This document shows positions 1 through 6,289 of a DNA stretch of 6,289 bases, in pieces. Source of the stretch: a virus (lineage: Duplodnaviria; Heunggongvirae; Uroviricota; Caudoviricetes); the IMG/VR virus record IMGVR_UViG_2548876949_000016; one strand, given 5' to 3'. The translations under genes were made by a program, and so were the position numbers. The notes under the pieces are model-generated. The model did no database searches, was not told the origin of the DNA, and saw only the letters and a list, made by a program, of their open reading frames with translations. Each line of letters begins with the position of its first letter. Positions within the stretch are counted from its first letter, which is position 1.

Positions 1-173
1 TATCTATGAACCAGCTACCTCGCCGTGCGCTTTCGCGTTATGGTCTGACTTTTCAGGGAAATATCCTTTCAGTAAACTGTCAGTGCCGGATGCTCACCCG
101 TGTCCGGCGCAAGCACTCCACCTCACCCGTGGAGAACTCCTTAATTACCAACCTTAGCTTCGTTGGTTAGCTA

Positions 174-392
174 TTAACGCGGGTATGTAATCATTCTGGC
201 AATGGTTAATGCCGCTGCTTTTTCCAGATTGGTGATATCCTGCTCCAGAGAGGACAGATTTTCAGCCTGCTTAGCCCTGACTTCATTAGCCCATTTCAGA
301 TCCTGCGCTGCATTAATTTTCTGGTGCATCCACTCATAAAGTTCATCATTGGTATAGTCTGGCGCGATGATGACGGGTTCTCGTTTCTGCAT
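174..392 (-). CDS. hypothetical small protein (72 aa), distal gene of the leftward early operon
   Basis: Intact ORF with ATG at 392..390 and a GAGGAA Shine-Dalgarno (complement of 398..403) 5 nt upstream; translation has plausible coiled-coil-like composition; no family recognised. Position is analogous to kil/accessory genes of pL operons (inference only). Confidence 0.5.
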   Translation of the reverse strand: MQKREPVIIAPDYTNDELYEWMHQKINAAQDLKWANEVRAKQAENLSSLEQDITNLEKAAALTIARMITYPR

Positions 393-421
393 ACTGATTC
401 CTCGCGGTGCTGTTTCGCTTA

Positions 422-550
422 TCAGCCATTAGATTTTGCCGAACTGGAAAGCACCTGTTTAAATTCGTTGAAGCTGTGAGCTTCTTCGCCTTCGGCAAGG
501 CCTTCGAAGTATTCTTCGTAAGCCTTTTCCATGATTGTGTCGAAATCCAT
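422..550 (-). CDS. small acidic protein (42 aa, MDFDTIMEKAYEEYFEGLAEGEEAHSFNEFKQVLSSSAKSNG), below the size cut-off of the supplied ORF track
   Basis: Hand translation of the minus strand: ATG at 550..548, stop TGA at 424..422. Start overlaps the stop of the upstream 78-aa ORF in a TGATATG arrangement and is preceded by an AGGTGG Shine-Dalgarno-like motif, suggesting translational coupling. Alternative reading: C-terminal half of one frameshifted gene spanning 422..788. Confidence 0.35.
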   Translation of the reverse strand: MDFDTIMEKAYEEYFEGLAEGEEAHSFNEFKQVLSSSAKSNG

Positions 551-551
551 A

Positions 552-788
552 TCACCCACCTGAATTTCTTTCCAGCCAGCGACGCGCTCCAGATTCGGTT
601 TTAAACGTTTTGCTTTTGGTATACGTCATTGCGGTGAACGTACCGTACTGGTTGGGGAACACGCCACATACCAGAGATTCGCTGTTGCCAAGATCGATAG
701 TATCCATGCTGACCTCATTTCCCCTTAACGCCGGGGTAGCGGAACAAAAACCTGCTGCATAGTTATTAAAGTTGAACCCTGCCGTCAT
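552..788 (-). CDS. hypothetical small protein (78 aa), first gene of the leftward early operon
   Basis: ORF with ATG at 788..786 and a GAGG motif about 9 nt upstream on the minus strand; lies immediately downstream (leftward) of the OL-like operator region; no family recognised. Its last ~20 codons overlap an alternative open frame, so the true 3' end is uncertain. Confidence 0.45.
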   Translation of the reverse strand: MTAGFNFNNYAAGFCSATPALRGNEVSMDTIDLGNSESLVCGVFPNQYGTFTAMTYTKSKTFKTESGARRWLERNSGG

Positions 789-893
789 GTTCTTACGCCT
801 CGGGCTGGCTACTTAACCCCTGACCACTGCCTGGTAACTCGAAGTATTGCCCTGCATTCTGTGGGGCGGGGTGGGTTGGTATGAAAAGAAGGA

Positions 894-930
894 TACCCAT
901 AGGTATTTAAAAAGTAAATACCCATGGGTA
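894..930. promoter_or_regulatory. OL-like operator pair (two 12-bp TACC-N4-GGTA palindromes) with presumed leftward early promoter
   Basis: tacccataggta at 894..905 and the perfect palindrome tacccatgggta at 919..930, 25 bp apart, in the 185-bp gap between the repressor 3' end and the leftward small genes. The same motif recurs three times in the repressor/cro intergenic region. Exact -35/-10 of the leftward promoter could not be assigned confidently. Confidence 0.45.
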
Positions 931-972
931 AATTTTTGCGGTGTCTTAACTGGTGACTAGTTGTTTGGTGAG

Positions 973-1392
973 CTATGATGCGTTTTGTGCTTTCTTTTTA
1001 CGGATTTCTTCGTAGATCATATTGTAATACTGTTTTTTCTCTTCAAGAGTTTTTAATAATTTATCCGCTTCACTTTCTGGCAGTTCGTCTAAGAGATCTA
1101 AAAAAATACGTTGTCGTGGCGTTAGAACCCTTGTTTCATAACTGGAGGCTGTGTTCGTTGATGATGAAACGATACCATCCATCCATCCCCGGGGTAACCC
1201 AAAGGACTCTTCGATAATCTCCACCATATCATCAGCGATCCGTTTTTTTCCCTTTTTCCCCTCTGGGTACAACATTCTTGATACATAAGAAGGCTCGCGC
1301 CCGATCTTTCTGGCCACGTTAACCGCTTTACCATCGCATTTCTCATCACGAATTTTGATGAGTTGCTGTCGTCTAAATTCATATTTGTCCAT
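973..1392 (-). CDS. CI-like prophage repressor (139 aa) with N-terminal helix-turn-helix and no LexA/S24 peptidase domain
   Basis: Divergent from the cro-like gene; N-terminal segment KAVNVARKIGREPSYVSRM looks like a classical HTH; AT-rich codon usage typical of immunity genes; C-terminal half is charged/coiled-coil-like with no Ser-Lys dyad or S24 fold signature; flanked by repeated operator palindromes. Confidence 0.75.
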   Translation of the reverse strand: MDKYEFRRQQLIKIRDEKCDGKAVNVARKIGREPSYVSRMLYPEGKKGKKRIADDMVEIIEESFGLPRGWMDGIVSSSTNTASSYETRVLTPRQRIFLDLLDELPESEADKLLKTLEEKKQYYNMIYEEIRKKKAQNAS

Positions 1393-1398
1393 AGGTAA

Positions 1399-1468
1399 AT
1401 AATAGATGCGATTACCGCAAGGTAAACAACCTGTGGGTATTGACTTTTGTTTACCTGTGGGTATTCTT
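1399..1468. promoter_or_regulatory. OR-like tripartite operator with divergent promoters (pRM-like leftward, pR-like rightward)
   Basis: Three operator copies: taccgcaaggta 1413..1424, aacctgtgggta 1428..1439, tacctgtgggta 1452..1463. Rightward promoter: -35 TTGACT 1440..1445, -10 TATTCT 1462..1467 (16-bp spacer; ATTCTT 1463..1468 with 17), overlapped by the 1452..1463 site, followed by SD AAGGAG 1482..1487 and ATG 1493. Leftward promoter candidate: -10 TATTAT (complement of 1399..1404) about 7 nt from the repressor ATG, with -35 overlapping the 1413..1424 site. Confidence 0.5.
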
Positions 1469-1492
1469 TGCTGTGTTTACTAAGGAGTAGCT

Positions 1493-1774
1493 ATGGAAGA
1501 ATTAAGAATATTTCTCAATTCTCTTTCGTCAGATGAACAGCGTATGTTTGCATGCGAGTGTGGTACCAGCATCGGTTATCTAAGAAAGGCATTGAGTAAA
1601 GGTCAAGTGTTAGGGGCATCGTTATGTGTCCTTATTGAGCGAGCCAGTAATGGTGAAGTTACACGTCAGCAACTAAGGCCTTTTGATTGGATGAATATTT
1701 GGCCCGAGCTGGAAGATACCAAAACGTTAACACAACCACTTTCTAGGAGCTTGATTCATGAAAATCAAGCATGA
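1493..1774 (+). CDS. Cro-like HTH regulator of the YdaS family (93 aa)
   Basis: First rightward gene after the operator/promoter region with strong SD AAGGAG; segment SLCVLIERASNGEVTRQQLRPFDW resembles the conserved core I recall for Rac YdaS-type Cro-like proteins; 3' end overlaps the next gene by 17 nt. Confidence 0.7.
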   Translation: MEELRIFLNSLSSDEQRMFACECGTSIGYLRKALSKGQVLGASLCVLIERASNGEVTRQQLRPFDWMNIWPELEDTKTLTQPLSRSLIHENQA

Positions 1775-2183
1775 ACACATCCGCATGGCGATGAATGCCT
1801 GGGCGCGTCCTGATGGCGAAAAAGTTCCAGCAGCTGGAATAACCCAGGCTTATTTTGAGTTGGGTATGACGTTCCCAGAACTGTATGACGACAGCCATCC
1901 GGAAGCCCTGGCTCGCAATACCCAGAAAATTTTCCGCTGGGTAGAGAAAGACACCCCTGATGCTGTTGAAAAAATGCAGGCTCTGTTACCGGCGATCGAA
2001 AAGGCGATGCCGCCTTTGCTGGTGGCCCGTATGCGCAGCCACAGTTCTGAATATTACCGTGAGATCGTCGAACGGAGGGATCGGCTGGTGAAGGATGTCG
2101 ATGATTTTGTTGCGTCAGCGGTTGTTTTGTATGACCAGATGAATCGCGGCGGCCCGGCAGGGAATGCTGTGGTGATGCACTAA
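1758..2183 (+). CDS. YdaT-like protein (141 aa); CII functional analogue / putative toxin-domain protein
   Basis: Position directly after the Cro-like gene as in Rac-type prophages; size (~140 aa); AGGAG SD 8 nt upstream of ATG 1758. Family assignment is from gene order and recalled similarity, not a search. Confidence 0.55.
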   Translation: MKIKHEHIRMAMNAWARPDGEKVPAAGITQAYFELGMTFPELYDDSHPEALARNTQKIFRWVEKDTPDAVEKMQALLPAIEKAMPPLLVARMRSHSSEYYREIVERRDRLVKDVDDFVASAVVLYDQMNRGGPAGNAVVMH

Positions 2184-2205
2184 AAGCACGGTGTTCGGGG
2201 GTTTT

Positions 2206-3168
2206 ATGAGCAGCAAGCTTCATGGTCTTGTCTGGGAAGGGTGCGCCTTCACCGGCATGATCTTATCCAGGGTGGCGGTTATGGCCCGTCTTGCAGACTA
2301 CAGCAATGACGAGGGCGTGTCATGGCCTGCCATTGAAACTATCCGGCGTCAGATCGGTGCAAGAAGTGAATCCACAGTGAAATCGGCTATTGCAGAACTG
2401 GCGAAAGAGGGCTGGCTGACGAAGGAAGAGCGTAAGGTCGGTGGGCGTAATGTAAGCAATATCTATCGGCTTAATGTGGAAAAACTCGAAGCAGCTGCGG
2501 CGGCGGCGCGTGAGTCATATAAACCGAAAAGAAAAATTAGCCCGGCAAAAAATGACCCGTTAACAGTTGACCCGTCAAATATTGACCCCTCAACGGTTGA
2601 CCCGTCAAATTTTGATGGATCAACTGTTGATAAAAAACTGCCGATTAGGGGGGCGATGATTGACCCCGATCCGTCAGTATTAAAACCTGATCCGTCAGAT
2701 AAAAGATCTTCTTGTCCGGACGCTTCGCAACCGGACCCGCAGACGGCTGAACAGGATTTTTTAACCCGACACCCTGACGCGGTTGTGTTCAGTGCGAAAA
2801 AACGCCAGTGGGGAAGTCAGGAAGATTTGGTGTGCGCACAGTGGATCTGGGGACGAATCGTGAGTCTTTACGAGCAGGCGGCCAGCTATGATGGCGAGAT
2901 CACTAGACCGAAAGAACCCAACTGGACAGCATGGGCCAATGACGTTCGCACAATGCGGATGCTGGATGGCAGAACTCACAGACAAATTTGTGAAATGTTT
3001 GGGCGTCTCCAGCGGGATTCGTTCTGGGTAAAAAACATCATGAGTCCGGCAAAACTCCGGGAAAAATGGGATGAACTGGTTATCCGCCTGGGGCGTTCGC
3101 CTGCGCAGCGTTGCGTGAATCACATTTCTGAACCGGACACTGAAATACCGCCGGGATTCAGGGGGTGA
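2206..3168 (+). CDS. phage replication initiation protein: N-terminal HTH origin-binding domain, repeat-rich linker, DnaT-like (primosomal protein 1) C-terminal domain
   Basis: ATG 2206 preceded by a GGGGGG SD (2196..2201); the track's GTG at 2191 is an alternative start. N-terminal region has HTH character (SWPAIETIRRQIGARSESTVKSAIAELAKEGWL). C-terminus ends SEPDTEIPPGFRG, matching my recollection of the E. coli DnaT C-terminus (SEPDSQIPPGFRG). Contains the iteron array and is immediately followed by a DnaC homologue. Confidence 0.7.
   Translation: MSSKLHGLVWEGCAFTGMILSRVAVMARLADYSNDEGVSWPAIETIRRQIGARSESTVKSAIAELAKEGWLTKEERKVGGRNVSNIYRLNVEKLEAAAAAARESYKPKRKISPAKNDPLTVDPSNIDPSTVDPSNFDGSTVDKKLPIRGAMIDPDPSVLKPDPSDKRSSCPDASQPDPQTAEQDFLTRHPDAVVFSAKKRQWGSQEDLVCAQWIWGRIVSLYEQAASYDGEITRPKEPNWTAWANDVRTMRMLDGRTHRQICEMFGRLQRDSFWVKNIMSPAKLREKWDELVIRLGRSPAQRCVNHISEPDTEIPPGFRG
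2551..2640. repeat. iteron array (putative prophage origin of replication) embedded in the initiator gene: six 15-bp units, four well conserved
   Basis: Units at 2551, 2566, 2581, 2596, 2611, 2626: aatgacccgttaaca / gttgacccgtcaaat / attgacccctcaacg / gttgacccgtcaaat / tttgatggatcaact / gttgataaaaaactg; units 2 and 4 are identical. A further ATTGACCCC copy at 2659..2667. Followed by AT-rich stretches and four GATC sites (2618, 2668, 2689, 2705). Confidence 0.55.
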
Positions 3169-3174
3169 CGTGTC

Positions 3175-3921
3175 ATGAAAAACATTGCGGCAGTTGGGGT
3201 TCTTGAACGTATTCGCAGACTTGCACCACAGGGGTCGGTTCCACCGTACCGGACGGTGGAGGAGTGGCGGGAATGGCAACTTGCTGAAGGACGAAAACGC
3301 AGCGAGGAGATTAACCGCCAGAATCGCCAGTTGCGGGTGGAAAAAATCCTGAATCGTTCGGGCATCCAGCCTCTGCACAGCAAATGCTCGTTTGCAAATT
3401 ATCAGGTGCAGAACGACGGGCAAAAATACGCGCTGAGCCAGGCCAAATCCATAGCTGACGAACTGATGACCGGGTGCACGAATTTTGTGTTCAGTGGTAA
3501 AACCGGCACCGGGAAAAATCACCTTGCAGCGGCGATGGGCAACCGGCTGATGGTGAAGGGGCGCAGCGTGATTATCGTCACCGTGTCTGACGTCATGAGC
3601 GTGTTGCATGACAGCTACGACAACGGCAAATCCGGGGAAAAATTTTTACAGGAGCTTTGCGGGGTTGATTTGCTGGTCCTGGATGAAATAGGCGTTCAGC
3701 GGGAGACGAAAAACGAGCAGGTGGTATTGCACCAGATAATTGATCGCCGGACAGCATCACTGTGCAGTGTCGGGATGTTAACAAACCTGAATCATGCCGC
3801 AATGAGTACGCTTCTTGGTGAGAGGATTATGGACCGCATGACCATGAACGGTGGTCGATGGGTGACGTTTAACTGGGATAGCTGGCGTCCAAATGTCAGC
3901 AATATGAGGGTTGTGAAGTAA
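3175..3921 (+). CDS. DnaC-like replicative helicase loader (AAA+ ATPase, 248 aa)
   Basis: Walker A FSGKTGTGKNHLAAA and Walker B LLVLDEIGVQ, plus overall collinearity with E. coli DnaC as I recall it (N-terminal MKN..., RSGIQPLH, MLTN, LLGERIMDRM, FNWDSWR). Start is 7 nt after the initiator stop, with a purine-rich SD. Confidence 0.85.
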   Translation: MKNIAAVGVLERIRRLAPQGSVPPYRTVEEWREWQLAEGRKRSEEINRQNRQLRVEKILNRSGIQPLHSKCSFANYQVQNDGQKYALSQAKSIADELMTGCTNFVFSGKTGTGKNHLAAAMGNRLMVKGRSVIIVTVSDVMSVLHDSYDNGKSGEKFLQELCGVDLLVLDEIGVQRETKNEQVVLHQIIDRRTASLCSVGMLTNLNHAAMSTLLGERIMDRMTMNGGRWVTFNWDSWRPNVSNMRVVK

Positions 3922-3942
3922 TTTTGTCCGGAGGAAATTTTA

Positions 3943-4713
3943 ATGGAAACCGTATCTGACGCACTGAAAGCACTGAAAAAAGCCTCTTCACATGTGGTGG
4001 CAGCTCGCCTTGGAATCAGTCGTGAAGAGGCTGTCAACGAGCTGTGGGAACTCAAAAGAAAAGGCGTCGTTGATAAAACTGGTCACACCTGGTTTCTGGC
4101 TGGCGAAGGTGAATCCCGGGTAACCGAAGAGCGGCCAGTAAAATCTGAAGCACAGGATATGCTGACCGGGGAGGTCGAACAAAAAGTTACCGCAGACATG
4201 ATGATTGAGTTTATCGGTCAGGATGGGGCTAAAACGTGTGAGGAACTGGCGGGTAAGTTCGGTGTCAGTACTCGCAAGGTTGCTTCCACGCTGGCGGTGG
4301 TAACCGCAACGGGGCGGCTGGCACGCGTTAATCAGAACGGTAAATTTCGTTACTGCATGCCGGGCGATAATTTACCAGCAGAGCCGAAAGCCGCGCTGGT
4401 AACGGAAAGTGATGGTAAGGCCTTTCCTCAGCCAGCAGGTGCTGCGTTACCAGTCCGGGAAGCCGCAACACAGGAAGAAATTAAAACAGAAACTGTGGCG
4501 GACATTGTGCAGCCGTTGCCATCGTTTACCGAAACGCAAGCAGATGAGCTGATTTTTCCGTCCCTTCGCAGGGCAAACCTGGCGCTGCGCAGGGCGAAAA
4601 GTGATGTTCAGAAGTGGGAGCGAGTCTGCGCCGCGCTGCGGGAGCTGAACAAGCACCGGGATATTGTTCGACAGATTACTGATTCTTCCCGCCGTGTTGT
4701 ATCGGAAAAGTGA
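3943..4713 (+). CDS. hypothetical protein (256 aa) with two tandem winged-helix-like modules, possibly DUF1627/YdaW-like
   Basis: GGAGGA SD 3930..3935, ATG 3943. Internal duplication visible in the translation: residues ~5-53 (VAARLGISREEAVNELWELKRKGVVDKTGHTWFL) and ~84-140 (CEELAGKFGVSTRKVASTLAVVTATGRLARVNQNGKFRYCM) both fit a winged-helix pattern; basic helical C-terminus. Follows the DnaC-like gene as ydaW does in Rac. Confidence 0.55.
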   Translation: METVSDALKALKKASSHVVAARLGISREEAVNELWELKRKGVVDKTGHTWFLAGEGESRVTEERPVKSEAQDMLTGEVEQKVTADMMIEFIGQDGAKTCEELAGKFGVSTRKVASTLAVVTATGRLARVNQNGKFRYCMPGDNLPAEPKAALVTESDGKAFPQPAGAALPVREAATQEEIKTETVADIVQPLPSFTETQADELIFPSLRRANLALRRAKSDVQKWERVCAALRELNKHRDIVRQITDSSRRVVSEK

Positions 4714-4728
4714 TTGCCGGAGGCGCTT

Positions 4729-5154
4729 ATGGCAAAAGTATTTACACAAGAAGAGCGGGAAAAAATTAAAGGGCAGGTTGTTGAACTTGTACGTCTGAGC
4801 GGTCGCGAGACGTTGCGGCAACTGGAAGCCAAGACAGGTGCGACAAGATATCTGATGAGTGTTCTCGCCAGAGAGCTGGTTGCCAGTGGCGATGTATACA
4901 ACTCTGGTTACGGGTTATTCCCGTCTGAACAGGCGCGTAAGGACTGGCAAAATGCTCGCAAAAAACTCTCAAGGGCAAAGGTGAAGAAACCTGCAGTGGT
5001 TGATCCGGACCTTATCTGGTCGTTACCAGACGGCGAAATACGCCGCTACGACAGGCGCCTGAATATAATCTGTCGCGAGTGCCGGAAGAGCGAAGCTATG
5101 CAGCGTGTACTGGCATTTTATCAAGGAAATGTTAGGTATTTTAGACGTTACTAG
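4729..5154 (+). CDS. hypothetical protein (141 aa from ATG 4729) with one winged-helix-like module and a basic Cys-containing C-terminus
   Basis: GGAGG SD 4719..4723, 5 nt before ATG 4729; the track's 4714 start is an in-frame TTG just after the upstream stop. Segment VVELVRLSGRETLRQLEAKTGATRYLMSVLARELVASGDV has winged-helix character; no family recognised. Confidence 0.5.
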   Translation: MAKVFTQEEREKIKGQVVELVRLSGRETLRQLEAKTGATRYLMSVLARELVASGDVYNSGYGLFPSEQARKDWQNARKKLSRAKVKKPAVVDPDLIWSLPDGEIRRYDRRLNIICRECRKSEAMQRVLAFYQGNVRYFRRY

Positions 5155-5307
5155 ATTAAAGAGCATTAGTTCAGATGTGAATTGACATTTTCATGGCGCA
5201 GGGTAGAGCCAGCGTGGTTGTCCGCTTTGCGTCAAAACCAGATATTACCAGATTTAGACATATATTCCCGATAGCCCTGCTCTGATGCTACACTCTGTGC
5301 TATTTTC

Positions 5308-5994
5308 ATGACCCCAATAAAAATATTTATGACTATTGCTGATTTCAAACGGCCTAAATTGGAGCTCCCAAACGGGGCAAACAAACTACTACTGCACTCT
5401 TGCTGTGCTCCATGTTCCGGTGAAGTGATGGAGGCGCTTCAGGCCTCGGGAATCGACTACACCATCTTTTTCTACAACCCGAACATTCATCCTCAGAAAG
5501 AGTATTTAATTCGTAAGGATGAAAATATTCGCTTTGCTGAACAACACGGCGTGCCGTTTATCGATGCTGATTACGACACCGACAACTGGTTTGAACGTGC
5601 CAAAGGAATGGAATGGGAGCCTGAGAGGGGGATCCGTTGTACCATGTGTTTTGACATGCGTTTTGAGCGGACAGCGTTGTACGCTGCTGAAAATGGTTTC
5701 AGTGTGATCAGCAGTTCACTGGGCATTTCACGCTGGAAAAATATGCAGCAGGTTAACGAGTGTGGGCGGCGAGCTGTTGCGCATTATCCGGGTATGGTGT
5801 ACTGGGATTATAACTGGCGCAAGCAGGGCGGCTCGTCCCGTATGATTGAAATCAGCAAGCGCGAAAAATTCTATCAGCAGGAATATTGTGGCTGTGTGTA
5901 TTCTCTGCGCGATACCAATCTACACCGCAAATCTCAGGGACGCCCTCTTATCAAAATTGGCCAACTCCACTACGGAAAAGAAGAGAAGGAGTGA
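5308..5994 (+). CDS. queH: QueH-like epoxyqueuosine reductase (DUF208 family, 228 aa), prophage cargo
   Basis: Three cysteine motifs that I recall as the QueH/DUF208 signature: [11 protein letters not shown] (nt ~5389..5421), [10 protein letters not shown] (~5638..5667) and EYCGCVYS (~5881..5904). Separated from the upstream gene by a 153-bp gap containing TTGACA at 5182..5187. No convincing Shine-Dalgarno before ATG 5308 or the alternative ATG 5329, so the start is uncertain. Confidence 0.6.
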
Positions 5995-6289
5995 TTTTAT
6001 GGATCACCTTTCTGATTGATTTCATATTGGCGAGGTGACGTGAGTTAAGTAGAATGGCTGCGGGTGCTTGAGGCTATCTGTCTCAGGCATGAACACTGAA
6101 AGGCAGATAGAGAAAAGCCCCAGTTAACATTTCGCGTCCTGCAAGACGCTTAACATTAATCTGAGGCCCAATCTATGTCTCACAAATGTAGGTTAGCCTC
6201 TTACGTGCCGAAAGGCAAGGGGAAGCAGGCTATTGTTAACACCAAGCTGTAATGTCCCCTTTGAACCATTCTAAAATGTCCCCAGACAA

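What the first reader, a model, noticed from the sequence alone, without database searches (positions are those of the whole stretch)
789..1492. Lambda-style genetic switch built on a TACC-N4-GGTA operator family
Five copies of a 12-bp palindrome (TACC-N4-GGTA) occur: two at 894..905 and 919..930 left of the repressor, three at 1413..1424, 1428..1439 and 1452..1463 between the divergent repressor and cro-like genes. The rightmost overlaps the -10 of a TTGACT-type rightward promoter, the leftmost overlaps the presumed repressor-promoter -35, and the middle one sits where repressor could activate its own promoter. A weaker 10/12 copy (tgtccataggta, 1386..1397) overlaps the repressor start codon. 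This is a recognisable lambda OR1/2/3-type architecture with a distinct operator sequence.
Basis: seen in the sequence. Interest (0 to 1): 0.45.

Follow-up and report, generated by a model that had tools for sequence, protein, structure and literature searches.

The report
Prophage repressor operators, TACC-N4-GGTA type
The repeated TACC-N4-GGTA palindromes are very probably the operator sites of a lambda-style lysis/lysogeny switch in an E. coli prophage: an ordinary kind of system, but with a repressor DNA-binding domain and operator sequence for which I found no published description, and which recur in phages across many Proteobacteria.

Summary
Four exact TACC-N4-GGTA palindromes (894, 919, 1413, 1452; 0.01 expected by chance) and one 7/8 copy (1428) sit in two clusters flanking a 139-aa leftward repressor gene. 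The "weak sixth copy" at 1386 is not conserved in relatives.

The window is the immunity region of a Rac/Qin-like lambdoid prophage, present in about 15% of complete E. coli genomes.

Comparative evidence is decisive. In about 40 independent loci from gamma- and beta-Proteobacteria that share the repressor's N-terminal 73-aa domain, the motif lies about 73 and 33 bp upstream of the repressor ATG. A half-degenerate site lies between them, and a pair 25-26 bp apart forms an OL/PL unit downstream. A Cro (YdaS-like) protein is co-conserved. The reverse search, by operator pair alone, recovers the same proteins.

The promoter geometry matches lambda: OR1 lies over the PR spacer/-10, OR2 at -41.5 of a leaderless PRM, and OR3 over the PRM -35.

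The C-terminal part is DicA-like, not an S24 protease, so induction probably needs an antirepressor. None was found.

Verdict: an uncharacterised member of a known kind, of modest interest.

The parts
894..905 (.). OL1: exact operator TACCCATAGGTA. It overlaps the spacer and the first two bases of the -10 of the leftward promoter PL.
   Evidence: Exact match. A pair of sites 24-26 bp apart downstream of the repressor gene is found in 38 of the 51 loci scanned (about 35 independent ones), with the -35 directly after the first site and the -10 starting in the last TA of the second.
919..930 (.). OL2: exact operator TACCCATGGGTA, a perfect 12-bp palindrome that abuts the PL -35.
890..918 (-). Predicted PL promoter: -35 TTTACT (918..913), 17-bp spacer, -10 TATCCT (895..890). 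It drives the ydfA/ydfB/ydfC-like left operon.
   Evidence: Read from the sequence. It has the same layout as PR and as the OL/PL units of relatives. The left-arm genes match the Qin dicBF operon. The simple scan did not call it because it is weaker than that scan's threshold.
884..930 (-). Terminator-like hairpin formed by OL2 and OL1 on the repressor-sense strand, followed by UCCUUCUUUU. It is a possible terminator of the PRM transcript.
   Evidence: 16-pair stem plus T-run. The RNA fold gives -22.2 kcal/mol with z = -6.7. No comparable T-run is apparent by eye after the OL pair in relatives, so this is a secondary feature that may be specific to this window.
973..1392 (-). Repressor gene, 139 aa. 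[quoted passage not shown]
   Evidence: ORF. phrog_5736 'transcriptional regulator', E 6e-70. No Pfam hit. The C-terminal part is 33% identical to DicA residues 84-129, E 2e-7. The AlphaFold2 model has pLDDT 84.6. The best PDB fold hit is the Rep repressor of the Rep-Ant complex, 5D50.
1399..1426 (-). Predicted PRM promoter: -35 TTTACC (1426..1421), 16-bp spacer, -10 TATTAT (1404..1399). The -10 ends 6 nt before the ATG at 1392, so the mRNA is predicted to be leaderless.
   Evidence: A TAgAAT-like hexamer at -12..-7 and TTTACC at the -35 are conserved in 34 distinct relatives, with no Shine-Dalgarno sequence. Leaderless repressor mRNAs were shown for PaaR2 (PMC8630535) and RacR (PMC9638921).
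1413..1424 (.). OR3: exact operator TACCGCAAGGTA. It overlaps the PRM -35 and spacer and is the predicted site of negative autoregulation.
   Evidence: A site with at most one mismatch sits at this position in 37 of the 46 anchored loci, exact in 28, 32-35 bp upstream of the ATG.
1428..1439 (.). OR2: AACCTGTGGGTA, a 7/8 copy. The perfect half faces PR and abuts its -35. The degenerate half faces PRM. Its centre is 41.5 bp upstream of the predicted PRM start.
   Evidence: In relatives this position always has a conserved PR-side TACC and a degenerate PRM-side half.
1452..1463 (.). OR1: exact operator TACCTGTGGGTA. It overlaps the PR spacer and the first two bases of the -10.
   Evidence: This is the most conserved site in the family, with consensus TTACCYRYRGGTAA and 2 bits at each TACC/GGTA position. 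It is present with at most one mismatch in 46 of 50 loci.
1440..1467 (+). PR promoter: -35 TTGACT, 16-bp spacer, -10 TATTCT.
   Evidence: The TTGA of the -35 directly after OR2 is conserved in relatives, seen as TCAA in repressor orientation.
1493..1774 (+). cro-like gene, 93 aa, YdaS family. Residues 1-73 belong to the immunity cassette. The 20-aa tail belongs to the CP-933P-type ydaS/ydaT junction.
   Evidence: PF15943 E 9e-6, below the Pfam cutoff. PDB 'Cro' entries 8C7K and 8CO2, E 1e-10. 73% identical to mEp043 Cro over residues 1-73. Co-conserved with the repressor domain in nearly all loci.
1751..1768 (.). YdaT (CII-like) operator OM: TTGATTCATGAAAATCAA, an exact TTGATT-N6-AATCAA. It marks the PRE-type establishment promoter region.
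   Evidence: Exact match. This is the sequence footprinted for CP-933P YdaT at the end of ydaS (PMC9986795).
1758..2183 (+). ydaT, the cII analogue, 141 aa.
   Evidence: PF06254. phrog_163 'CII-like'. About 96% identical to the crystallised CP-933P YdaT, 8BT1, E 1e-88.
1386..1397 (.). It is not supported as an operator.
   Evidence: It has two mismatches. The GGAC/GGAT part is fixed by codons 1-2 (Met-Asp). No TACC precedes the ATG in the other loci.

Best explanation
The window carries the immunity region of a Rac/Qin-like lambdoid prophage. The 139-aa protein is its CI-type repressor. Its N-terminal helix-turn-helix domain binds as a dimer to 12-14 bp palindromes, TTACC-YRYR-GGTAA.

In the lysogen, repressor on OR1 and on the weaker OR2 (24 bp centre to centre) blocks PR and so silences cro/ydaS, ydaT and the replication genes. 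Repressor on OL1 and OL2 (25 bp apart) blocks PL and so silences the ydfABC-dicB-type left operon.

Repressor at OR2 is centred at -41.5 of PRM and could stimulate PRM. At higher concentration OR3 is filled and occludes the PRM -35. The PRM message is leaderless.

The YdaS-like Cro is predicted to bind the same sites and shut PRM. YdaT, bound at TTGATT-N6-AATCAA (1751-1768), provides CII-like establishment transcription.

The C-terminal domain is a DicA-like helical module, not an S24 autoprotease. Induction therefore most likely requires an antirepressor rather than RecA-stimulated self-cleavage.

Shown here: the sites, their statistics, their geometry, and their strict co-conservation with the repressor domain and Cro. 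Inferred: who binds, cooperativity, activation at OR2, the leaderless start and the induction route.
For: Motif statistics: 4 exact sites against 0.01 expected, and no other exact site in 46 kb of the same prophage and flanking host DNA.

Geometry: the PR and PRM hexamers overlap the sites, and PL has the same operator/-35/operator/-10 layout as PR.

Comparative, forward test: 45 genome loci were found through the 73-aa domain alone, in Edwardsiella, Klebsiella, Pantoea, Yersinia, Aeromonas, Neisseria, Burkholderiales, Xanthomonas and others. They hold 123 exact sites in 268 kb, where about 4 are expected from 4^-8 per position. Nearly all lie 71-75 and 32-35 bp upstream of the ATG, or form a downstream pair 25-26 bp apart. 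Information content is 2 bits at TACC/GGTA and low in the flanks. The same layout is seen in phage mEp043 and in Salmonella and Pantoea prophages whose repressors carry an S24 domain.

Comparative, reverse test: of 120 IMG/VR loci retrieved only by the operator-pair pattern, 75 encode the domain and 87 the Cro homolog, with sites at the same offsets.

Cro is co-conserved with the domain.

The PRM -10 is conserved at -12..-7 with no Shine-Dalgarno sequence.

Repressor identity: phrog_5736; an XRE-like helical fold whose best PDB hit is Rep of the Rep-Ant complex; a DicA-like C-terminal part.

The YdaT gene and its footprinted operator are both present.

Experimentally characterised analogues with the same architecture exist: PaaR2/YdaS/YdaT (PMC8630535), RacR (PMC9638921) and DicA/DicC/Rem (PMC10448788).
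Against: There is no binding, footprint, transcription-start or reporter data for this protein or for any member of its family. I found no paper containing the operator strings searched, and no paper that describes mEp043 immunity by title or abstract.

OR2 and OR3 are only 15 bp apart centre to centre, roughly opposite faces of the helix. Lambda-like pairwise cooperativity there is unlikely, and the occupancy order is unknown.

The PL hexamers are weak and were not called by the promoter scan.

For the proposed induction route, no antirepressor (Rem homolog), no LexA box and no PHROG-annotated antirepressor was found in 46 kb of the prophage.

The fold match to Rep is weak (E 1e-3, large rmsd).
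Confidence: 0.85

Rival explanations
1. The palindromes are primarily the binding sites of the YdaS-like Cro protein, or of Cro only. The 139-aa protein recognises something else in the intergenic region.
For: Cro homologs track the operator layout at least as well as the repressor domain: 87 against 75 of 120 pattern-derived loci. Some loci keep Cro and the sites while the repressor's recognition helix is different.
Against: The missing domain hits are mostly diverged or truncated homologs. Three of the four such loci inspected still show a recognisably related N-terminal domain. In Klebsiella elements without any cro gene, the sites about 73 and 33 bp upstream of the ATG persist next to the repressor. 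In every characterised switch of this architecture both proteins share the operators (PMC8630535). No other conserved repeat exists in the 100-bp intergenic region.
Confidence: 0.05
2. The left pair (894-930) is simply the intrinsic terminator of the repressor gene, not an operator/promoter unit.
For: A 16-bp stem, -22.2 kcal/mol, z = -6.7, followed by a T-rich run and located 43 nt after the stop codon.
Against: Both arms are exact copies of the OR half-sites. The same pair with the same 25-26 bp spacing and embedded -35/-10 hexamers is seen in about 35 independent relatives. In these no comparable T-run is apparent after the pair, and the hairpins are mostly much weaker, -5.7 to -20.6 kcal/mol. 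A dual role, operators that also terminate PRM transcripts in this prophage, is plausible at roughly 0.3 and is compatible with the main explanation.
Confidence: 0.05
3. The sites are chance palindromes, or targets of an unrelated host factor.
For: None beyond the short length of the motif. A 5-Mb genome should hold about 76 chance copies (4^-8 per position, own arithmetic).
Against: Clustering: 0.01 expected against 4 found. The fixed offsets hold across genera from Escherichia to Neisseria and Xanthomonas, which have different hosts.
Confidence: 0.01

Closest known systems
Bacteriophage lambda CI/Cro/CII switch (OR1-3, OL, PR, PRM, PL, PRE)
   Same: Divergent repressor and cro genes. Three sites in OR. 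OR1 lies over PR, a weaker OR2 lies next to the PR -35 at about -42 of PRM, and OR3 lies over PRM. The repressor mRNA is leaderless. A second operator cluster sits at PL beyond the repressor gene. There is a CII-type establishment site at the cro/cII junction.
   Different: The operators are 12-14 bp (TTACCYRYRGGTAA) rather than 17 bp. The OR2-OR3 spacing is 15 bp, not 23. OL has two sites here rather than three. The repressor has no S24 protease domain and no Pfam-recognised HTH. Cro and CII are YdaS and YdaT types, unrelated in sequence to lambda Cro and CII.
CP-933P (E. coli O157:H7) PaaR2/YdaS/YdaT switch (PMC8630535, PMC9986795)
   Same: A Rac-like cryptic-prophage immunity region with a leaderless repressor, a YdaS Cro analogue, OR and OL clusters, and bistability. 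The window's YdaT is about 96% identical to the crystallised CP-933P protein, and its operator TTGATT-N6-AATCAA is identical.
   Different: The repressor is unrelated in sequence: a 74-residue PDB chain named 'Phage repressor protein CI', 7NKV, scores only E 0.62, and whether that chain is PaaR2 was not checked. The operators differ, being 18-bp palindromes based on GTTTAGTAA. There is no paaA2-parE2 toxin-antitoxin pair downstream of the repressor. The mosaic joint lies at the 3' end of cro, around position 1711.
Qin prophage DicA/DicC with antirepressor Rem (PMC10448788), and Gifsy short repressors with LexA-controlled antirepressors (PMC3121763)
   Same: A short repressor of 135-150 aa without an S24 domain. 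The C-terminal 46 residues are 33% identical to DicA. The left operon is ydfA-ydfB-ydfC(-dicB), as downstream of dicA.
   Different: [quoted passage not shown] The NCBIfam DicA score is 24.5 bits against a cutoff of 101. No Rem homolog, dinI-antirepressor operon or LexA box was found in 46 kb of the prophage.
Rac prophage RacR/YdaS/YdaT (PMC9638921)
   Same: The same gene order. In some strains the prophage sits at the Rac attachment site ttcA. There are three operators, with a leaderless repressor promoter.
   Different: There is no detectable similarity to RacR. The RacR operators are (T/A)TAGGC-N3-GCCTA(T/A). YdaS and YdaT are only distantly related, 31% for YdaT.
Phage mEp043 cI/cro, the only cultured phage type with this cassette (together with phage CharmingMan)
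   Same: The repressor N-terminal domain is 65% identical, with the recognition-helix stretch REPSYVSRMLYPEGK identical. Cro is 73% identical. The OR and OL layouts are the same.
   Different: mEp043 cI is 228 aa with an S24 peptidase domain, so it is presumably SOS-cleavable. It has a lambda-type cII, N, O and primase rather than YdaT and a DnaC-like protein. I found no published operator analysis.

Membership tests
Lambda-type CI/Cro bistable immunity switch (functional class) | Divergently transcribed repressor and cro genes separated by a short region with multiple repeated dyad-symmetric operators | tested here: met
   Genes at 973-1392(-) and 1493-1774(+). Three sites lie in the 100-bp spacer.
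Lambda-type CI/Cro bistable immunity switch (functional class) | Operators overlap the -35/-10 elements of PR and PRM so that occupancy is mutually exclusive with RNA polymerase | tested here: met
   Predicted hexamers overlap OR1 and OR3. The arrangement is conserved in relatives. The promoters are predicted, not mapped.
Lambda-type CI/Cro bistable immunity switch (functional class) | A second operator cluster controlling a leftward early promoter (OL/PL) | tested here: met
   Sites at 894-905 and 919-930 with embedded TTTACT-17-TATCCT. The unit is conserved in about 35 independent loci.
Lambda-type CI/Cro bistable immunity switch (functional class) | Repressor and Cro both bind the operators with opposite site preference, giving bistability | not testable with these tools
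   Only co-conservation of both proteins with the sites is available.
LexA/CI S24 autocleavable repressors (Pfam PF00717) | C-terminal S24 peptidase domain with a Ser/Lys dyad and a cleavable linker | tested here: not met
   No PF00717 hit. The protein is 139 aa with a helical C-terminal part. Relatives with the same N-terminal domain do carry PF00717.
DicA / Gifsy-type short, antirepressor-controlled repressors | Short repressor (about 135-150 aa) lacking a cleavage domain | tested here: met
   139 aa, no S24 domain.
DicA / Gifsy-type short, antirepressor-controlled repressors | Whole-protein homology to DicA (NCBIfam NF007257), including the HTH_3-type N-terminal domain | tested here: not met
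   Only residues 86-136 match. The score is 24.5 bits against a cutoff of 101. BLASTP aligns only residues 89-134. There is no HTH_3 hit.
DicA / Gifsy-type short, antirepressor-controlled repressors | A cognate small antirepressor (Rem or GfoA type), often in a LexA-controlled operon | tested here: inconclusive
   There is no Rem homolog, no CTGT-N8-ACAG box in 46 kb and no PHROG antirepressor among 8 candidate ORFs. Antirepressors can act in trans from other prophages (PMC3121763).
RacR family | Sequence homology to RacR and operators TAGGC-N3-GCCTA | tested here: not met
   BLASTP finds no significant alignment. The operator is different (one search compared).
YdaS/Cro family (Pfam PF15943) | Match to the YdaS model above the gathering score | tested here: inconclusive
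   25.8 bits against a cutoff of 30. However, E is 1e-10 to PDB 'Cro' chains 8C7K and 8CO2, and phrog_35 scores E 5e-23.
YdaT (CII-analogue) family with TTGATT-N6-AATCAA operator | YdaT homolog plus its inverted repeat at the ydaS/ydaT junction | tested here: met
   PF06254 scores 37.8 bits against a cutoff of 21. About 96% identity to 8BT1. The exact repeat lies at 1751-1768.

The most novel reading that the evidence does not exclude
The cassette of repressor N-terminal domain, TACC-N4-GGTA operators and Cro is an ancient, portable immunity specificity. The domain has no Pfam model and spans 613 clusters at 50% identity. It is spread over gamma- and beta-Proteobacteria and has been fused repeatedly to different C-terminal sensor modules: several S24 autoprotease types, a DicA-like helical module, and others.

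If the shared half-sites and the identical recognition helix mean shared specificity, the 139-aa protein carried by about 15% of E. coli genomes acts as a natural non-cleavable ('ind-minus-like') repressor. It would make its host immune to SOS-inducible phages of the mEp043 type and would dominantly block induction of such prophages.

The two cassette types co-occur in 2 E. coli genomes where 7.9 are expected. That is a weak hint, not corrected for phylogeny.
Probability: 0.35. Interest if true: 0.5.

Novelty: new member of a known kind. Interest (0 to 1): 0.35.

Why it matters
The result gives a defined operator consensus and promoter map for an immunity type carried by roughly one in seven complete E. 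coli genomes, including many STEC O103, O145, O111, O55 and O157 strains. The repressor there is still annotated as 'hypothetical protein'.

That repressor keeps a dicB/kil-type toxic left operon and the phage replication genes silent. Knowing its sites therefore makes prophage induction, cross-immunity and cryptic-prophage toxicity in these strains testable.

The family also offers more than 100 natural operator and repressor variants, and a clean natural example of one DNA-binding specificity coupled to alternative induction modules, self-cleaving or antirepressor-dependent. That is useful for studying how induction pathways are swapped, and for building orthogonal switches.

It does not reveal a new principle.

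Tried and rejected
1. Sequence-only annotation of the repressor failed. Pfam gave nothing for the whole protein or for the 78-aa N-terminal part, even at E up to 10. A PDB sequence search and a profile search gave only noise, including Z-alpha domains of ADAR1 at E around 0.1-0.5. Fold assignment rests on AlphaFold2 plus Foldseek.

2. The sixth 'weak' operator at 1386-1397 is rejected. It is not conserved in any relative, and half of it is fixed by the Met-Asp codons.

3. 'Terminator only' for the left pair is rejected, because the pair recurs in relatives where no T-run is apparent. A dual role is kept as possible.

4. Homology to RacR is rejected.

5. The search for the induction trigger led nowhere. 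There is no Rem homolog at the rem position next to hokD or anywhere else in L056 or L001. There is no LexA box. PHROG scans of 8 small or unknown ORFs gave no antirepressor. The ImmA/IrrE protease with an HTH gene seen in the O55:H7 copy is absent from the window's own prophage.

6. Literature. No paper contains the operator strings or the RefSeq protein accessions. The 13 papers listed for mEp043 do not concern its immunity, judged by title and abstract only.

7. Rfam found no DicF or other RNA in the switch region, only sok at the far right end.
Full report
**1. What is in the sequence**

An exact scan for TACCNNNNGGTA finds four matches in the 6289-bp window, at 894-905, 919-930, 1413-1424 and 1452-1463. 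Shuffled sequence gives 0.01 on average, and no shuffle reached four.

The 'weak' copy at 1386-1397 has two mismatches. At that stringency the window as a whole is only mildly enriched, 30 matches against 17 expected.

The sites flank a 139-aa ORF on the minus strand (973-1392). They lie between it and a divergent 93-aa ORF (1493-1774).

A consensus promoter scan independently returns TTGACT-16-TATTCT on the plus strand (1440-1467) and TTTACC-16-TATTAT on the minus strand (1426-1399). All coordinates in the finding are right.

**2. Genomic context**

The window is 100% identical to lambdoid prophages of many E. coli strains.

- The core cassette (860-1500) is present in 822 of 5426 complete genomes, almost always as a single copy.
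- In O55:H7 the prophage sits at ttcA, the Rac attachment site. In the strain that matches the whole window it lies next to potC.
- The gene order is int-xis-exo-kil-(dicB)-ydfC-ydfB-ydfA | repressor | ydaS-like cro, ydaT, O-like HTH protein, DnaC-like ATPase, DUF1627, DUF977, QueH, hok/sok.
- The left arm is the equivalent of the Qin dicBF operon that DicA represses (PMC10448788).

**3. The repressor**

The 139-aa protein has no Pfam match and no relative in the PDB by sequence. It matches phrog_5736 'transcriptional regulator' at E 6e-70.

Its last 50 residues resemble the C-terminus of DicA: NCBIfam NF007257 matches partially, and BLASTP gives 33% identity at E 2e-7. RacR is unrelated.

An AlphaFold2 model (pLDDT 84.6) has three parts:
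- a four-helix N-terminal domain, residues 3-63;
- a disordered linker, residues 77-87;
- a C-terminal helical hairpin, residues 92-138.

The best Foldseek hit in the PDB is Rep, the repressor of the Rep-Ant complex of a Salmonella temperate phage (5D50). It is followed by many XRE/Cro/C-protein HTH domains. The scores are weak, E 1e-3.

**4. The key comparative result**

Database homologs show that residues 1-73 are a separate module (MDKYE...REPSYVSRMLYPEGKKGKKRIADDM...LPRGWMDG). This module is 65-82% identical to the N-termini of 220-242-aa repressors that carry an S24 peptidase domain, in Salmonella, Klebsiella, Pantoea, Edwardsiella, Yersinia and phage mEp043. Several different C-terminal types occur. 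Across 1.84 billion representative proteins the module defines 613 clusters at E up to 1e-3, with lengths from 72 to 399 aa.

In mEp043 and in Salmonella and Pantoea prophages the repressor-cro spacer has the same three-site arrangement, and a pair of sites lies 0.8-1.5 kb downstream.

A scan of one genome per species with the domain alignment returned 45 loci, from Enterobacterales, Aeromonas, Neisseria, Burkholderiales, Xanthomonadales, Nitrosomonas and others.
- They contain 123 exact sites in 268 kb, against about 4 expected by chance.
- Nearly all lie 71-75 and 32-35 bp upstream of the repressor ATG, or form a downstream pair 25-26 bp apart. The window's upstream offsets are 71 and 32 bp.

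Aligned, the loci give these consensus features:
- OR1 = TTACCYRYRGGTAA, with 2 bits at every TACC/GGTA position.
- OR2, 25 bp further on, has a conserved TACC on the PR side and a degenerate half on the PRM side.
- OR3, 40 bp from OR1, has conserved ends and a free centre.
- The flanks are unconserved.

The divergent gene in these loci encodes a homolog of the window's Cro (M-E/D-ELR-YLN-LS...CGT-IGYLRKA...VTR..L.P.DW..IWPEL). It is 73% identical in mEp043.

The reverse experiment agrees. 120 IMG/VR loci were retrieved only by the pattern site-N12-14-site. Of these, 75 encode the domain and 87 the Cro homolog, with sites at the canonical offsets.

The sites therefore belong to this protein pair and not to the host or to neighbouring genes. 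The neighbours differ from locus to locus.

**5. How the switch is laid out**

I use lambda nomenclature.

- PR: -35 TTGACT directly follows OR2. OR1 fills the spacer and supplies the TA of the -10 TATTCT.
- PL, on the minus strand, is built identically: OL2 (930-919), then TTTACT, a 17-bp spacer containing OL1, then TATCCT. The same construction holds in about 35 independent relatives, with -35 hexamers such as TTGACA, TTTACT or TAGACA.
- PRM: -35 TTTACC overlaps OR3. A TAgAAT-like -10 is conserved at -12..-7 from the ATG, with no ribosome-binding site. This predicts a leaderless mRNA, as shown experimentally for PaaR2 and RacR (PMC8630535; PMC9638921) and as known for lambda cI (established knowledge).
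- OR2 is centred 41.5 bp upstream of that start, the position from which lambda CI activates PRM.
- OR1-OR2 and OL1-OL2 are 24-25 bp apart, the same helical face, suitable for pairwise cooperativity. Together with the systematically weakened OR2, this suggests cooperative filling. This step is inferred.
- OR2-OR3 are 15 bp apart, which is unlike lambda.
- The 'sixth' site over the start codon is not found in relatives.

**6. The left pair as a hairpin**

On the repressor strand OL2 and OL1 fold into a 16-bp hairpin (-22.2 kcal/mol, z = -6.7) followed by a T-rich run, 43 nt after the stop codon. In relatives no comparable T-run is apparent, and the hairpins are mostly weaker.

I conclude that the conserved function is operator/promoter. 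Termination of the PRM transcript may be an added role in this prophage.

**7. Establishment arm**

The window's YdaT is about 96% identical to the crystallised CP-933P YdaT, 8BT1. Its footprinted inverted repeat TTGATT-N6-AATCAA occurs exactly once, at 1751-1768, across the end of ydaS and the start of ydaT.

The window's Cro carries a 20-residue tail beyond the family's usual end. The mosaic joint between the TACC-type cassette and CP-933P-type DNA is therefore near position 1711.

**8. Induction**

The protein lacks an S24 domain, so RecA-dependent self-cleavage is unlikely.

Short repressors of this kind are inactivated by antirepressors: Gifsy GfoR/GtgR (PMC3121763), DicA with Rem (PMC10448788), and the Rep-Ant structure (5D50).

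I found no Rem homolog, no LexA box and no annotated antirepressor in 46 kb of the prophage. The trigger is therefore unknown and may act in trans.

**9. Cross-immunity hint**

The window-type cassette occurs in 824 complete E. coli genomes, the mEp043-type in 52, and either one in 874. Both together therefore occur in 2 genomes, against 7.9 expected under independence. The Poisson P is about 0.015 by my own arithmetic and ignores phylogeny.

This is compatible with shared specificity but does not prove it.

**10. Comparison and verdict**

The system works like the lambda switch. Its closest characterised relatives are the Rac-like switches of CP-933P, Rac and Qin. It is not a member of the S24 CI family, of RacR, or, by the whole-protein criterion, of DicA.

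I found no publication on the operator or on the DNA-binding domain.

It is an uncharacterised member of a well-known kind. Interest is modest.

Noticed in passing
window 1751-1768 and 1758-2183: There is an exact copy of the YdaT operator TTGATT-N6-AATCAA at the ydaS/ydaT junction. The YdaT protein is about 96% identical to the crystallised CP-933P YdaT (8BT1). The establishment arm is therefore the characterised CP-933P type, joined to a different repressor/cro cassette. Cro carries a 20-aa tail after residue 73, which puts the mosaic joint near position 1711.
   Followed up: yes
window 5308-5994: An epoxyqueuosine reductase QueH gene (PF02677, E 1e-65) is carried as a cargo gene in the prophage, between the DUF977/Ren-like gene and hok/sok.
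   Followed up: no
window 6062-6234: Rfam finds a sok antitoxin RNA (115.6 bits). In identical genomes hokD is annotated from about position 6232. This is a hok/sok type I toxin-antitoxin locus at the right end of the window.
   Followed up: partly
window 174-788 (- strand): The left operon encodes homologs of Qin ydfA (DUF1391), ydfB and ydfC, the first genes of the dicBF operon. PL repression here presumably silences dicB/kil-type division inhibitors further left. No DicF RNA lies inside the window.
   Followed up: partly
window 1122-1382 (- strand, other frame); proteins P0010, P0016, P0019: Some E. coli genomes encode 135-136-aa chimeric ORFs (MNLDDSNSSKFVM...) that start in another frame of the repressor gene and rejoin the repressor sequence. 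These are frameshifted, probably inactive, repressor alleles.
   Followed up: no
L009, L010, L013, L015, L016, L018, L019 (Klebsiella): S24 repressors with the same N-terminal domain sit without any divergent cro. Sites still lie about 73 and 33 bp upstream of the MDKYE start. An OL-type pair lies about 0.9 kb downstream, before an N-like gene and holin/endolysin genes, followed by tail genes (L009) or, in L010, a Cloacin/Pyocin_S gene. This looks like a defective prophage or bacteriocin/tailocin cluster under the same repressor type.
   Followed up: partly
L068, L163 (inspected); L072, L079, L100, L105, L172 have the same site and Cro pattern (IMG/VR): These loci keep the Cro homolog and a similar TACC-N4-GGTA layout: two or three sites spanning 39 bp, plus a pair 24 bp apart. 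In L068 the repressor's HTH reads ATGINQGELSGLL instead of REPSYVSRML. The recognition helix has diverged while the half-sites have not, which is unexplained.
   Followed up: partly
E. coli complete genomes: The window-type and mEp043-type cassettes co-occur in only 2 genomes, where 7.9 would be expected if they were independent (824 and 52 carriers among 5426). Six genomes carry two copies of the window-type cassette.
   Followed up: partly
L001 18514-19352 (O55:H7 copy of the prophage): An HTH protein plus an ImmA/IrrE-family metalloprotease pair lies downstream of hokD in the O55:H7 prophage. It is absent from the prophage that matches the whole window. ImmA-type proteases cleave repressors in other elements. 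A link to this repressor was not examined.
   Followed up: no

Follow-up and report, generated by a model that had tools for sequence, protein, structure and literature searches.

A predicted non-cleavable cI-type repressor in an Escherichia coli prophage joins an S24-type DNA-binding domain to a DicA-type C-terminal module

[quoted passage not shown] Lemire et al. (2011) found that these dimeric proteins remain uncleaved under mitomycin C and throughout induction, and that antirepressors inactivate them (PMC3121763). These antirepressors bind to their targets, with GfoR apparently a dimer and the complex an A2B2 assembly, and they can also work in trans between prophages (PMC3121763). Gifsy induction requires the cleavage of LexA because LexA represses the antirepressor operon, which consists of dinI, the antirepressor gene and irsA and lies 1.3 kb downstream of the replication genes (PMC3121763). 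DicA and RacR, two repressors of E. coli prophages, were named by the same authors as members of this group (PMC3121763).

DicA is encoded by the cryptic prophage Qin of E. coli K-12. The protein has no Ala-Gly site and is not mitomycin-inducible, and Ragunathan et al. (2023) showed that the Qin-encoded protein Rem derepresses a DicA-controlled promoter 165-fold, whereas mitomycin C does not (PMC10448788). Moreover, DicA and DicC together behave as a bistable switch, whose spontaneous flipping requires neither RecA nor Rem (PMC10448788). In E. coli O157:H7 Sakai, Asadulghani et al. (2009) found that the prophages Sp6, Sp9 and Sp10 are induced spontaneously but not by mitomycin C, a property that they related to the absence of a peptidase motif from the repressors (PMC2669165). 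When we checked these three Sakai repressors, that of Sp10 proved to carry the same C-terminal module as the protein described below, that of Sp9 was DicA-like, and that of Sp6 was RacR-sized and of RacR type.

In this study, we examined a repressor gene located in a stretch of viral DNA of 6,289 nucleotides (the window; IMG/VR record IMGVR_UViG_2548876949_000016). By its sequence and context, the gene appears to encode the cI-type maintenance repressor of a lambdoid E. coli prophage and to belong to the short, non-self-cleaving class that includes DicA, the Gifsy repressors and the Sp10 repressor. We assign this role because the gene occupies the cI position, is divergent from a cro-like gene and is accompanied by operators (Table 1). 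The features of the class that we found are a length of 139 aa, against about 130-160 aa for the class, a helix-turn-helix (HTH) of the XRE fold, a two-helix C-terminal module with the L-P-x-S-E motif and the cI position with dyad operators. The product is identical to WP_000362153.1, which RefSeq labels 'hypothetical protein', and PHROG 5736, annotated as 'transcriptional regulator', covers it over its full length (E 6e-70). Every homologue starts with the same N-terminal sequence, MDKYE, and the start codon call is therefore sound.

Table 1. Positions of the repressor gene, its protein regions, and the neighboring genes and control elements in the window.
Feature	Positions	Strand	Details
First gene of the leftward operon, DUF1391, YdfA/YdaF-like	552..788	-	PF07151, E 1e-25
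PL-like promoter of the ydfA/ydfB/ydfC-type operon	890..918	-	-35 TTTACT at 918-913; 17-nt spacer; -10 TATCCT at 895-890
OL-like operator pair	894..930		Operators 894-905 and 919-930, 25 bp apart, just downstream of the repressor gene
Repressor gene	973..1392	-	139 aa plus stop; ATG at 1392, TAG at 973-975
C-terminal two-helix module, aa 91-139	976..1122	-	DicA / Sp10-CI type; NCBIfam, BLASTP, phmmer
Ser/Thr-rich flexible linker, aa 73-90	1123..1176	-	Low pLDDT, composition, motif check
N-terminal DNA-binding domain, aa 1-72	1177..1392	-	Four helices; AlphaFold2, Foldseek, homology
PRM-like promoter	1399..1426	-	-35 TTTACC at 1426-1421; -10 TATTAT at 1404-1399; promoter scan
OR-like region	1413..1463		Three operators, 1413-1424, 1428-1439 (one mismatch) and 1452-1463, between the repressor and cro-like genes
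PR-like promoter of the cro-like gene	1440..1467	+	-35 TTGACT; 16-nt spacer; -10 TATTCT; scan 9/12
Cro-like (YdaS-type) gene	1493..1774	+	Divergent from the repressor gene; PF15943, E 9e-6; phrog_35, E 5e-23
YdaT / CII-like regulator gene	1758..2183	+	PF06254, E 2.6e-9; phrog_163 'CII-like transcriptional activator', E 2e-47

At 100% identity, bases 1-6233 of the window match a prophage that lies between potB and potC in two bovine E. coli genomes, one of which, strain F2_407_2_2, served as our reference for the surroundings of the window. The prophage in this strain is about 46 kb long and apparently complete, with int, xis, exo, Q, lysis, head and tail genes; its cargo includes the type III effector genes NleG and EspW. 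Of 5,426 complete E. coli genomes, 813 contain the stretch 900-2200, with its repressor, cro-like and ydaT-like genes, at a coverage of at least 80%. At least 20 E. coli genomes, including O157:H7, O145:H28 and O55:H7 strains, have this stretch at 100% identity, and the identical immunity region is sometimes found at another integration site, for example ttcA in RM12579. The exact repressor protein was not found in those parts of the Sakai genome that we examined. Full-length short homologues of 135-140 aa are encoded in Salmonella, Serratia, Yersinia and a metagenome, and they keep the C-terminal module at 53-85% identity.

An AlphaFold2 model of the repressor, built on 15 homologues, has a mean pLDDT of 81.5 and six helices (aa 3-18, 23-30, 34-41, 54-63, 92-103 and 106-138). 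The second and third of these form the predicted HTH (aa 23-41), and Foldseek matches the model to XRE/Cro-CI proteins, C.BclI among them (70 columns, rmsd 2.5 A, prob 0.99). The HTH is invisible to Pfam models; the model, Foldseek and the identity of the region to the N-termini of S24 repressors all bear out the N-terminal HTH claimed in the initial annotation. The same annotation had described the C-terminal half as charged and helical. This is correct for residues 89-139, which are 39% charged and include the last two helices, but not for residues 73-88 (GIVSSSTNTASSYETR), which form an uncharged, Ser/Thr-containing linker modeled with low confidence (pLDDT below 50 at residues 77-87). Because the operators are dyad-symmetric and GfoR behaves as a dimer, the two C-terminal helices probably hold the repressor dimer together, by analogy with the Gifsy protein.

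A search for Peptidase_S24 (PF00717) in the 139-aa repressor was negative, with no Pfam family of any kind matched at E<=1, whereas S24-bearing relatives gave E values of 1e-17 to 5e-23 in the same test. Comparison by hhalign of a profile of the C-terminal module with an alignment of these S24-bearing relatives returned a probability of 0.1%. The G..SM and K of the catalytic Ser/Lys dyad are invariant across the aligned S24 relatives, and our motif check found neither an Ala-Gly nor a Cys-Gly dipeptide, nor the serine motif GDSM, anywhere in the repressor sequence. Likewise, the beta-rich C-terminal fold of S24 proteins, which takes at least about 110 residues, is absent from the AlphaFold2 model, which consists of helices with zero strands. 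Only about 50 residues follow the linker, compared with the 116 positions of the Pfam S24 profile and the roughly 100-125 residues that it matches in relatives. Pfam, profile-profile comparison, the motif check and AlphaFold2 thus agree with the original reading that the protein has no S24 region, and neither hhalign nor the all-helical model gives any sign of a cryptic S24-like fold. Since the repressor appears unable to cleave itself, we infer that RecA* would not inactivate it directly. The initial proposal that induction does not proceed by direct RecA-stimulated cleavage, and that an antagonist or some other signal is needed, is supported both by these computational tests and by the experiments on relatives cited above.

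What follows the linker is a module with relatives of its own. Its motif is L-x-P-R-x4-L-x-L-(F/L)-x2-L-P-x-S-E, in which P105 is invariant and L100, L104, L116 and K119 are nearly so. An exhaustive phmmer search with residues 80-139 against 1.8 billion cluster representatives recovered 48 proteins at E<=1e-3, in which the match is always C-terminal and which are mostly 120-170 aa long. We scanned 39 module-bearing proteins, comprising 36 of the phmmer matches, DicA, the repressor of phage Tritos and the query, and found Pfam HTH_3 in 33 of them and S24 in none. Sequence and profile searches of the PDB yielded no significant match of a solved structure to the module.

The named relative that emerges from these searches is DicA. 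The NCBIfam model PRK09706, 'transcriptional repressor DicA', matches residues 86-136 of the repressor with its positions 81-131 (E 1.9e-5), although the full-length score of 24.5 bits lies below the curated cutoff of 101. In BLASTP, residues 84-129 of DicA align with the C-terminal module over 46 residues at 33% identity (E 2e-7). DicA is of similar size (135 aa), with a short helical C-terminal module behind its HTH, and its gene likewise adjoins a divergent cro-like gene, upstream of the operon ydfA-ydfB-ydfC-dicF. However, the N-terminal domain of DicA is a Pfam HTH_3 domain unrelated in sequence to the N-terminus of our repressor, which has no Pfam match. A closer likeness of the C-terminal module, at approximately 75% identity (aa 88-139), is seen in the repressors of Tritos and of Sakai Sp10 (ECs_1941), both of which are 139 aa long and encoded at the same genomic position. 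These two proteins also carry another N-terminal HTH (Pfam HTH_3), and the likeness to the Sp10 repressor is therefore confined to the C-terminal module. The C-terminus of the Gifsy-1 repressor matches the motif L-x-L-F-x2-L-P-E weakly, with a marginal pairwise E of 1e-3.

The likeness to RacR, with which the initial annotation compared the protein, is one of functional niche and not of sequence. RacR of the Rac prophage fills the same niche, being a short repressor beside ydaS-like and ydaT-like genes, but BLASTP detects no similarity between it (b1356) and our repressor (best E = 2.3), so that DicA, through the C-terminal module only, replaces RacR as the named relative. A further comparison, offered purely as an analogy from a different biology, is with SinR and SinI of Bacillus subtilis, in which an XRE-type HTH is likewise combined with a short helical multimerization hook. 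In SinR, a small antagonist protein acts on this hook. SinR (1B0N) is among the Foldseek matches of our model at a nonsignificant E of 0.63 and has no sequence relationship to the repressor, and a test for SinR/SinI-style mimicry between the module and Rem was negative.

The N-terminal domain has a different set of relatives. Over residues 1-72, the repressor shares 65-82% identity with the N-termini of PF00717-containing repressors of 219-242 aa, among them CI of phage mEp043 (228 aa, S24 E 1.4e-17), and the recognition helix (helix 3), REPSYVSRMLY, is invariant in the six sequences that we aligned. The similarity to the S24 repressors stops at a conserved junction, LPRGWMDG. In mEp043 CI and its relatives of about 220-240 aa in Enterobacterales this junction is followed by the S24 domain, and in our protein it is followed by the DicA-type two-helix module. 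The N-terminal domain is thus found in two forms, one fused to S24, as in mEp043 and in 79 of the 120 best clusters matching this domain (PF00717 present), and one fused to the DicA-type module, as here. Because the full-length homologues of 135-140 aa retain the C-terminal module, this arrangement is a swap of modules and not a truncation. Judged by sequence comparison, the repressor is a recombinant of an 'S24-type' DNA-binding domain and a 'DicA-type' tail, and no truncated S24 repressor.

The putative operators of this repressor are palindromes of the form TACC-N4-GGTA. When at most one mismatch was allowed, a scan of the window gave seven matches against 1.25 expected by chance, a number that none of 200 shuffled sequences reached. 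Five of these seven 12-bp palindromes surround the repressor gene, three in an OR-like and two in an OL-like arrangement, and the OL-like pair taken together is a 37-bp inverted repeat. One operator abuts the PR-like promoter and another overlaps its -10 element, and the -35 element of the PRM-like promoter overlaps the operator at 1413-1424. Only 6 nt separate the -10 element of the latter promoter from the ATG, and a Shine-Dalgarno sequence is lacking, on which grounds the repressor mRNA is probably leaderless, as is that of lambda cI. The PL-like promoter scored 8/12, under the threshold of the promoter scan, and was read directly from the sequence; relative to the left operator pair, it has the same geometry as PR and as the annotated PL of mEp043.

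The correspondence with mEp043 extends to the operators themselves, which agree in consensus, number and spacing (three in OR and a pair spaced by 25 bp in OL), and the promoter geometry is also common to the two loci. Those loci of Salmonella, Yersinia and Serratia whose repressors have this N-terminal domain show the same motif and layout. The operator thus appears to travel with this domain, because it is present in the loci that share the domain and absent from that of Tritos, whose repressor has the other one. This co-travel is the best evidence available for the assignment of the palindromes as candidate operators. The absence of TACC-N4-GGTA operators from the Tritos locus also suggests that the immunity specificity of this phage is a different one, in spite of the similar C-terminal module.

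The repressor gene takes the place that cI has in a lambdoid immunity region. The product of the cro-like gene is partially similar to YdaS of Rac, that of the following regulator gene is 31% identical to Rac YdaT, and O-like and DnaC-like replication genes come after it. On the left, the order DUF1391/ydfA, ydfB-like and ydfC is that of Qin, dicA-ydfA-ydfB-ydfC-dicF-dicB. In F2_407_2_2, a DicF RNA is located just left of the span of the window, together with a dicB remnant and kil. It had been proposed that the repressor might be essential for the lysogen if the YdaT-like product is toxic. The toxicity premise is disputed by Jurenas et al. (2021), who found that the YdaT homologue of CP-933P is not toxic but CII-like, and who treated YdaS and YdaT as equivalents of Cro and CII (PMC8630535). 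The conclusion may well stand without it: because this prophage is apparently intact and its leftward operon runs on to DicF and Kil, losing the repressor should kill the lysogen even if YdaT is harmless, and the repressor is probably essential on these other grounds.

We consider it likely that the gene encodes a non-cleavable cI-type repressor acting at dyad operators, with derepression most probably independent of the SOS response. According to this proposal, the repressor would bind the TACC-N4-GGTA palindromes as a dimer, would shut off the rightward operon of cro, ydaT and replication genes at PR and the leftward ydfABC operon (of dicF/kil type) at PL, and would autoregulate its own, probably leaderless, transcript at PRM. 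Derepression would occur by low-frequency, spontaneous flipping of a repressor/Cro switch without involvement of SOS, possibly helped by a protein antagonist. This SOS-independent route is favored because of the behavior of Sp10, the behavior of DicA and DicC, and the negative outcome of our search for LexA boxes and antirepressors.

That search was prompted by the suggestion in the initial annotation that an antirepressor under LexA control might be encoded elsewhere in the prophage, and it covered the prophage of the genome that matches the window best. We scanned for LexA boxes with the simple consensus CTGT-N8-ACAG and an AT-rich center, which could miss a degenerate box but recovers the Gifsy-1 dinI box, CACTGTATATAAACACAGTA, as a positive control. 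No credible LexA box was found in the window, in the whole 46-kb matching prophage or in an O55:H7 prophage with the identical immunity region. The same was true of four orthologous loci of Salmonella, Yersinia and Serratia (within 10 kb) and of Sakai Sp10. A tblastn search of the matching prophage with Rem, DinI, IrsA, two Ant-type proteins and STM2621.1n, the Gifsy-1 gene after dinI that we took to be the antirepressor (GfoA) gene, found nothing, and the suggested LexA-controlled antirepressor is thus without a counterpart, as box or as homologue, in the prophage searched. [quoted passage not shown] Rem, the antagonist of DicA, has a homologue of 71% identity in Sp9, whose repressor is DicA-like, and none in the matching prophage. 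In Qin and Sp9, rem lies between hokD and a DUF968 gene, and the corresponding slot of the matching prophage holds no Rem-like ORF. A 92-aa gene (phrog_1212) in this slot was considered as a specific antirepressor. It is unrelated to Rem and is a generic nin-region gene, found also in Qin, Sp6, Sp9 and Gifsy-1, and we rejected it because it accompanies every immunity type examined.

Other explanations of how this prophage is induced must be weighed against spontaneous switching. A small antirepressor outside SOS control, too diverged to be recognized by sequence, might release the repressor from DNA in response to another signal. A precedent is Rem, which derepresses DicA 165-fold (PMC10448788). 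Antirepressors are small and fast-diverging, and the best Foldseek match of our whole model is the Rep chain of a Rep-Ant complex of a Salmonella temperate phage (5D50, E 3e-3), but that match is weak (TM 0.46), the matching prophage lacks both a Rem homologue and a Rem-like ORF in the rem slot, and the conserved 92-aa gene found there is not specific to any immunity type. We regard such an antirepressor as a minority possibility. Alternatively, a small LexA-repressed antirepressor, encoded by this prophage or by another prophage of a polylysogenic host, would make induction depend on SOS indirectly. This is the established mechanism of Gifsy-1, -2 and -3, which demonstrate that repressors of this class can still be SOS-inducible through LexA-controlled antirepressors acting in trans from other prophages (PMC3121763). 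The weak match of the Gifsy-1 repressor to the C-terminal motif is consistent with it, as is the occurrence of the immunity region in O157, O145 and O55 hosts, given that O157 Sakai is described as carrying 18 prophages (PMC2669165). Nevertheless, no LexA box was seen in any locus scanned, although the control was found, there was no homologue of DinI or GfoA, and Sp10, whose repressor has this C-terminal module too, is not induced by mitomycin C even in a strain with 18 prophages (PMC2669165). An indirect dependence on SOS is for these reasons rather unlikely.

The two remaining explanations concern the protein itself. If ClpXP or Lon recognized the linker or the basic C-terminal tail (..RKKKAQNAS), stress-dependent degradation of the repressor could bring about induction. 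Throughout the module family the C-terminal tail is basic, and it may resemble C-motif-2 of MuA, which is recognized by ClpX; however, the resemblance is weak and the residues vary within the family. A role for a host protease is improbable. It could also be argued that the protein is the decayed remnant of an S24 repressor or retains a cryptic capacity for self-cleavage, given how similar its N-terminal domain is to those of S24 repressors and given that copies of the gene with frameshifts exist in databases. Yet the C-terminal 50 residues constitute a distinct module, shared with DicA, the Sp10 repressor and the 48 cluster representatives, that is all-helical, unrelated to S24 and conserved across genera. 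In addition, the stretch bearing the gene is maintained in hundreds of E. coli genomes, without a single difference in at least 20 of them, and decay or hidden self-cleavage is very improbable indeed. Spontaneous, SOS-independent derepression of a non-cleavable repressor remains the explanation that we prefer.

The class of repressors to which this protein appears to belong, the missing peptidase motif and the consequences for induction have been described in publications since 2009-2011, and the conceptual gain of our analysis is accordingly modest; this particular protein, in contrast, is unannotated, and its HTH is missed by Pfam. What goes slightly beyond the literature that we examined is the clean swap of modules, in which the same DNA-binding domain and operators are combined either with S24, as in mEp043 and numerous prophages of enterobacteria, or with a DicA-type tail, as in the window. 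Moreover, as the repressor is predicted to be non-cleavable, the prophage and its cargo should not be mobilized by SOS-inducing antibiotics in the way that Stx phages are. The repressors of mEp043 and of the window offer a natural pair with which to probe what the C-terminal module contributes to induction.

The sharing of DNA-binding domain and operators leads to the prediction of cross-immunity between phages that are SOS-inducible and phages that are blind to SOS. It can be speculated, with some reservation, that a module in two forms circulates in Enterobacterales and that, if the two are homoimmune, the short type confers a dominant immunity that is proof against DNA damage and is induced without a LexA-linked antirepressor. 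Induction of the short type would in that case be a matter of purely stochastic flipping of the repressor/Cro switch or of another trigger. A resident prophage of the short type, if homoimmune, would impose this immunity on S24-type phages that share its specificity, whether they arrive from outside or reside in the same cell.

At window 1392-1426 (minus strand), the PRM-like promoter of the repressor gene leaves only 6 nt between the end of its -10 element and the repressor ATG, and no Shine-Dalgarno sequence is present. Together these features suggest that the repressor mRNA is leaderless, as is that of lambda cI. At the other end of the gene, approximately 40 bp beyond the repressor stop codon, the two OL operators form an inverted repeat that, on the minus strand, also scores as a terminator-like hairpin with a T-run after it. 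This single element may terminate cI transcription and also supply the pair of PL operators.

Features of the window, of the matching E. coli prophage locus (L004) and of the E. coli O55:H7 RM12579 prophage (L003)
Feature	Location	Strand	Support
Inverted repeat, 37 bp, made by the two OL operators	window 894-930		
Alternative-frame ORF within the repressor gene	window 1122-1382	-	
O-like replication protein gene	window 2191-3168	+	
QueH (epoxyqueuosine reductase) gene, complete	window 5308-5994	+	Pfam, E 1e-65
sok antisense RNA and hokD start	window 6062-6237, running beyond window end	+	sok: Rfam RF01794, 120 bits
DicF sRNA, dicB pseudogene and kil gene, all after ydfC	L004 19379-19831		DicF: Rfam, 74 bits
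HTH and ImmA/IrrE metallopeptidase pair; AntA-type 'antirepressor N-terminal domain' gene	L003 26394-27232 and 34974-35543		

Basic C-terminal tails, such as ..RKKKAQNAS and ..KKRKKKAG, occur throughout the family that shares the repressor's C-terminal module (alignment A3; the repressor tail is encoded at window 976-1000, minus strand), and may recall the motif by which ClpX recognises MuA. Public databases also contain repressor copies with a frameshift (homologues P0010 and P0019), in which the called N-terminus corresponds to the alternative-frame ORF, and therefore some genomes carry inactivated repressor copies.

The last 17 nt of the cro-like gene are also the first 17 nt of the ydaT-like gene (window 1758-1774), which suggests that their translation is coupled. 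The N- and C-terminal parts of the O-like replication protein are separated by a short tandem peptide repeat, DPLTVDPSNIDPSTVDPSNFDGSTVD, at approximately residues 133-155. Further rightward, within the early-right region of the prophage, the QueH gene is cargo, lying between a DUF977 gene and the hok/sok addiction module at the window's right edge.

The RM12579 prophage has an immunity region identical to that of the window, but is integrated at a different site (ttcA). Moreover, neither its HTH and ImmA/IrrE pair nor its AntA-type gene is found in the prophage matching the window. In the matching genome, the sequence directly to the left of the window's span carries DicF, a dicB pseudogene and kil. 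The leftward operon is therefore of the dicBF type, which inhibits cell division, and is the predicted target of repressor control.

Follow-up and report, generated by a model that had tools for sequence, protein, structure and literature searches.

YdaS-like and YdaT proteins as the probable Cro and CII analogues of a heteroimmune lambdoid switch in Escherichia coli prophage DNA

Regulatory gene pairs of the YdaS/YdaT kind have been characterised in two E. coli prophages, CP-933P and Rac. YdaT of CP-933P is a POU-type helix-turn-helix tetramer (Prolic-Kalinsek et al., PMC9986795) whose footprint at the end of ydaS is a 5'-TTGATT-N6-AATCAA-3' inverted repeat called OM (PMC9986795). The protein was without toxicity, and it turned on a silent leftward promoter between ydaS and ydaT (Jurenas et al., PMC8630535); the box sits over, or downstream of, the proposed start of that leftward transcript (PMC8630535, PMC9986795). 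The footprint of CP-933P YdaS covers PRM first and then PR, in the manner of Cro (PMC8630535, PMC9986795). In Rac, where the motif was footprinted as well, the box differs by one base and holds the ydaT ATG within its spacer, a reverse promoter feeding racR is activated 29-fold in a box-dependent manner, the YdaT proteins of Rac and CP-933P cross-activate, and there is a local similarity between the alpha3 helices of Rac YdaT and lambda CII (Wons et al., PMC11879457).

The window analysed here, by which we mean the whole 6,289-nucleotide stretch of IMG/VR record IMGVR_UViG_2548876949_000016, is lambdoid prophage DNA of E. coli. It is very probable that positions 890-2183 are the immunity switch of this prophage and that 1493-2183 encode its Cro (YdaS-like) and CII (YdaT) analogues. 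The switch is a heteroimmune member of the characterised family, and its YdaT is essentially the protein whose structure has been solved. The genes, their homologies, the sequences and positions of the operators and the YdaT-box, and the linkage between modules were all computed in this work. A repressor gene on the minus strand (973-1392) diverges from a rightward, plus-strand series consisting of a cro-like gene (ydaS-like, 1493-1774), a cII-like gene (ydaT, 1758-2183), an O-like replication initiator (2206-3168 if the RefSeq start is taken, 2191-3168 if the first in-frame start codon, GTG, is used) and a DnaC-like helicase loader (3175-3921), with DUF1627, a DUF977/Ren-like protein and QueH further to the right. 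The first-pass annotation of this DNA had described 1493-2183 as an overlapping YdaS-like/YdaT-like pair at the head of the rightward operon. The open reading frame list bears out both points: the two frames share 1758-1774 (17 nt), and they are the first genes after the sole consensus-like rightward promoter of the intergenic region.

The module is widespread in E. coli chromosomes. Many O145:H28, O55:H7 and other STEC chromosomes match positions 780-2300 at 100% identity, and 813 of 5426 complete genomes have this segment at a coverage of at least 80%, while bovine and O157:H7 strains carry nearly the entire window with 99-100% identity. The prophage that carries the module in O55:H7 RM12579 occupies the Rac site beside ttcA and also contains intR, xisR, ralR, recET and dicB, and carrier prophages retain int, xis, replication genes, Q and more genes of the late region. 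A megablast search of 780-2300 against 50,697 phage records matched the flanks alone (coverage no higher than 35%) and returned no sequenced phage with the same DNA cassette, so protein-level searches were needed.

Both overlapping frames are real genes under purifying selection and not chance ORFs. This follows from the low dN/dS of ydaT (0.10, 0.14 and 0.08 against the Sp12, Sp11 and Shigella copies, respectively) and from a pN far below pS in the ydaS-like gene, which against mEp043 cro has a pN of 0.22 with saturated synonymous sites (pS 0.97). The DNA-binding domain of the repressor likewise shows saturated synonymous change against mEp043 with a pN of about 0.2. Each of the two genes has its own Shine-Dalgarno sequence, AAGGAG (1482-1487) 5 nt ahead of the ydaS-like ATG and AGGAG (1745-1749) 8 nt ahead of the ydaT ATG.

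The 141-residue YdaT passes the gathering score of Pfam PF06254, the family with the CII analogues of CP-933P, Rac and phi80 type (37.8 bits against 21, with the best stretch at profile positions 1-53 of 92), matches PHROG 163, 'CII-like transcriptional activator' (2.3e-47), and shares 96% identity with CP-933P YdaT as crystallised in PDB 8BT1 (E 1e-88). In the comparison with CP-933P, for which the equivalent Sp12 was used with its sequence taken from the Sakai genome, there are six substitutions among 141 residues, all in the N-terminal half, and residues 64-141 are identical. The recognition-helix residues R60 and W61 are invariant in YdaT of the window, CP-933P and Rac. At the start of the gene lies the YdaT-box TTGATTCATGAAAATCAA (1751-1768), an inverted repeat that matches TTGATT-N6-AATCAA exactly and whose 6-nt spacer holds the ydaT ATG (1758). 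The count of such boxes is not significant by itself, given that 79 of 200 shuffles yield at least one match with up to two mismatches; the weight of the box comes instead from the exact match, the homologous position and its conservation. A pattern search at up to three mismatches found no other YdaT-box near the switch, including the intervals 789-972 and 1393-1492, to which the first-pass annotation had directed YdaT binding assays. The predicted strong site is 1751-1768, and those two intervals carry predicted operators for the repressor and Cro, although weak degenerate YdaT sites in the style of the Rac intergenic region may occur in either of them.

The position of the leftward promoter on which YdaT would act is less sharply drawn. 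The standard promoter scan returned no minus-strand promoter within 1493-1830, and a relaxed scan gave a weak candidate for a YdaT-dependent PRE analogue on the minus strand (1694-1722; -35 TTGGTA, 17-nt spacer, -10 AATATT, 8/12). This candidate, which would place the box near -72, is kept as a low-confidence placeholder and is not relied on, because neither hexamer is kept in the Salmonella homologue. A promoter with TAGAAA as its -10 and the box's right half as its -35 was rejected as well, that pairing not being conserved. The window, Sp11 and Sp12 do not differ in the stretch of ydaT that adjoins the box on its right, and any PRE933P elements located there are therefore kept. As the position of the box is unusual for an activator, YdaT may, by analogy, also serve as a repressor or roadblock. 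An inverted repeat of 21 nt (1361-1381 against 1654-1674, 18/21 complementary) could pair in a leftward transcript; it was put down to chance or to a shared peptide motif (EFRRQQL/EVTRQQL), because the ydaS arm is changed without compensation in the Salmonella locus.

The 93-residue YdaS-like protein (ATG start) is recognised through several lines of homology. It matches PHROG 35 (4.8e-23), and phmmer aligned it with CP-933P YdaS (PDB 8C7K/8CO2) at E 1e-10 with about 38% identity over 72 aligned residues, full-length alignment giving 34%. Among phage proteins, Cro of the temperate coliphage mEp043 comes closest, with 73% identity over 73 residues, and some cluster relatives carry the name 'YdaS family helix-turn-helix protein'. 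There was no match to an NCBIfam model, and Pfam PF15943 (YdaS, COG4197) was matched over residues 35-66 only, with a score (25.8 bits, E 9.2e-6) below the gathering score of 30. At the level of family models, the assignment proposed in the first-pass annotation thus stands for YdaT and falls short of the threshold for its partner. The AlphaFold model (pLDDT 71.6) has four to five helices, with a helix-turn-helix core at about residues 1-70 and a low-confidence tail at 76-93; its best fold matches are 8CO2 and 8C7K (TM 0.41-0.52). The model adds little to the sequence match.

The third protein of the switch is the divergent immunity repressor of 139 residues (973-1392, minus strand), with an N-terminal helix-turn-helix domain, a disordered linker at 77-87 and two C-terminal helices. 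It matches PHROG 5736, 'transcriptional regulator' (6.4e-70); residues 1-86 share 65% identity with mEp043 cI, and PaaR2 is matched at 23% identity over 90 residues (E 8e-9). A relationship to RacR was considered and rejected, as BLASTP against K-12 RacR came back empty and the protein is instead PaaR2- and mEp043-cI-like. The structure model (pLDDT 81.8) superposes its N-terminal domain on Rep of Salmonella phage SPC32H (5D50) with an rmsd of 1.2-1.7 Å over 72 residues; SPC32H Rep is controlled by an antirepressor. Most proteins with this DNA-binding domain in a large protein collection have an S24 LexA-type peptidase fused to it (221-242 aa, PF00717), yet the 139-aa protein has no Pfam match, PF00717 included, and its C-terminus is DicA-like. 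In this repressor lineage a PaaR2/DicA-like C-terminus thus appears to have taken the place of the S24 self-cleavage domain that its relatives carry. Not all lambdoid repressors have S24, and RacR, PaaR2 and DicA are likewise without it. A repressor that has no S24 domain may leave the switch blind to RecA, and induction, if any, might then proceed through an antirepressor as in SPC32H.

Predicted operators tie these proteins to the DNA. With up to one mismatch, TACC-N4-GGTA occurs seven times in the whole window against 1.25 expected, a number reached in none of 200 shuffles, and five of the seven sites lie in the switch. Three of them were placed by pattern search in the 100-bp spacer between the divergent genes: O1, TACCGCAAGGTA (1413-1424), covers the PRM -35 in an OR3-like position; O2, AACCTGTGGGTA (1428-1439), which belongs to direct repeat D2, abuts the PR -35; and O3, TACCTGTGGGTA (1452-1463), covers the PR spacer and -10 in an OR1-like position. 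The other two, TACCCATAGGTA (894-905) and TACCCATGGGTA (919-930), lie 25 bp apart to the left of the repressor gene and make up a predicted OL (894-930), also from the pattern search. In a Salmonella homologue the operator half-sites are kept and the central four bases vary.

The predicted PR on the plus strand (1440-1467; -35 TTGACT at 1440-1445, 16-nt spacer, -10 TATTCT at 1462-1467; promoter scan, 9/12) is the only consensus-like rightward promoter in the 100-bp intergenic region. The same scan placed a predicted PRM on the minus strand (1399-1426; -35 TTTACC at 1426-1421, 16-nt spacer, -10 TATTAT at 1404-1399). PR is both flanked and overlapped by the repeated TACC-N4-GGTA sites, and it is therefore a well-founded inference that the repressor directly controls ydaS-ydaT. 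The OL region mirrors the OR/PR region (inverted repeats I1, I3, I5, I6 and I11), with operators at the same relative positions, and because of this mirror symmetry a PL was assigned there by eye on the minus strand (890-918; -35 TTTACT at 918-913, 17-nt spacer, -10 TATCCT at 895-890), its score of 8/12 lying under the scan threshold. The repressor ATG (A at 1392) lies 7 nt beyond the PRM -10, so that a leaderless repressor mRNA is predicted, with cI and paaR2 as precedents (PMC8630535).

A working model of the switch can be built from these elements, in which published work on CP-933P, Rac and lambda supplies the assignment of proteins to sites, the direction in which each regulates, the leaderless mRNA and the place of the leftward promoter. 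A leaderless PRM transcript would yield the 139-aa repressor in the lysogen, and this protein would bind TACC-N4-GGTA at OR, with O3 over the PR -10 and O2 beside the -35, and at OL, which would keep PL silent along with PR and its genes (ydaS-ydaT-O-dnaC and beyond). Should repression fail, PR would transcribe ydaS and, by analogy with Cro and CP-933P YdaS, the YdaS-like protein would bind the same operators and shut PRM through O1 over its -35. YdaT, translated from its own Shine-Dalgarno sequence inside the 3' end of ydaS, would form a tetramer, bind TTGATT-N6-AATCAA across its own start codon and activate a weak leftward promoter. The resulting transcript would run antisense through ydaS into the repressor gene and lead back to repression, whereby lysogeny would be established or restored.

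The relationship between the pair and its surroundings becomes clearer when many loci are compared. Eighty-eight loci were gathered with YdaT as the bait and, with the window, Sp11 and Sp12, 91 were parsed. The start of ydaT and its box (nnGATTCATGAAAATCAA) are conserved across them, the box being kept at this position in every locus (n = 91). Upstream of this conserved element stand about twelve unrelated Cro-like ORFs, the Cro type is perfectly linked to its own divergent repressor type, and the triple TACC-N4-GGTA operator is found in 35 of 35 loci of the window type and in 0 of 56 others. Among the window, Sp11 and Sp12, DNA homology starts at the box. O157:H7 Sakai holds two such modules, Sp11 and Sp12. 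These comparisons indicate that repressor, operators and cro co-vary as one specificity cassette, independent of the flanking modules, and that the CII analogue is a shared neighbour, as in lambdoid immunity regions; with about twelve unrelated partners for YdaT, YdaS and YdaT are therefore not a co-evolving cognate pair.

The same survey accounts for the overlap between the two genes. The upstream ORF can terminate in any of three forms: with ...DS* and a 4-nt ATGA overlap with ydaT; with ...IHENQA* and a 17-nt overlap, a form shared by five different Cro families, those of the window and Sp11 included; or with a stop ahead of the box (Rac and one Serratia locus). One Sp11-type variant changes the 17-nt form to the 4-nt form. 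The six C-terminal residues IHENQA of the YdaS-like protein are encoded by the conserved YdaT-box and ydaT start. The 17-nt overlap is accordingly a by-product of the frame in which the cassette meets the conserved box, and it is no special feature, because it is fixed only by the reading frame of the cro cassette at that point.

It may further be that the box and the ydaT start are a recombination joint for whole repressor/operator/cro cassettes, with the 4-nt and 17-nt overlaps as scars, and the box may in addition connect heteroimmune prophages of the same cell in trans. If there is such a connection, YdaT made by any one prophage would raise the production of repressor in every other, and their lysogeny decisions would be coupled. 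The combined proposal, of a box that is at once the joint for cassette exchange and a trans link between heteroimmune prophages, next to a repressor blind to RecA, is put forward tentatively, and we regard it as somewhat doubtful.

The first-pass annotation had left two roles open for the pair, a toxic module held in check by the repressor and a set of Cro and CII analogues, and had taken the arrangement as the likely decision point between lysogeny maintenance and host growth arrest. A toxin or toxin-antitoxin-like module that the repressor mainly serves to silence, and whose de-repression would arrest host growth, is what the Pfam names 'YdaS_toxin' and 'YdaT_toxin' and the RefSeq name 'toxin YdaT family protein' suggest. 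Expression or de-repression of Rac YdaS/YdaT is indeed lethal, with filamentation (PMC11879457, PMC5700377, PMC5700373), and growth was slowed by prolonged overexpression of CP-933P YdaS and PaaR2 (PMC8630535). However, the nearest characterised protein, the 96% identical CP-933P YdaT, is both non-toxic (PMC8630535) and a sequence-specific DNA-binding tetramer, with a fold that combines a POU-like DNA-binding domain with a tetramerisation helix and is not that of a toxin (PMC9986795). The survey also showed the same YdaT next to about twelve unrelated partners that co-vary with the repressor and not with YdaT, the opposite of a cognate toxin-antitoxin pair, and PADLOC gave no match of the three switch proteins to a defence or toxin-antitoxin model. 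The toxicity seen in Rac is a matter of transcriptional mis-regulation via rcsA (PMC11879457), and Jobling's letter notes that overproduced lambda CII is also toxic, yet is no toxin. Overexpression of the window's YdaT may likewise be toxic or have a host-directed effect, as Rac YdaT has on host rcsA (PMC11879457). Taken as a whole, the evidence makes a toxin module extremely unlikely here, and the toxin-antitoxin reading of the pair is unsupported.

A second alternative is a cryptic prophage whose genes have stayed intact but idle, with a switch that decides nothing and a pair that persists by recent descent. Many carriers do hold the module at 99-100% identity, and conservation within E. coli could reflect recent spread; the related prophages CP-933P and Rac are, moreover, defective. 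Against this, purifying selection is recorded across diverged copies, in ydaT (dN/dS 0.08-0.14) as in ydaS and the repressor domain, for which pN is about 0.2 with synonymous sites saturated relative to mEp043. The operators, promoters and ribosome-binding sites are intact, the layout is conserved with a viable phage, and the carrier prophages keep int, xis, replication genes, Q and further late-region genes. The switch of cryptic CP-933P is itself still bistable and functional (PMC8630535). We therefore consider idle remnants very unlikely. The reading of the pair as Cro and CII analogues in a decision module is the one strongly favoured by the 96% identity of YdaT to that of CP-933P, the exact box, the homology of the YdaS-like protein to YdaS and mEp043 Cro, and the shared architecture of operators and promoters.

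The analysis reveals no new kind of system, and its value lies in what it adds to a known one. The RefSeq 'toxin YdaT family protein' of E. coli genomes is better described as a CII-type regulator with a recognisable operator, which corrects a database label, and the neighbouring 'hypothetical protein' gains a function as an immunity repressor with predicted TACC-N4-GGTA operators. Many immunity cassettes of STEC prophages share a single CII-type module, a finding that bears on cross-talk between co-resident prophages, including those of strains rich in Stx phages. The points added are a predicted operator code, the loss of S24 in the repressor lineage and the YdaT-box as a module junction common to several prophages in one genome.

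Among the known systems, CP-933P/Sp12 of O157:H7 (PMC8630535, PMC9986795; PDB 8BT1, 8C7K, 8CO2) is alike in its 96% identical YdaT, in its gene order with the identical box TTGATTCATGAAAATCAA at the ydaS/ydaT junction, and in DNA homology from the box rightwards into the O-like gene. The YdaS proteins are homologous, and the window's repressor is a distant homologue of PaaR2 with predicted leaderless expression. In contrast, the repressor/operator/cro cassettes are unrelated in DNA. The CP-933P operators are four 18-bp palindromes with the consensus half-site GTTTAGTAA, whereas the window has three TACC-N4-GGTA sites; ydaS and ydaT overlap by 17 nt in the window and by 4 nt (ATGA) in CP-933P; and, unlike in CP-933P, the paaA2-parE2 toxin-antitoxin pair is absent downstream of the window's repressor gene. 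Rac of K-12 (PMC11879457, PMC5700373, PMC5700377) shares the gene order and the logic of the switch, and its YdaT-box, ATGATT-N6-AATCAA, also spans the ydaT ATG with a single nucleotide different. The proteins are further apart, with 32% identity for YdaT, 26% for YdaS and a RacR that is unrelated to the window's repressor, and the two genes are separated by a 22-nt gap instead of overlapping. Toxicity and control of rcsA have been demonstrated for the Rac protein only.

The repressor/Cro cassette appears to be of a known kind, close kin of that of a viable phage, mEp043, with 65% identity in the repressor DNA-binding domain and 73% in Cro. mEp043 also has three TACC-N4-GGTA sites at OR, spaced by 15 and 25 bp (15 and 24-25 bp across it and the window), and to the left of cI a pair at OL whose spacing is 25 bp, and its PRM (TTTACC/16/TAGAAT) is followed by the cI ATG 7 nt after the -10. 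The differences lie at the ends of the proteins and beyond. Its cI is 228 aa long with a C-terminal extension, and comparably long homologues carry PF00717, whereas the window's repressor has a short helical PaaR2/DicA-like C-terminus; its 76-aa Cro is followed by a gap and then by a lambda-type cII, not by YdaT. Lambda itself differs in that CII recognises a direct TTGC repeat, whereas YdaT recognises an inverted repeat as a 222-symmetric tetramer (PMC9986795), and the window is without the nutR/tR1 spacer between the two genes. The overall plan is nonetheless that of lambda, with a divergent repressor and cro, tripartite operators, replication genes of the O/P type next in line and, by analogy, a second regulator that would bind between cro and its own gene and drive leftward transcription of the repressor.

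Two heteroimmune switches were found within the single chromosome of E. coli Sakai, one in prophage Sp11 (L002 18557-19938) and the other in Sp12 (L003 11838-13523). Each encodes a YdaT protein, an analogue of CII, that shares at least 91% identity with the YdaT of the window. Both switches also carry the YdaT-box, the inverted repeat located at the ydaS/ydaT junction, with a left half-site of GGGATT in Sp11 versus TTGATT in Sp12. The window-type module is also present in O157:H7 strain Z563, where eight places in the chromosome match the window. These occurrences leave room for cross-talk between prophages via YdaT.

On the minus strand, the two OL operators (894-930) can pair with one another to form a 16-bp stem followed by TCCTTCTTTT, an arrangement that is terminator-like by scan score and lies approximately 40 nt beyond the point where the repressor reading frame ends. 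The stem could double as a terminator for the repressor transcript, or may simply result from the two operators being near-palindromic. A further operator-like sequence, TGTCCATAGGTA (1386-1397), has two mismatches relative to TACCCATAGGTA and shares a direct repeat (D3) with OL. It overlaps both the repressor start codon and the start of the predicted repressor promoter, PRM, and may be a weak fourth operator site, although the likeness may also be due to chance.

A 21-nt inverted repeat, complementary at 18 of 21 positions, links repressor codons 4-11 (1361-1381; peptide EFRRQQL) with ydaS codons 55-61 (1654-1674; EVTRQQL). The chance of such a repeat arising in a 1-kb region is roughly estimated at ∼0.01. 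No compensating changes accompany the diverged ydaS arm in the Salmonella homologue compared, and an RNA-pairing role is therefore unsupported.

Among the other genes, the start codon of the DUF1391 gene (552-788, minus strand) is uncertain: the longest ORF spans 78 aa, with the domain confined to residues 29-76, and RefSeq annotates a shorter DUF1391 protein of 50 aa in the same frame region of a comparison locus (L001 11776-11928). The DUF1627 protein (3943-4713, plus strand) has weak winged-helix/HTH matches at its two ends. For the DUF977 protein (4714-5154, plus strand) there is a hit to PHROG 142 (1.7e-46), a family labelled ‘Ren-like exclusion protein’. Both are encoded by conserved early-right genes of putative function.

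The right end of the window is, on sequence grounds, the start of a hok/sok-type type I toxin-antitoxin locus. The sok antitoxin RNA (6062-6234, plus strand) matches the full length of Rfam model RF01794 at 115.6 bits, well above the gathering score of 59, and hokD or mokC/hokC is present at the corresponding region in related prophages.

In the early-right region, 3′ of the DUF977 gene, lies a gene for the epoxyqueuosine reductase QueH (5308-5994, plus strand; PF02677, 1.1e-65). Its position resembles a site for morons or cargo genes. In O157:H7 Z563 the genes that follow QueH encode a cytosine methyltransferase and a restriction enzyme of the NgoMIV type, whereas in O55:H7 RM12579 DUF4406 and ead/Ea22-like genes occupy this position.

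The repressor (973-1392, minus strand) is without an S24 self-cleavage domain, which distinguishes it from most proteins sharing its DNA-binding domain (221-242 aa, with PF00717). Its N-terminal domain is similar to Rep (5D50), a Salmonella phage SPC32H protein under antirepressor control. These features point to induction that is RecA-independent, possibly via an antirepressor.

Follow-up and report, generated by a model that had tools for sequence, protein, structure and literature searches.

The replication origin of phage lambda maps within gene O, where inverted repeats that bind O dimers are followed by a 40-bp A+T-rich region (PMC5043065). Lambda's own record annotates iterons at the place in O that is equivalent to the repeats described below, and the origins of Stx phages, phi80 and phage 82 are likewise situated inside the initiator gene, between the N-domain and the C-domain. 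At oriC, P1 oriR, ColV-K30 and Vibrio cholerae oriII, all in Dam+ hosts, GATC sites are clustered within or next to the part of the origin that unwinds or binds the initiator (PMC2865523). An active origin, oriJ, has been reported for the Rac prophage (PMC3945230). Here we analysed 6289 bp of DNA (the window), which is the early-right operon of a lambdoid Escherichia coli prophage, and we consider it likely that the origin for vegetative replication of the prophage is at 2530-2740, embedded in the DNA for the disordered linker of its initiator and operating by the mechanism proposed below. Our comparisons support a lambda-type in-gene origin belonging to an uncharacterised initiator family. 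A literature search on this family and its origin found no paper, and the origin of the family has apparently never been characterised before.

A prophage located at potC in E. coli matches the window at 100% identity, and its genes are ordered integrase ... repressor, cro-like, cII-like, initiator, DnaC-like ... terminase. YdaS/YdaT-like genes are positioned upstream of the initiator gene, and no promoter or terminator was found within the initiator gene. The product of the gene that follows, the presumed partner of the initiator, matched DnaC (E 2e-89) and shares 80% identity with Rac YdaV. Of 5,426 complete E. coli genomes, 485 carry this exact region, O157:H7 being one of them, and relatives were also found in Salmonella, Klebsiella, Erwinia, Edwardsiella, Morganella and Pantoea. 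With 914 related protein clusters found, the initiator family is common. The coordinates of the features are collected in Table 1.

Table 1. Features of the initiator gene, the putative origin and the adjoining loader gene (positions in the window)
Feature	Position	Strand	Basis or remark
Initiator gene, 320 aa	2206..3168	+	RefSeq CDS in identical record
A-tract-rich left flank of the iteron array	2521..2553		67% A+T; fourth least stable 40-mer of the gene
Iteron array, six 15-bp units	2551..2640		Repeat finding, pattern search and alignment of the units of relatives
Fourth GATC, within iteron unit 5 (TTGATGGATCAA)	2618..2621		Dyad retained via paired changes
Solitary iteron-like unit ATGATTGACCCCGAT	2656..2670		ATTGACCCC repeats 2581-2589; relatives carry GGGGTCAAtgGTTGACCCCGATCC there
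GATC module and candidate DNA-unwinding element	2668..2708		GATC at 2668, 2689 and 2705; conservation, density, stability
Conserved right-hand junction TTCTTGTCCGGACGCTTCGCAACCGGAC	2709..2743		Single-codon columns, inverted repeat, mosaic boundary
DnaC-like helicase-loader gene	3175..3921	+	Pfam IstB_IS21; PHROG 50 (DnaC-like helicase loader); NCBIfam PRK12377

A preliminary description of this DNA had proposed a lambda-like arrangement with the origin inside the initiator gene. The protein itself has a C-domain (aa 178-297) homologous to that of lambda O (BLASTP, E 5e-26, with 39% identity over aa 182-300), for which tblastn also gave matches to lambda and phi80, but its N-domain (aa 1-105) is an HTH_36 winged-helix domain outside the family of lambda O (Pfam PF13730, 27.9 bits against a cut-off of 25), in which BLASTP found no sequence similarity to lambda O. 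Over its full length, the initiator matched PHROG 391 'replication initiation O-like' (E 2e-115), and Foldseek grouped its N-domain with dimeric winged-helix regulators. The tail (aa 298-320) is DnaT-like, and a sequence search of solved structures with the initiator gave a match at this tail only. In the AF2 prediction, aa 1-105 and aa 178-297 are folded and the linker at aa 109-177, corresponding to positions 2530-2736, is disordered (pLDDT <50). The repeats together with the GATC module (2551-2708) are contained wholly in the linker DNA, between the folded domains. An origin within the initiator gene, as in lambda, is supported by the homology of the C-domain, by the location of the repeats between domains and by selection at the DNA level on the dyads.

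Tandem 15-bp units within the initiator ORF, two of them identical, had been described before and were recovered here. Tandem Repeats Finder detected in 2541-2630 a period of 15 (5 copies) and a period of 30 (2.5-3 copies, 80-84% matches). The pattern TTGANNNNTCAA, with 8 fixed bases, has four exact matches in the entire 6289 bp, at 2567, 2582, 2597 and 2612, all exactly 15 bp apart, where about 0.1 exact match is expected. Exact 12-bp TTGA-N4-TCAA dyads occupy 2567-2578, 2582-2593, 2597-2608 and 2612-2623. Units 2566-2580 and 2596-2610 are identical (GTTGACCCGTCAAAT), the unit at 2551-2565 is degenerate, and the unit at 2626-2640 retains a half-site only. All units are in frame, with the translation NDPLT VDPSN IDPST VDPSN FDGST VDKKL. 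The 15-bp period stands, but the iteron itself is the 12-bp dyad and not the 15-bp unit of the earlier proposal.

Based on 94 units from 20 relatives, delimited by eye, the half-sites TGA (positions 3-5) and TCA (positions 10-12) hold 1.4-1.75 bits, wobble positions included, and the central positions hold 0.2-0.8 bits. These units encode 67 distinct pentapeptides (DPS, EGS, DAS and others). Depending on its orientation, the dyad specifies DP(S/P) or EG(S/L), with both orientations mixed within relatives, and 79 of 92 successive dyads in the relatives are spaced by a multiple of 15. Selection on the iterons acts on the DNA dyads and not on the peptide. Iterons of plasmids also serve in negative control, and the repeats of this prophage could analogously be initiator sites for autoregulation or incompatibility, or else a low-complexity linker subject to slippage, rather than a site of initiation. 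Their copy number indeed varies freely among relatives, from about one to more than eight units with almost none in P0103 and P0106, and they encode a stretch predicted to be disordered. In the half-sites, however, wobble positions show the same degree of conservation as first and second codon positions, without conservation of the peptide, the dyad symmetry fits a dimeric winged-helix binder, the position and neighbours of the array match those of ori-lambda, and a scan of the replication region identified no second repeat array or A/T-rich candidate. We therefore regard these alternatives to an initiation site as very improbable.

Other candidate elements were considered and set aside. Co-variation between the N-domain and the specificity of the iterons was one of them, but all iteron classes proved to be variants of one pattern, T(C/T)TGA-N4-TCA(A/G)A. 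DnaA boxes are not enriched, with nine relaxed matches against 12.9 expected and one exact relaxed box at 2475-2483. On the bottom strand, GATCTTTTATCTG at 2696-2708 resembles the oriC 13-mer GATCTnTTnTTTT; matches with at most two mismatches are no commoner than expected by chance (4 found, 2.6 expected), and we dropped this reading. The 16-kb circular record NZ_CP148542.1, which comprises the immunity, replication and lysis region only, might be taken as proof of autonomous replication. Frameshifts in homopolymer runs interrupt its initiator and ydaT-like genes, and the record is too unreliable to serve as evidence.

On the C-terminal side of the array, the TTGACCCC half of the solitary unit adjoins the first conserved GATC. 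The direct repeat of GATCCGTCAG noted earlier is present at 2668-2677 and 2689-2698, 21 bp apart and with A/T-rich spacers between. The A/T-rich stretches, also noted earlier, reach 65-70% A+T at 2608-2647 and 2676-2706, but this enrichment is modest; the least stable 40-mer of the gene is 2674-2713 (about 65% A+T, stability z about 2). A cluster of GATC sites had been put forward as well. Four sites are indeed present in 2618-2708, but their clustering is only marginal in the window, which contains 22 GATC against 22.1 expected and for which the scan statistic of at least four GATC in any 91 bp gave p ~0.055. The cluster is not significant from the window alone, and its support comes instead from conservation in relatives, among which the site at 2618 is not conserved.

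Silent positions were compared across 44 relatives at <85% identity. GATC arises at two Asp codons, which are GAT in 44/44 relatives at aa 155 and in 40/40 at aa 162, and the Ser codons are TCA in 36/36 (aa 157) and 39/39 (aa 164). Control Asp columns of the same set have mixed codons (24/20 and 32/11), and among 44 conserved columns of the N-domain there is not one with a single codon throughout. The frequency of the major codon averages 0.53 over the N-domain, 0.58 over the C-domain and 0.91 over aa 150-180. GATCC is invariant in an alignment of 19 loci, and 40 of the 44 relatives have two to three clustered GATC sites, the second or third being lost in L103, L105, L109 and L119. Across 22 loci, GATC density is 1/19 bp in the module versus 1/265 bp outside, a difference of about 14-fold, and the module is the densest 50-bp GATC window in 20 of them. 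These loci share ancestry, so that the counts are not independent trials, but the concern is lessened by control columns of the same sequences, which are close to saturation. The DNA of the locus is under purifying selection both at the dyads and at the GATC sites. The proposal that this stretch is under coding and cis-acting constraint at once is supported, given that silent half-site and GATC positions are conserved while pentapeptides vary.

Even with the origin placed correctly, the GATC sites could be incidental to a conserved peptide motif of the linker, DPDPS..DPSDK, and have no role for Dam or SeqA; the motif might be of the short linear kind and make contact with a replication protein of the host or the phage. 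At the amino-acid level, Asp155-Pro156 and Pro163 do not vary, Ser157, Asp162 and Ser164 hardly vary, and Asp-Pro yields GATC whenever Asp is encoded by GAT, a codon used in only two of the eight Asp-Pro dipeptides of this linker. The spacing of GATC in relatives is 12, 16, 18, 21 or 24 bp and is not conserved in phase, which indicates no fixed helical phasing. By contrast, a peptide motif cannot fix silent positions, and here both GAT, against the mixed control Asp columns, and TCA are fixed. In L010-L012 and L106, moreover, the peptide is DPQV..DL and GATC is still retained, and the third GATC is kept in differing reading frames (AGA|TCT, AAG|ATC or GAT|CTx). In Rac ydaU, with another N-domain and another peptide, a GATC pair nevertheless occurs in A-rich DNA at the corresponding position. 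A relative in Neisseria gonorrhoeae, a species that according to PMC4269198 is without Dam, carries GAACCGTCAG three times where enterobacterial relatives carry GATCCGTCAG; these units, from a single lineage, keep CCGTCAG but not GATC. Overall, we consider it unlikely that the peptide accounts for the GATC sites.

Dam-dependent control of the origin, proposed earlier together with SeqA, was first founded on a marginal clustering statistic and gains substantially from the invariance of GAT at two silent positions, from the third GATC, retained in another reading frame in some relatives, and from the one Neisseria relative. The conserved GATC element is probably Dam-sensitive. How such sensitivity might operate is a more tentative matter: the GATCCGTCAG units may be iteron variants that sense methylation, placed at the border of the unwinding element such that opening requires methylation of both strands or is blocked by SeqA when they are hemimethylated, a proposal that we hold as possible but doubtful. 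Co-variation between the GATC units and the iteron class would indicate binding by the initiator, and was discarded as an argument because L106 pairs class-B iterons (TCTGACCCGTCAGAT) with GATCCACAAG units. Dam-type methylases are encoded beside the replication genes in many relatives. If the methylation-sensing proposal is correct, these enzymes would re-arm the origin quickly in lytic growth, and a Dam-gated origin would be written in silent codons across a family of enterobacterial prophages.

The preliminary description had ended the cis-acting element at 2708. Positions 2551-2708 are included, but the conserved element extends further right, to about 2740. The junction located there contains CCGGAC twice (2716-2721 and 2731-2736), the second copy forming an inverted pair with GTCCGG at 2714-2719, and has codon columns of TGT in 15/15, GAC in 18/18 and GCT in 15/16, the GAC column being 36/37 in the set of 44 relatives. 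By comparison with other phages, it is also the boundary between mosaic modules. Phage mEp460 shares sequence only from the junction rightwards. Silent conservation at 2660-2740 might be attributed to recent and repeated exchange, with the segment serving as a homologous linker for modular recombination among lambdoid phages and not as a cis-acting replication element. Homology of phage DNA to the window starts exactly at 2668 or 2701, the same N-domain and repeats are joined to at least three different C-domains among relatives, the same C-domain is also found with another N-domain, and the lambda record marks recombination points in the A/T-rich region of ori. However, between the GATC sites, which are 12-24 bp apart, the segment has accumulated indels and substitutions, yet the positions of GATC and TCA are fixed, which argues for site-specific selection and not for recent transfer of a block. 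An origin would also be expected to undergo recombination at a conserved functional site, so that the two readings are not exclusive; exchange in place of a replication element has, in our assessment, very little probability.

For the putative origin, we propose the following mechanism. Induction would lead to transcription of the operon from the promoter region beside the repressor gene. Dimers of the N-terminal winged-helix domain would bind the TTGA-N4-TCAA dyads, four to six with a 15-bp period and one more at 2659-2670, and the resulting nucleoprotein complex would melt the adjacent, least stable A/T-rich segment at 2668-2713. The DnaC-like loader, along with host DnaB, would then be recruited by the lambda-O-like C-domain and by the DnaT-like tail at the C-terminus. 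Within the melted segment, the two or three GATC sites may render use of the origin dependent on Dam methylation, either because full methylation would be needed for opening or for binding to the iteron-like GATCCGTCAG units, or because SeqA would sequester hemimethylated sites after each firing. Sequestration would be an odd need for a lytic replicon, which is a point against the Dam/SeqA step.

In its arrangement, the locus resembles the ori-lambda type in several respects. Several dyad-symmetric initiator sites, putative here, are followed on the C-terminal side by an A/T-rich stretch, a modest one here, and then by a short inverted repeat, the operon position is after cro- and cII-like genes, and mosaic junctions occur within the origin. 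There are also differences. Lambda has sites of 18-19 bp about 20-24 bp apart, whereas we observed 12-bp dyads with a strict period of 15 bp, that is, five codons. The A/T-rich element of ori-lambda is stronger, and lambda ori is without GATC, in contrast to the two to three fixed sites here. The helicase loader is lambda P in lambda and a DnaC-like protein in this prophage, where the initiator has the DnaT-like tail. Compared with oriC, P1, ColV-K30 and oriII, there are only two to three GATC sites, these are within phage protein-coding sequence, and the likeness is one of sequence. The sites of V. cholerae oriII are inside initiator sites, and those described here are inside the iteron-like GATCCGTCAG units.

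Rac YdaU has the same IPPGFRG tail as this initiator. The linker DNA of ydaU contains repeats of its own, four copies of AACAGATGTTCAA, and after them an A-rich stretch in which two GATC sites occur at a spacing of 12 bp. Its N-domain is DUF1376, by contrast, and its repeats are unrelated in sequence to those of the present locus. The mapped position of oriJ was not found in the literature searched, so that an equivalence of ydaU and oriJ to the origin proposed here is our inference.

If the proposed origin is correct, the same 200 bp would specify a disordered linker and a cis-acting origin, an unusually clean case of overlapping codes in which silent positions reveal the dominant constraint. 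If the GATC sites are functional, Dam methylation by host or phage would gate replication of the prophage after induction, which matters for the way induction is controlled and for the recombination of lambdoid replication modules. Elsewhere in the window, the sole match to a known RNA family is sok, at 6062-6234.

Over all 6289 bases the window is 100% identical to a prophage that E. coli strain F2_407_2_2 carries next to potC. Among 5,426 complete genomes of E. coli, 485, including many O157:H7, contain at least 80% of the window. The annotated prophage order begins with integrase, excisionase, exonuclease, kil ... repressor, cro-like and YdaT-like genes, continues through 'helix-turn-helix domain protein', 'ATP-binding protein', DUF1627, DUF977, QueH and hokD, and ends with ... 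a Q-like antiterminator, lysis genes, terminase and portal. This neighbourhood identifies the prophage as lambdoid and the window as its early-right region, which holds the immunity and replication functions. Four copies of ATACCCAYRGGT (893-931 and 1429-1464), two downstream of the repressor gene and two between it and the cro-like gene, are likely the left and right operators (6 matches over both strands vs 0.04 expected). The prophage also carries a QueH gene, placed after the replication genes and before hok/sok, that resembles a moron acting on tRNA modification; according to the identical genome record, the hokD toxin gene begins at the window's end.

Genes and RNA annotated in the window
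Feature	Position	Strand	Basis
Repressor-like	973-1392	-	Pfam/PHROG
YdaS/cro-like	1493-1774	+	Pfam/PHROG
YdaT/cII-like	1758-2183	+	Pfam/PHROG
Initiator, HTH_36; PHROG 391 'replication initiation O-like'	2206-3168	+	PHROG E 2e-115
DnaC-like helicase loader	3175-3921	+	NCBIfam PRK12377; DnaC E 2e-89
QueH epoxyqueuosine reductase	5308-5994		Pfam E 1e-65
sok antitoxin RNA, full-length match	6062-6234		Rfam RF01794, 115.6 bits

The preliminary description placed tandem 15-bp iterons, two of them identical, inside the initiator ORF, and our analysis bears this out. Tandem Repeats Finder and a second repeat search detected a 15-bp (also 30-bp) period across 2541-2630, the units are in frame (peptide NDPLT VDPSN IDPST VDPSN FDGST VDKKL), and units 2566-2580 and 2596-2610 are identical. 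The good units each hold a 12-bp dyad, TTGA-N4-TCAA, of which the window contains four exact matches (2567, 2582, 2597 and 2612) at a step of exactly 15 bp; in unit 5 (TTGATGGATCAA) the dyad is preserved via paired changes. Because its units are dyads, the array is also an imperfect inverted repeat (2562-2628, 33-nt arms). Folded as a single DNA strand, the array is much more stable than shuffled sequences (z = -4.0), and cruciform or hairpin extrusion upon unwinding is possible.

Relatives for comparison came from single genomes representing each species (L003-L012), from records of phages (L014-L016 and L106-L108), from contigs that carry genes for selected database proteins (L097-L105) and from viral contigs (L109-L188). 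In every relative, a repeat array of the same 15-bp period lies immediately 3' of the N-domain, with about one to more than eight units, and 79 of the 92 successive strict dyads in 44 representatives are spaced at multiples of 15. Across 94 units from 20 loci, information peaks at the mutually reverse-complementary positions 3-5 (TGA) and 10-12 (TCA), with 1.4-1.75 bits, and amounts to only 0.2-0.8 bits at the unit centre. Although unit positions 3 and 12 fall on codon wobble sites, their conservation equals that of first and second positions. The same 94 units encode 67 different pentapeptides with central residues DP, EG, DA, DG, NP, EA, GG, ER and others. One strand of the dyad (TTGACCCCTCAA) gives (I/V)DP(S/P) and its reverse complement (TTGAGGGGTCAA) gives (I/V)EG(S/L), and relatives mix both orientations, for example IDPPT VEGLT VDPPN in locus L006. 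A conserved DNA site combined with a free peptide is the pattern predicted for an initiator-binding site, not for a functional peptide repeat. A mere low-complexity linker, or binding sites with only a regulatory role, is contradicted by the wobble conservation together with the lambda-like context. Among near-identical E. coli copies (L017-L096, proteins P0002-P0024), whole 15-bp units were lost or gained in frame, with proteins of 303-329 aa, and there are point changes in units or GATC codons, such as IAPST, PEPSD and PDLSD; these changes may reflect decay in cryptic prophages or origin tuning.

The four GATC sites (2618, 2668, 2689 and 2705) and the 10-bp direct repeat GATCCGTCAG, present twice 21 bp apart, were found where they had been described. 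Judged from the window alone the GATC cluster is weak, because the window total is as expected (22 found, 22.1 expected) and the scan statistic gives p of about 0.055. The AT-rich stretches said to follow the repeats are present, yet they reach only 65-70% A+T; the least stable 40-mer of the initiator gene (2674-2713) coincides with the GATC module. Alignment of 19 diverged loci showed no or almost no variation in the first and second GATCC, although the spacers vary in length and sequence. The third GATC persists in three different codon settings: AGA|TCT (Arg-Ser), AAG|ATC (Lys-Ile) and GAT|CTx (Asp-Leu). We then considered codon columns set by protein alignment, not by GATC, in 44 representatives below 85% protein identity. 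Window residues Asp 155 and Asp 162 correspond to GAT in 44/44 and 40/40 relatives, compared with GAT 24, GAC 20 at control Asp 31 and GAT 32, GAC 11 at control Asp 35. Similarly, Ser 129, 134, 157 and 164 are encoded by TCA in 37/37, 39/39, 36/36 and 39/39, and control Ser columns in 6/42 and 4/40, and each of the 44 conserved N-domain columns shows more than one codon in these representatives. Mean major-codon frequency is 0.91 for aa 150-180, 0.53 for the N-domain and 0.58 for the C-domain (19 loci). Silent sites are near saturation in the initiator genes (median wobble identity 0.46), so that the fixed silent positions point to selection, not lack of time. Over 22 loci, GATC occurs once per 19 bp in the 50-bp module, still about once per 30 bp minus the anchoring site, and once per 265 bp elsewhere; in 20 of these loci, no other 50-bp window is denser than the module. 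Two to three clustered sites, spaced by 12, 16, 18, 21 or 24 bp, are present in 40/44 representatives. If the linker instead carried a peptide motif and GATC were incidental, the fixed silent sites and the reading-frame change would be left unexplained. An idea that the GATC units co-vary with iteron class was rejected, as locus L106 breaks the pattern. By raw count, 7 relatives (L014, L098, L100, L101, L102, L104 and L107) among about 20 diverse ones have a gene for a Dam-type or other adenine methyltransferase 1-2 genes from the initiator; none was seen within 36 kb in the window's prophage.

Conservation of the DNA extends to about 2740 (TTCTTGTCCGGACGCTTCGCAACCGGAC), where the codons TGT, GCT and GAC are fixed, and mosaic modules join at this right-hand stretch. 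DNA similarity to other phages begins at 2668 or 2701, mEp460 has the same C-domain, but its N-domain and repeats differ and it has no GATC triplet, and in L008/L009 and L011/L012 other C-domains follow an N-domain and repeats of the kind seen here. These junctions are compatible with a conserved 'linker' for modular recombination, but position-specific conservation amid indels is not, and such a linker would still leave room for an origin.

Initiator residues 182-300 share 39% identity with lambda O residues 171-277 (E 5e-26), and phi80 gp15 matches the same C-terminal part. The N-terminal part is not similar to lambda O and is an HTH_36 domain (Pfam). The AlphaFold model, for which 36 homologues were used, contains a confident winged-helix domain (aa 1-105, pLDDT 80-92), a disordered segment (aa 109-177, pLDDT below 50) and a folded helical domain (aa 178-297) followed by a disordered tail. 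In Foldseek, the N-domain groups with dimeric MarR/ArsR/PadR-type winged-helix DNA binders at weak E-values (about 3e-3). Residues 109-177 correspond to 2530-2736, and thus the repeats, GATC sites and conserved junction coincide exactly with the DNA coding for the linker that is disordered in the model. The last 21 residues (3103-3165, ..VNHISEPDTEIPPGFRG) match the C-terminal tail of E. coli DnaT/primosomal protein I (PDB 2ru8, 6aep, 9zbt, VNTVSEPDSQIPPGFRG). Rac YdaU, L011/L012 and L014 have the same ending, and in relatives with a neighbouring lambda-P-type gene the initiator ends like lambda O (W..D/E..L). The DnaT-like tail may be a handle for DnaC-type loaders.

A lambdoid origin inside the initiator gene is a textbook element. 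In ori-lambda, gene O carries four annotated iterons directly ahead of the segment with homology to the initiator C-domain; they are described as inverted repeats that bind O dimers, followed by a 40-bp A+T-rich region (PMC5043065). The placing of the window's repeats in linker-coding DNA is that of ori-lambda. Different from lambda are the family of the N-domain (HTH_36), the 12-bp-dyad iterons on a strict five-codon period, the partnership with a DnaC-like loader and the DnaT-like tail, and the GATC pair or triplet fixed at silent positions; we looked for GATC in lambda's own origin, where it is absent. GATC is known from other origins, namely oriC, P1, ColV-K30 and Vibrio cholerae oriII, the last with an initiator, RctB, that binds only fully methylated sites containing GATC (PMC2865523). 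An incomplete literature search, with older lambdoid work outside it, retrieved nothing on this initiator family's origin or on GATC clustering in a lambdoid origin.

We propose that dimers of the winged-helix N-domain would occupy the dyad array, that this complex would open the neighbouring GATC and A/T-rich segment, and that the lambda-O-like C-domain and C-terminal tail would recruit the DnaC-like loader with host DnaB. GATC methylation state might modulate either the opening step or how the iteron-like GATCCGTCAG units are bound; alternatively or additionally, hemimethylated sites could permit SeqA sequestration, in line with the Dam/SeqA-sensitive control suggested earlier. Anatomy, homology and selection pattern were observed, and we infer every functional step. 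We regard this mechanism as a whole, an in-gene origin with a Dam-sensitive element, as likely; the origin part taken alone is more likely than the whole, and the Dam part alone less so. Searches for oriC 13-mer similarity, for DnaA boxes, for promoters or terminators within the gene and for known RNA families other than sok yielded nothing above chance. A circular 'plasmid' record of 15,977 bp, NZ_CP148542.1 (L189), resembles lambda-dv and contains only the repressor, cro, replication genes, nin-like genes, Q and lysis genes of this prophage type. We rejected it as replication evidence, its initiator and ydaT-like genes being frameshifted in homopolymer runs; it may be a genuine mini-replicon or a product of misassembly.

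A distant Neisseria gonorrhoeae relative (28.5% N-domain identity; repeat region at L190 2128-2365) has 15-bp repeats GAACCGTCGGATTAC in five copies, encoding EPSDY. In this record, labelled a plasmid but of 2.17 Mb and evidently a chromosome, 22-bp repeats come next, then GTAGAACCGTCA three times. These three 12-bp units give GAACCGTCAG, compared with enterobacterial GATCCGTCAG, and have GAA at the enterobacterial GAT positions. Gonococci have no Dam activity and instead a GmeATC-specific endonuclease (PMC4269198). The GAA-for-GAT change fits a Dam-related reason for GATC, in one lineage only.

In E. coli K-12, the linker DNA of Rac ydaU (L002 2972-3063) contains AACAGATGTTCAA-like repeats in four copies. 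An A-rich stretch comes next and holds two GATC sites at a distance of 12 bp (GATAAAGATCTAAAAACAGATCC, L002 3118/3130). The layout is the same as in the window, although the N-domain is unrelated, and this linker region is a candidate for the position of oriJ.

What the first reader, a model, noticed from the sequence alone, without database searches (positions are those of the whole stretch)
2206..3921. Phage copy of the host dnaT-dnaC module, with DnaT-like domain fused to an origin-binding HTH
The initiator ends with SEPDTEIPPGFRG, closely matching the E. coli DnaT C-terminus as I recall it, and the next gene is an unmistakable DnaC paralogue (Walker A GKTGTGKN). The prophage therefore appears to recruit the host DnaB helicase via a DnaT-like/DnaC-like pair rather than a lambda O/P pair. 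The initiator is a three-part chimera: HTH, iteron-encoded linker, DnaT-like domain. That links PriA-type restart machinery to origin-specific initiation.
Basis: partly seen in the sequence, partly recalled or inferred. Interest (0 to 1): 0.55.

Follow-up and report, generated by a model that had tools for sequence, protein, structure and literature searches.

The report
Lambda-O-like phage initiator with DnaT tail
This is a common E. coli prophage replication module: a lambda-O-type origin-binding protein followed by a DnaC-type helicase loader, ordinary except that its last 20 residues copy the tail of the host restart protein DnaT, a tail that across phages goes with DnaC-type loading and so suggests a role for the unexplained DnaT tail.

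Summary
The 320-aa initiator (2206-3168) ends in QRCVNHISEPDTEIPPGFRG. That is 14/20 identical to the E. coli DnaT C-terminus. The next gene (3175-3921) is a full-length DnaC paralogue, 48% identical.

Nothing else in the initiator is DnaT-like. Pfam PF17948, profile-profile comparison and fold search all fail. Residues 182-297 are instead the lambda O C-terminal domain (39% identity, E=5e-26; PHROG 'replication initiation O-like'). So this is an O-like/DnaC-like module, like Rac ydaU-ydaV. At least 80% of the window is present in 485 of 5426 complete E. coli genomes.

The interesting part is the tail. It is disordered and always C-terminal. It sits on at least four unrelated C-terminal domains, including true DnaT domains in other phages.

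Initiators with the same lambda-O-type domain carry swapped tails that track the loader:
- GFRG-type tails: lambda-P-like gene next door in 0 of 13 loci.
- Trp-acidic tails, as in lambda O: P-like gene next door in 23 of 24 loci.
- GFRG-tailed initiators have either a DnaC-like loader or none.

I infer, without direct evidence, that the tail docks a DnaB-DnaC-type complex. That is a testable idea for how DnaT recruits DnaB/DnaC.

The parts
2206..3168 (+). Replication initiator gene (320 aa), lambda-O-like
   Evidence: ORF. RefSeq CDS with the same start. PHROG 391 'replication initiation O-like', 386 bits over residues 1-320. 914 homologues, mostly from Enterobacterales prophages.
2206..2520 (+). 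N-terminal winged-helix origin-binding domain (residues 1-105; the HTH_36 match corresponds to nt 2278-2418)
   Evidence: Pfam PF13730, 27.8 bits against a cut-off of 25, plus a weak DnaD_N match. The AlphaFold2 model has pLDDT 75-90 here, with helices and a beta-hairpin. Foldseek matches to MarR/ArsR-type winged helices.
2532..2630 (.). Iteron array (putative origin): about 5 copies of TTGACCCGTC at 15-nt spacing. Each unit is a TTGAC-CC-GTCAA palindrome.
   Evidence: Repeat family D1 and inverted repeat I1. TRF period 15 with 5 copies, or period 30 with 3 copies. 14 matches with up to 2 mismatches against 4.96 expected; none of 200 shuffles reached 14. Lambda has its ori iterons at the same place inside O.
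2521..2745 (+). Disordered Pro/Asp/Ser-rich linker (residues 106-180), encoded by the iterons; its length varies between homologues
   Evidence: pLDDT 34-52. The alignment shows insertions and deletions of DPS-type repeat units.
2749..3096 (+). Lambda-O-type C-terminal helical domain (residues 182-297)
3106..3165 (+). DnaT-type C-terminal tail QRCVNHISEPDTEIPPGFRG (residues 301-320); proposed docking motif for a DnaB-DnaC-type complex
   Evidence: 14/20 identical to DnaT residues 160-179. Predicted disordered. Near-invariant PD..IP.GFRG in DnaT orthologues. Found on many initiator scaffolds. Never found next to an intact lambda-P-like gene.
3175..3921 (+). DnaC-type helicase loader paralogue (248 aa). 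Walker A at nt 3496-3519, Walker B (DLLVLDE) at nt 3667-3687.
   Evidence: NF009043, 506 bits; PF01695, 68.6 bits. 48% identity to E. coli DnaC over the full length, with A84 conserved. PHROG 50 'DnaC-like helicase loader'. It starts 6 nt after the initiator stop codon, as dnaC starts 2 nt after the dnaT stop codon.

Best explanation
The region is the replication module of a lambdoid prophage, built like lambda O-P but with a different helicase-loading branch.

Shown or strongly supported:
- The initiator has an N-terminal winged-helix domain.
- Palindromic iterons lie inside its own gene, and the domain presumably binds them.
- A disordered linker follows.
- Next comes a lambda-O-type helical C-terminal domain.
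- The protein ends in a disordered 20-residue tail that matches the C-terminal tail of host DnaT.
- The adjacent gene encodes a DnaC paralogue.

Inferred:
- The extreme C-terminal tail is a short linear motif that decides which helicase-loading system the origin-bound initiator recruits.
- Trp-acidic tails (lambda O: ...NTDWIYGVDL) recruit lambda-P-type loaders.
- The PD..IP.GFRG tail recruits a DnaB-DnaC-type complex, made with the phage DnaC paralogue here and with host DnaC in phages that encode no loader.
- By extension, the identical tail of DnaT would be the element, or one of the elements, by which the PriA-PriB-DnaT preprimosome engages DnaB-DnaC.
- Whether the tail touches DnaC or DnaB cannot be decided from sequence.
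For: Module identity. Prophage context with integrase, repressor, cro-like and cII-like genes.

The tail is a portable module.
- A scan of IMG/VR for [EQ]IP[PA]GFRG followed by a stop codon found it on several N-terminal types and three C-terminal domain types.
- Those include true DnaT domains: PF17948 at 52.7-65.4 bits in L100, L155 and L168.
- K-12 Rac YdaU has a fourth C-terminal domain type, ends ...RQVNTVSLPDSAIPPGFRG, and is followed 6 nt later by the DnaC-like YdaV.
- A second scan for Y.IPEGFRG, without requiring a stop codon, gave 73 in-frame hits. In every one the motif lay at the very C-terminus, with at most one residue after it in the tails printed.

The tail tracks the loader while the domain stays the same.
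- In 57 loci from different species that share the lambda-O-type domain, GFRG-like tails had a P-like gene in 0 of 13 (DnaC-like in 3, no loader in 10).
- Trp-acidic tails had a P-like gene in 23 of 24. Fisher's exact p=4e-9, not corrected for phylogeny.
- Pfam-annotated contigs agree.
- In IMG/VR, of 71 tail-bearing loci with at least 800 nt downstream, 16 have a DnaC-like gene and none has a P-like gene anywhere in the locus.

The same rule holds on DnaT-domain scaffolds.
- P0302 (HTH_36 + DnaT domain + HWNSPEAWEDFL tail) is followed by a lambda-P-like gene.
- SPN1S (DnaT domain + GFRG tail) has no loader.
- Aeromonas phage pAEv1818 (DnaT domain + ...KPPGFN tail) is followed by a DnaC-like loader.

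Selection: the tail is near-invariant in DnaT orthologues. Of the 14 residues identical to DnaT, 8 use different codons.

Literature:
- The last 5 residues of lambda O are essential, and the C-terminal region of O is the proposed P-binding part (PMC6022878).
- DnaT has a flexible 20-residue tail with no assigned partner (PMC5778457).
- The 2026 preprimosome paper never mentions the tail, and the DnaT chain sequence held for 9zbu ends at residue 154.
- How DnaB/DnaC is recruited is stated to be unknown (PMC13377028; PMC11087952).
Against: - There is no binding or genetic data for the tail in any of these proteins.
- The tail-coding DNA lies directly next to the loader gene, so the two would be inherited together by linkage alone. 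The loci are also related, so the Fisher p-value overstates independence.
- The preprimosome authors favour the DnaT N-terminal domain as the DnaB/DnaC recruiter. [quoted passage not shown]
- Removing DnaT residues 154-179 weakens ssDNA binding about two-fold (PMC4132743), so the tail may have a role in DNA binding.
- Four Alishewanella/Arsukibacterium loci pair a DnaC-like loader with a different tail.
- One metagenomic initiator with ...MDYTIPEGFRG is followed, after a 300-nt gap without an ORF, by a 127-aa C-terminal fragment of a P-like gene.
- The same tail serves host DnaC and a phage DnaC that is only 48% identical. This fits a conserved partner such as DnaB at least as well as it fits DnaC.
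Confidence: 0.6

Rival explanations
1. The initiator carries a DnaT-like ssDNA-binding domain (residues ~200-320) fused to an HTH. The phage uses a copy of the host dnaT-dnaC module and so ties origin firing to PriA-type restart.
For: - The tail match is real.
- The junction resembles the host one: the tail, a stop codon, a 2-6 nt spacer, then ATG AAA AAC for MKN.
- Other phages do fuse a genuine DnaT domain to origin-binding domains: SPN1S, phiV10, epsilon15, L100, L155 and L168.
Against: - In this protein there is no PF17948 hit.
- hhalign aligns only the tail.
- The domain is clearly lambda-O-type.
- The DnaT N-terminal domain is also absent.
Confidence: 0.05
2. The tail binds PriA or PriB. 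Tail-bearing initiators would then hijack the host restart primosome at the phage origin instead of contacting DnaB-DnaC directly.
For: DnaT's established partners are PriA, PriB and ssDNA. Loader-less phages with the tail need some host route to DnaB.
Against: - In the cryo-EM structures PriA is contacted by the DnaT helical bundle and PriB by the acidic linker. The paper does not mention the tail.
- This model does not explain why the tail is excluded from P-type modules yet kept next to phage DnaC paralogues.
Confidence: 0.12
3. The tail is a DNA-binding or oligomerisation aid, with its Arg and Phe contacting ssDNA, and is not a recruitment motif.
For: DnaT 84-153 binds dT30 about two-fold more weakly, and less cooperatively, than DnaT 84-179.
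Against: - The alternative tails at the same position are Trp-acidic and unlikely to bind DNA.
- The tail type correlates with the loader gene, not with the DNA-binding domain type.
Confidence: 0.13
4. The tail-loader association is only genetic linkage. Mosaic recombination breakpoints happen to fall upstream of the tail, and the tail has no loader-specific function.
For: - The tail codons lie 6 nt from the loader gene.
- Lambdoid genomes are mosaics.
- The loci are not independent.
Against: - Initiators with no loader gene keep a conserved GFRG tail.
- The tail is conserved across at least four C-terminal domain types and in chromosomal DnaT, despite synonymous divergence.
- The last five residues of lambda O are essential.
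Confidence: 0.1

Closest known systems
Bacteriophage lambda O-P replication module
   Same: - Gene order: cII-like gene, initiator, loader.
- Iterons lie inside the initiator gene, in the linker-coding part.
- The C-terminal domains are homologous: 39% identity, E=5e-26.
- The extreme C-terminus is functionally important in O.
   Different: - The N-terminal DNA-binding domain is HTH_36-type with different iterons.
- The Trp-acidic tail of O (...NTDWIYGVDL) is replaced by the DnaT-type tail.
- The loader is an AAA+ DnaC paralogue instead of P.
E. coli K-12 Rac prophage ydaU-ydaV (with ydaS, ydaT, ydaW)
   Same: - Same gene order, with YdaS-like, YdaT-like, DnaC-like and DUF1627 (YdaW-like) genes.
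- YdaU ends ...VNTVSLPDSAIPPGFRG and is followed 6 nt later by the DnaC-like YdaV.
   Different: YdaU has a DUF1376 N-terminal domain and a different C-terminal domain. The window's initiator is HTH_36 plus a lambda-O-type domain.
E. coli dnaT-dnaC operon (primosomal protein DnaT and helicase loader DnaC)
   Same: - Tail PD..IP.GFRG, 14/20 identical.
- The gene is directly followed by a dnaC-type gene that starts MKN.
- The loaders are 48% identical.
   Different: - No DnaT N-terminal oligomerisation domain and no PF17948 bundle.
- The window protein is sequence-specific and origin-bound. DnaT is recruited by PriA/PriB to forks.
Phage initiators with a genuine DnaT domain (Salmonella phage SPN1S, epsilon15, phiV10; NCBI name 'DnaT-like ssDNA-binding domain-containing protein'; often annotated 'primosomal protein I')
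   Same: They have the same C-terminal tail and the same position in the early right operon. Public records of close relatives of this window already carry the name 'primosomal protein I'.
   Different: Those proteins have PF17948 and the window protein does not. SPN1S encodes no loader.
DopC-DopE (Brezellec et al. 2017, PMC5509034)
   Same: An HTH_36 N-terminal domain is joined to a different C-terminal module, next to a helicase-loader gene.
   Different: DopC carries a DnaT C-terminal motif and pairs with a lambda-P-like DopE, and it is chromosomal. A phage analogue found here, P0302, has HTH_36, a DnaT domain and a Trp-acidic tail, and is followed by a P-like gene.

Membership tests
DnaT (primosomal protein I; NF002770, Pfam PF17948) | Three-helix-bundle ssDNA-binding domain (PF17948) | tested here: not met
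DnaT (primosomal protein I; NF002770, Pfam PF17948) | N-terminal oligomerisation domain (DnaT residues 1-83) and overall equivalog score | tested here: not met
   NF002770 scores 16.7 bits against a cut-off of 201, matching residues 305-325 of the 325-aa ORF only. BLASTP finds no other significant segment.
DnaT (primosomal protein I; NF002770, Pfam PF17948) | Conserved flexible C-terminal tail PD..IP.GFRG | tested here: met
   14/20 identical. The motif is near-invariant in 107 DnaT orthologues. It is predicted disordered in the models.
DnaT (primosomal protein I; NF002770, Pfam PF17948) | Binding to PriA and PriB, and function in replication restart | not testable with these tools
   This needs biochemistry. 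The contact elements known from cryo-EM, the bundle and the acidic linker, have no detectable counterpart here.
Lambda-O-type replication initiator (PHROG 391) | Lambda-O-like C-terminal domain | tested here: met
   39% identity over residues 182-300 against O residues 171-277, E=5e-26. PHROG 391 scores 386 bits over the full length.
Lambda-O-type replication initiator (PHROG 391) | Iterons within the initiator gene, between the two domains | tested here: met
   Array at 2532-2630. Lambda iterons are annotated at the equivalent place.
Lambda-O-type replication initiator (PHROG 391) | Lambda-O-type N-terminal origin-binding domain | tested here: inconclusive
   BLASTP finds no significant N-terminal similarity to lambda O. 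The domain is an HTH_36 winged helix, a different specificity type that recombines freely with the C-terminal domain.
Lambda-O-type replication initiator (PHROG 391) | Trp-acidic C-terminal tail and an adjacent lambda-P-type loader | tested here: not met
   The tail is ...EIPPGFRG and the next gene is DnaC-type. Lambda O ends ...NTDWIYGVDL and is followed by P.
DnaC-type AAA+ helicase loader (PF01695; NF009043 PRK12377 subfamily) | IstB/DnaC AAA+ module with Walker A and B, scoring above the family cut-off | tested here: met
   PF01695 scores 68.6 bits against 24.1; NF009043 scores 506 against 389. Walker A is at residues 108-115 and Walker B at 165-171.
DnaC-type AAA+ helicase loader (PF01695; NF009043 PRK12377 subfamily) | Orthology with chromosomal DnaC (NF005931 equivalog) | tested here: not met
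   299 bits, below the cut-off of 357, and 48% identity. It is a prophage paralogue.
DnaC-type AAA+ helicase loader (PF01695; NF009043 PRK12377 subfamily) | N-terminal DnaB-binding region, and loading of DnaB | not testable with these tools
   The N-terminal 60 residues align with DnaC without large gaps. The activity itself needs experiments.
DnaD-like / replisome-organiser C-terminal domain | DnaD-like helical fold | tested here: inconclusive

The most novel reading that the evidence does not exclude
The last ~13 residues of lambdoid initiators, and of chromosomal DnaT, form an interchangeable 'loader address'. PD..IP.GF(R/N)G would dock DnaB-DnaC-type complexes and Trp-acidic tails would dock lambda-P-type loaders. 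If so, the flexible DnaT tail, rather than or in addition to the DnaT N-terminal domain, is how the PriA-PriB-DnaT preprimosome recruits DnaB-DnaC. The dnaT-dnaC operon would then descend from a phage pair of a tail-bearing initiator and a DnaC-type loader.
Probability: 0.45. Interest if true: 0.75.

Novelty: new member of a known kind. Interest (0 to 1): 0.55.

Why it matters
The module itself is ordinary and abundant. It is one more combination in the lambdoid replication mosaic, close to Rac ydaU-ydaV.

Its value is as a natural experiment. Initiators with the same lambda-O-type domain differ almost only in a short C-terminal tail, and that tail predicts which loader gene follows. One of the tails is the tail of DnaT.

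Reviews and the 2024-2026 structural and biochemical papers state that the contact between the PriA-PriB-DnaT preprimosome and DnaB-DnaC is unknown. They assign no partner to the DnaT tail. The comparison points to a specific 13-residue peptide that can be tested directly with existing in vitro restart assays. It also points to a simple way to re-target phage origins between loader systems.

Tried and rejected
- **Foldseek with the full-length model.** It returned only winged-helix regulators for the N-terminal domain and said nothing about the C-terminal domain.
- **First IMG/VR scan with the single C-terminal sequence.** It returned 80 near-identical prophages and added no diversity.
- **Recent gene conversion from host dnaT.** Rejected because of synonymous divergence in the tail and only 48% identity of the loaders.
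- **Apparent exceptions to the tail-loader rule.** L215, L246, L248, L255 and L262 were artefacts of my ORF calling. tblastn finds the expected loader in each.
- **Host taxonomy of metagenomic DnaT-domain proteins.** The cluster look-up gave almost no names.
- **Wrobel & Wegrzyn 2002, 'Evolution of lambdoid replication modules'.** Not held in the library, so I could not check whether the tail was noted there.
- **Complex prediction of the tail with DnaB-DnaC.** Not possible with the tools and caps available.
Full report
**Context.** The window matches E. coli chromosomes at up to 100% identity. At least 80% of it is present in 485 of 5426 complete genomes. In strain F2_407_2_2 it lies in a lambdoid prophage between potC and the terminase genes, next to integrase, excisionase, exonuclease and kil. 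The gene order in the window is:
- a cI-like repressor (973-1392, minus strand);
- a YdaS/cro-like gene (1493-1774);
- a YdaT/cII-like gene (1758-2183);
- the initiator (2206-3168);
- a DnaC-like gene (3175-3921);
- DUF1627 (3943-4713);
- DUF977 (4714-5154);
- QueH (5308-5994).

**The observation.** The initiator ends ...AQRCVNHISEPDTEIPPGFRG. I checked my recalled DnaT sequence against PDB 9zbt_D and it is identical. BLASTP aligns initiator residues 301-320 with DnaT residues 160-179, with 14/20 identical and a pairwise E-value of 1e-7. Nothing else aligns. The same 21 residues are the only match to the NCBIfam DnaT model (16.7 bits against a cut-off of 201). They are also the only match to the DnaT chains 2ru8, 6aep and 9zbt.

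The neighbouring protein aligns end to end with E. coli DnaC of the DnaB-DnaC structure 6qel (E=2.4e-74). Identity is 48%, and the Walker A motif GKTGTGKN is at residues 108-115. It meets the PRK12377 subfamily model but not the DnaC equivalog model, so it is a paralogue. An HTH_36 domain and about five 15-nt-spaced copies of TTGACCCGTC at 2532-2630 confirm the HTH and iteron-linker parts of the finding.

**What the C-terminal domain is.** The claim of a DnaT-like domain at residues ~200-320 fails every test.
- There is no PF17948 hit, although DnaT itself scores 75 bits and three phage proteins score 53-65 bits in the same scan.
- hhalign of a 21-sequence profile of the domain against a 23-sequence DnaT profile aligns only the tail, at 10.9% probability.
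- The profile finds nothing among PDB sequences.
- An AlphaFold2 model of residues 176-320 is confident (mean pLDDT 83) and helical, with a disordered tail.

The positive identification came from lambda itself. Residues 182-300 are 39% identical to lambda O residues 171-277 (E=5e-26). The whole protein matches PHROG 391 'replication initiation O-like' (386 bits). Lambda also carries its iterons inside O, between the two domains. The module is therefore O-like plus DnaC-like.

**The tail is a separate, portable piece.** Among 120 close homologues, the N-terminal domain and the O-type domain are conserved while the last 12-25 residues fall into discrete classes:
- ...SEPDTEIPPGFRG;
- ...VDYSQIPAGFRG;
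- ...LPENSGFRS/T;
- ...HWNSPEAWENTL or ...EWNTPEGWRDVL;
- ...NWIDGIEDDLVNAGVLP.

A DNA-pattern scan of IMG/VR for [EQ]IP[PA]GFRG followed by a stop codon found the tail on several different N-terminal domains and on three C-terminal domain types. One of those types is the genuine DnaT domain, seen in L100 (DUF1376 + DnaT), L155 and L168. E. coli K-12 Rac YdaU adds a fourth C-terminal domain type. It ends ...RQVNTVSLPDSAIPPGFRG and is followed 6 nt later by the DnaC-like YdaV.

A second scan for Y.IPEGFRG, without a stop codon in the pattern, gave 73 in-frame hits. In all of them the motif lay at the very C-terminus of an initiator-like protein, with at most one residue after it in the tails printed. 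In DnaT orthologues PD..IP.GFRG is nearly invariant. Between DnaT and the window, 8 of the 14 identical tail residues use different codons. This points to long-standing purifying selection rather than a recent copy.

**The tail tracks the loader.** Contigs with precomputed Pfam annotation gave a consistent picture.
- Trp-acidic tails were followed by PF06992 (Phage_lambda_P) in Salmonella, Erwinia and Morganella prophages.
- GFRG, GFRT and GFRGY tails were followed by PerC, methyltransferase or ParB-like genes, with no loader.

A scan of one genome per species with the O-type-domain profile gave 57 loci. After tblastn correction of ORF-calling misses, the counts were as follows.

| Tail class | Loci | Lambda-P-like gene | DnaC-like gene | No loader |
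|---|---|---|---|---|
| GFRG-like | 13 | 0 | 3 | 10 |
| Trp-acidic | 24 | 23 | 0 | 1 |

Fisher's exact test gives p=4e-9, uncorrected for relatedness.

In IMG/VR, 71 tail-bearing loci had at least 800 nt of downstream sequence. Sixteen had a DnaC-like gene, nearly all starting 7 nt downstream, and none had a P-like gene anywhere in the locus. None of the 73 IPEGFRG loci had a detectable P-like or DnaC-like gene.

Lambda O belongs to the Trp-acidic class (...LDLTNTDWIYGVDL) and is followed by P. In lambda, an amber mutant that makes 294 of 299 residues is null. The authors conclude that the last five residues are essential, and the C-terminal region is the proposed P-binding part (PMC6022878).

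**The same rule on DnaT-domain scaffolds.** An exhaustive HMMER search with the DnaT profile found only 190 clusters. The long, phage-type members carry three kinds of tail: GF(R/N/H)G-type, Trp-acidic, or long acidic.
- P0302 (HTH_36 + DnaT domain + ...HWNSPEAWEDFL) is followed by a lambda-P-like gene.
- P0304 and Rac-SA53 'YdaU' have long acidic tails and are followed by a short P-like protein.
- SPN1S has a DnaT domain with the full tail and no loader.
- Aeromonas phage pAEv1818 has a DnaT domain with ...EKPPGFN and is followed by a DnaC-like loader.

The tail, not the domain in front of it, therefore follows the loader type.

**Exceptions and limits.**
- Four Alishewanella/Arsukibacterium loci pair a DnaC-like loader with another tail.
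- One metagenomic GFRG-tailed initiator is followed, after a 300-nt gap without an ORF, by a 127-aa C-terminal fragment of a P-like gene. I read this as a remnant, but it is a partial counter-example.
- The tail codons lie directly next to the loader gene, so linkage alone produces some association, and the loci are not independent.
- The same tail works with host DnaC and with a paralogue that is only 48% identical to it. The direct partner could therefore be DnaB or a conserved DnaC surface.
- There is no experimental evidence for any tail contact.

**Comparison with what is known.**
- Initiator plus DnaC-type-loader modules are familiar, for example Rac ydaU-ydaV. By my own recollection, 'initiator-solo' modules are also a recognised category in Weigel and Seitz's classification of phage replication modules.
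- Public phage records already label relatives of this protein 'primosomal protein I'. NCBI also uses the name 'DnaT-like ssDNA-binding domain-containing protein'.
- Brezellec et al. described an HTH_36 + DnaT-C architecture next to a P-like gene (DopC/DopE). They also showed that enterobacterial dnaC was domesticated from phage.
- I did not find the following in the searchable literature: that the tail alone is the shared element, that it is exchangeable among initiator scaffolds, and that it predicts the loader type.
- On the host side, the DnaT tail is described as a flexible 20-residue tail without a partner. The 2026 preprimosome paper never mentions it, and the DnaT chain sequence held for 9zbu ends at residue 154. 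That paper and the 2024 DnaC-variant paper both say the DnaB-DnaC contact is unknown.

**Verdict.** The feature is real, common, and a new combination within a known kind of module. The tail observation is right, and it leads to a specific, testable hypothesis about helicase-loader recruitment by phage initiators and by DnaT.

Noticed in passing
window 5308-5994 (RefSeq CDS corresponds to 5329-5994): A QueH-type epoxyqueuosine reductase (PF02677, 221 bits; PHROG 3217, function unknown) sits in the prophage early region, just before hokD. From my own knowledge E. coli uses QueG rather than QueH, so this would be a prophage-borne tRNA or queuosine-related accessory gene.
   Followed up: no
window 2567-2606: Each iteron core TTGAC-CC-GTCAA is itself a 5-bp-arm palindrome, and the array forms a larger imperfect dyad (I1, 2562-2594 / 2596-2628, 79% complementary). 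This fits binding by initiator dimers, as for lambda O. No marked AT-rich block follows the array.
   Followed up: partly
L275 4497-5171 (also L276): A GFRG-tailed initiator (HTH_36 + DnaT domain) is followed by a 300-nt gap without an ORF and then a 127-aa C-terminal fragment of a lambda-P-like gene. This may be the scar of a tail and loader replacement.
   Followed up: partly
L273 3501-4968; L279 1883-3407; proteins P0294-P0368: A third tail class on DnaT-domain initiators is long and acidic, for example ...GGLFEPLDPEERGRTFEALDCTDWRDD. It is followed by a short (~155 aa) P-like protein. In Rac-SA53 this short protein is annotated 'ydaV' although it is unrelated to the DnaC-like YdaV of K-12.
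   Followed up: partly
L266, L267, L269, L270 (Arsukibacterium, Alishewanella): Distant initiators with the lambda-O-type domain end ...QDWGKKARELAVKL and are followed by a 252-255-aa DnaC-like loader. DnaC-type loaders outside Enterobacterales therefore seem to use a different tail.
   Followed up: no
window 4714-5154 and 3943-4713: DUF977 matches PHROG 142 'Ren-like exclusion protein' and is called LygF in phage records. With DUF1627 (YdaW-like) it follows the loader here. In many tail-bearing phages without a loader, DUF977 comes about 40 nt after the initiator.
   Followed up: no
window 973-1392 (minus strand): The repressor-position gene (139 aa) has no Pfam hit. It has only a weak match to the C-terminal part of DicA (NF007257, 24.5 bits). 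The divergent intergenic region 1393-1492 separates it from the YdaS-like gene.
   Followed up: no
L001 11379-11600: The RefSeq record names the product of the prophage kil gene 'cell division protein FtsZ'. That looks like an annotation slip, because Kil inhibits FtsZ.
   Followed up: no
protein P0070 (and L096, L097, L104): P0070 has the window's N-terminal domain and linker joined to a different, Pfam-less C-terminal domain (...EQVWREYPLRAGANPKKSAFSAWKARL...). It ends in the identical tail NNQRCVNHISEPDTEIPPGFRG. This shows recombination on both sides of the C-terminal domain.
   Followed up: partly

Follow-up and report, generated by a model that had tools for sequence, protein, structure and literature searches.

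What do two winged-helix proteins do when their genes are lodged immediately behind the replication genes of a lambdoid prophage? The question was raised by a sequence-only reading of the present window (the whole stretch of 6,289 nucleotides), which saw three winged-helix units in a row and suggested a regulatory or replication-accessory module. The surrounding element is a lambdoid prophage of the Rac/CP-933P type, and the two proteins – here ORF1 and ORF2 – belong to families that are already known and annotated; it is their role that is predicted here. The most likely role, which we infer and put forward tentatively, is counter-defence against abortive-infection systems.

Two intact genes behind a helicase loader

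Both genes lie at the coordinates first given for them (Table 1), and their starts are those of RefSeq, which holds proteins 100% identical to ORF1 (WP_000450998.1) and to ORF2 (WP_001151161.1); the ORF2 start is ATG. The loader gene upstream, labelled 'ATP-binding protein' in RefSeq, ends 21 nt before ORF1. A further 15 nt separate ORF1 from ORF2: this spacer is in frame and contains the ORF2 ribosome-binding site (GGAGG, 4719-4723), and both the spacing and the reading frame of the junction are identical in 79 of the 79 loci that carry both genes. A scan of positions 3000-5300 revealed no terminator-like site and no good promoter-like site. The close packing after the loader is as had been described.

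Table 1. Features of the locus, in positions of the window (aa, residues of the respective protein)
Feature	Position	Strand	Basis
DnaC-like helicase loader gene (context, outside the pair)	3175..3921	+	NCBIfam PRK12377, E=1.4e-152; phrog_50 'DnaC-like helicase loader'
ORF1 ribosome-binding site GGAGG	3931..3935	+	7 nt 5' of ATG; read from sequence
ORF1, 256 aa, DUF1627 protein	3943..4713	+	PF07789, phrog_630, RefSeq identity
ORF1 winged helix 1 (aa 1-55)	3943..4107	+	AF2 pLDDT ~90
ORF1 linker 1 (aa 56-81)	4108..4185	+	predicted disordered; pLDDT <50 at residues 56-79
ORF1 winged helix 2 (aa 82-140)	4186..4362	+	AF2 pLDDT ~85; basic, Ren-like
ORF1 linker 2 (aa 141-203)	4363..4551	+	acidic, disordered; pLDDT <50 at residues 143-184
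PLPSFTE motif in ORF1 linker 2 (aa 191-197)	4513-4533	+	conserved short motif
ORF1 C-terminal long basic helix (aa 208-255)	4564..4707	+	AF2 H208-237 and H239-255, pLDDT 87-96
Junction ORF1 TGA / ORF2 ATG	4711..4731	+	read from sequence
ORF2, 141 aa, DUF977 / 'LygF' / Ren-like	4729..5154	+	PF06163, phrog_142, RefSeq identity
ORF2 winged helix (aa 7-64)	4747..4920	+	AF2 pLDDT ~90
ORF2 basic fourth helix (aa 67-84)	4927..4980	+	AF2 H67-84, pLDDT 83-89
ORF2 C-terminal Ren signature (aa 109-133)	5053..5127	+	AF2 only moderate, pLDDT 60-73

An alternative allowed at the outset was that the reading frames are pseudogene remnants. Both are intact and preceded by good ribosome-binding sites, and median dN/dS is 0.40 for ORF1 (91 pairwise comparisons) and 0.18 for ORF2 (60 pairwise comparisons); per-domain values draw on only 4-6 usable pairs, too small a number for interpretation. 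ORF1 and ORF2 are real, intact genes under purifying selection. The idea that they are hitch-hiking filler, or decaying genes lacking a current function, can appeal to the truncated copy in the Rac prophage of K-12 (ydaW, 186 aa) and to the many fragmentary homologues in databases, but it must contend with the dN/dS values, with a domain architecture conserved down to ~25% identity, and with the presence of the pair in most E. coli genomes (gene matches in 4594 of 5426 complete genomes, at up to 9 places in one genome). As far as sequence can show, purifying selection refutes it, and we regard it as highly improbable.

Folds and family relationships

ORF1 is a DUF1627 protein, as had been guessed: it matches Pfam PF07789 with 328 bits (gathering cutoff 28.1, E=9.8e-99), profile positions 1-155 falling on residues 91-245, and phrog_630 over profile positions 1-252 of 253 (E=9e-133). 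We divide it into winged helix 1, a linker, winged helix 2, an acidic linker with an S-I-P-x-F-T motif, and a basic C-terminal helix; all these segments are kept in an alignment of 43 DUF1627 members, down to ~20-25% identity, and their order also agrees with the AF2 model and with the charge and conservation profiles. Winged helix 1 (H4-11, E13-15, H16-23, H27-39, E43-46, E49-52 in the AF2 model) is neutral to acidic, with a family median net charge of -2 and conserved acidic residues (E29, E36) in its third helix; its ligand would probably be a protein. Linker 1 is of variable length, family members having between 12 and 37 residues there. Winged helix 2 (H84-94, H99-106, H110-123, E127-131, E134-138) has a median charge of +3 and conserved R111, S115 and R128. 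The second linker has a median charge of -6, and in its PLPSFTE motif (family consensus 'SIPxFT') P193 is 88% conserved, while the C-terminal helix has a median charge of +7 and conserved R216, R217, K219, R233 and K237.

The three winged helices that had been read from the letters are borne out by AF2 models (ORF1 1-55 and 82-140, ORF2 7-64; pLDDT ~85-92) and by structural comparison, which agree. Their secondary-structure order (DSSP) fits helix-strand-helix-helix-strand-strand with a beta-hairpin wing, and Foldseek aligns them with Z-alpha, FeoC, ArsR, MarR and GntR domains at a probability of ~1.0 and an rmsd of 1-3 A over 55-65 residues. For the ORF2 winged helix the matches are GntR, MarR, IclR, AspA and Z-alpha domains; against BFVD the ORF2 model found only generic viral winged-helix proteins, many of them unnamed, and Ren was unrecognisable in the top 50. 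A sequence search of solved structures with both proteins gave nothing below E=0.07.

Less can be said for the internal duplication of ORF1 that had seemed 'evident'. Residues 1-70 and 76-160, aligned pairwise, give z=0.7, with 483 of 2000 shuffles scoring as high; modules 1 and 2 are 11% identical, and only hhalign links them (probability 92.8%, a level attainable by any two winged-helix families). In sequence terms, the duplication is visible only by profile-profile comparison. Module 2 of ORF1 and the module of ORF2 form the clearer pair (z=4.8, 3 of 2000 shuffles).

At the top of the Foldseek matches of the whole ORF1 model stand proteins with winged helices in tandem, among them ScpB, SelB and ESCRT-II. 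Like ORF1, ScpB, the SelB C-terminal domains, ESCRT-II and DDRGK1/UFL1 carry two winged helices per chain (~145 aligned columns), but in sequence they are unrelated, and the rmsd of 10-14 A is high because the domain orientation in the ORF1 model is arbitrary. Moreover, the winged helices of ORF1 are not packed together but connected through ~25 disordered residues. The likeness is one of parts and not of family membership.

Comparison of the single domains invites the reading that the proteins are sequence-specific transcription regulators of MarR/GntR type, controlling phage delayed-early or host genes. MarR, ArsR, GntR and IclR repressors are the best single-domain fold matches, weak Pfam and PHROG matches name HTH_Crp_2, MarR_2 and 'MarR family transcription regulator', NCBI attaches the label 'MarR family transcriptional regulator' to some Ren fragments, and the K-12 protein YdaW is on a published list of putative E. 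coli transcription factors. Against this, every match to a transcription-factor family lies below the Pfam gathering score (MarR_2 reaches 12.6-12.9 bits, the cutoff being 27), MarR-type dimerisation helices, which would pack on the winged helices from the N- or C-terminal side, are missing from the models, and the third helix of ORF1 winged helix 1 bears its conserved acidic residues; a repeat and palindrome search around both genes yielded no operator-like sites, and the genes move among phages with differing immunity and regulatory regions. A regulatory function of this kind is, in our judgement, decidedly unlikely.

A more specific relationship emerges from ORF2. The protein matches PF06163 (DUF977) with 97.7 bits (cutoff 22.1, E=7e-28) over profile positions 1-133 of 134, and phrog_142, 'Ren-like exclusion protein', over positions 1-113 of 116 (E=1.7e-46); both profiles match each half separately (for phrog_142, E=4.6e-24 N-terminal and 6.8e-17 C-terminal). 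Lambda Ren matches phrog_142 over positions 11-110 (E=1.6e-41). Behind the ORF2 winged helix (H7-24, H29-36, H40-53 and a short hairpin) the fourth helix has a net charge of +5, and its K71, W73 and K79 are conserved, in Ren too. At the C-terminus N112, I114, E117, C118, R119, S121, M124, R126, L128 and Y131 show little or no variation among DUF977 proteins and lambda Ren; N112, C118, S121, M124, R126 and L128 are invariant in an alignment of 22 DUF977 and 10 Ren sequences. BLASTP aligns the tail with that of lambda Ren at 60% identity over 20 aa (E=5e-7), and hhalign gives the C-terminal motif a probability of 94.6%. These profile and motif matches place ORF2 in the lambda Ren family.

Lambda Ren (96 aa, directly after P) has an N-terminal winged helix as in ORF2, aligns with it in the K71/W73 region, and has the same invariant motif, N-x-I-x-x-E-C-R-x-S-x-x-M-x-R-x-L-A-x-Y. 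There are differences as well: ORF2 is 45 aa longer, being extended by 10 residues at the N-terminus and carrying one insertion of ~10 residues within the winged helix and another of ~20 residues behind it. Identity is only ~27%, and BLASTP and shallow-alignment hhalign detect the tail only. The likeness extends to ORF1, in which residues 84-137 match phrog_142 (E=3e-6) and winged helix 2 aligns with the ORF2/Ren winged helix at an hhalign probability of 93.3%.

The basic, Cys-containing ICRECRK tail singled out by the sequence-only reading is present and conserved, and is part of the Ren signature. A metal-binding motif was not borne out: C118 is the only invariant Cys, C115 being Phe in lambda Ren, and a test of the tail for a zinc ribbon or finger found no conserved Cys or His besides C118.

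Gene neighbourhood and replication

The pair occupies the lambda ren/nin position, as had been proposed: no gene separates it from the replication module, and ren holds this place in lambda. The analogy with ren is closer than could be told from the letters, ORF2 and lambda Ren both being full-length members of phrog_142. Lambda ren, which overlaps the end of P, heads the genes that come after the replication module of the rightward early operon, and a DUF977 gene stands immediately behind the replication gene in phages mEp460 and HannyBb. Here, unlike in lambda, ORF1 intervenes, and the Ren-like gene comes second after the loader.

Among viral contigs, 149 of 158 loci have the DUF1627 gene behind a helicase-loader gene, and the loaders concerned are either of DnaC type or of the unrelated lambda-P type. 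The gene is accordingly a marker of where the replication module ends and is not bound to a particular loader. Indeed, relatives of ORF1 with at least 84% identity (78 loci) follow a DnaC-type loader in 53 cases and a lambda-P-type loader in 25, and the occurrence of near-identical proteins behind two unrelated loaders makes a loader-specific partner unlikely – including the DnaC-like protein, for which a specific partnership had been entertained. A phage DnaB-type helicase precedes the DUF1627 gene in a Salmonella prophage.

A shortened version of this arrangement is found in the Rac prophage of E. coli K-12, where YdaW (b1361, 186 aa), also a DUF1627 protein, is encoded directly after the DnaC-like ydaV, as ORF1 is after its loader. 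YdaW is 55% identical to ORF1 over aa 1-154, which comprise both winged helices, but has been cut off by an internal deletion of Rac. Linker 2 with its PSFTE motif is missing from it, as is the basic helix at the C-terminus, and Rac has lost the DUF977 gene that comes next here. By this alignment ORF1 is the full-length counterpart of the truncated K-12 protein. The name 'YdaW family' is used loosely in phage records; that YdaW itself is a DUF977 protein is ruled out, ydaW being a truncated DUF1627 gene whose product shows no alignment to ORF2.

Both genes shuffle among phages with differing immunity and replication modules, each is also found without the other, and they occur in Shiga-toxin phages. 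A scan with the DUF977 alignment, one genome per species, found only Escherichia/Shigella and contigs of metagenome-assembled genomes resembling E. coli contamination, while scans of viral contigs with the distant DUF1627 members P0406 and P0375 found no matches. With tblastn against 50,697 phage records each protein reached 24 records, all at ~59% identity or more, and lambda Ren was not among them.

The main rival to counter-defence is a role as replication accessory, in which winged and basic helices would bind origin-proximal or forked DNA, or host DnaB or the replisome, and tune helicase loading, the switch of replication mode or the attachment of complexes. The position behind loader or helicase genes speaks for it, as does presumptive co-transcription with the O-like and DnaC-like genes, there being no terminator between. 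The authors of a study of Ren have themselves called it 'likely involved in DNA replication', and Rex proteins have contacts with O as well as with Ren (Thomason et al., preprint). DNA-maintenance scaffolds, ScpB for one, figure among the tandem matches of ORF1, the Foldseek matches of ORF2 extend to an archaeal Rpa2 winged helix, and ORF1 winged helix 2, the ORF1 C-terminal helix and ORF2 are all basic. The coexistence of ORF1 with unrelated loaders and other replication modules nevertheless tells against such a role, as does the independent occurrence of the two genes; lambda ren, with the whole nin region, is dispensable for plaque formation (earlier literature, via a citing paper), and the position may merely mirror a fixed lambdoid gene order. 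On balance we think this role unlikely, though a serious competitor.

A possible role in counter-defence

On the reading we prefer, ORF1 and ORF2 would be accessory early genes of a lambdoid prophage, belonging to the rightward early operon and transcribed along with its replication genes. Their products would prevent abortive-infection systems of host or resident prophage – Rex-type exclusion and retron-type toxins – from firing during phage replication. They might do so in either of two ways, both of which we infer: by binding the defence proteins directly, or by coating the DNA or protein replication intermediates that trigger them. In lambda, ren mutants are reportedly sensitive to Rex exclusion, an observation attributed to Toothman and Herskowitz (1980) that we count in favour. 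Expression of Ren is said to rescue the UV-sensitivity and lysis phenotypes caused by RexA and RexB, as ascribed to Thomason and Court in 2022.

Several of the present observations point the same way. ORF2 and lambda Ren have in common the phrog_142 match and the invariant C-terminal motif, the DUF977 genes of mEp460 and HannyBb stand where ren stands after P, and winged helix 2 of ORF1 is Ren-like as well. Protein contacts between lambda Ren and Rex have been detected by two-hybrid assay (Thomason et al., preprint), and an overexpression screen listed K-12 YdaW, the truncated homologue of ORF1 with both winged helices, as one of the prophage 'blockers' of RcaT, the retron-Sen2 toxin (preprint; screen-level only). 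We also count in favour that these are genes of a dispensable type which shuffle between phages and yet are under purifying selection, and that they occur in so large a share of complete E. coli genomes. The earlier statement that the pair has no assigned function is right as regards biochemistry only: the families are named, and have relatives that contact Rex proteins or surfaced as retron-toxin blockers.

Other considerations weigh against counter-defence. The YdaW result comes from a preprint screen of a truncated and only 55%-identical protein, and the Rex link concerns a Ren only ~27% identical to ORF2. In PADLOC, ORF1 gave only weak matches at the level of the winged helix (CARF3, E=8e-4; Csa3, E=1.6e-3), generic in kind, and ORF2 and Ren gave none. 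The replication role to which the authors of the Ren work also point, and the fixed place after the replication module, which would suit such a role equally, count on the same side.

A fuller version of the counter-defence reading can be framed, and we offer it as a speculation that is more probably wrong than right. DUF1627 and DUF977 might constitute a two-protein counter-defence module that travels with any lambdoid replication module: ORF2 and the Ren-like winged helix of ORF1 would mask replication intermediates or bind Rex- or retron-type sensors, while the acidic winged helix 1 of ORF1, its acidic disordered linker (possibly a DNA mimic, with PSFTE) and its basic helix would capture a toxin or a host factor. 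If true, this would give a defined molecular role to the 45-year-old ren gene and to two widespread domains of unknown function.

DUF1627 and DUF977 genes are among the commonest unexplained genes of E. coli prophages. The ties of DUF977 to Ren and of DUF1627 to YdaW join these two families to a classic unsolved gene of lambda, and the same ties link both to hints that proteins of this kind can switch off abortive infection, whether by Rex or by a retron. Confirmation would make the pair an anti-defence module that is widespread and linked to replication, and relevant to prophage induction and to the spread of Stx phages.

Family membership of ORF1 and ORF2

ORF1 and ORF2, the genes that follow the DnaC-like helicase loader, were held by the sequence-only reading to have no assigned function, but both are already annotated in known families, one of them that of lambda Ren. 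The guess that ORF1 is a DUF1627 protein is borne out by a Pfam match at E=1e-98 (it also falls in phrog_630); ORF2 is a DUF977 protein (Pfam, E=7e-28), named 'LygF' in many phage records; and each is identical to a RefSeq protein. By sequence comparison ORF2 belongs with Ren. The family phrog_142, 'Ren-like exclusion protein', matches both along their whole length (E=1.7e-46 for ORF2, E=1.6e-41 for Ren), and the joint DUF977/Ren alignment, in which ORF2 and Ren share about 27% identity, contains an invariant C-terminal signature (N112, C118, S121, M124, R126, L128) that BLASTP (E=5e-7) and hhalign (probability 94.6%) also detect. Given that this signature is common to the two proteins, the basic, Cys-containing tail remarked upon earlier is indeed present in ORF2, and is the Ren motif. 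A zinc site in this tail is ruled out because only one Cys is conserved.

ORF1 is the full-length form of YdaW from the Rac prophage of E. coli K-12. Like ORF1, ydaW directly follows a DnaC-like gene (ydaV), and its product is 55% identical to ORF1 across residues 1-154; unlike the ORF1 locus, it is cut off thereafter: the second linker and the C-terminal helix are missing, as is the next gene. YdaW has no similarity to ORF2. Naming in phage records is inconsistent – the DUF1627 protein appears as 'YdaW family' and, once, as 'similar to DNA replication protein DnaC-like protein', the DUF977 protein as 'LygF', 'Ren-like exclusion protein' or hypothetical – with the result that the two genes are easily confused.

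DUF1627 is a narrow family: scanning all 1.84 billion cluster representatives gave 154 clusters at E<=0.001, and those distant members that have names come from Salmonella and E. coli. In E. coli genomes it is very common: the 1.2-kb region is matched in 4594 of 5426 complete genomes, at up to nine places per genome, and in 1145 of these 4594 the match spans at least 80% of the region. Five further records are assigned to hosts outside the enterobacteria: PP818812.1 ('Actinobacillus phage vB_Apl-pPE4', L184) and metagenome-assembled genomes labelled Collinsella, Bacillota and Veillonella (L004-L006, L008). Their DUF1627 or DUF977 genes are 78-95% identical to those of E. coli and have neighbours of E. 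coli type (YdaT, lambda-P-like). Both the host given for the phage record and the contig binning of the genomes look doubtful, and E. coli prophage contamination may be the source. A 277-aa E. coli variant (P0001), with a perfect 39-residue tandem duplication within winged helix 2, is a single NCBI entry marked partial; the duplication may be recent, or an artefact of assembly.

Winged-helix architecture

The proposal of three winged helices in a row is correct, judging by predicted structures. AlphaFold2 models, built for ORF1 from a diverse 43-sequence alignment and for ORF2 from a DUF977-plus-Ren alignment, place two such domains in ORF1 and one in ORF2 (see the table), and Foldseek searches of the PDB with both models returned winged-helix proteins only. 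For ORF1 the tandem matches were the scaffolds ScpB, SelB, ESCRT-II and DDRGK1/UFL1, and the single-domain matches MarR, ArsR, Z-alpha and FeoC; for ORF2 they were GntR, MarR, IclR, AspA and ZBP1 Z-alpha. DUF977 had already been recognised as a winged helix by Kinch et al. 2009. The 'evident internal duplication' of ORF1 does not survive scrutiny: its two modules are 11% identical, score pairwise no better than shuffles (z=0.7) and are linked by profile-profile comparison only (probability 92.8%), the stronger relation being that between module 2 and the ORF2 module (z=4.8; profile probability 93.3%).

Features of the window and of the two predicted proteins (nt, nucleotides; aa, residues)
Feature	Position	Strand	Remark
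Leftward ORF, 139 aa	973-1392 nt	-	Repressor position, faces YdaS-like and YdaT-like genes
Cro-like/YdaS-like gene	1493-1774 nt	+	Cro position, before YdaT-like gene
YdaT-like (CII-type) gene	1758-2183 nt	+	CII position
O-like initiator	2206-3168 nt	+	15-nt-period repeats within gene
DnaC-like helicase loader	3175-3921 nt	+	Between O-like initiator and ORF1
ORF1	3943-4713 nt	+	256 aa
ORF2	4729-5154 nt	+	141 aa
QueH-type epoxyqueuosine reductase homologue	5329-5994 nt	+	PF02677, E=1e-65; phrog_3217 'unknown function'
sok antisense RNA	6062-6234 nt		Rfam RF01794, 115.6 bits; hokD-type toxin locus, right end of window
ORF1 winged helix 1	1-55 aa		AlphaFold2 pLDDT ~90
ORF1 linker 1	56-79 aa		AlphaFold2; disordered
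ORF1 winged helix 2	82-140 aa		AlphaFold2 pLDDT ~85
ORF1 linker 2	143-203 aa		AlphaFold2; long, disordered, acidic
ORF1 C-terminal helix	208-255 aa		AlphaFold2 pLDDT ~90 or more
ORF2 winged helix	7-64 aa		pLDDT ~90
ORF2 further helix	67-84 aa		Predicted model
ORF2 conserved tail			Short helices after low-confidence stretch; pLDDT 60-73

Charge and conservation differ along ORF1. Winged helix 1 is neutral to acidic (family median charge -2), with conserved Glu on its third helix, and would suit protein binding better than DNA binding. Winged helix 2 is basic (+3) and conserves R111, S115 and R128 where such domains usually contact nucleic acid; the acidic (-6) long linker carries a conserved S/L-I/P-P-S-F-T motif; and the C-terminal helix is strongly basic (+7). 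ORF2 is basic along its whole length. That the pair are classical transcription factors seems quite improbable on homology and context, given that family models fall below threshold, that the predicted structures are without dimerisation elements and that operators are not evident around the genes.

Position in the prophage and across loci

The window comes from an E. coli lambdoid prophage, of which it is the right-hand early region. It is 100% identical to the prophage adjoining potC in strain F2_407_2_2, and its identity to O157:H7 prophages is 99.4%. Its plus-strand order is YdaS-like, YdaT-like (overlapping by 17 nt), O-like, DnaC-like loader, ORF1, ORF2, QueH homologue and hok/sok; the immunity switch is of the Rac/CP-933P type and not of the lambda cI/cro type, and a Pfam search with the leftward ORF gave no match. 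The O-like gene contains, at 2532-2606, four or more overlapping repeats with core TTGACCC, placed where lambda O carries its origin iterons; they also code for the repetitive DPS(N/T)(I/V)DPS stretch of the protein and are probably the prophage origin. A 174-nt gap separates the Ren-like gene from the QueH homologue, which is followed by hok/sok and resembles a moron, in this case a prophage-borne gene for tRNA modification. The hokD start in the RefSeq annotation falls just at the window end.

Both ORFs are present and close-packed after the loader, as had been described. ORF1 starts 21 nt past the loader stop, with GGAGG 7 nt before its start; ORF2 starts at the ATG at 4729, as in RefSeq, with GGAGG 5 nt before. 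Neither a terminator-like site nor a good promoter-like site was seen from the replication genes to the end of ORF2, and transcription together with those genes is therefore the simplest reading. At the junction (4711-4731) the two share a frame, and only one TGA and a 15-nt spacer stand between them (TGA TTG CCG GAG GCG CTT ATG); the length and frame of the spacer are identical in 79 of 79 loci with both genes. Both Pfam domains occur together in two metagenome proteins, each from a single contig and 403 and 372 aa long (P0002, P0004), which may reflect mutated stop codons, read-through calls or sequencing errors. ORF1 and ORF2 are not pseudogene remnants, and selection and conservation all but rule out decay or filler: comparison with dozens of diverged homologues gives dN/dS values of 0.40 (ORF1) and 0.18 (ORF2), and relatives down to about 25% identity keep the ORF1 architecture.

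We surveyed 158 IMG/VR loci with a DUF1627 gene, drawn from 80 close and 80 diverse relatives. Directly upstream of it lies a gene for a DnaC-type loader in 104, a lambda-P-type loader in 45 and an O-like initiator in four, with something else or nothing in five; even among relatives at least 84% identical to ORF1, the lambda-P-type loader, which is unrelated, precedes the gene in 25 of 78. Among the other contexts are a phage DnaB-type helicase, a RecE-like gene, and an initiator with a small Ren-like winged-helix protein behind it. Since the upstream types vary, DUF1627 stands at the end of the replication module however that module is composed, which speaks against a specific partnership with the DnaC-like protein. 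DUF977 lies downstream in 69 of 78 close loci versus only 20 of 80 diverse ones, a pairing that is frequent, not obligatory; it also occurs alone directly after a replication gene, exactly at the lambda ren position, in keeping with the analogy drawn from sequence.

Two Salmonella prophage contigs (L186, at 3662-3991, and L187) encode, after the initiator and before DUF1627, a winged-helix protein of 109 aa whose C-terminal part has a '..QECRR..' motif, so that the Ren-like and DUF1627 order seems swapped. This protein matches the profile of ORF1 winged helix 2 (E=2e-8) and, weakly, that of Ren/DUF977 (E=8e-6, six-sequence search).

Candidate roles

The main rival to a role in counter-defence is a true replication-accessory function, which gene position favours; we consider it rather unlikely from homology, context and literature, being weakened both by promiscuity across unrelated replication modules and by the dispensability of ren, which, like the nin genes, is not needed for plaque formation. 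Counter-defence is the role we rate most likely, albeit tentatively, from homology, context and two literature hints. Mutants of lambda ren are reportedly sensitive to Rex exclusion. An overexpression screen lists the prophage gene ydaW among the 'blockers' of RcaT, the toxin of retron-Sen2. Rex proteins interact with lambda O and Ren in two-hybrid assays (Thomason et al. preprint), the same authors considering ren 'likely involved in DNA replication'. ORF1 and ORF2 would, on the counter-defence reading, be accessory proteins, produced together with the replication proteins, that keep abortive-infection systems from reacting as the phage replicates: they would bind defence proteins, or mask the intermediates that act as triggers.

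The original observation was real and mostly accurate, and its interpretation partly right; to it we add the Ren link for DUF977, the identity of ORF1 as full-length YdaW with a five-part architecture, and a position independent of loader type. The pair is a reasonable and easily testable candidate for a widespread anti-abortive-infection module.

Follow-up and report, generated by a model that had tools for sequence, protein, structure and literature searches.

The question raised by this locus is why a lambdoid prophage should carry a gene for the completion of queuosine (Q) in tRNA when its host already possesses an enzyme for that step. The window analysed here is the whole of a 6,289-nucleotide stretch of Caudoviricetes DNA (IMG/VR record IMGVR_UViG_2548876949_000016), in which the initial annotation recognised a QueH-like epoxyqueuosine reductase carried as cargo in a prophage early region. 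De novo synthesis of B12 is impossible for E. coli. The full Q pathway is established in this organism (PMC5372724), where QueG/YjeS and cobalamin are both needed for the conversion of epoxyqueuosine (oQ) to Q (PMC4646009). QueH can take the place of QueG without being its orthologue and without requiring a cobamide (PMC5372724; PMC10378866), and the two enzymes co-occur in streptococci (PMC12632869). A 2019 survey of viral 7-deazaguanine genes reported no homologues of QueA, QueG or QueH (PMC6884629). Sequence, fold and genomic context now agree that the window gene is a QueH-family member carried as prophage cargo, and together they suggest what it may do there.

An intact QueH-family protein

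The window contains a 228-aa open reading frame at 5308-5994 on the plus strand. Searched against Pfam, it scores 221.5 bits with PF02677 (QueH), for which the cutoff is 23.5. The match covers positions 1-174 of the 175 in the profile, and the E value of 1.1e-65 excludes a chance match. The cysteine signature on which the initial annotation had based its assignment is complete. In the numbering of the 228-aa frame, HSCCAPCS occupies residues 30-37, the CxxC element (CTMC) residues 111-114 and CGC residues 194-196. Seven of the eight cysteines of the protein (Cys32, 33, 36, 111, 114, 194 and 196, which include every motif cysteine) are invariant among 31 homologues, and the eighth, C152, is nearly so. 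The HSCCAPCS, RCxxC and YCGC motifs are also found in S. aureus and gut-contig homologues of 35-50% identity, and the cysteines of CCAPC, CxxC and CGC are the presumed ligands of an Fe-S cluster or metal.

The predicted structure leads to the same family. An AlphaFold2 model of the window protein, built from a 31-sequence alignment (pLDDT 76.8, pTM 0.77), has Thermotoga maritima QueH (PDB 7lc5) as its best Foldseek match in the PDB, with an E value of 3.5e-11, a target-normalised TM score of 0.86 and an rmsd of 2.4 Å over 180 columns. The next matches are TtuA-type and other adenine-nucleotide alpha-hydrolase folds, with E values about six orders of magnitude weaker. T. maritima QueH is also a phmmer match of the protein (E 7.8e-22). 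The profile search and the fold comparison through which the initial annotation could be checked thus both uphold it, and the gene is an intact, full-length and ordinary member of the QueH family.

The comparison with T. maritima QueH (IPR003828, DUF208, PF02677) also shows where the two proteins part. They share the full-length profile, the cysteine motifs and the predicted fold, and the reaction, oQ to Q on tRNA, is expected to be alike, but they are only ~30% identical. The T. maritima protein has Asp13 in a CCAPD motif, whereas the window protein has Cys36 in the canonical CCAPC. PDB entries include T. maritima QueH mutants C9S and D13N, at positions equivalent to the window motif. The window protein is further distinguished from its T. 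maritima counterpart by a conserved basic tail that extends its C terminus past the Pfam domain, and by being prophage-encoded in a host with a QueG of its own. The tail, at about residues 202-222 of the 228-aa frame (about 5911-5973), includes R207, R212, I215, G218 and Y222, which are invariant among gammaproteobacterial homologues. Neither one gut-contig homologue (L095) nor the T. maritima chain (192 residues), as far as the latter aligns, shows a counterpart. The tail may provide an additional contact with tRNA, although the confidence of the model is low in this region.

No NCBIfam model matches the protein at E ≤ 0.01, and RefSeq still names the identical protein QueH, so this name must rest on other evidence; the NCBIfam library appears to lack a QueH model.

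Gene start and upstream element

The frame of the gene and its end at 5994 stand as first annotated, but the start at 5308 almost certainly does not. The following features, all on the plus strand, describe the gene and its immediate surroundings.

5264-6001, plus strand: queH cassette common to the prophage and a Klebsiella IncF plasmid (blastn against plasmid locus L009, 82.7%)
5282-5293, plus strand: invariant 12-nt motif CTGATGCTACAC, a candidate extended -10 promoter, from the alignment of mobile copies
5308-5328, plus strand: in-frame upstream extension, probably 5' untranslated, its ATG and residues not being conserved
5329-5994, plus strand: queH coding sequence, 221 aa plus stop, from PF02677, the 7lc5 match, the predicted fold and the conserved ATG

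The position of ATG 5308 reads CATT in both the Klebsiella IncF copy (L009) and a prophage copy from E. coli O7:H15 (L012). The seven residues encoded by 5308-5328 vary freely from copy to copy, for example MTPIKIF in the window against MNLINTF in HannyBb, a phage. By contrast, ATG 5329 and everything downstream of it are kept in all mobile copies compared, and RefSeq uses the equivalent start, giving the 221-aa form. As only the second ATG is conserved and is also the RefSeq start, the gene most likely spans 5329-5994; on these comparisons the true start is almost certainly ATG 5329, a shift of 21 nt from 5308, with a product of 221 aa.

The motif CTGATGCTACAC sits 36-47 nt 5' of ATG 5329. 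It is identical in five independent copies from prophages, a phage and an IncF plasmid, while the flanking sequence diverges; a sixth copy, from E. coli O104:H4, is the same as the window throughout this stretch and is counted apart from the independent five. The motif was not found 5' of chromosomal queH in Providencia or Photorhabdus. Its region can be read as TG-n-TACACT (5286-5294), which resembles an extended -10 element. In the O7:H15 copy the last base of the hexamer, which directly follows the 12-mer, is A instead of T, and this copy is therefore a weaker match to a -10.

Whether queH has a promoter of its own bears on when it would be expressed. By consensus scan neither a sigma-70 promoter nor an intrinsic terminator was called in the sequence flanking queH, and the scan did not call the conserved element either. 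With neither found, expression of queH may depend wholly on the early-right operon of the phage, and so begin on induction and be lacking in lysogens. On the IncF plasmid, PLSDB, whose gene table is incomplete, places no gene between repA and queH. The plasmid copy has no phage promoter to lean on, which makes a promoter of its own plausible, and the conserved element is a plausible candidate for an autonomous promoter of queH.

A preQ1-type riboswitch was also considered for the upstream region, as GCTACAC followed by an A-rich tail is reminiscent of the preQ1-I class. It was rejected since Rfam and folding were both null: Rfam gave no relevant match at E ≤ 10 in 5200-5360, and the folding z-score of the upstream leader (-0.42) carries no signal of a stable structure.

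Chromosomal relatives and selection

QueH proteins of other Enterobacterales and Gammaproteobacteria are 75-86% identical in amino acid sequence to the window protein. In Providencia the chromosomal gene (~84% identity) lies among tmcA, purC, dapA and bamC, a housekeeping neighbourhood, and in Photorhabdus a 79% identical QueH is encoded in a chromosomal, non-prophage setting. The statement in the initial annotation that enterobacteria normally use QueG thus holds for E. coli but not for the whole order. These chromosomal proteins, with matches also named Erwinia, Proteus and Gibbsiella, belong to the same length class as the mobile one (211-241 aa). They differ in that the Providencia and Photorhabdus genes occupy housekeeping or otherwise non-prophage chromosomal sites and are without CTGATGCTACAC, which the mobile copies have.

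Pairwise Nei-Gojobori comparisons among five mobile copies (those of the window, HannyBb and the Klebsiella plasmid, and two further alleles from E. coli prophages) give dN/dS of 0.03-0.06 at dS from 0.27 to about 1.5. Values this low at such high dS imply long and strong purifying selection on QueH while it has been mobile. Reduction of oQ and binding of a [4Fe-4S] cluster by the window protein are predicted from the ~84% identity to housekeeping QueH together with these dN/dS values, and the same comparisons give no sign that the mobile enzyme would differ in activity from its housekeeping relatives.

The early region of a Rac/Qin-like prophage

The window is confirmed as the early region of a Rac/Qin-like lambdoid prophage by the following features.

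552-788, minus strand: DUF1391 gene
973-1392, minus strand: DicA-like repressor (Pfam/NCBIfam)
1493-1774, plus strand: YdaS-like gene (Pfam/NCBIfam)
1758-2183, plus strand: YdaT-like gene (Pfam/NCBIfam)
2191-3168, plus strand: O/YdaU-like replication protein (Pfam/NCBIfam)
3175-3921, plus strand: DnaC-like helicase loader (NCBIfam PRK12377, 506 bits)
973-3921, both strands: the immunity and replication module, which defines the early-region context and has the order of the annotated O104:H4 prophage
3943-4713: DUF1627 gene
4714-5154, plus strand: left flank of queH, a DUF977/Ren-like exclusion protein (Pfam DUF977, 97.7 bits; PHROG 142, 158 bits)
5997-6233, plus strand: right flank of queH, a hok/sok type I toxin-antitoxin leader (Rfam RF01794, 115.6 bits; sok model at 6062-6234)

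No tRNA genes were found in the window. An identical queH is present in E. coli O104:H4 FDAARGOS_349 within a complete prophage adjoining ompW, which has integrase, exonuclease, dicB, Q, lysis, terminase and capsid genes.

This fully annotated carrier bears directly on a suggestion of the initial annotation, that the substrate of the enzyme might be a 7-deazaguanine derivative in DNA and not one in tRNA. Such bases are known in phage DNA (PMC6884629). The DpdA-type systems responsible have their own transglycosylase and preQ0 genes, and neither the window nor the O104:H4 prophage holds a DpdA/TGT-like transglycosylase, QueA or a preQ0-synthesis gene. The partner genes for a DNA substrate are thus absent from both, the same queH is found on plasmids that are not phage-derived, and the protein is near-identical (~84% to that of Providencia) to housekeeping tRNA enzymes. 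We know of no report of epoxyqueuosine in DNA. Activity on DNA is accordingly extremely improbable, and host tRNA is the substrate that we favour.

At the right-hand end, the window is homologous from 5997 on with the hok loci of mEp460, Tritos and 933W, and the hok coding sequence lies outside the window; in O104:H4, hokD would begin at about 6232. The window departs from the hok locus at 6233/6234, just where hokD would begin in other genomes, so that the hok coding sequence is missing and only the sok/hok leader is left. The tail beyond this point (6234-6289) is a sequence present in about 780 genomes. In E. coli E2865 its match belongs to a Qin-like prophage and lies immediately 5' of a fragment annotated as 'IS1202-like ISEsa1 family transposase'. 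Phage PhiR42_1 matches the window over 6043-6289. The 6233/6234 junction occurs together with queH in no complete E. coli genome and in none of the retrieved IMG/VR loci. In E2865 (L011, 6619-7075) DUF977 runs straight into the hok leader, of which just the final 29 nt are left, followed by the IS-adjacent DNA; in window coordinates, 4707-5088 is joined to 6205-6289. Nothing there corresponds to 5089-6204, which comprises queH, the 3' end of DUF977 and most of the hok leader. This arrangement appears to derive from a window-like prophage by deletion.

A variable slot and a mobile cassette

Related phages show that queH occupies a fixed position of variable content. The phages mEp460_ev081 and Tritos share with the window the DUF977 gene plus 80-90 nt 3' of it (4726 to about 5235-5246) and the segment 5997-6233, and between these flanks each carries a different gene of ~445 aa on the reverse strand. 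The gene in mEp460_ev081 (L003, 1642-2991, minus strand) is PD-T7-1 by PADLOC (521.5 bits); that in Tritos (L004, 1599-2933, minus strand) encodes a PDC-S15 candidate defence protein with an FRG domain. With a defence gene in the one and a candidate defence gene in the other, the site between the Ren-like gene and hok is an accessory or defence hotspot. The presence or absence of queH at this slot, between conserved flanks, is polymorphic among related phages, and 80 IMG/VR loci that encode an identical QueH keep the block 4719-6233 (DUF977, queH and the hok leader) constant, whereas the replication module upstream is mosaic. The DNA shared with the Klebsiella plasmid, 5264-6001, indicates that the mobile unit is the gene with about 65 nt upstream. 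The queH gene is hence accessory cargo, a cassette of roughly 740 bp in a variable slot between the replication/Ren-like genes and hok/nin.

This cassette resembles the moron or defence cargo of lambdoid phages, such as PD-T7-1 of mEp460, in sharing slot and flanks and in being variably present among related phages. It differs from such cargo in encoding a metabolic tRNA-modification enzyme, rather than a recognised defence protein, on the strand of the early operon, and in that the consensus scan found no terminator flanking it.

Two further arrangements were observed around the gene. In E. coli O7:H15 ST70 (L012, 5009-5677) queH lies between a small ORF on the reverse strand and a DUF1971 gene, with no hok beside it, and the allele encodes C152S and I109R. 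In HannyBb (L002, 5856-6062) and E. coli 95-3322 (L013, 4726-4911) a truncated methyltransferase fragment lies between DUF977 and queH, and looks like the remnant of an earlier occupant of the slot.

The company that queH keeps raises the possibility of a function in conflict between phages or between phage and host. A B12-independent state of the tRNA could protect or sensitise tRNAs with QUN anticodons with respect to a tRNA-targeting toxin or defence system, or could exclude superinfecting phages. As the other occupants of the slot are defence genes (PD-T7-1 in mEp460, the PDC-S15/FRG candidate in Tritos), there is room for such a role, and the neighbours are a Ren-like exclusion protein and a hok/sok module. 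Set against this, PADLOC has no match for QueH, nor for DUF977; the ~84% identity to housekeeping chromosomal QueH gives no hint of an altered activity; queH is also found on IncF plasmids, away from phage context; and we know of no system that tells oQ from Q apart. We consider a function in conflict unlikely and regard queH primarily as a metabolic gene.

Distribution in genomes, plasmids and phages

By megablast, queH is present in 995 of 5,426 complete E. coli genomes, about 18%, which is a lower bound for carriage as the search saw only three E. coli plasmid places. It is nearly always single-copy and chromosomal, with the RefSeq name 'epoxyqueuosine reductase QueH' in every one of the matches listed, and at least 80% of the gene is present in 985 of the 995 carriers. 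The initial annotation regarded it as an unusual function for an early region. Its status as cargo stands, but a gene so common and already named by RefSeq in these 995 genomes is hardly an oddity. All 5,426 genomes possess queG, so every E. coli queH carrier has both enzymes and the redundancy with QueG that had been proposed is borne out.

Plasmids are a second vehicle. Relatives of queH are found by tblastn on 302 plasmid records, 99 from Klebsiella and 67 from Escherichia. On a conjugative IncF plasmid of K. pneumoniae FDAARGOS_775 (L009, 7004-7672) queH lies 1.2 kb 3' of IncFII repA and outside any phage context, and its product is 92% identical to the window protein.

Formal redundancy with an ever-present queG, together with the movement of block 4719-6233 as one through many mosaic prophages, might suggest that queH is a neutral hitch-hiker linked to a successful DUF977-hok block and spread by prophages with no benefit to phage or host. 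A gene of this kind is at odds with dN/dS of 0.03-0.06 at dS of 0.3-1.5, which reflects long-term purifying selection, with the retention of at least 80% of the gene in 985 of 995 carrier genomes, and with its persistence on plasmids in another genus. We therefore judge neutral carriage very unlikely, and a maintained enzymatic function is preferred.

In viral collections, QueH relatives are encoded in at least 191 IMG/VR contigs, and the protein matches the PHROGs family phrog_3217 at 459.7 bits. Among deposited phage genomes a close copy is found only in that of HannyBb, the one cultured phage with the gene (PP925841.1, 33011-33697; L002, 6095-6781). The remaining tblastn matches of QueH among phage records come from unverified entries, such as unannotated human faecal contigs and assemblies of 280-380 kb named 'Acinetobacter phage MD-2021a' and 'Staphylococcus phage SA 1306 Kay'. 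These may be bacterial rather than phage DNA and are consequently no proof of a wide distribution of QueH in phages.

Neither the enzyme family, nor its reaction, nor this exact protein is new, and RefSeq already gives the protein its correct name. Phage resources lag behind, as phrog_3217 is labelled 'unknown function' and the HannyBb gene hypothetical. The practical gain is small: these resources could pass the QueH name to phrog_3217. The mobile context of queH is a modest new point, apparently undescribed in phage resources and in the searchable literature. Full-text searches of the literature gave no account of queH carried by prophages or plasmids of Enterobacteriaceae that have QueG, although the searches were limited and their silence is weak evidence.

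A proposed route to queuosine without B12

The evidence is best accommodated by a model in which the window gene encodes a working B12-independent oQ reductase that acts on host tRNA, and we consider it likely that queH is an accessory cassette which gives the lysogen or infected cell Q without B12. QueH would function as an iron-sulfur, cobalamin-independent epoxyqueuosine reductase, turning oQ into Q at position 34 of tRNA-Asn, -Asp, -His and -Tyr. QueG performs the same reaction on the same substrate and is present in every queH-carrying E. coli genome, but it is non-orthologous and B12-dependent, with another fold and other cofactors (PMC4646009; PMC5372724). In E. coli, QueG, although always present, would be limited by the cobamides that must be imported, and queH thus offers a B12-independent completion of Q. 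With the cassette, a lysogen or infected cell could complete Q without B12, and the same cassette circulates on IncF plasmids. We infer an active enzyme, a tRNA substrate, expression from the gene's own promoter and a benefit under B12 limitation.

How Q rather than oQ would profit the cell is a separate matter. Tuning of NAU/NAC decoding, which the initial annotation envisaged, finds no support in codon usage. The ratio NAU/(NAU+NAC) stands at 0.59 for the late genes of the prophage and 0.54 for its early genes, and two small sets of host genes give 0.53-0.63; this crude count addresses G versus Q and not oQ versus Q. To our knowledge no phenotype of oQ versus Q has been reported, which leaves the selective benefit of queH hypothetical.

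A broader reading, which we put forward tentatively and hold to be possible rather than probable, unites these observations. Here a single, old queH cassette, under purifying selection and with a conserved upstream element of its own, would circulate among Enterobacteriaceae that have QueG but are auxotrophic for B12, carried by their lambdoid prophages and IncF plasmids. As a mobile factor in fitness or conflict, it would free the completion of Q from dependence on the cobamide supply of the gut. The ecological angle is that of a mobile B12-independent gene for Q maturation situated in a defence and accessory hotspot. If correct, queH would be the first auxiliary phage gene known for the tRNA-specific part of the Q pathway, and would provide a natural system for learning what oQ versus Q does. 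Should the B12-independent route matter to the cell, natural strains with and without queH would represent a ready test of oQ versus Q physiology.
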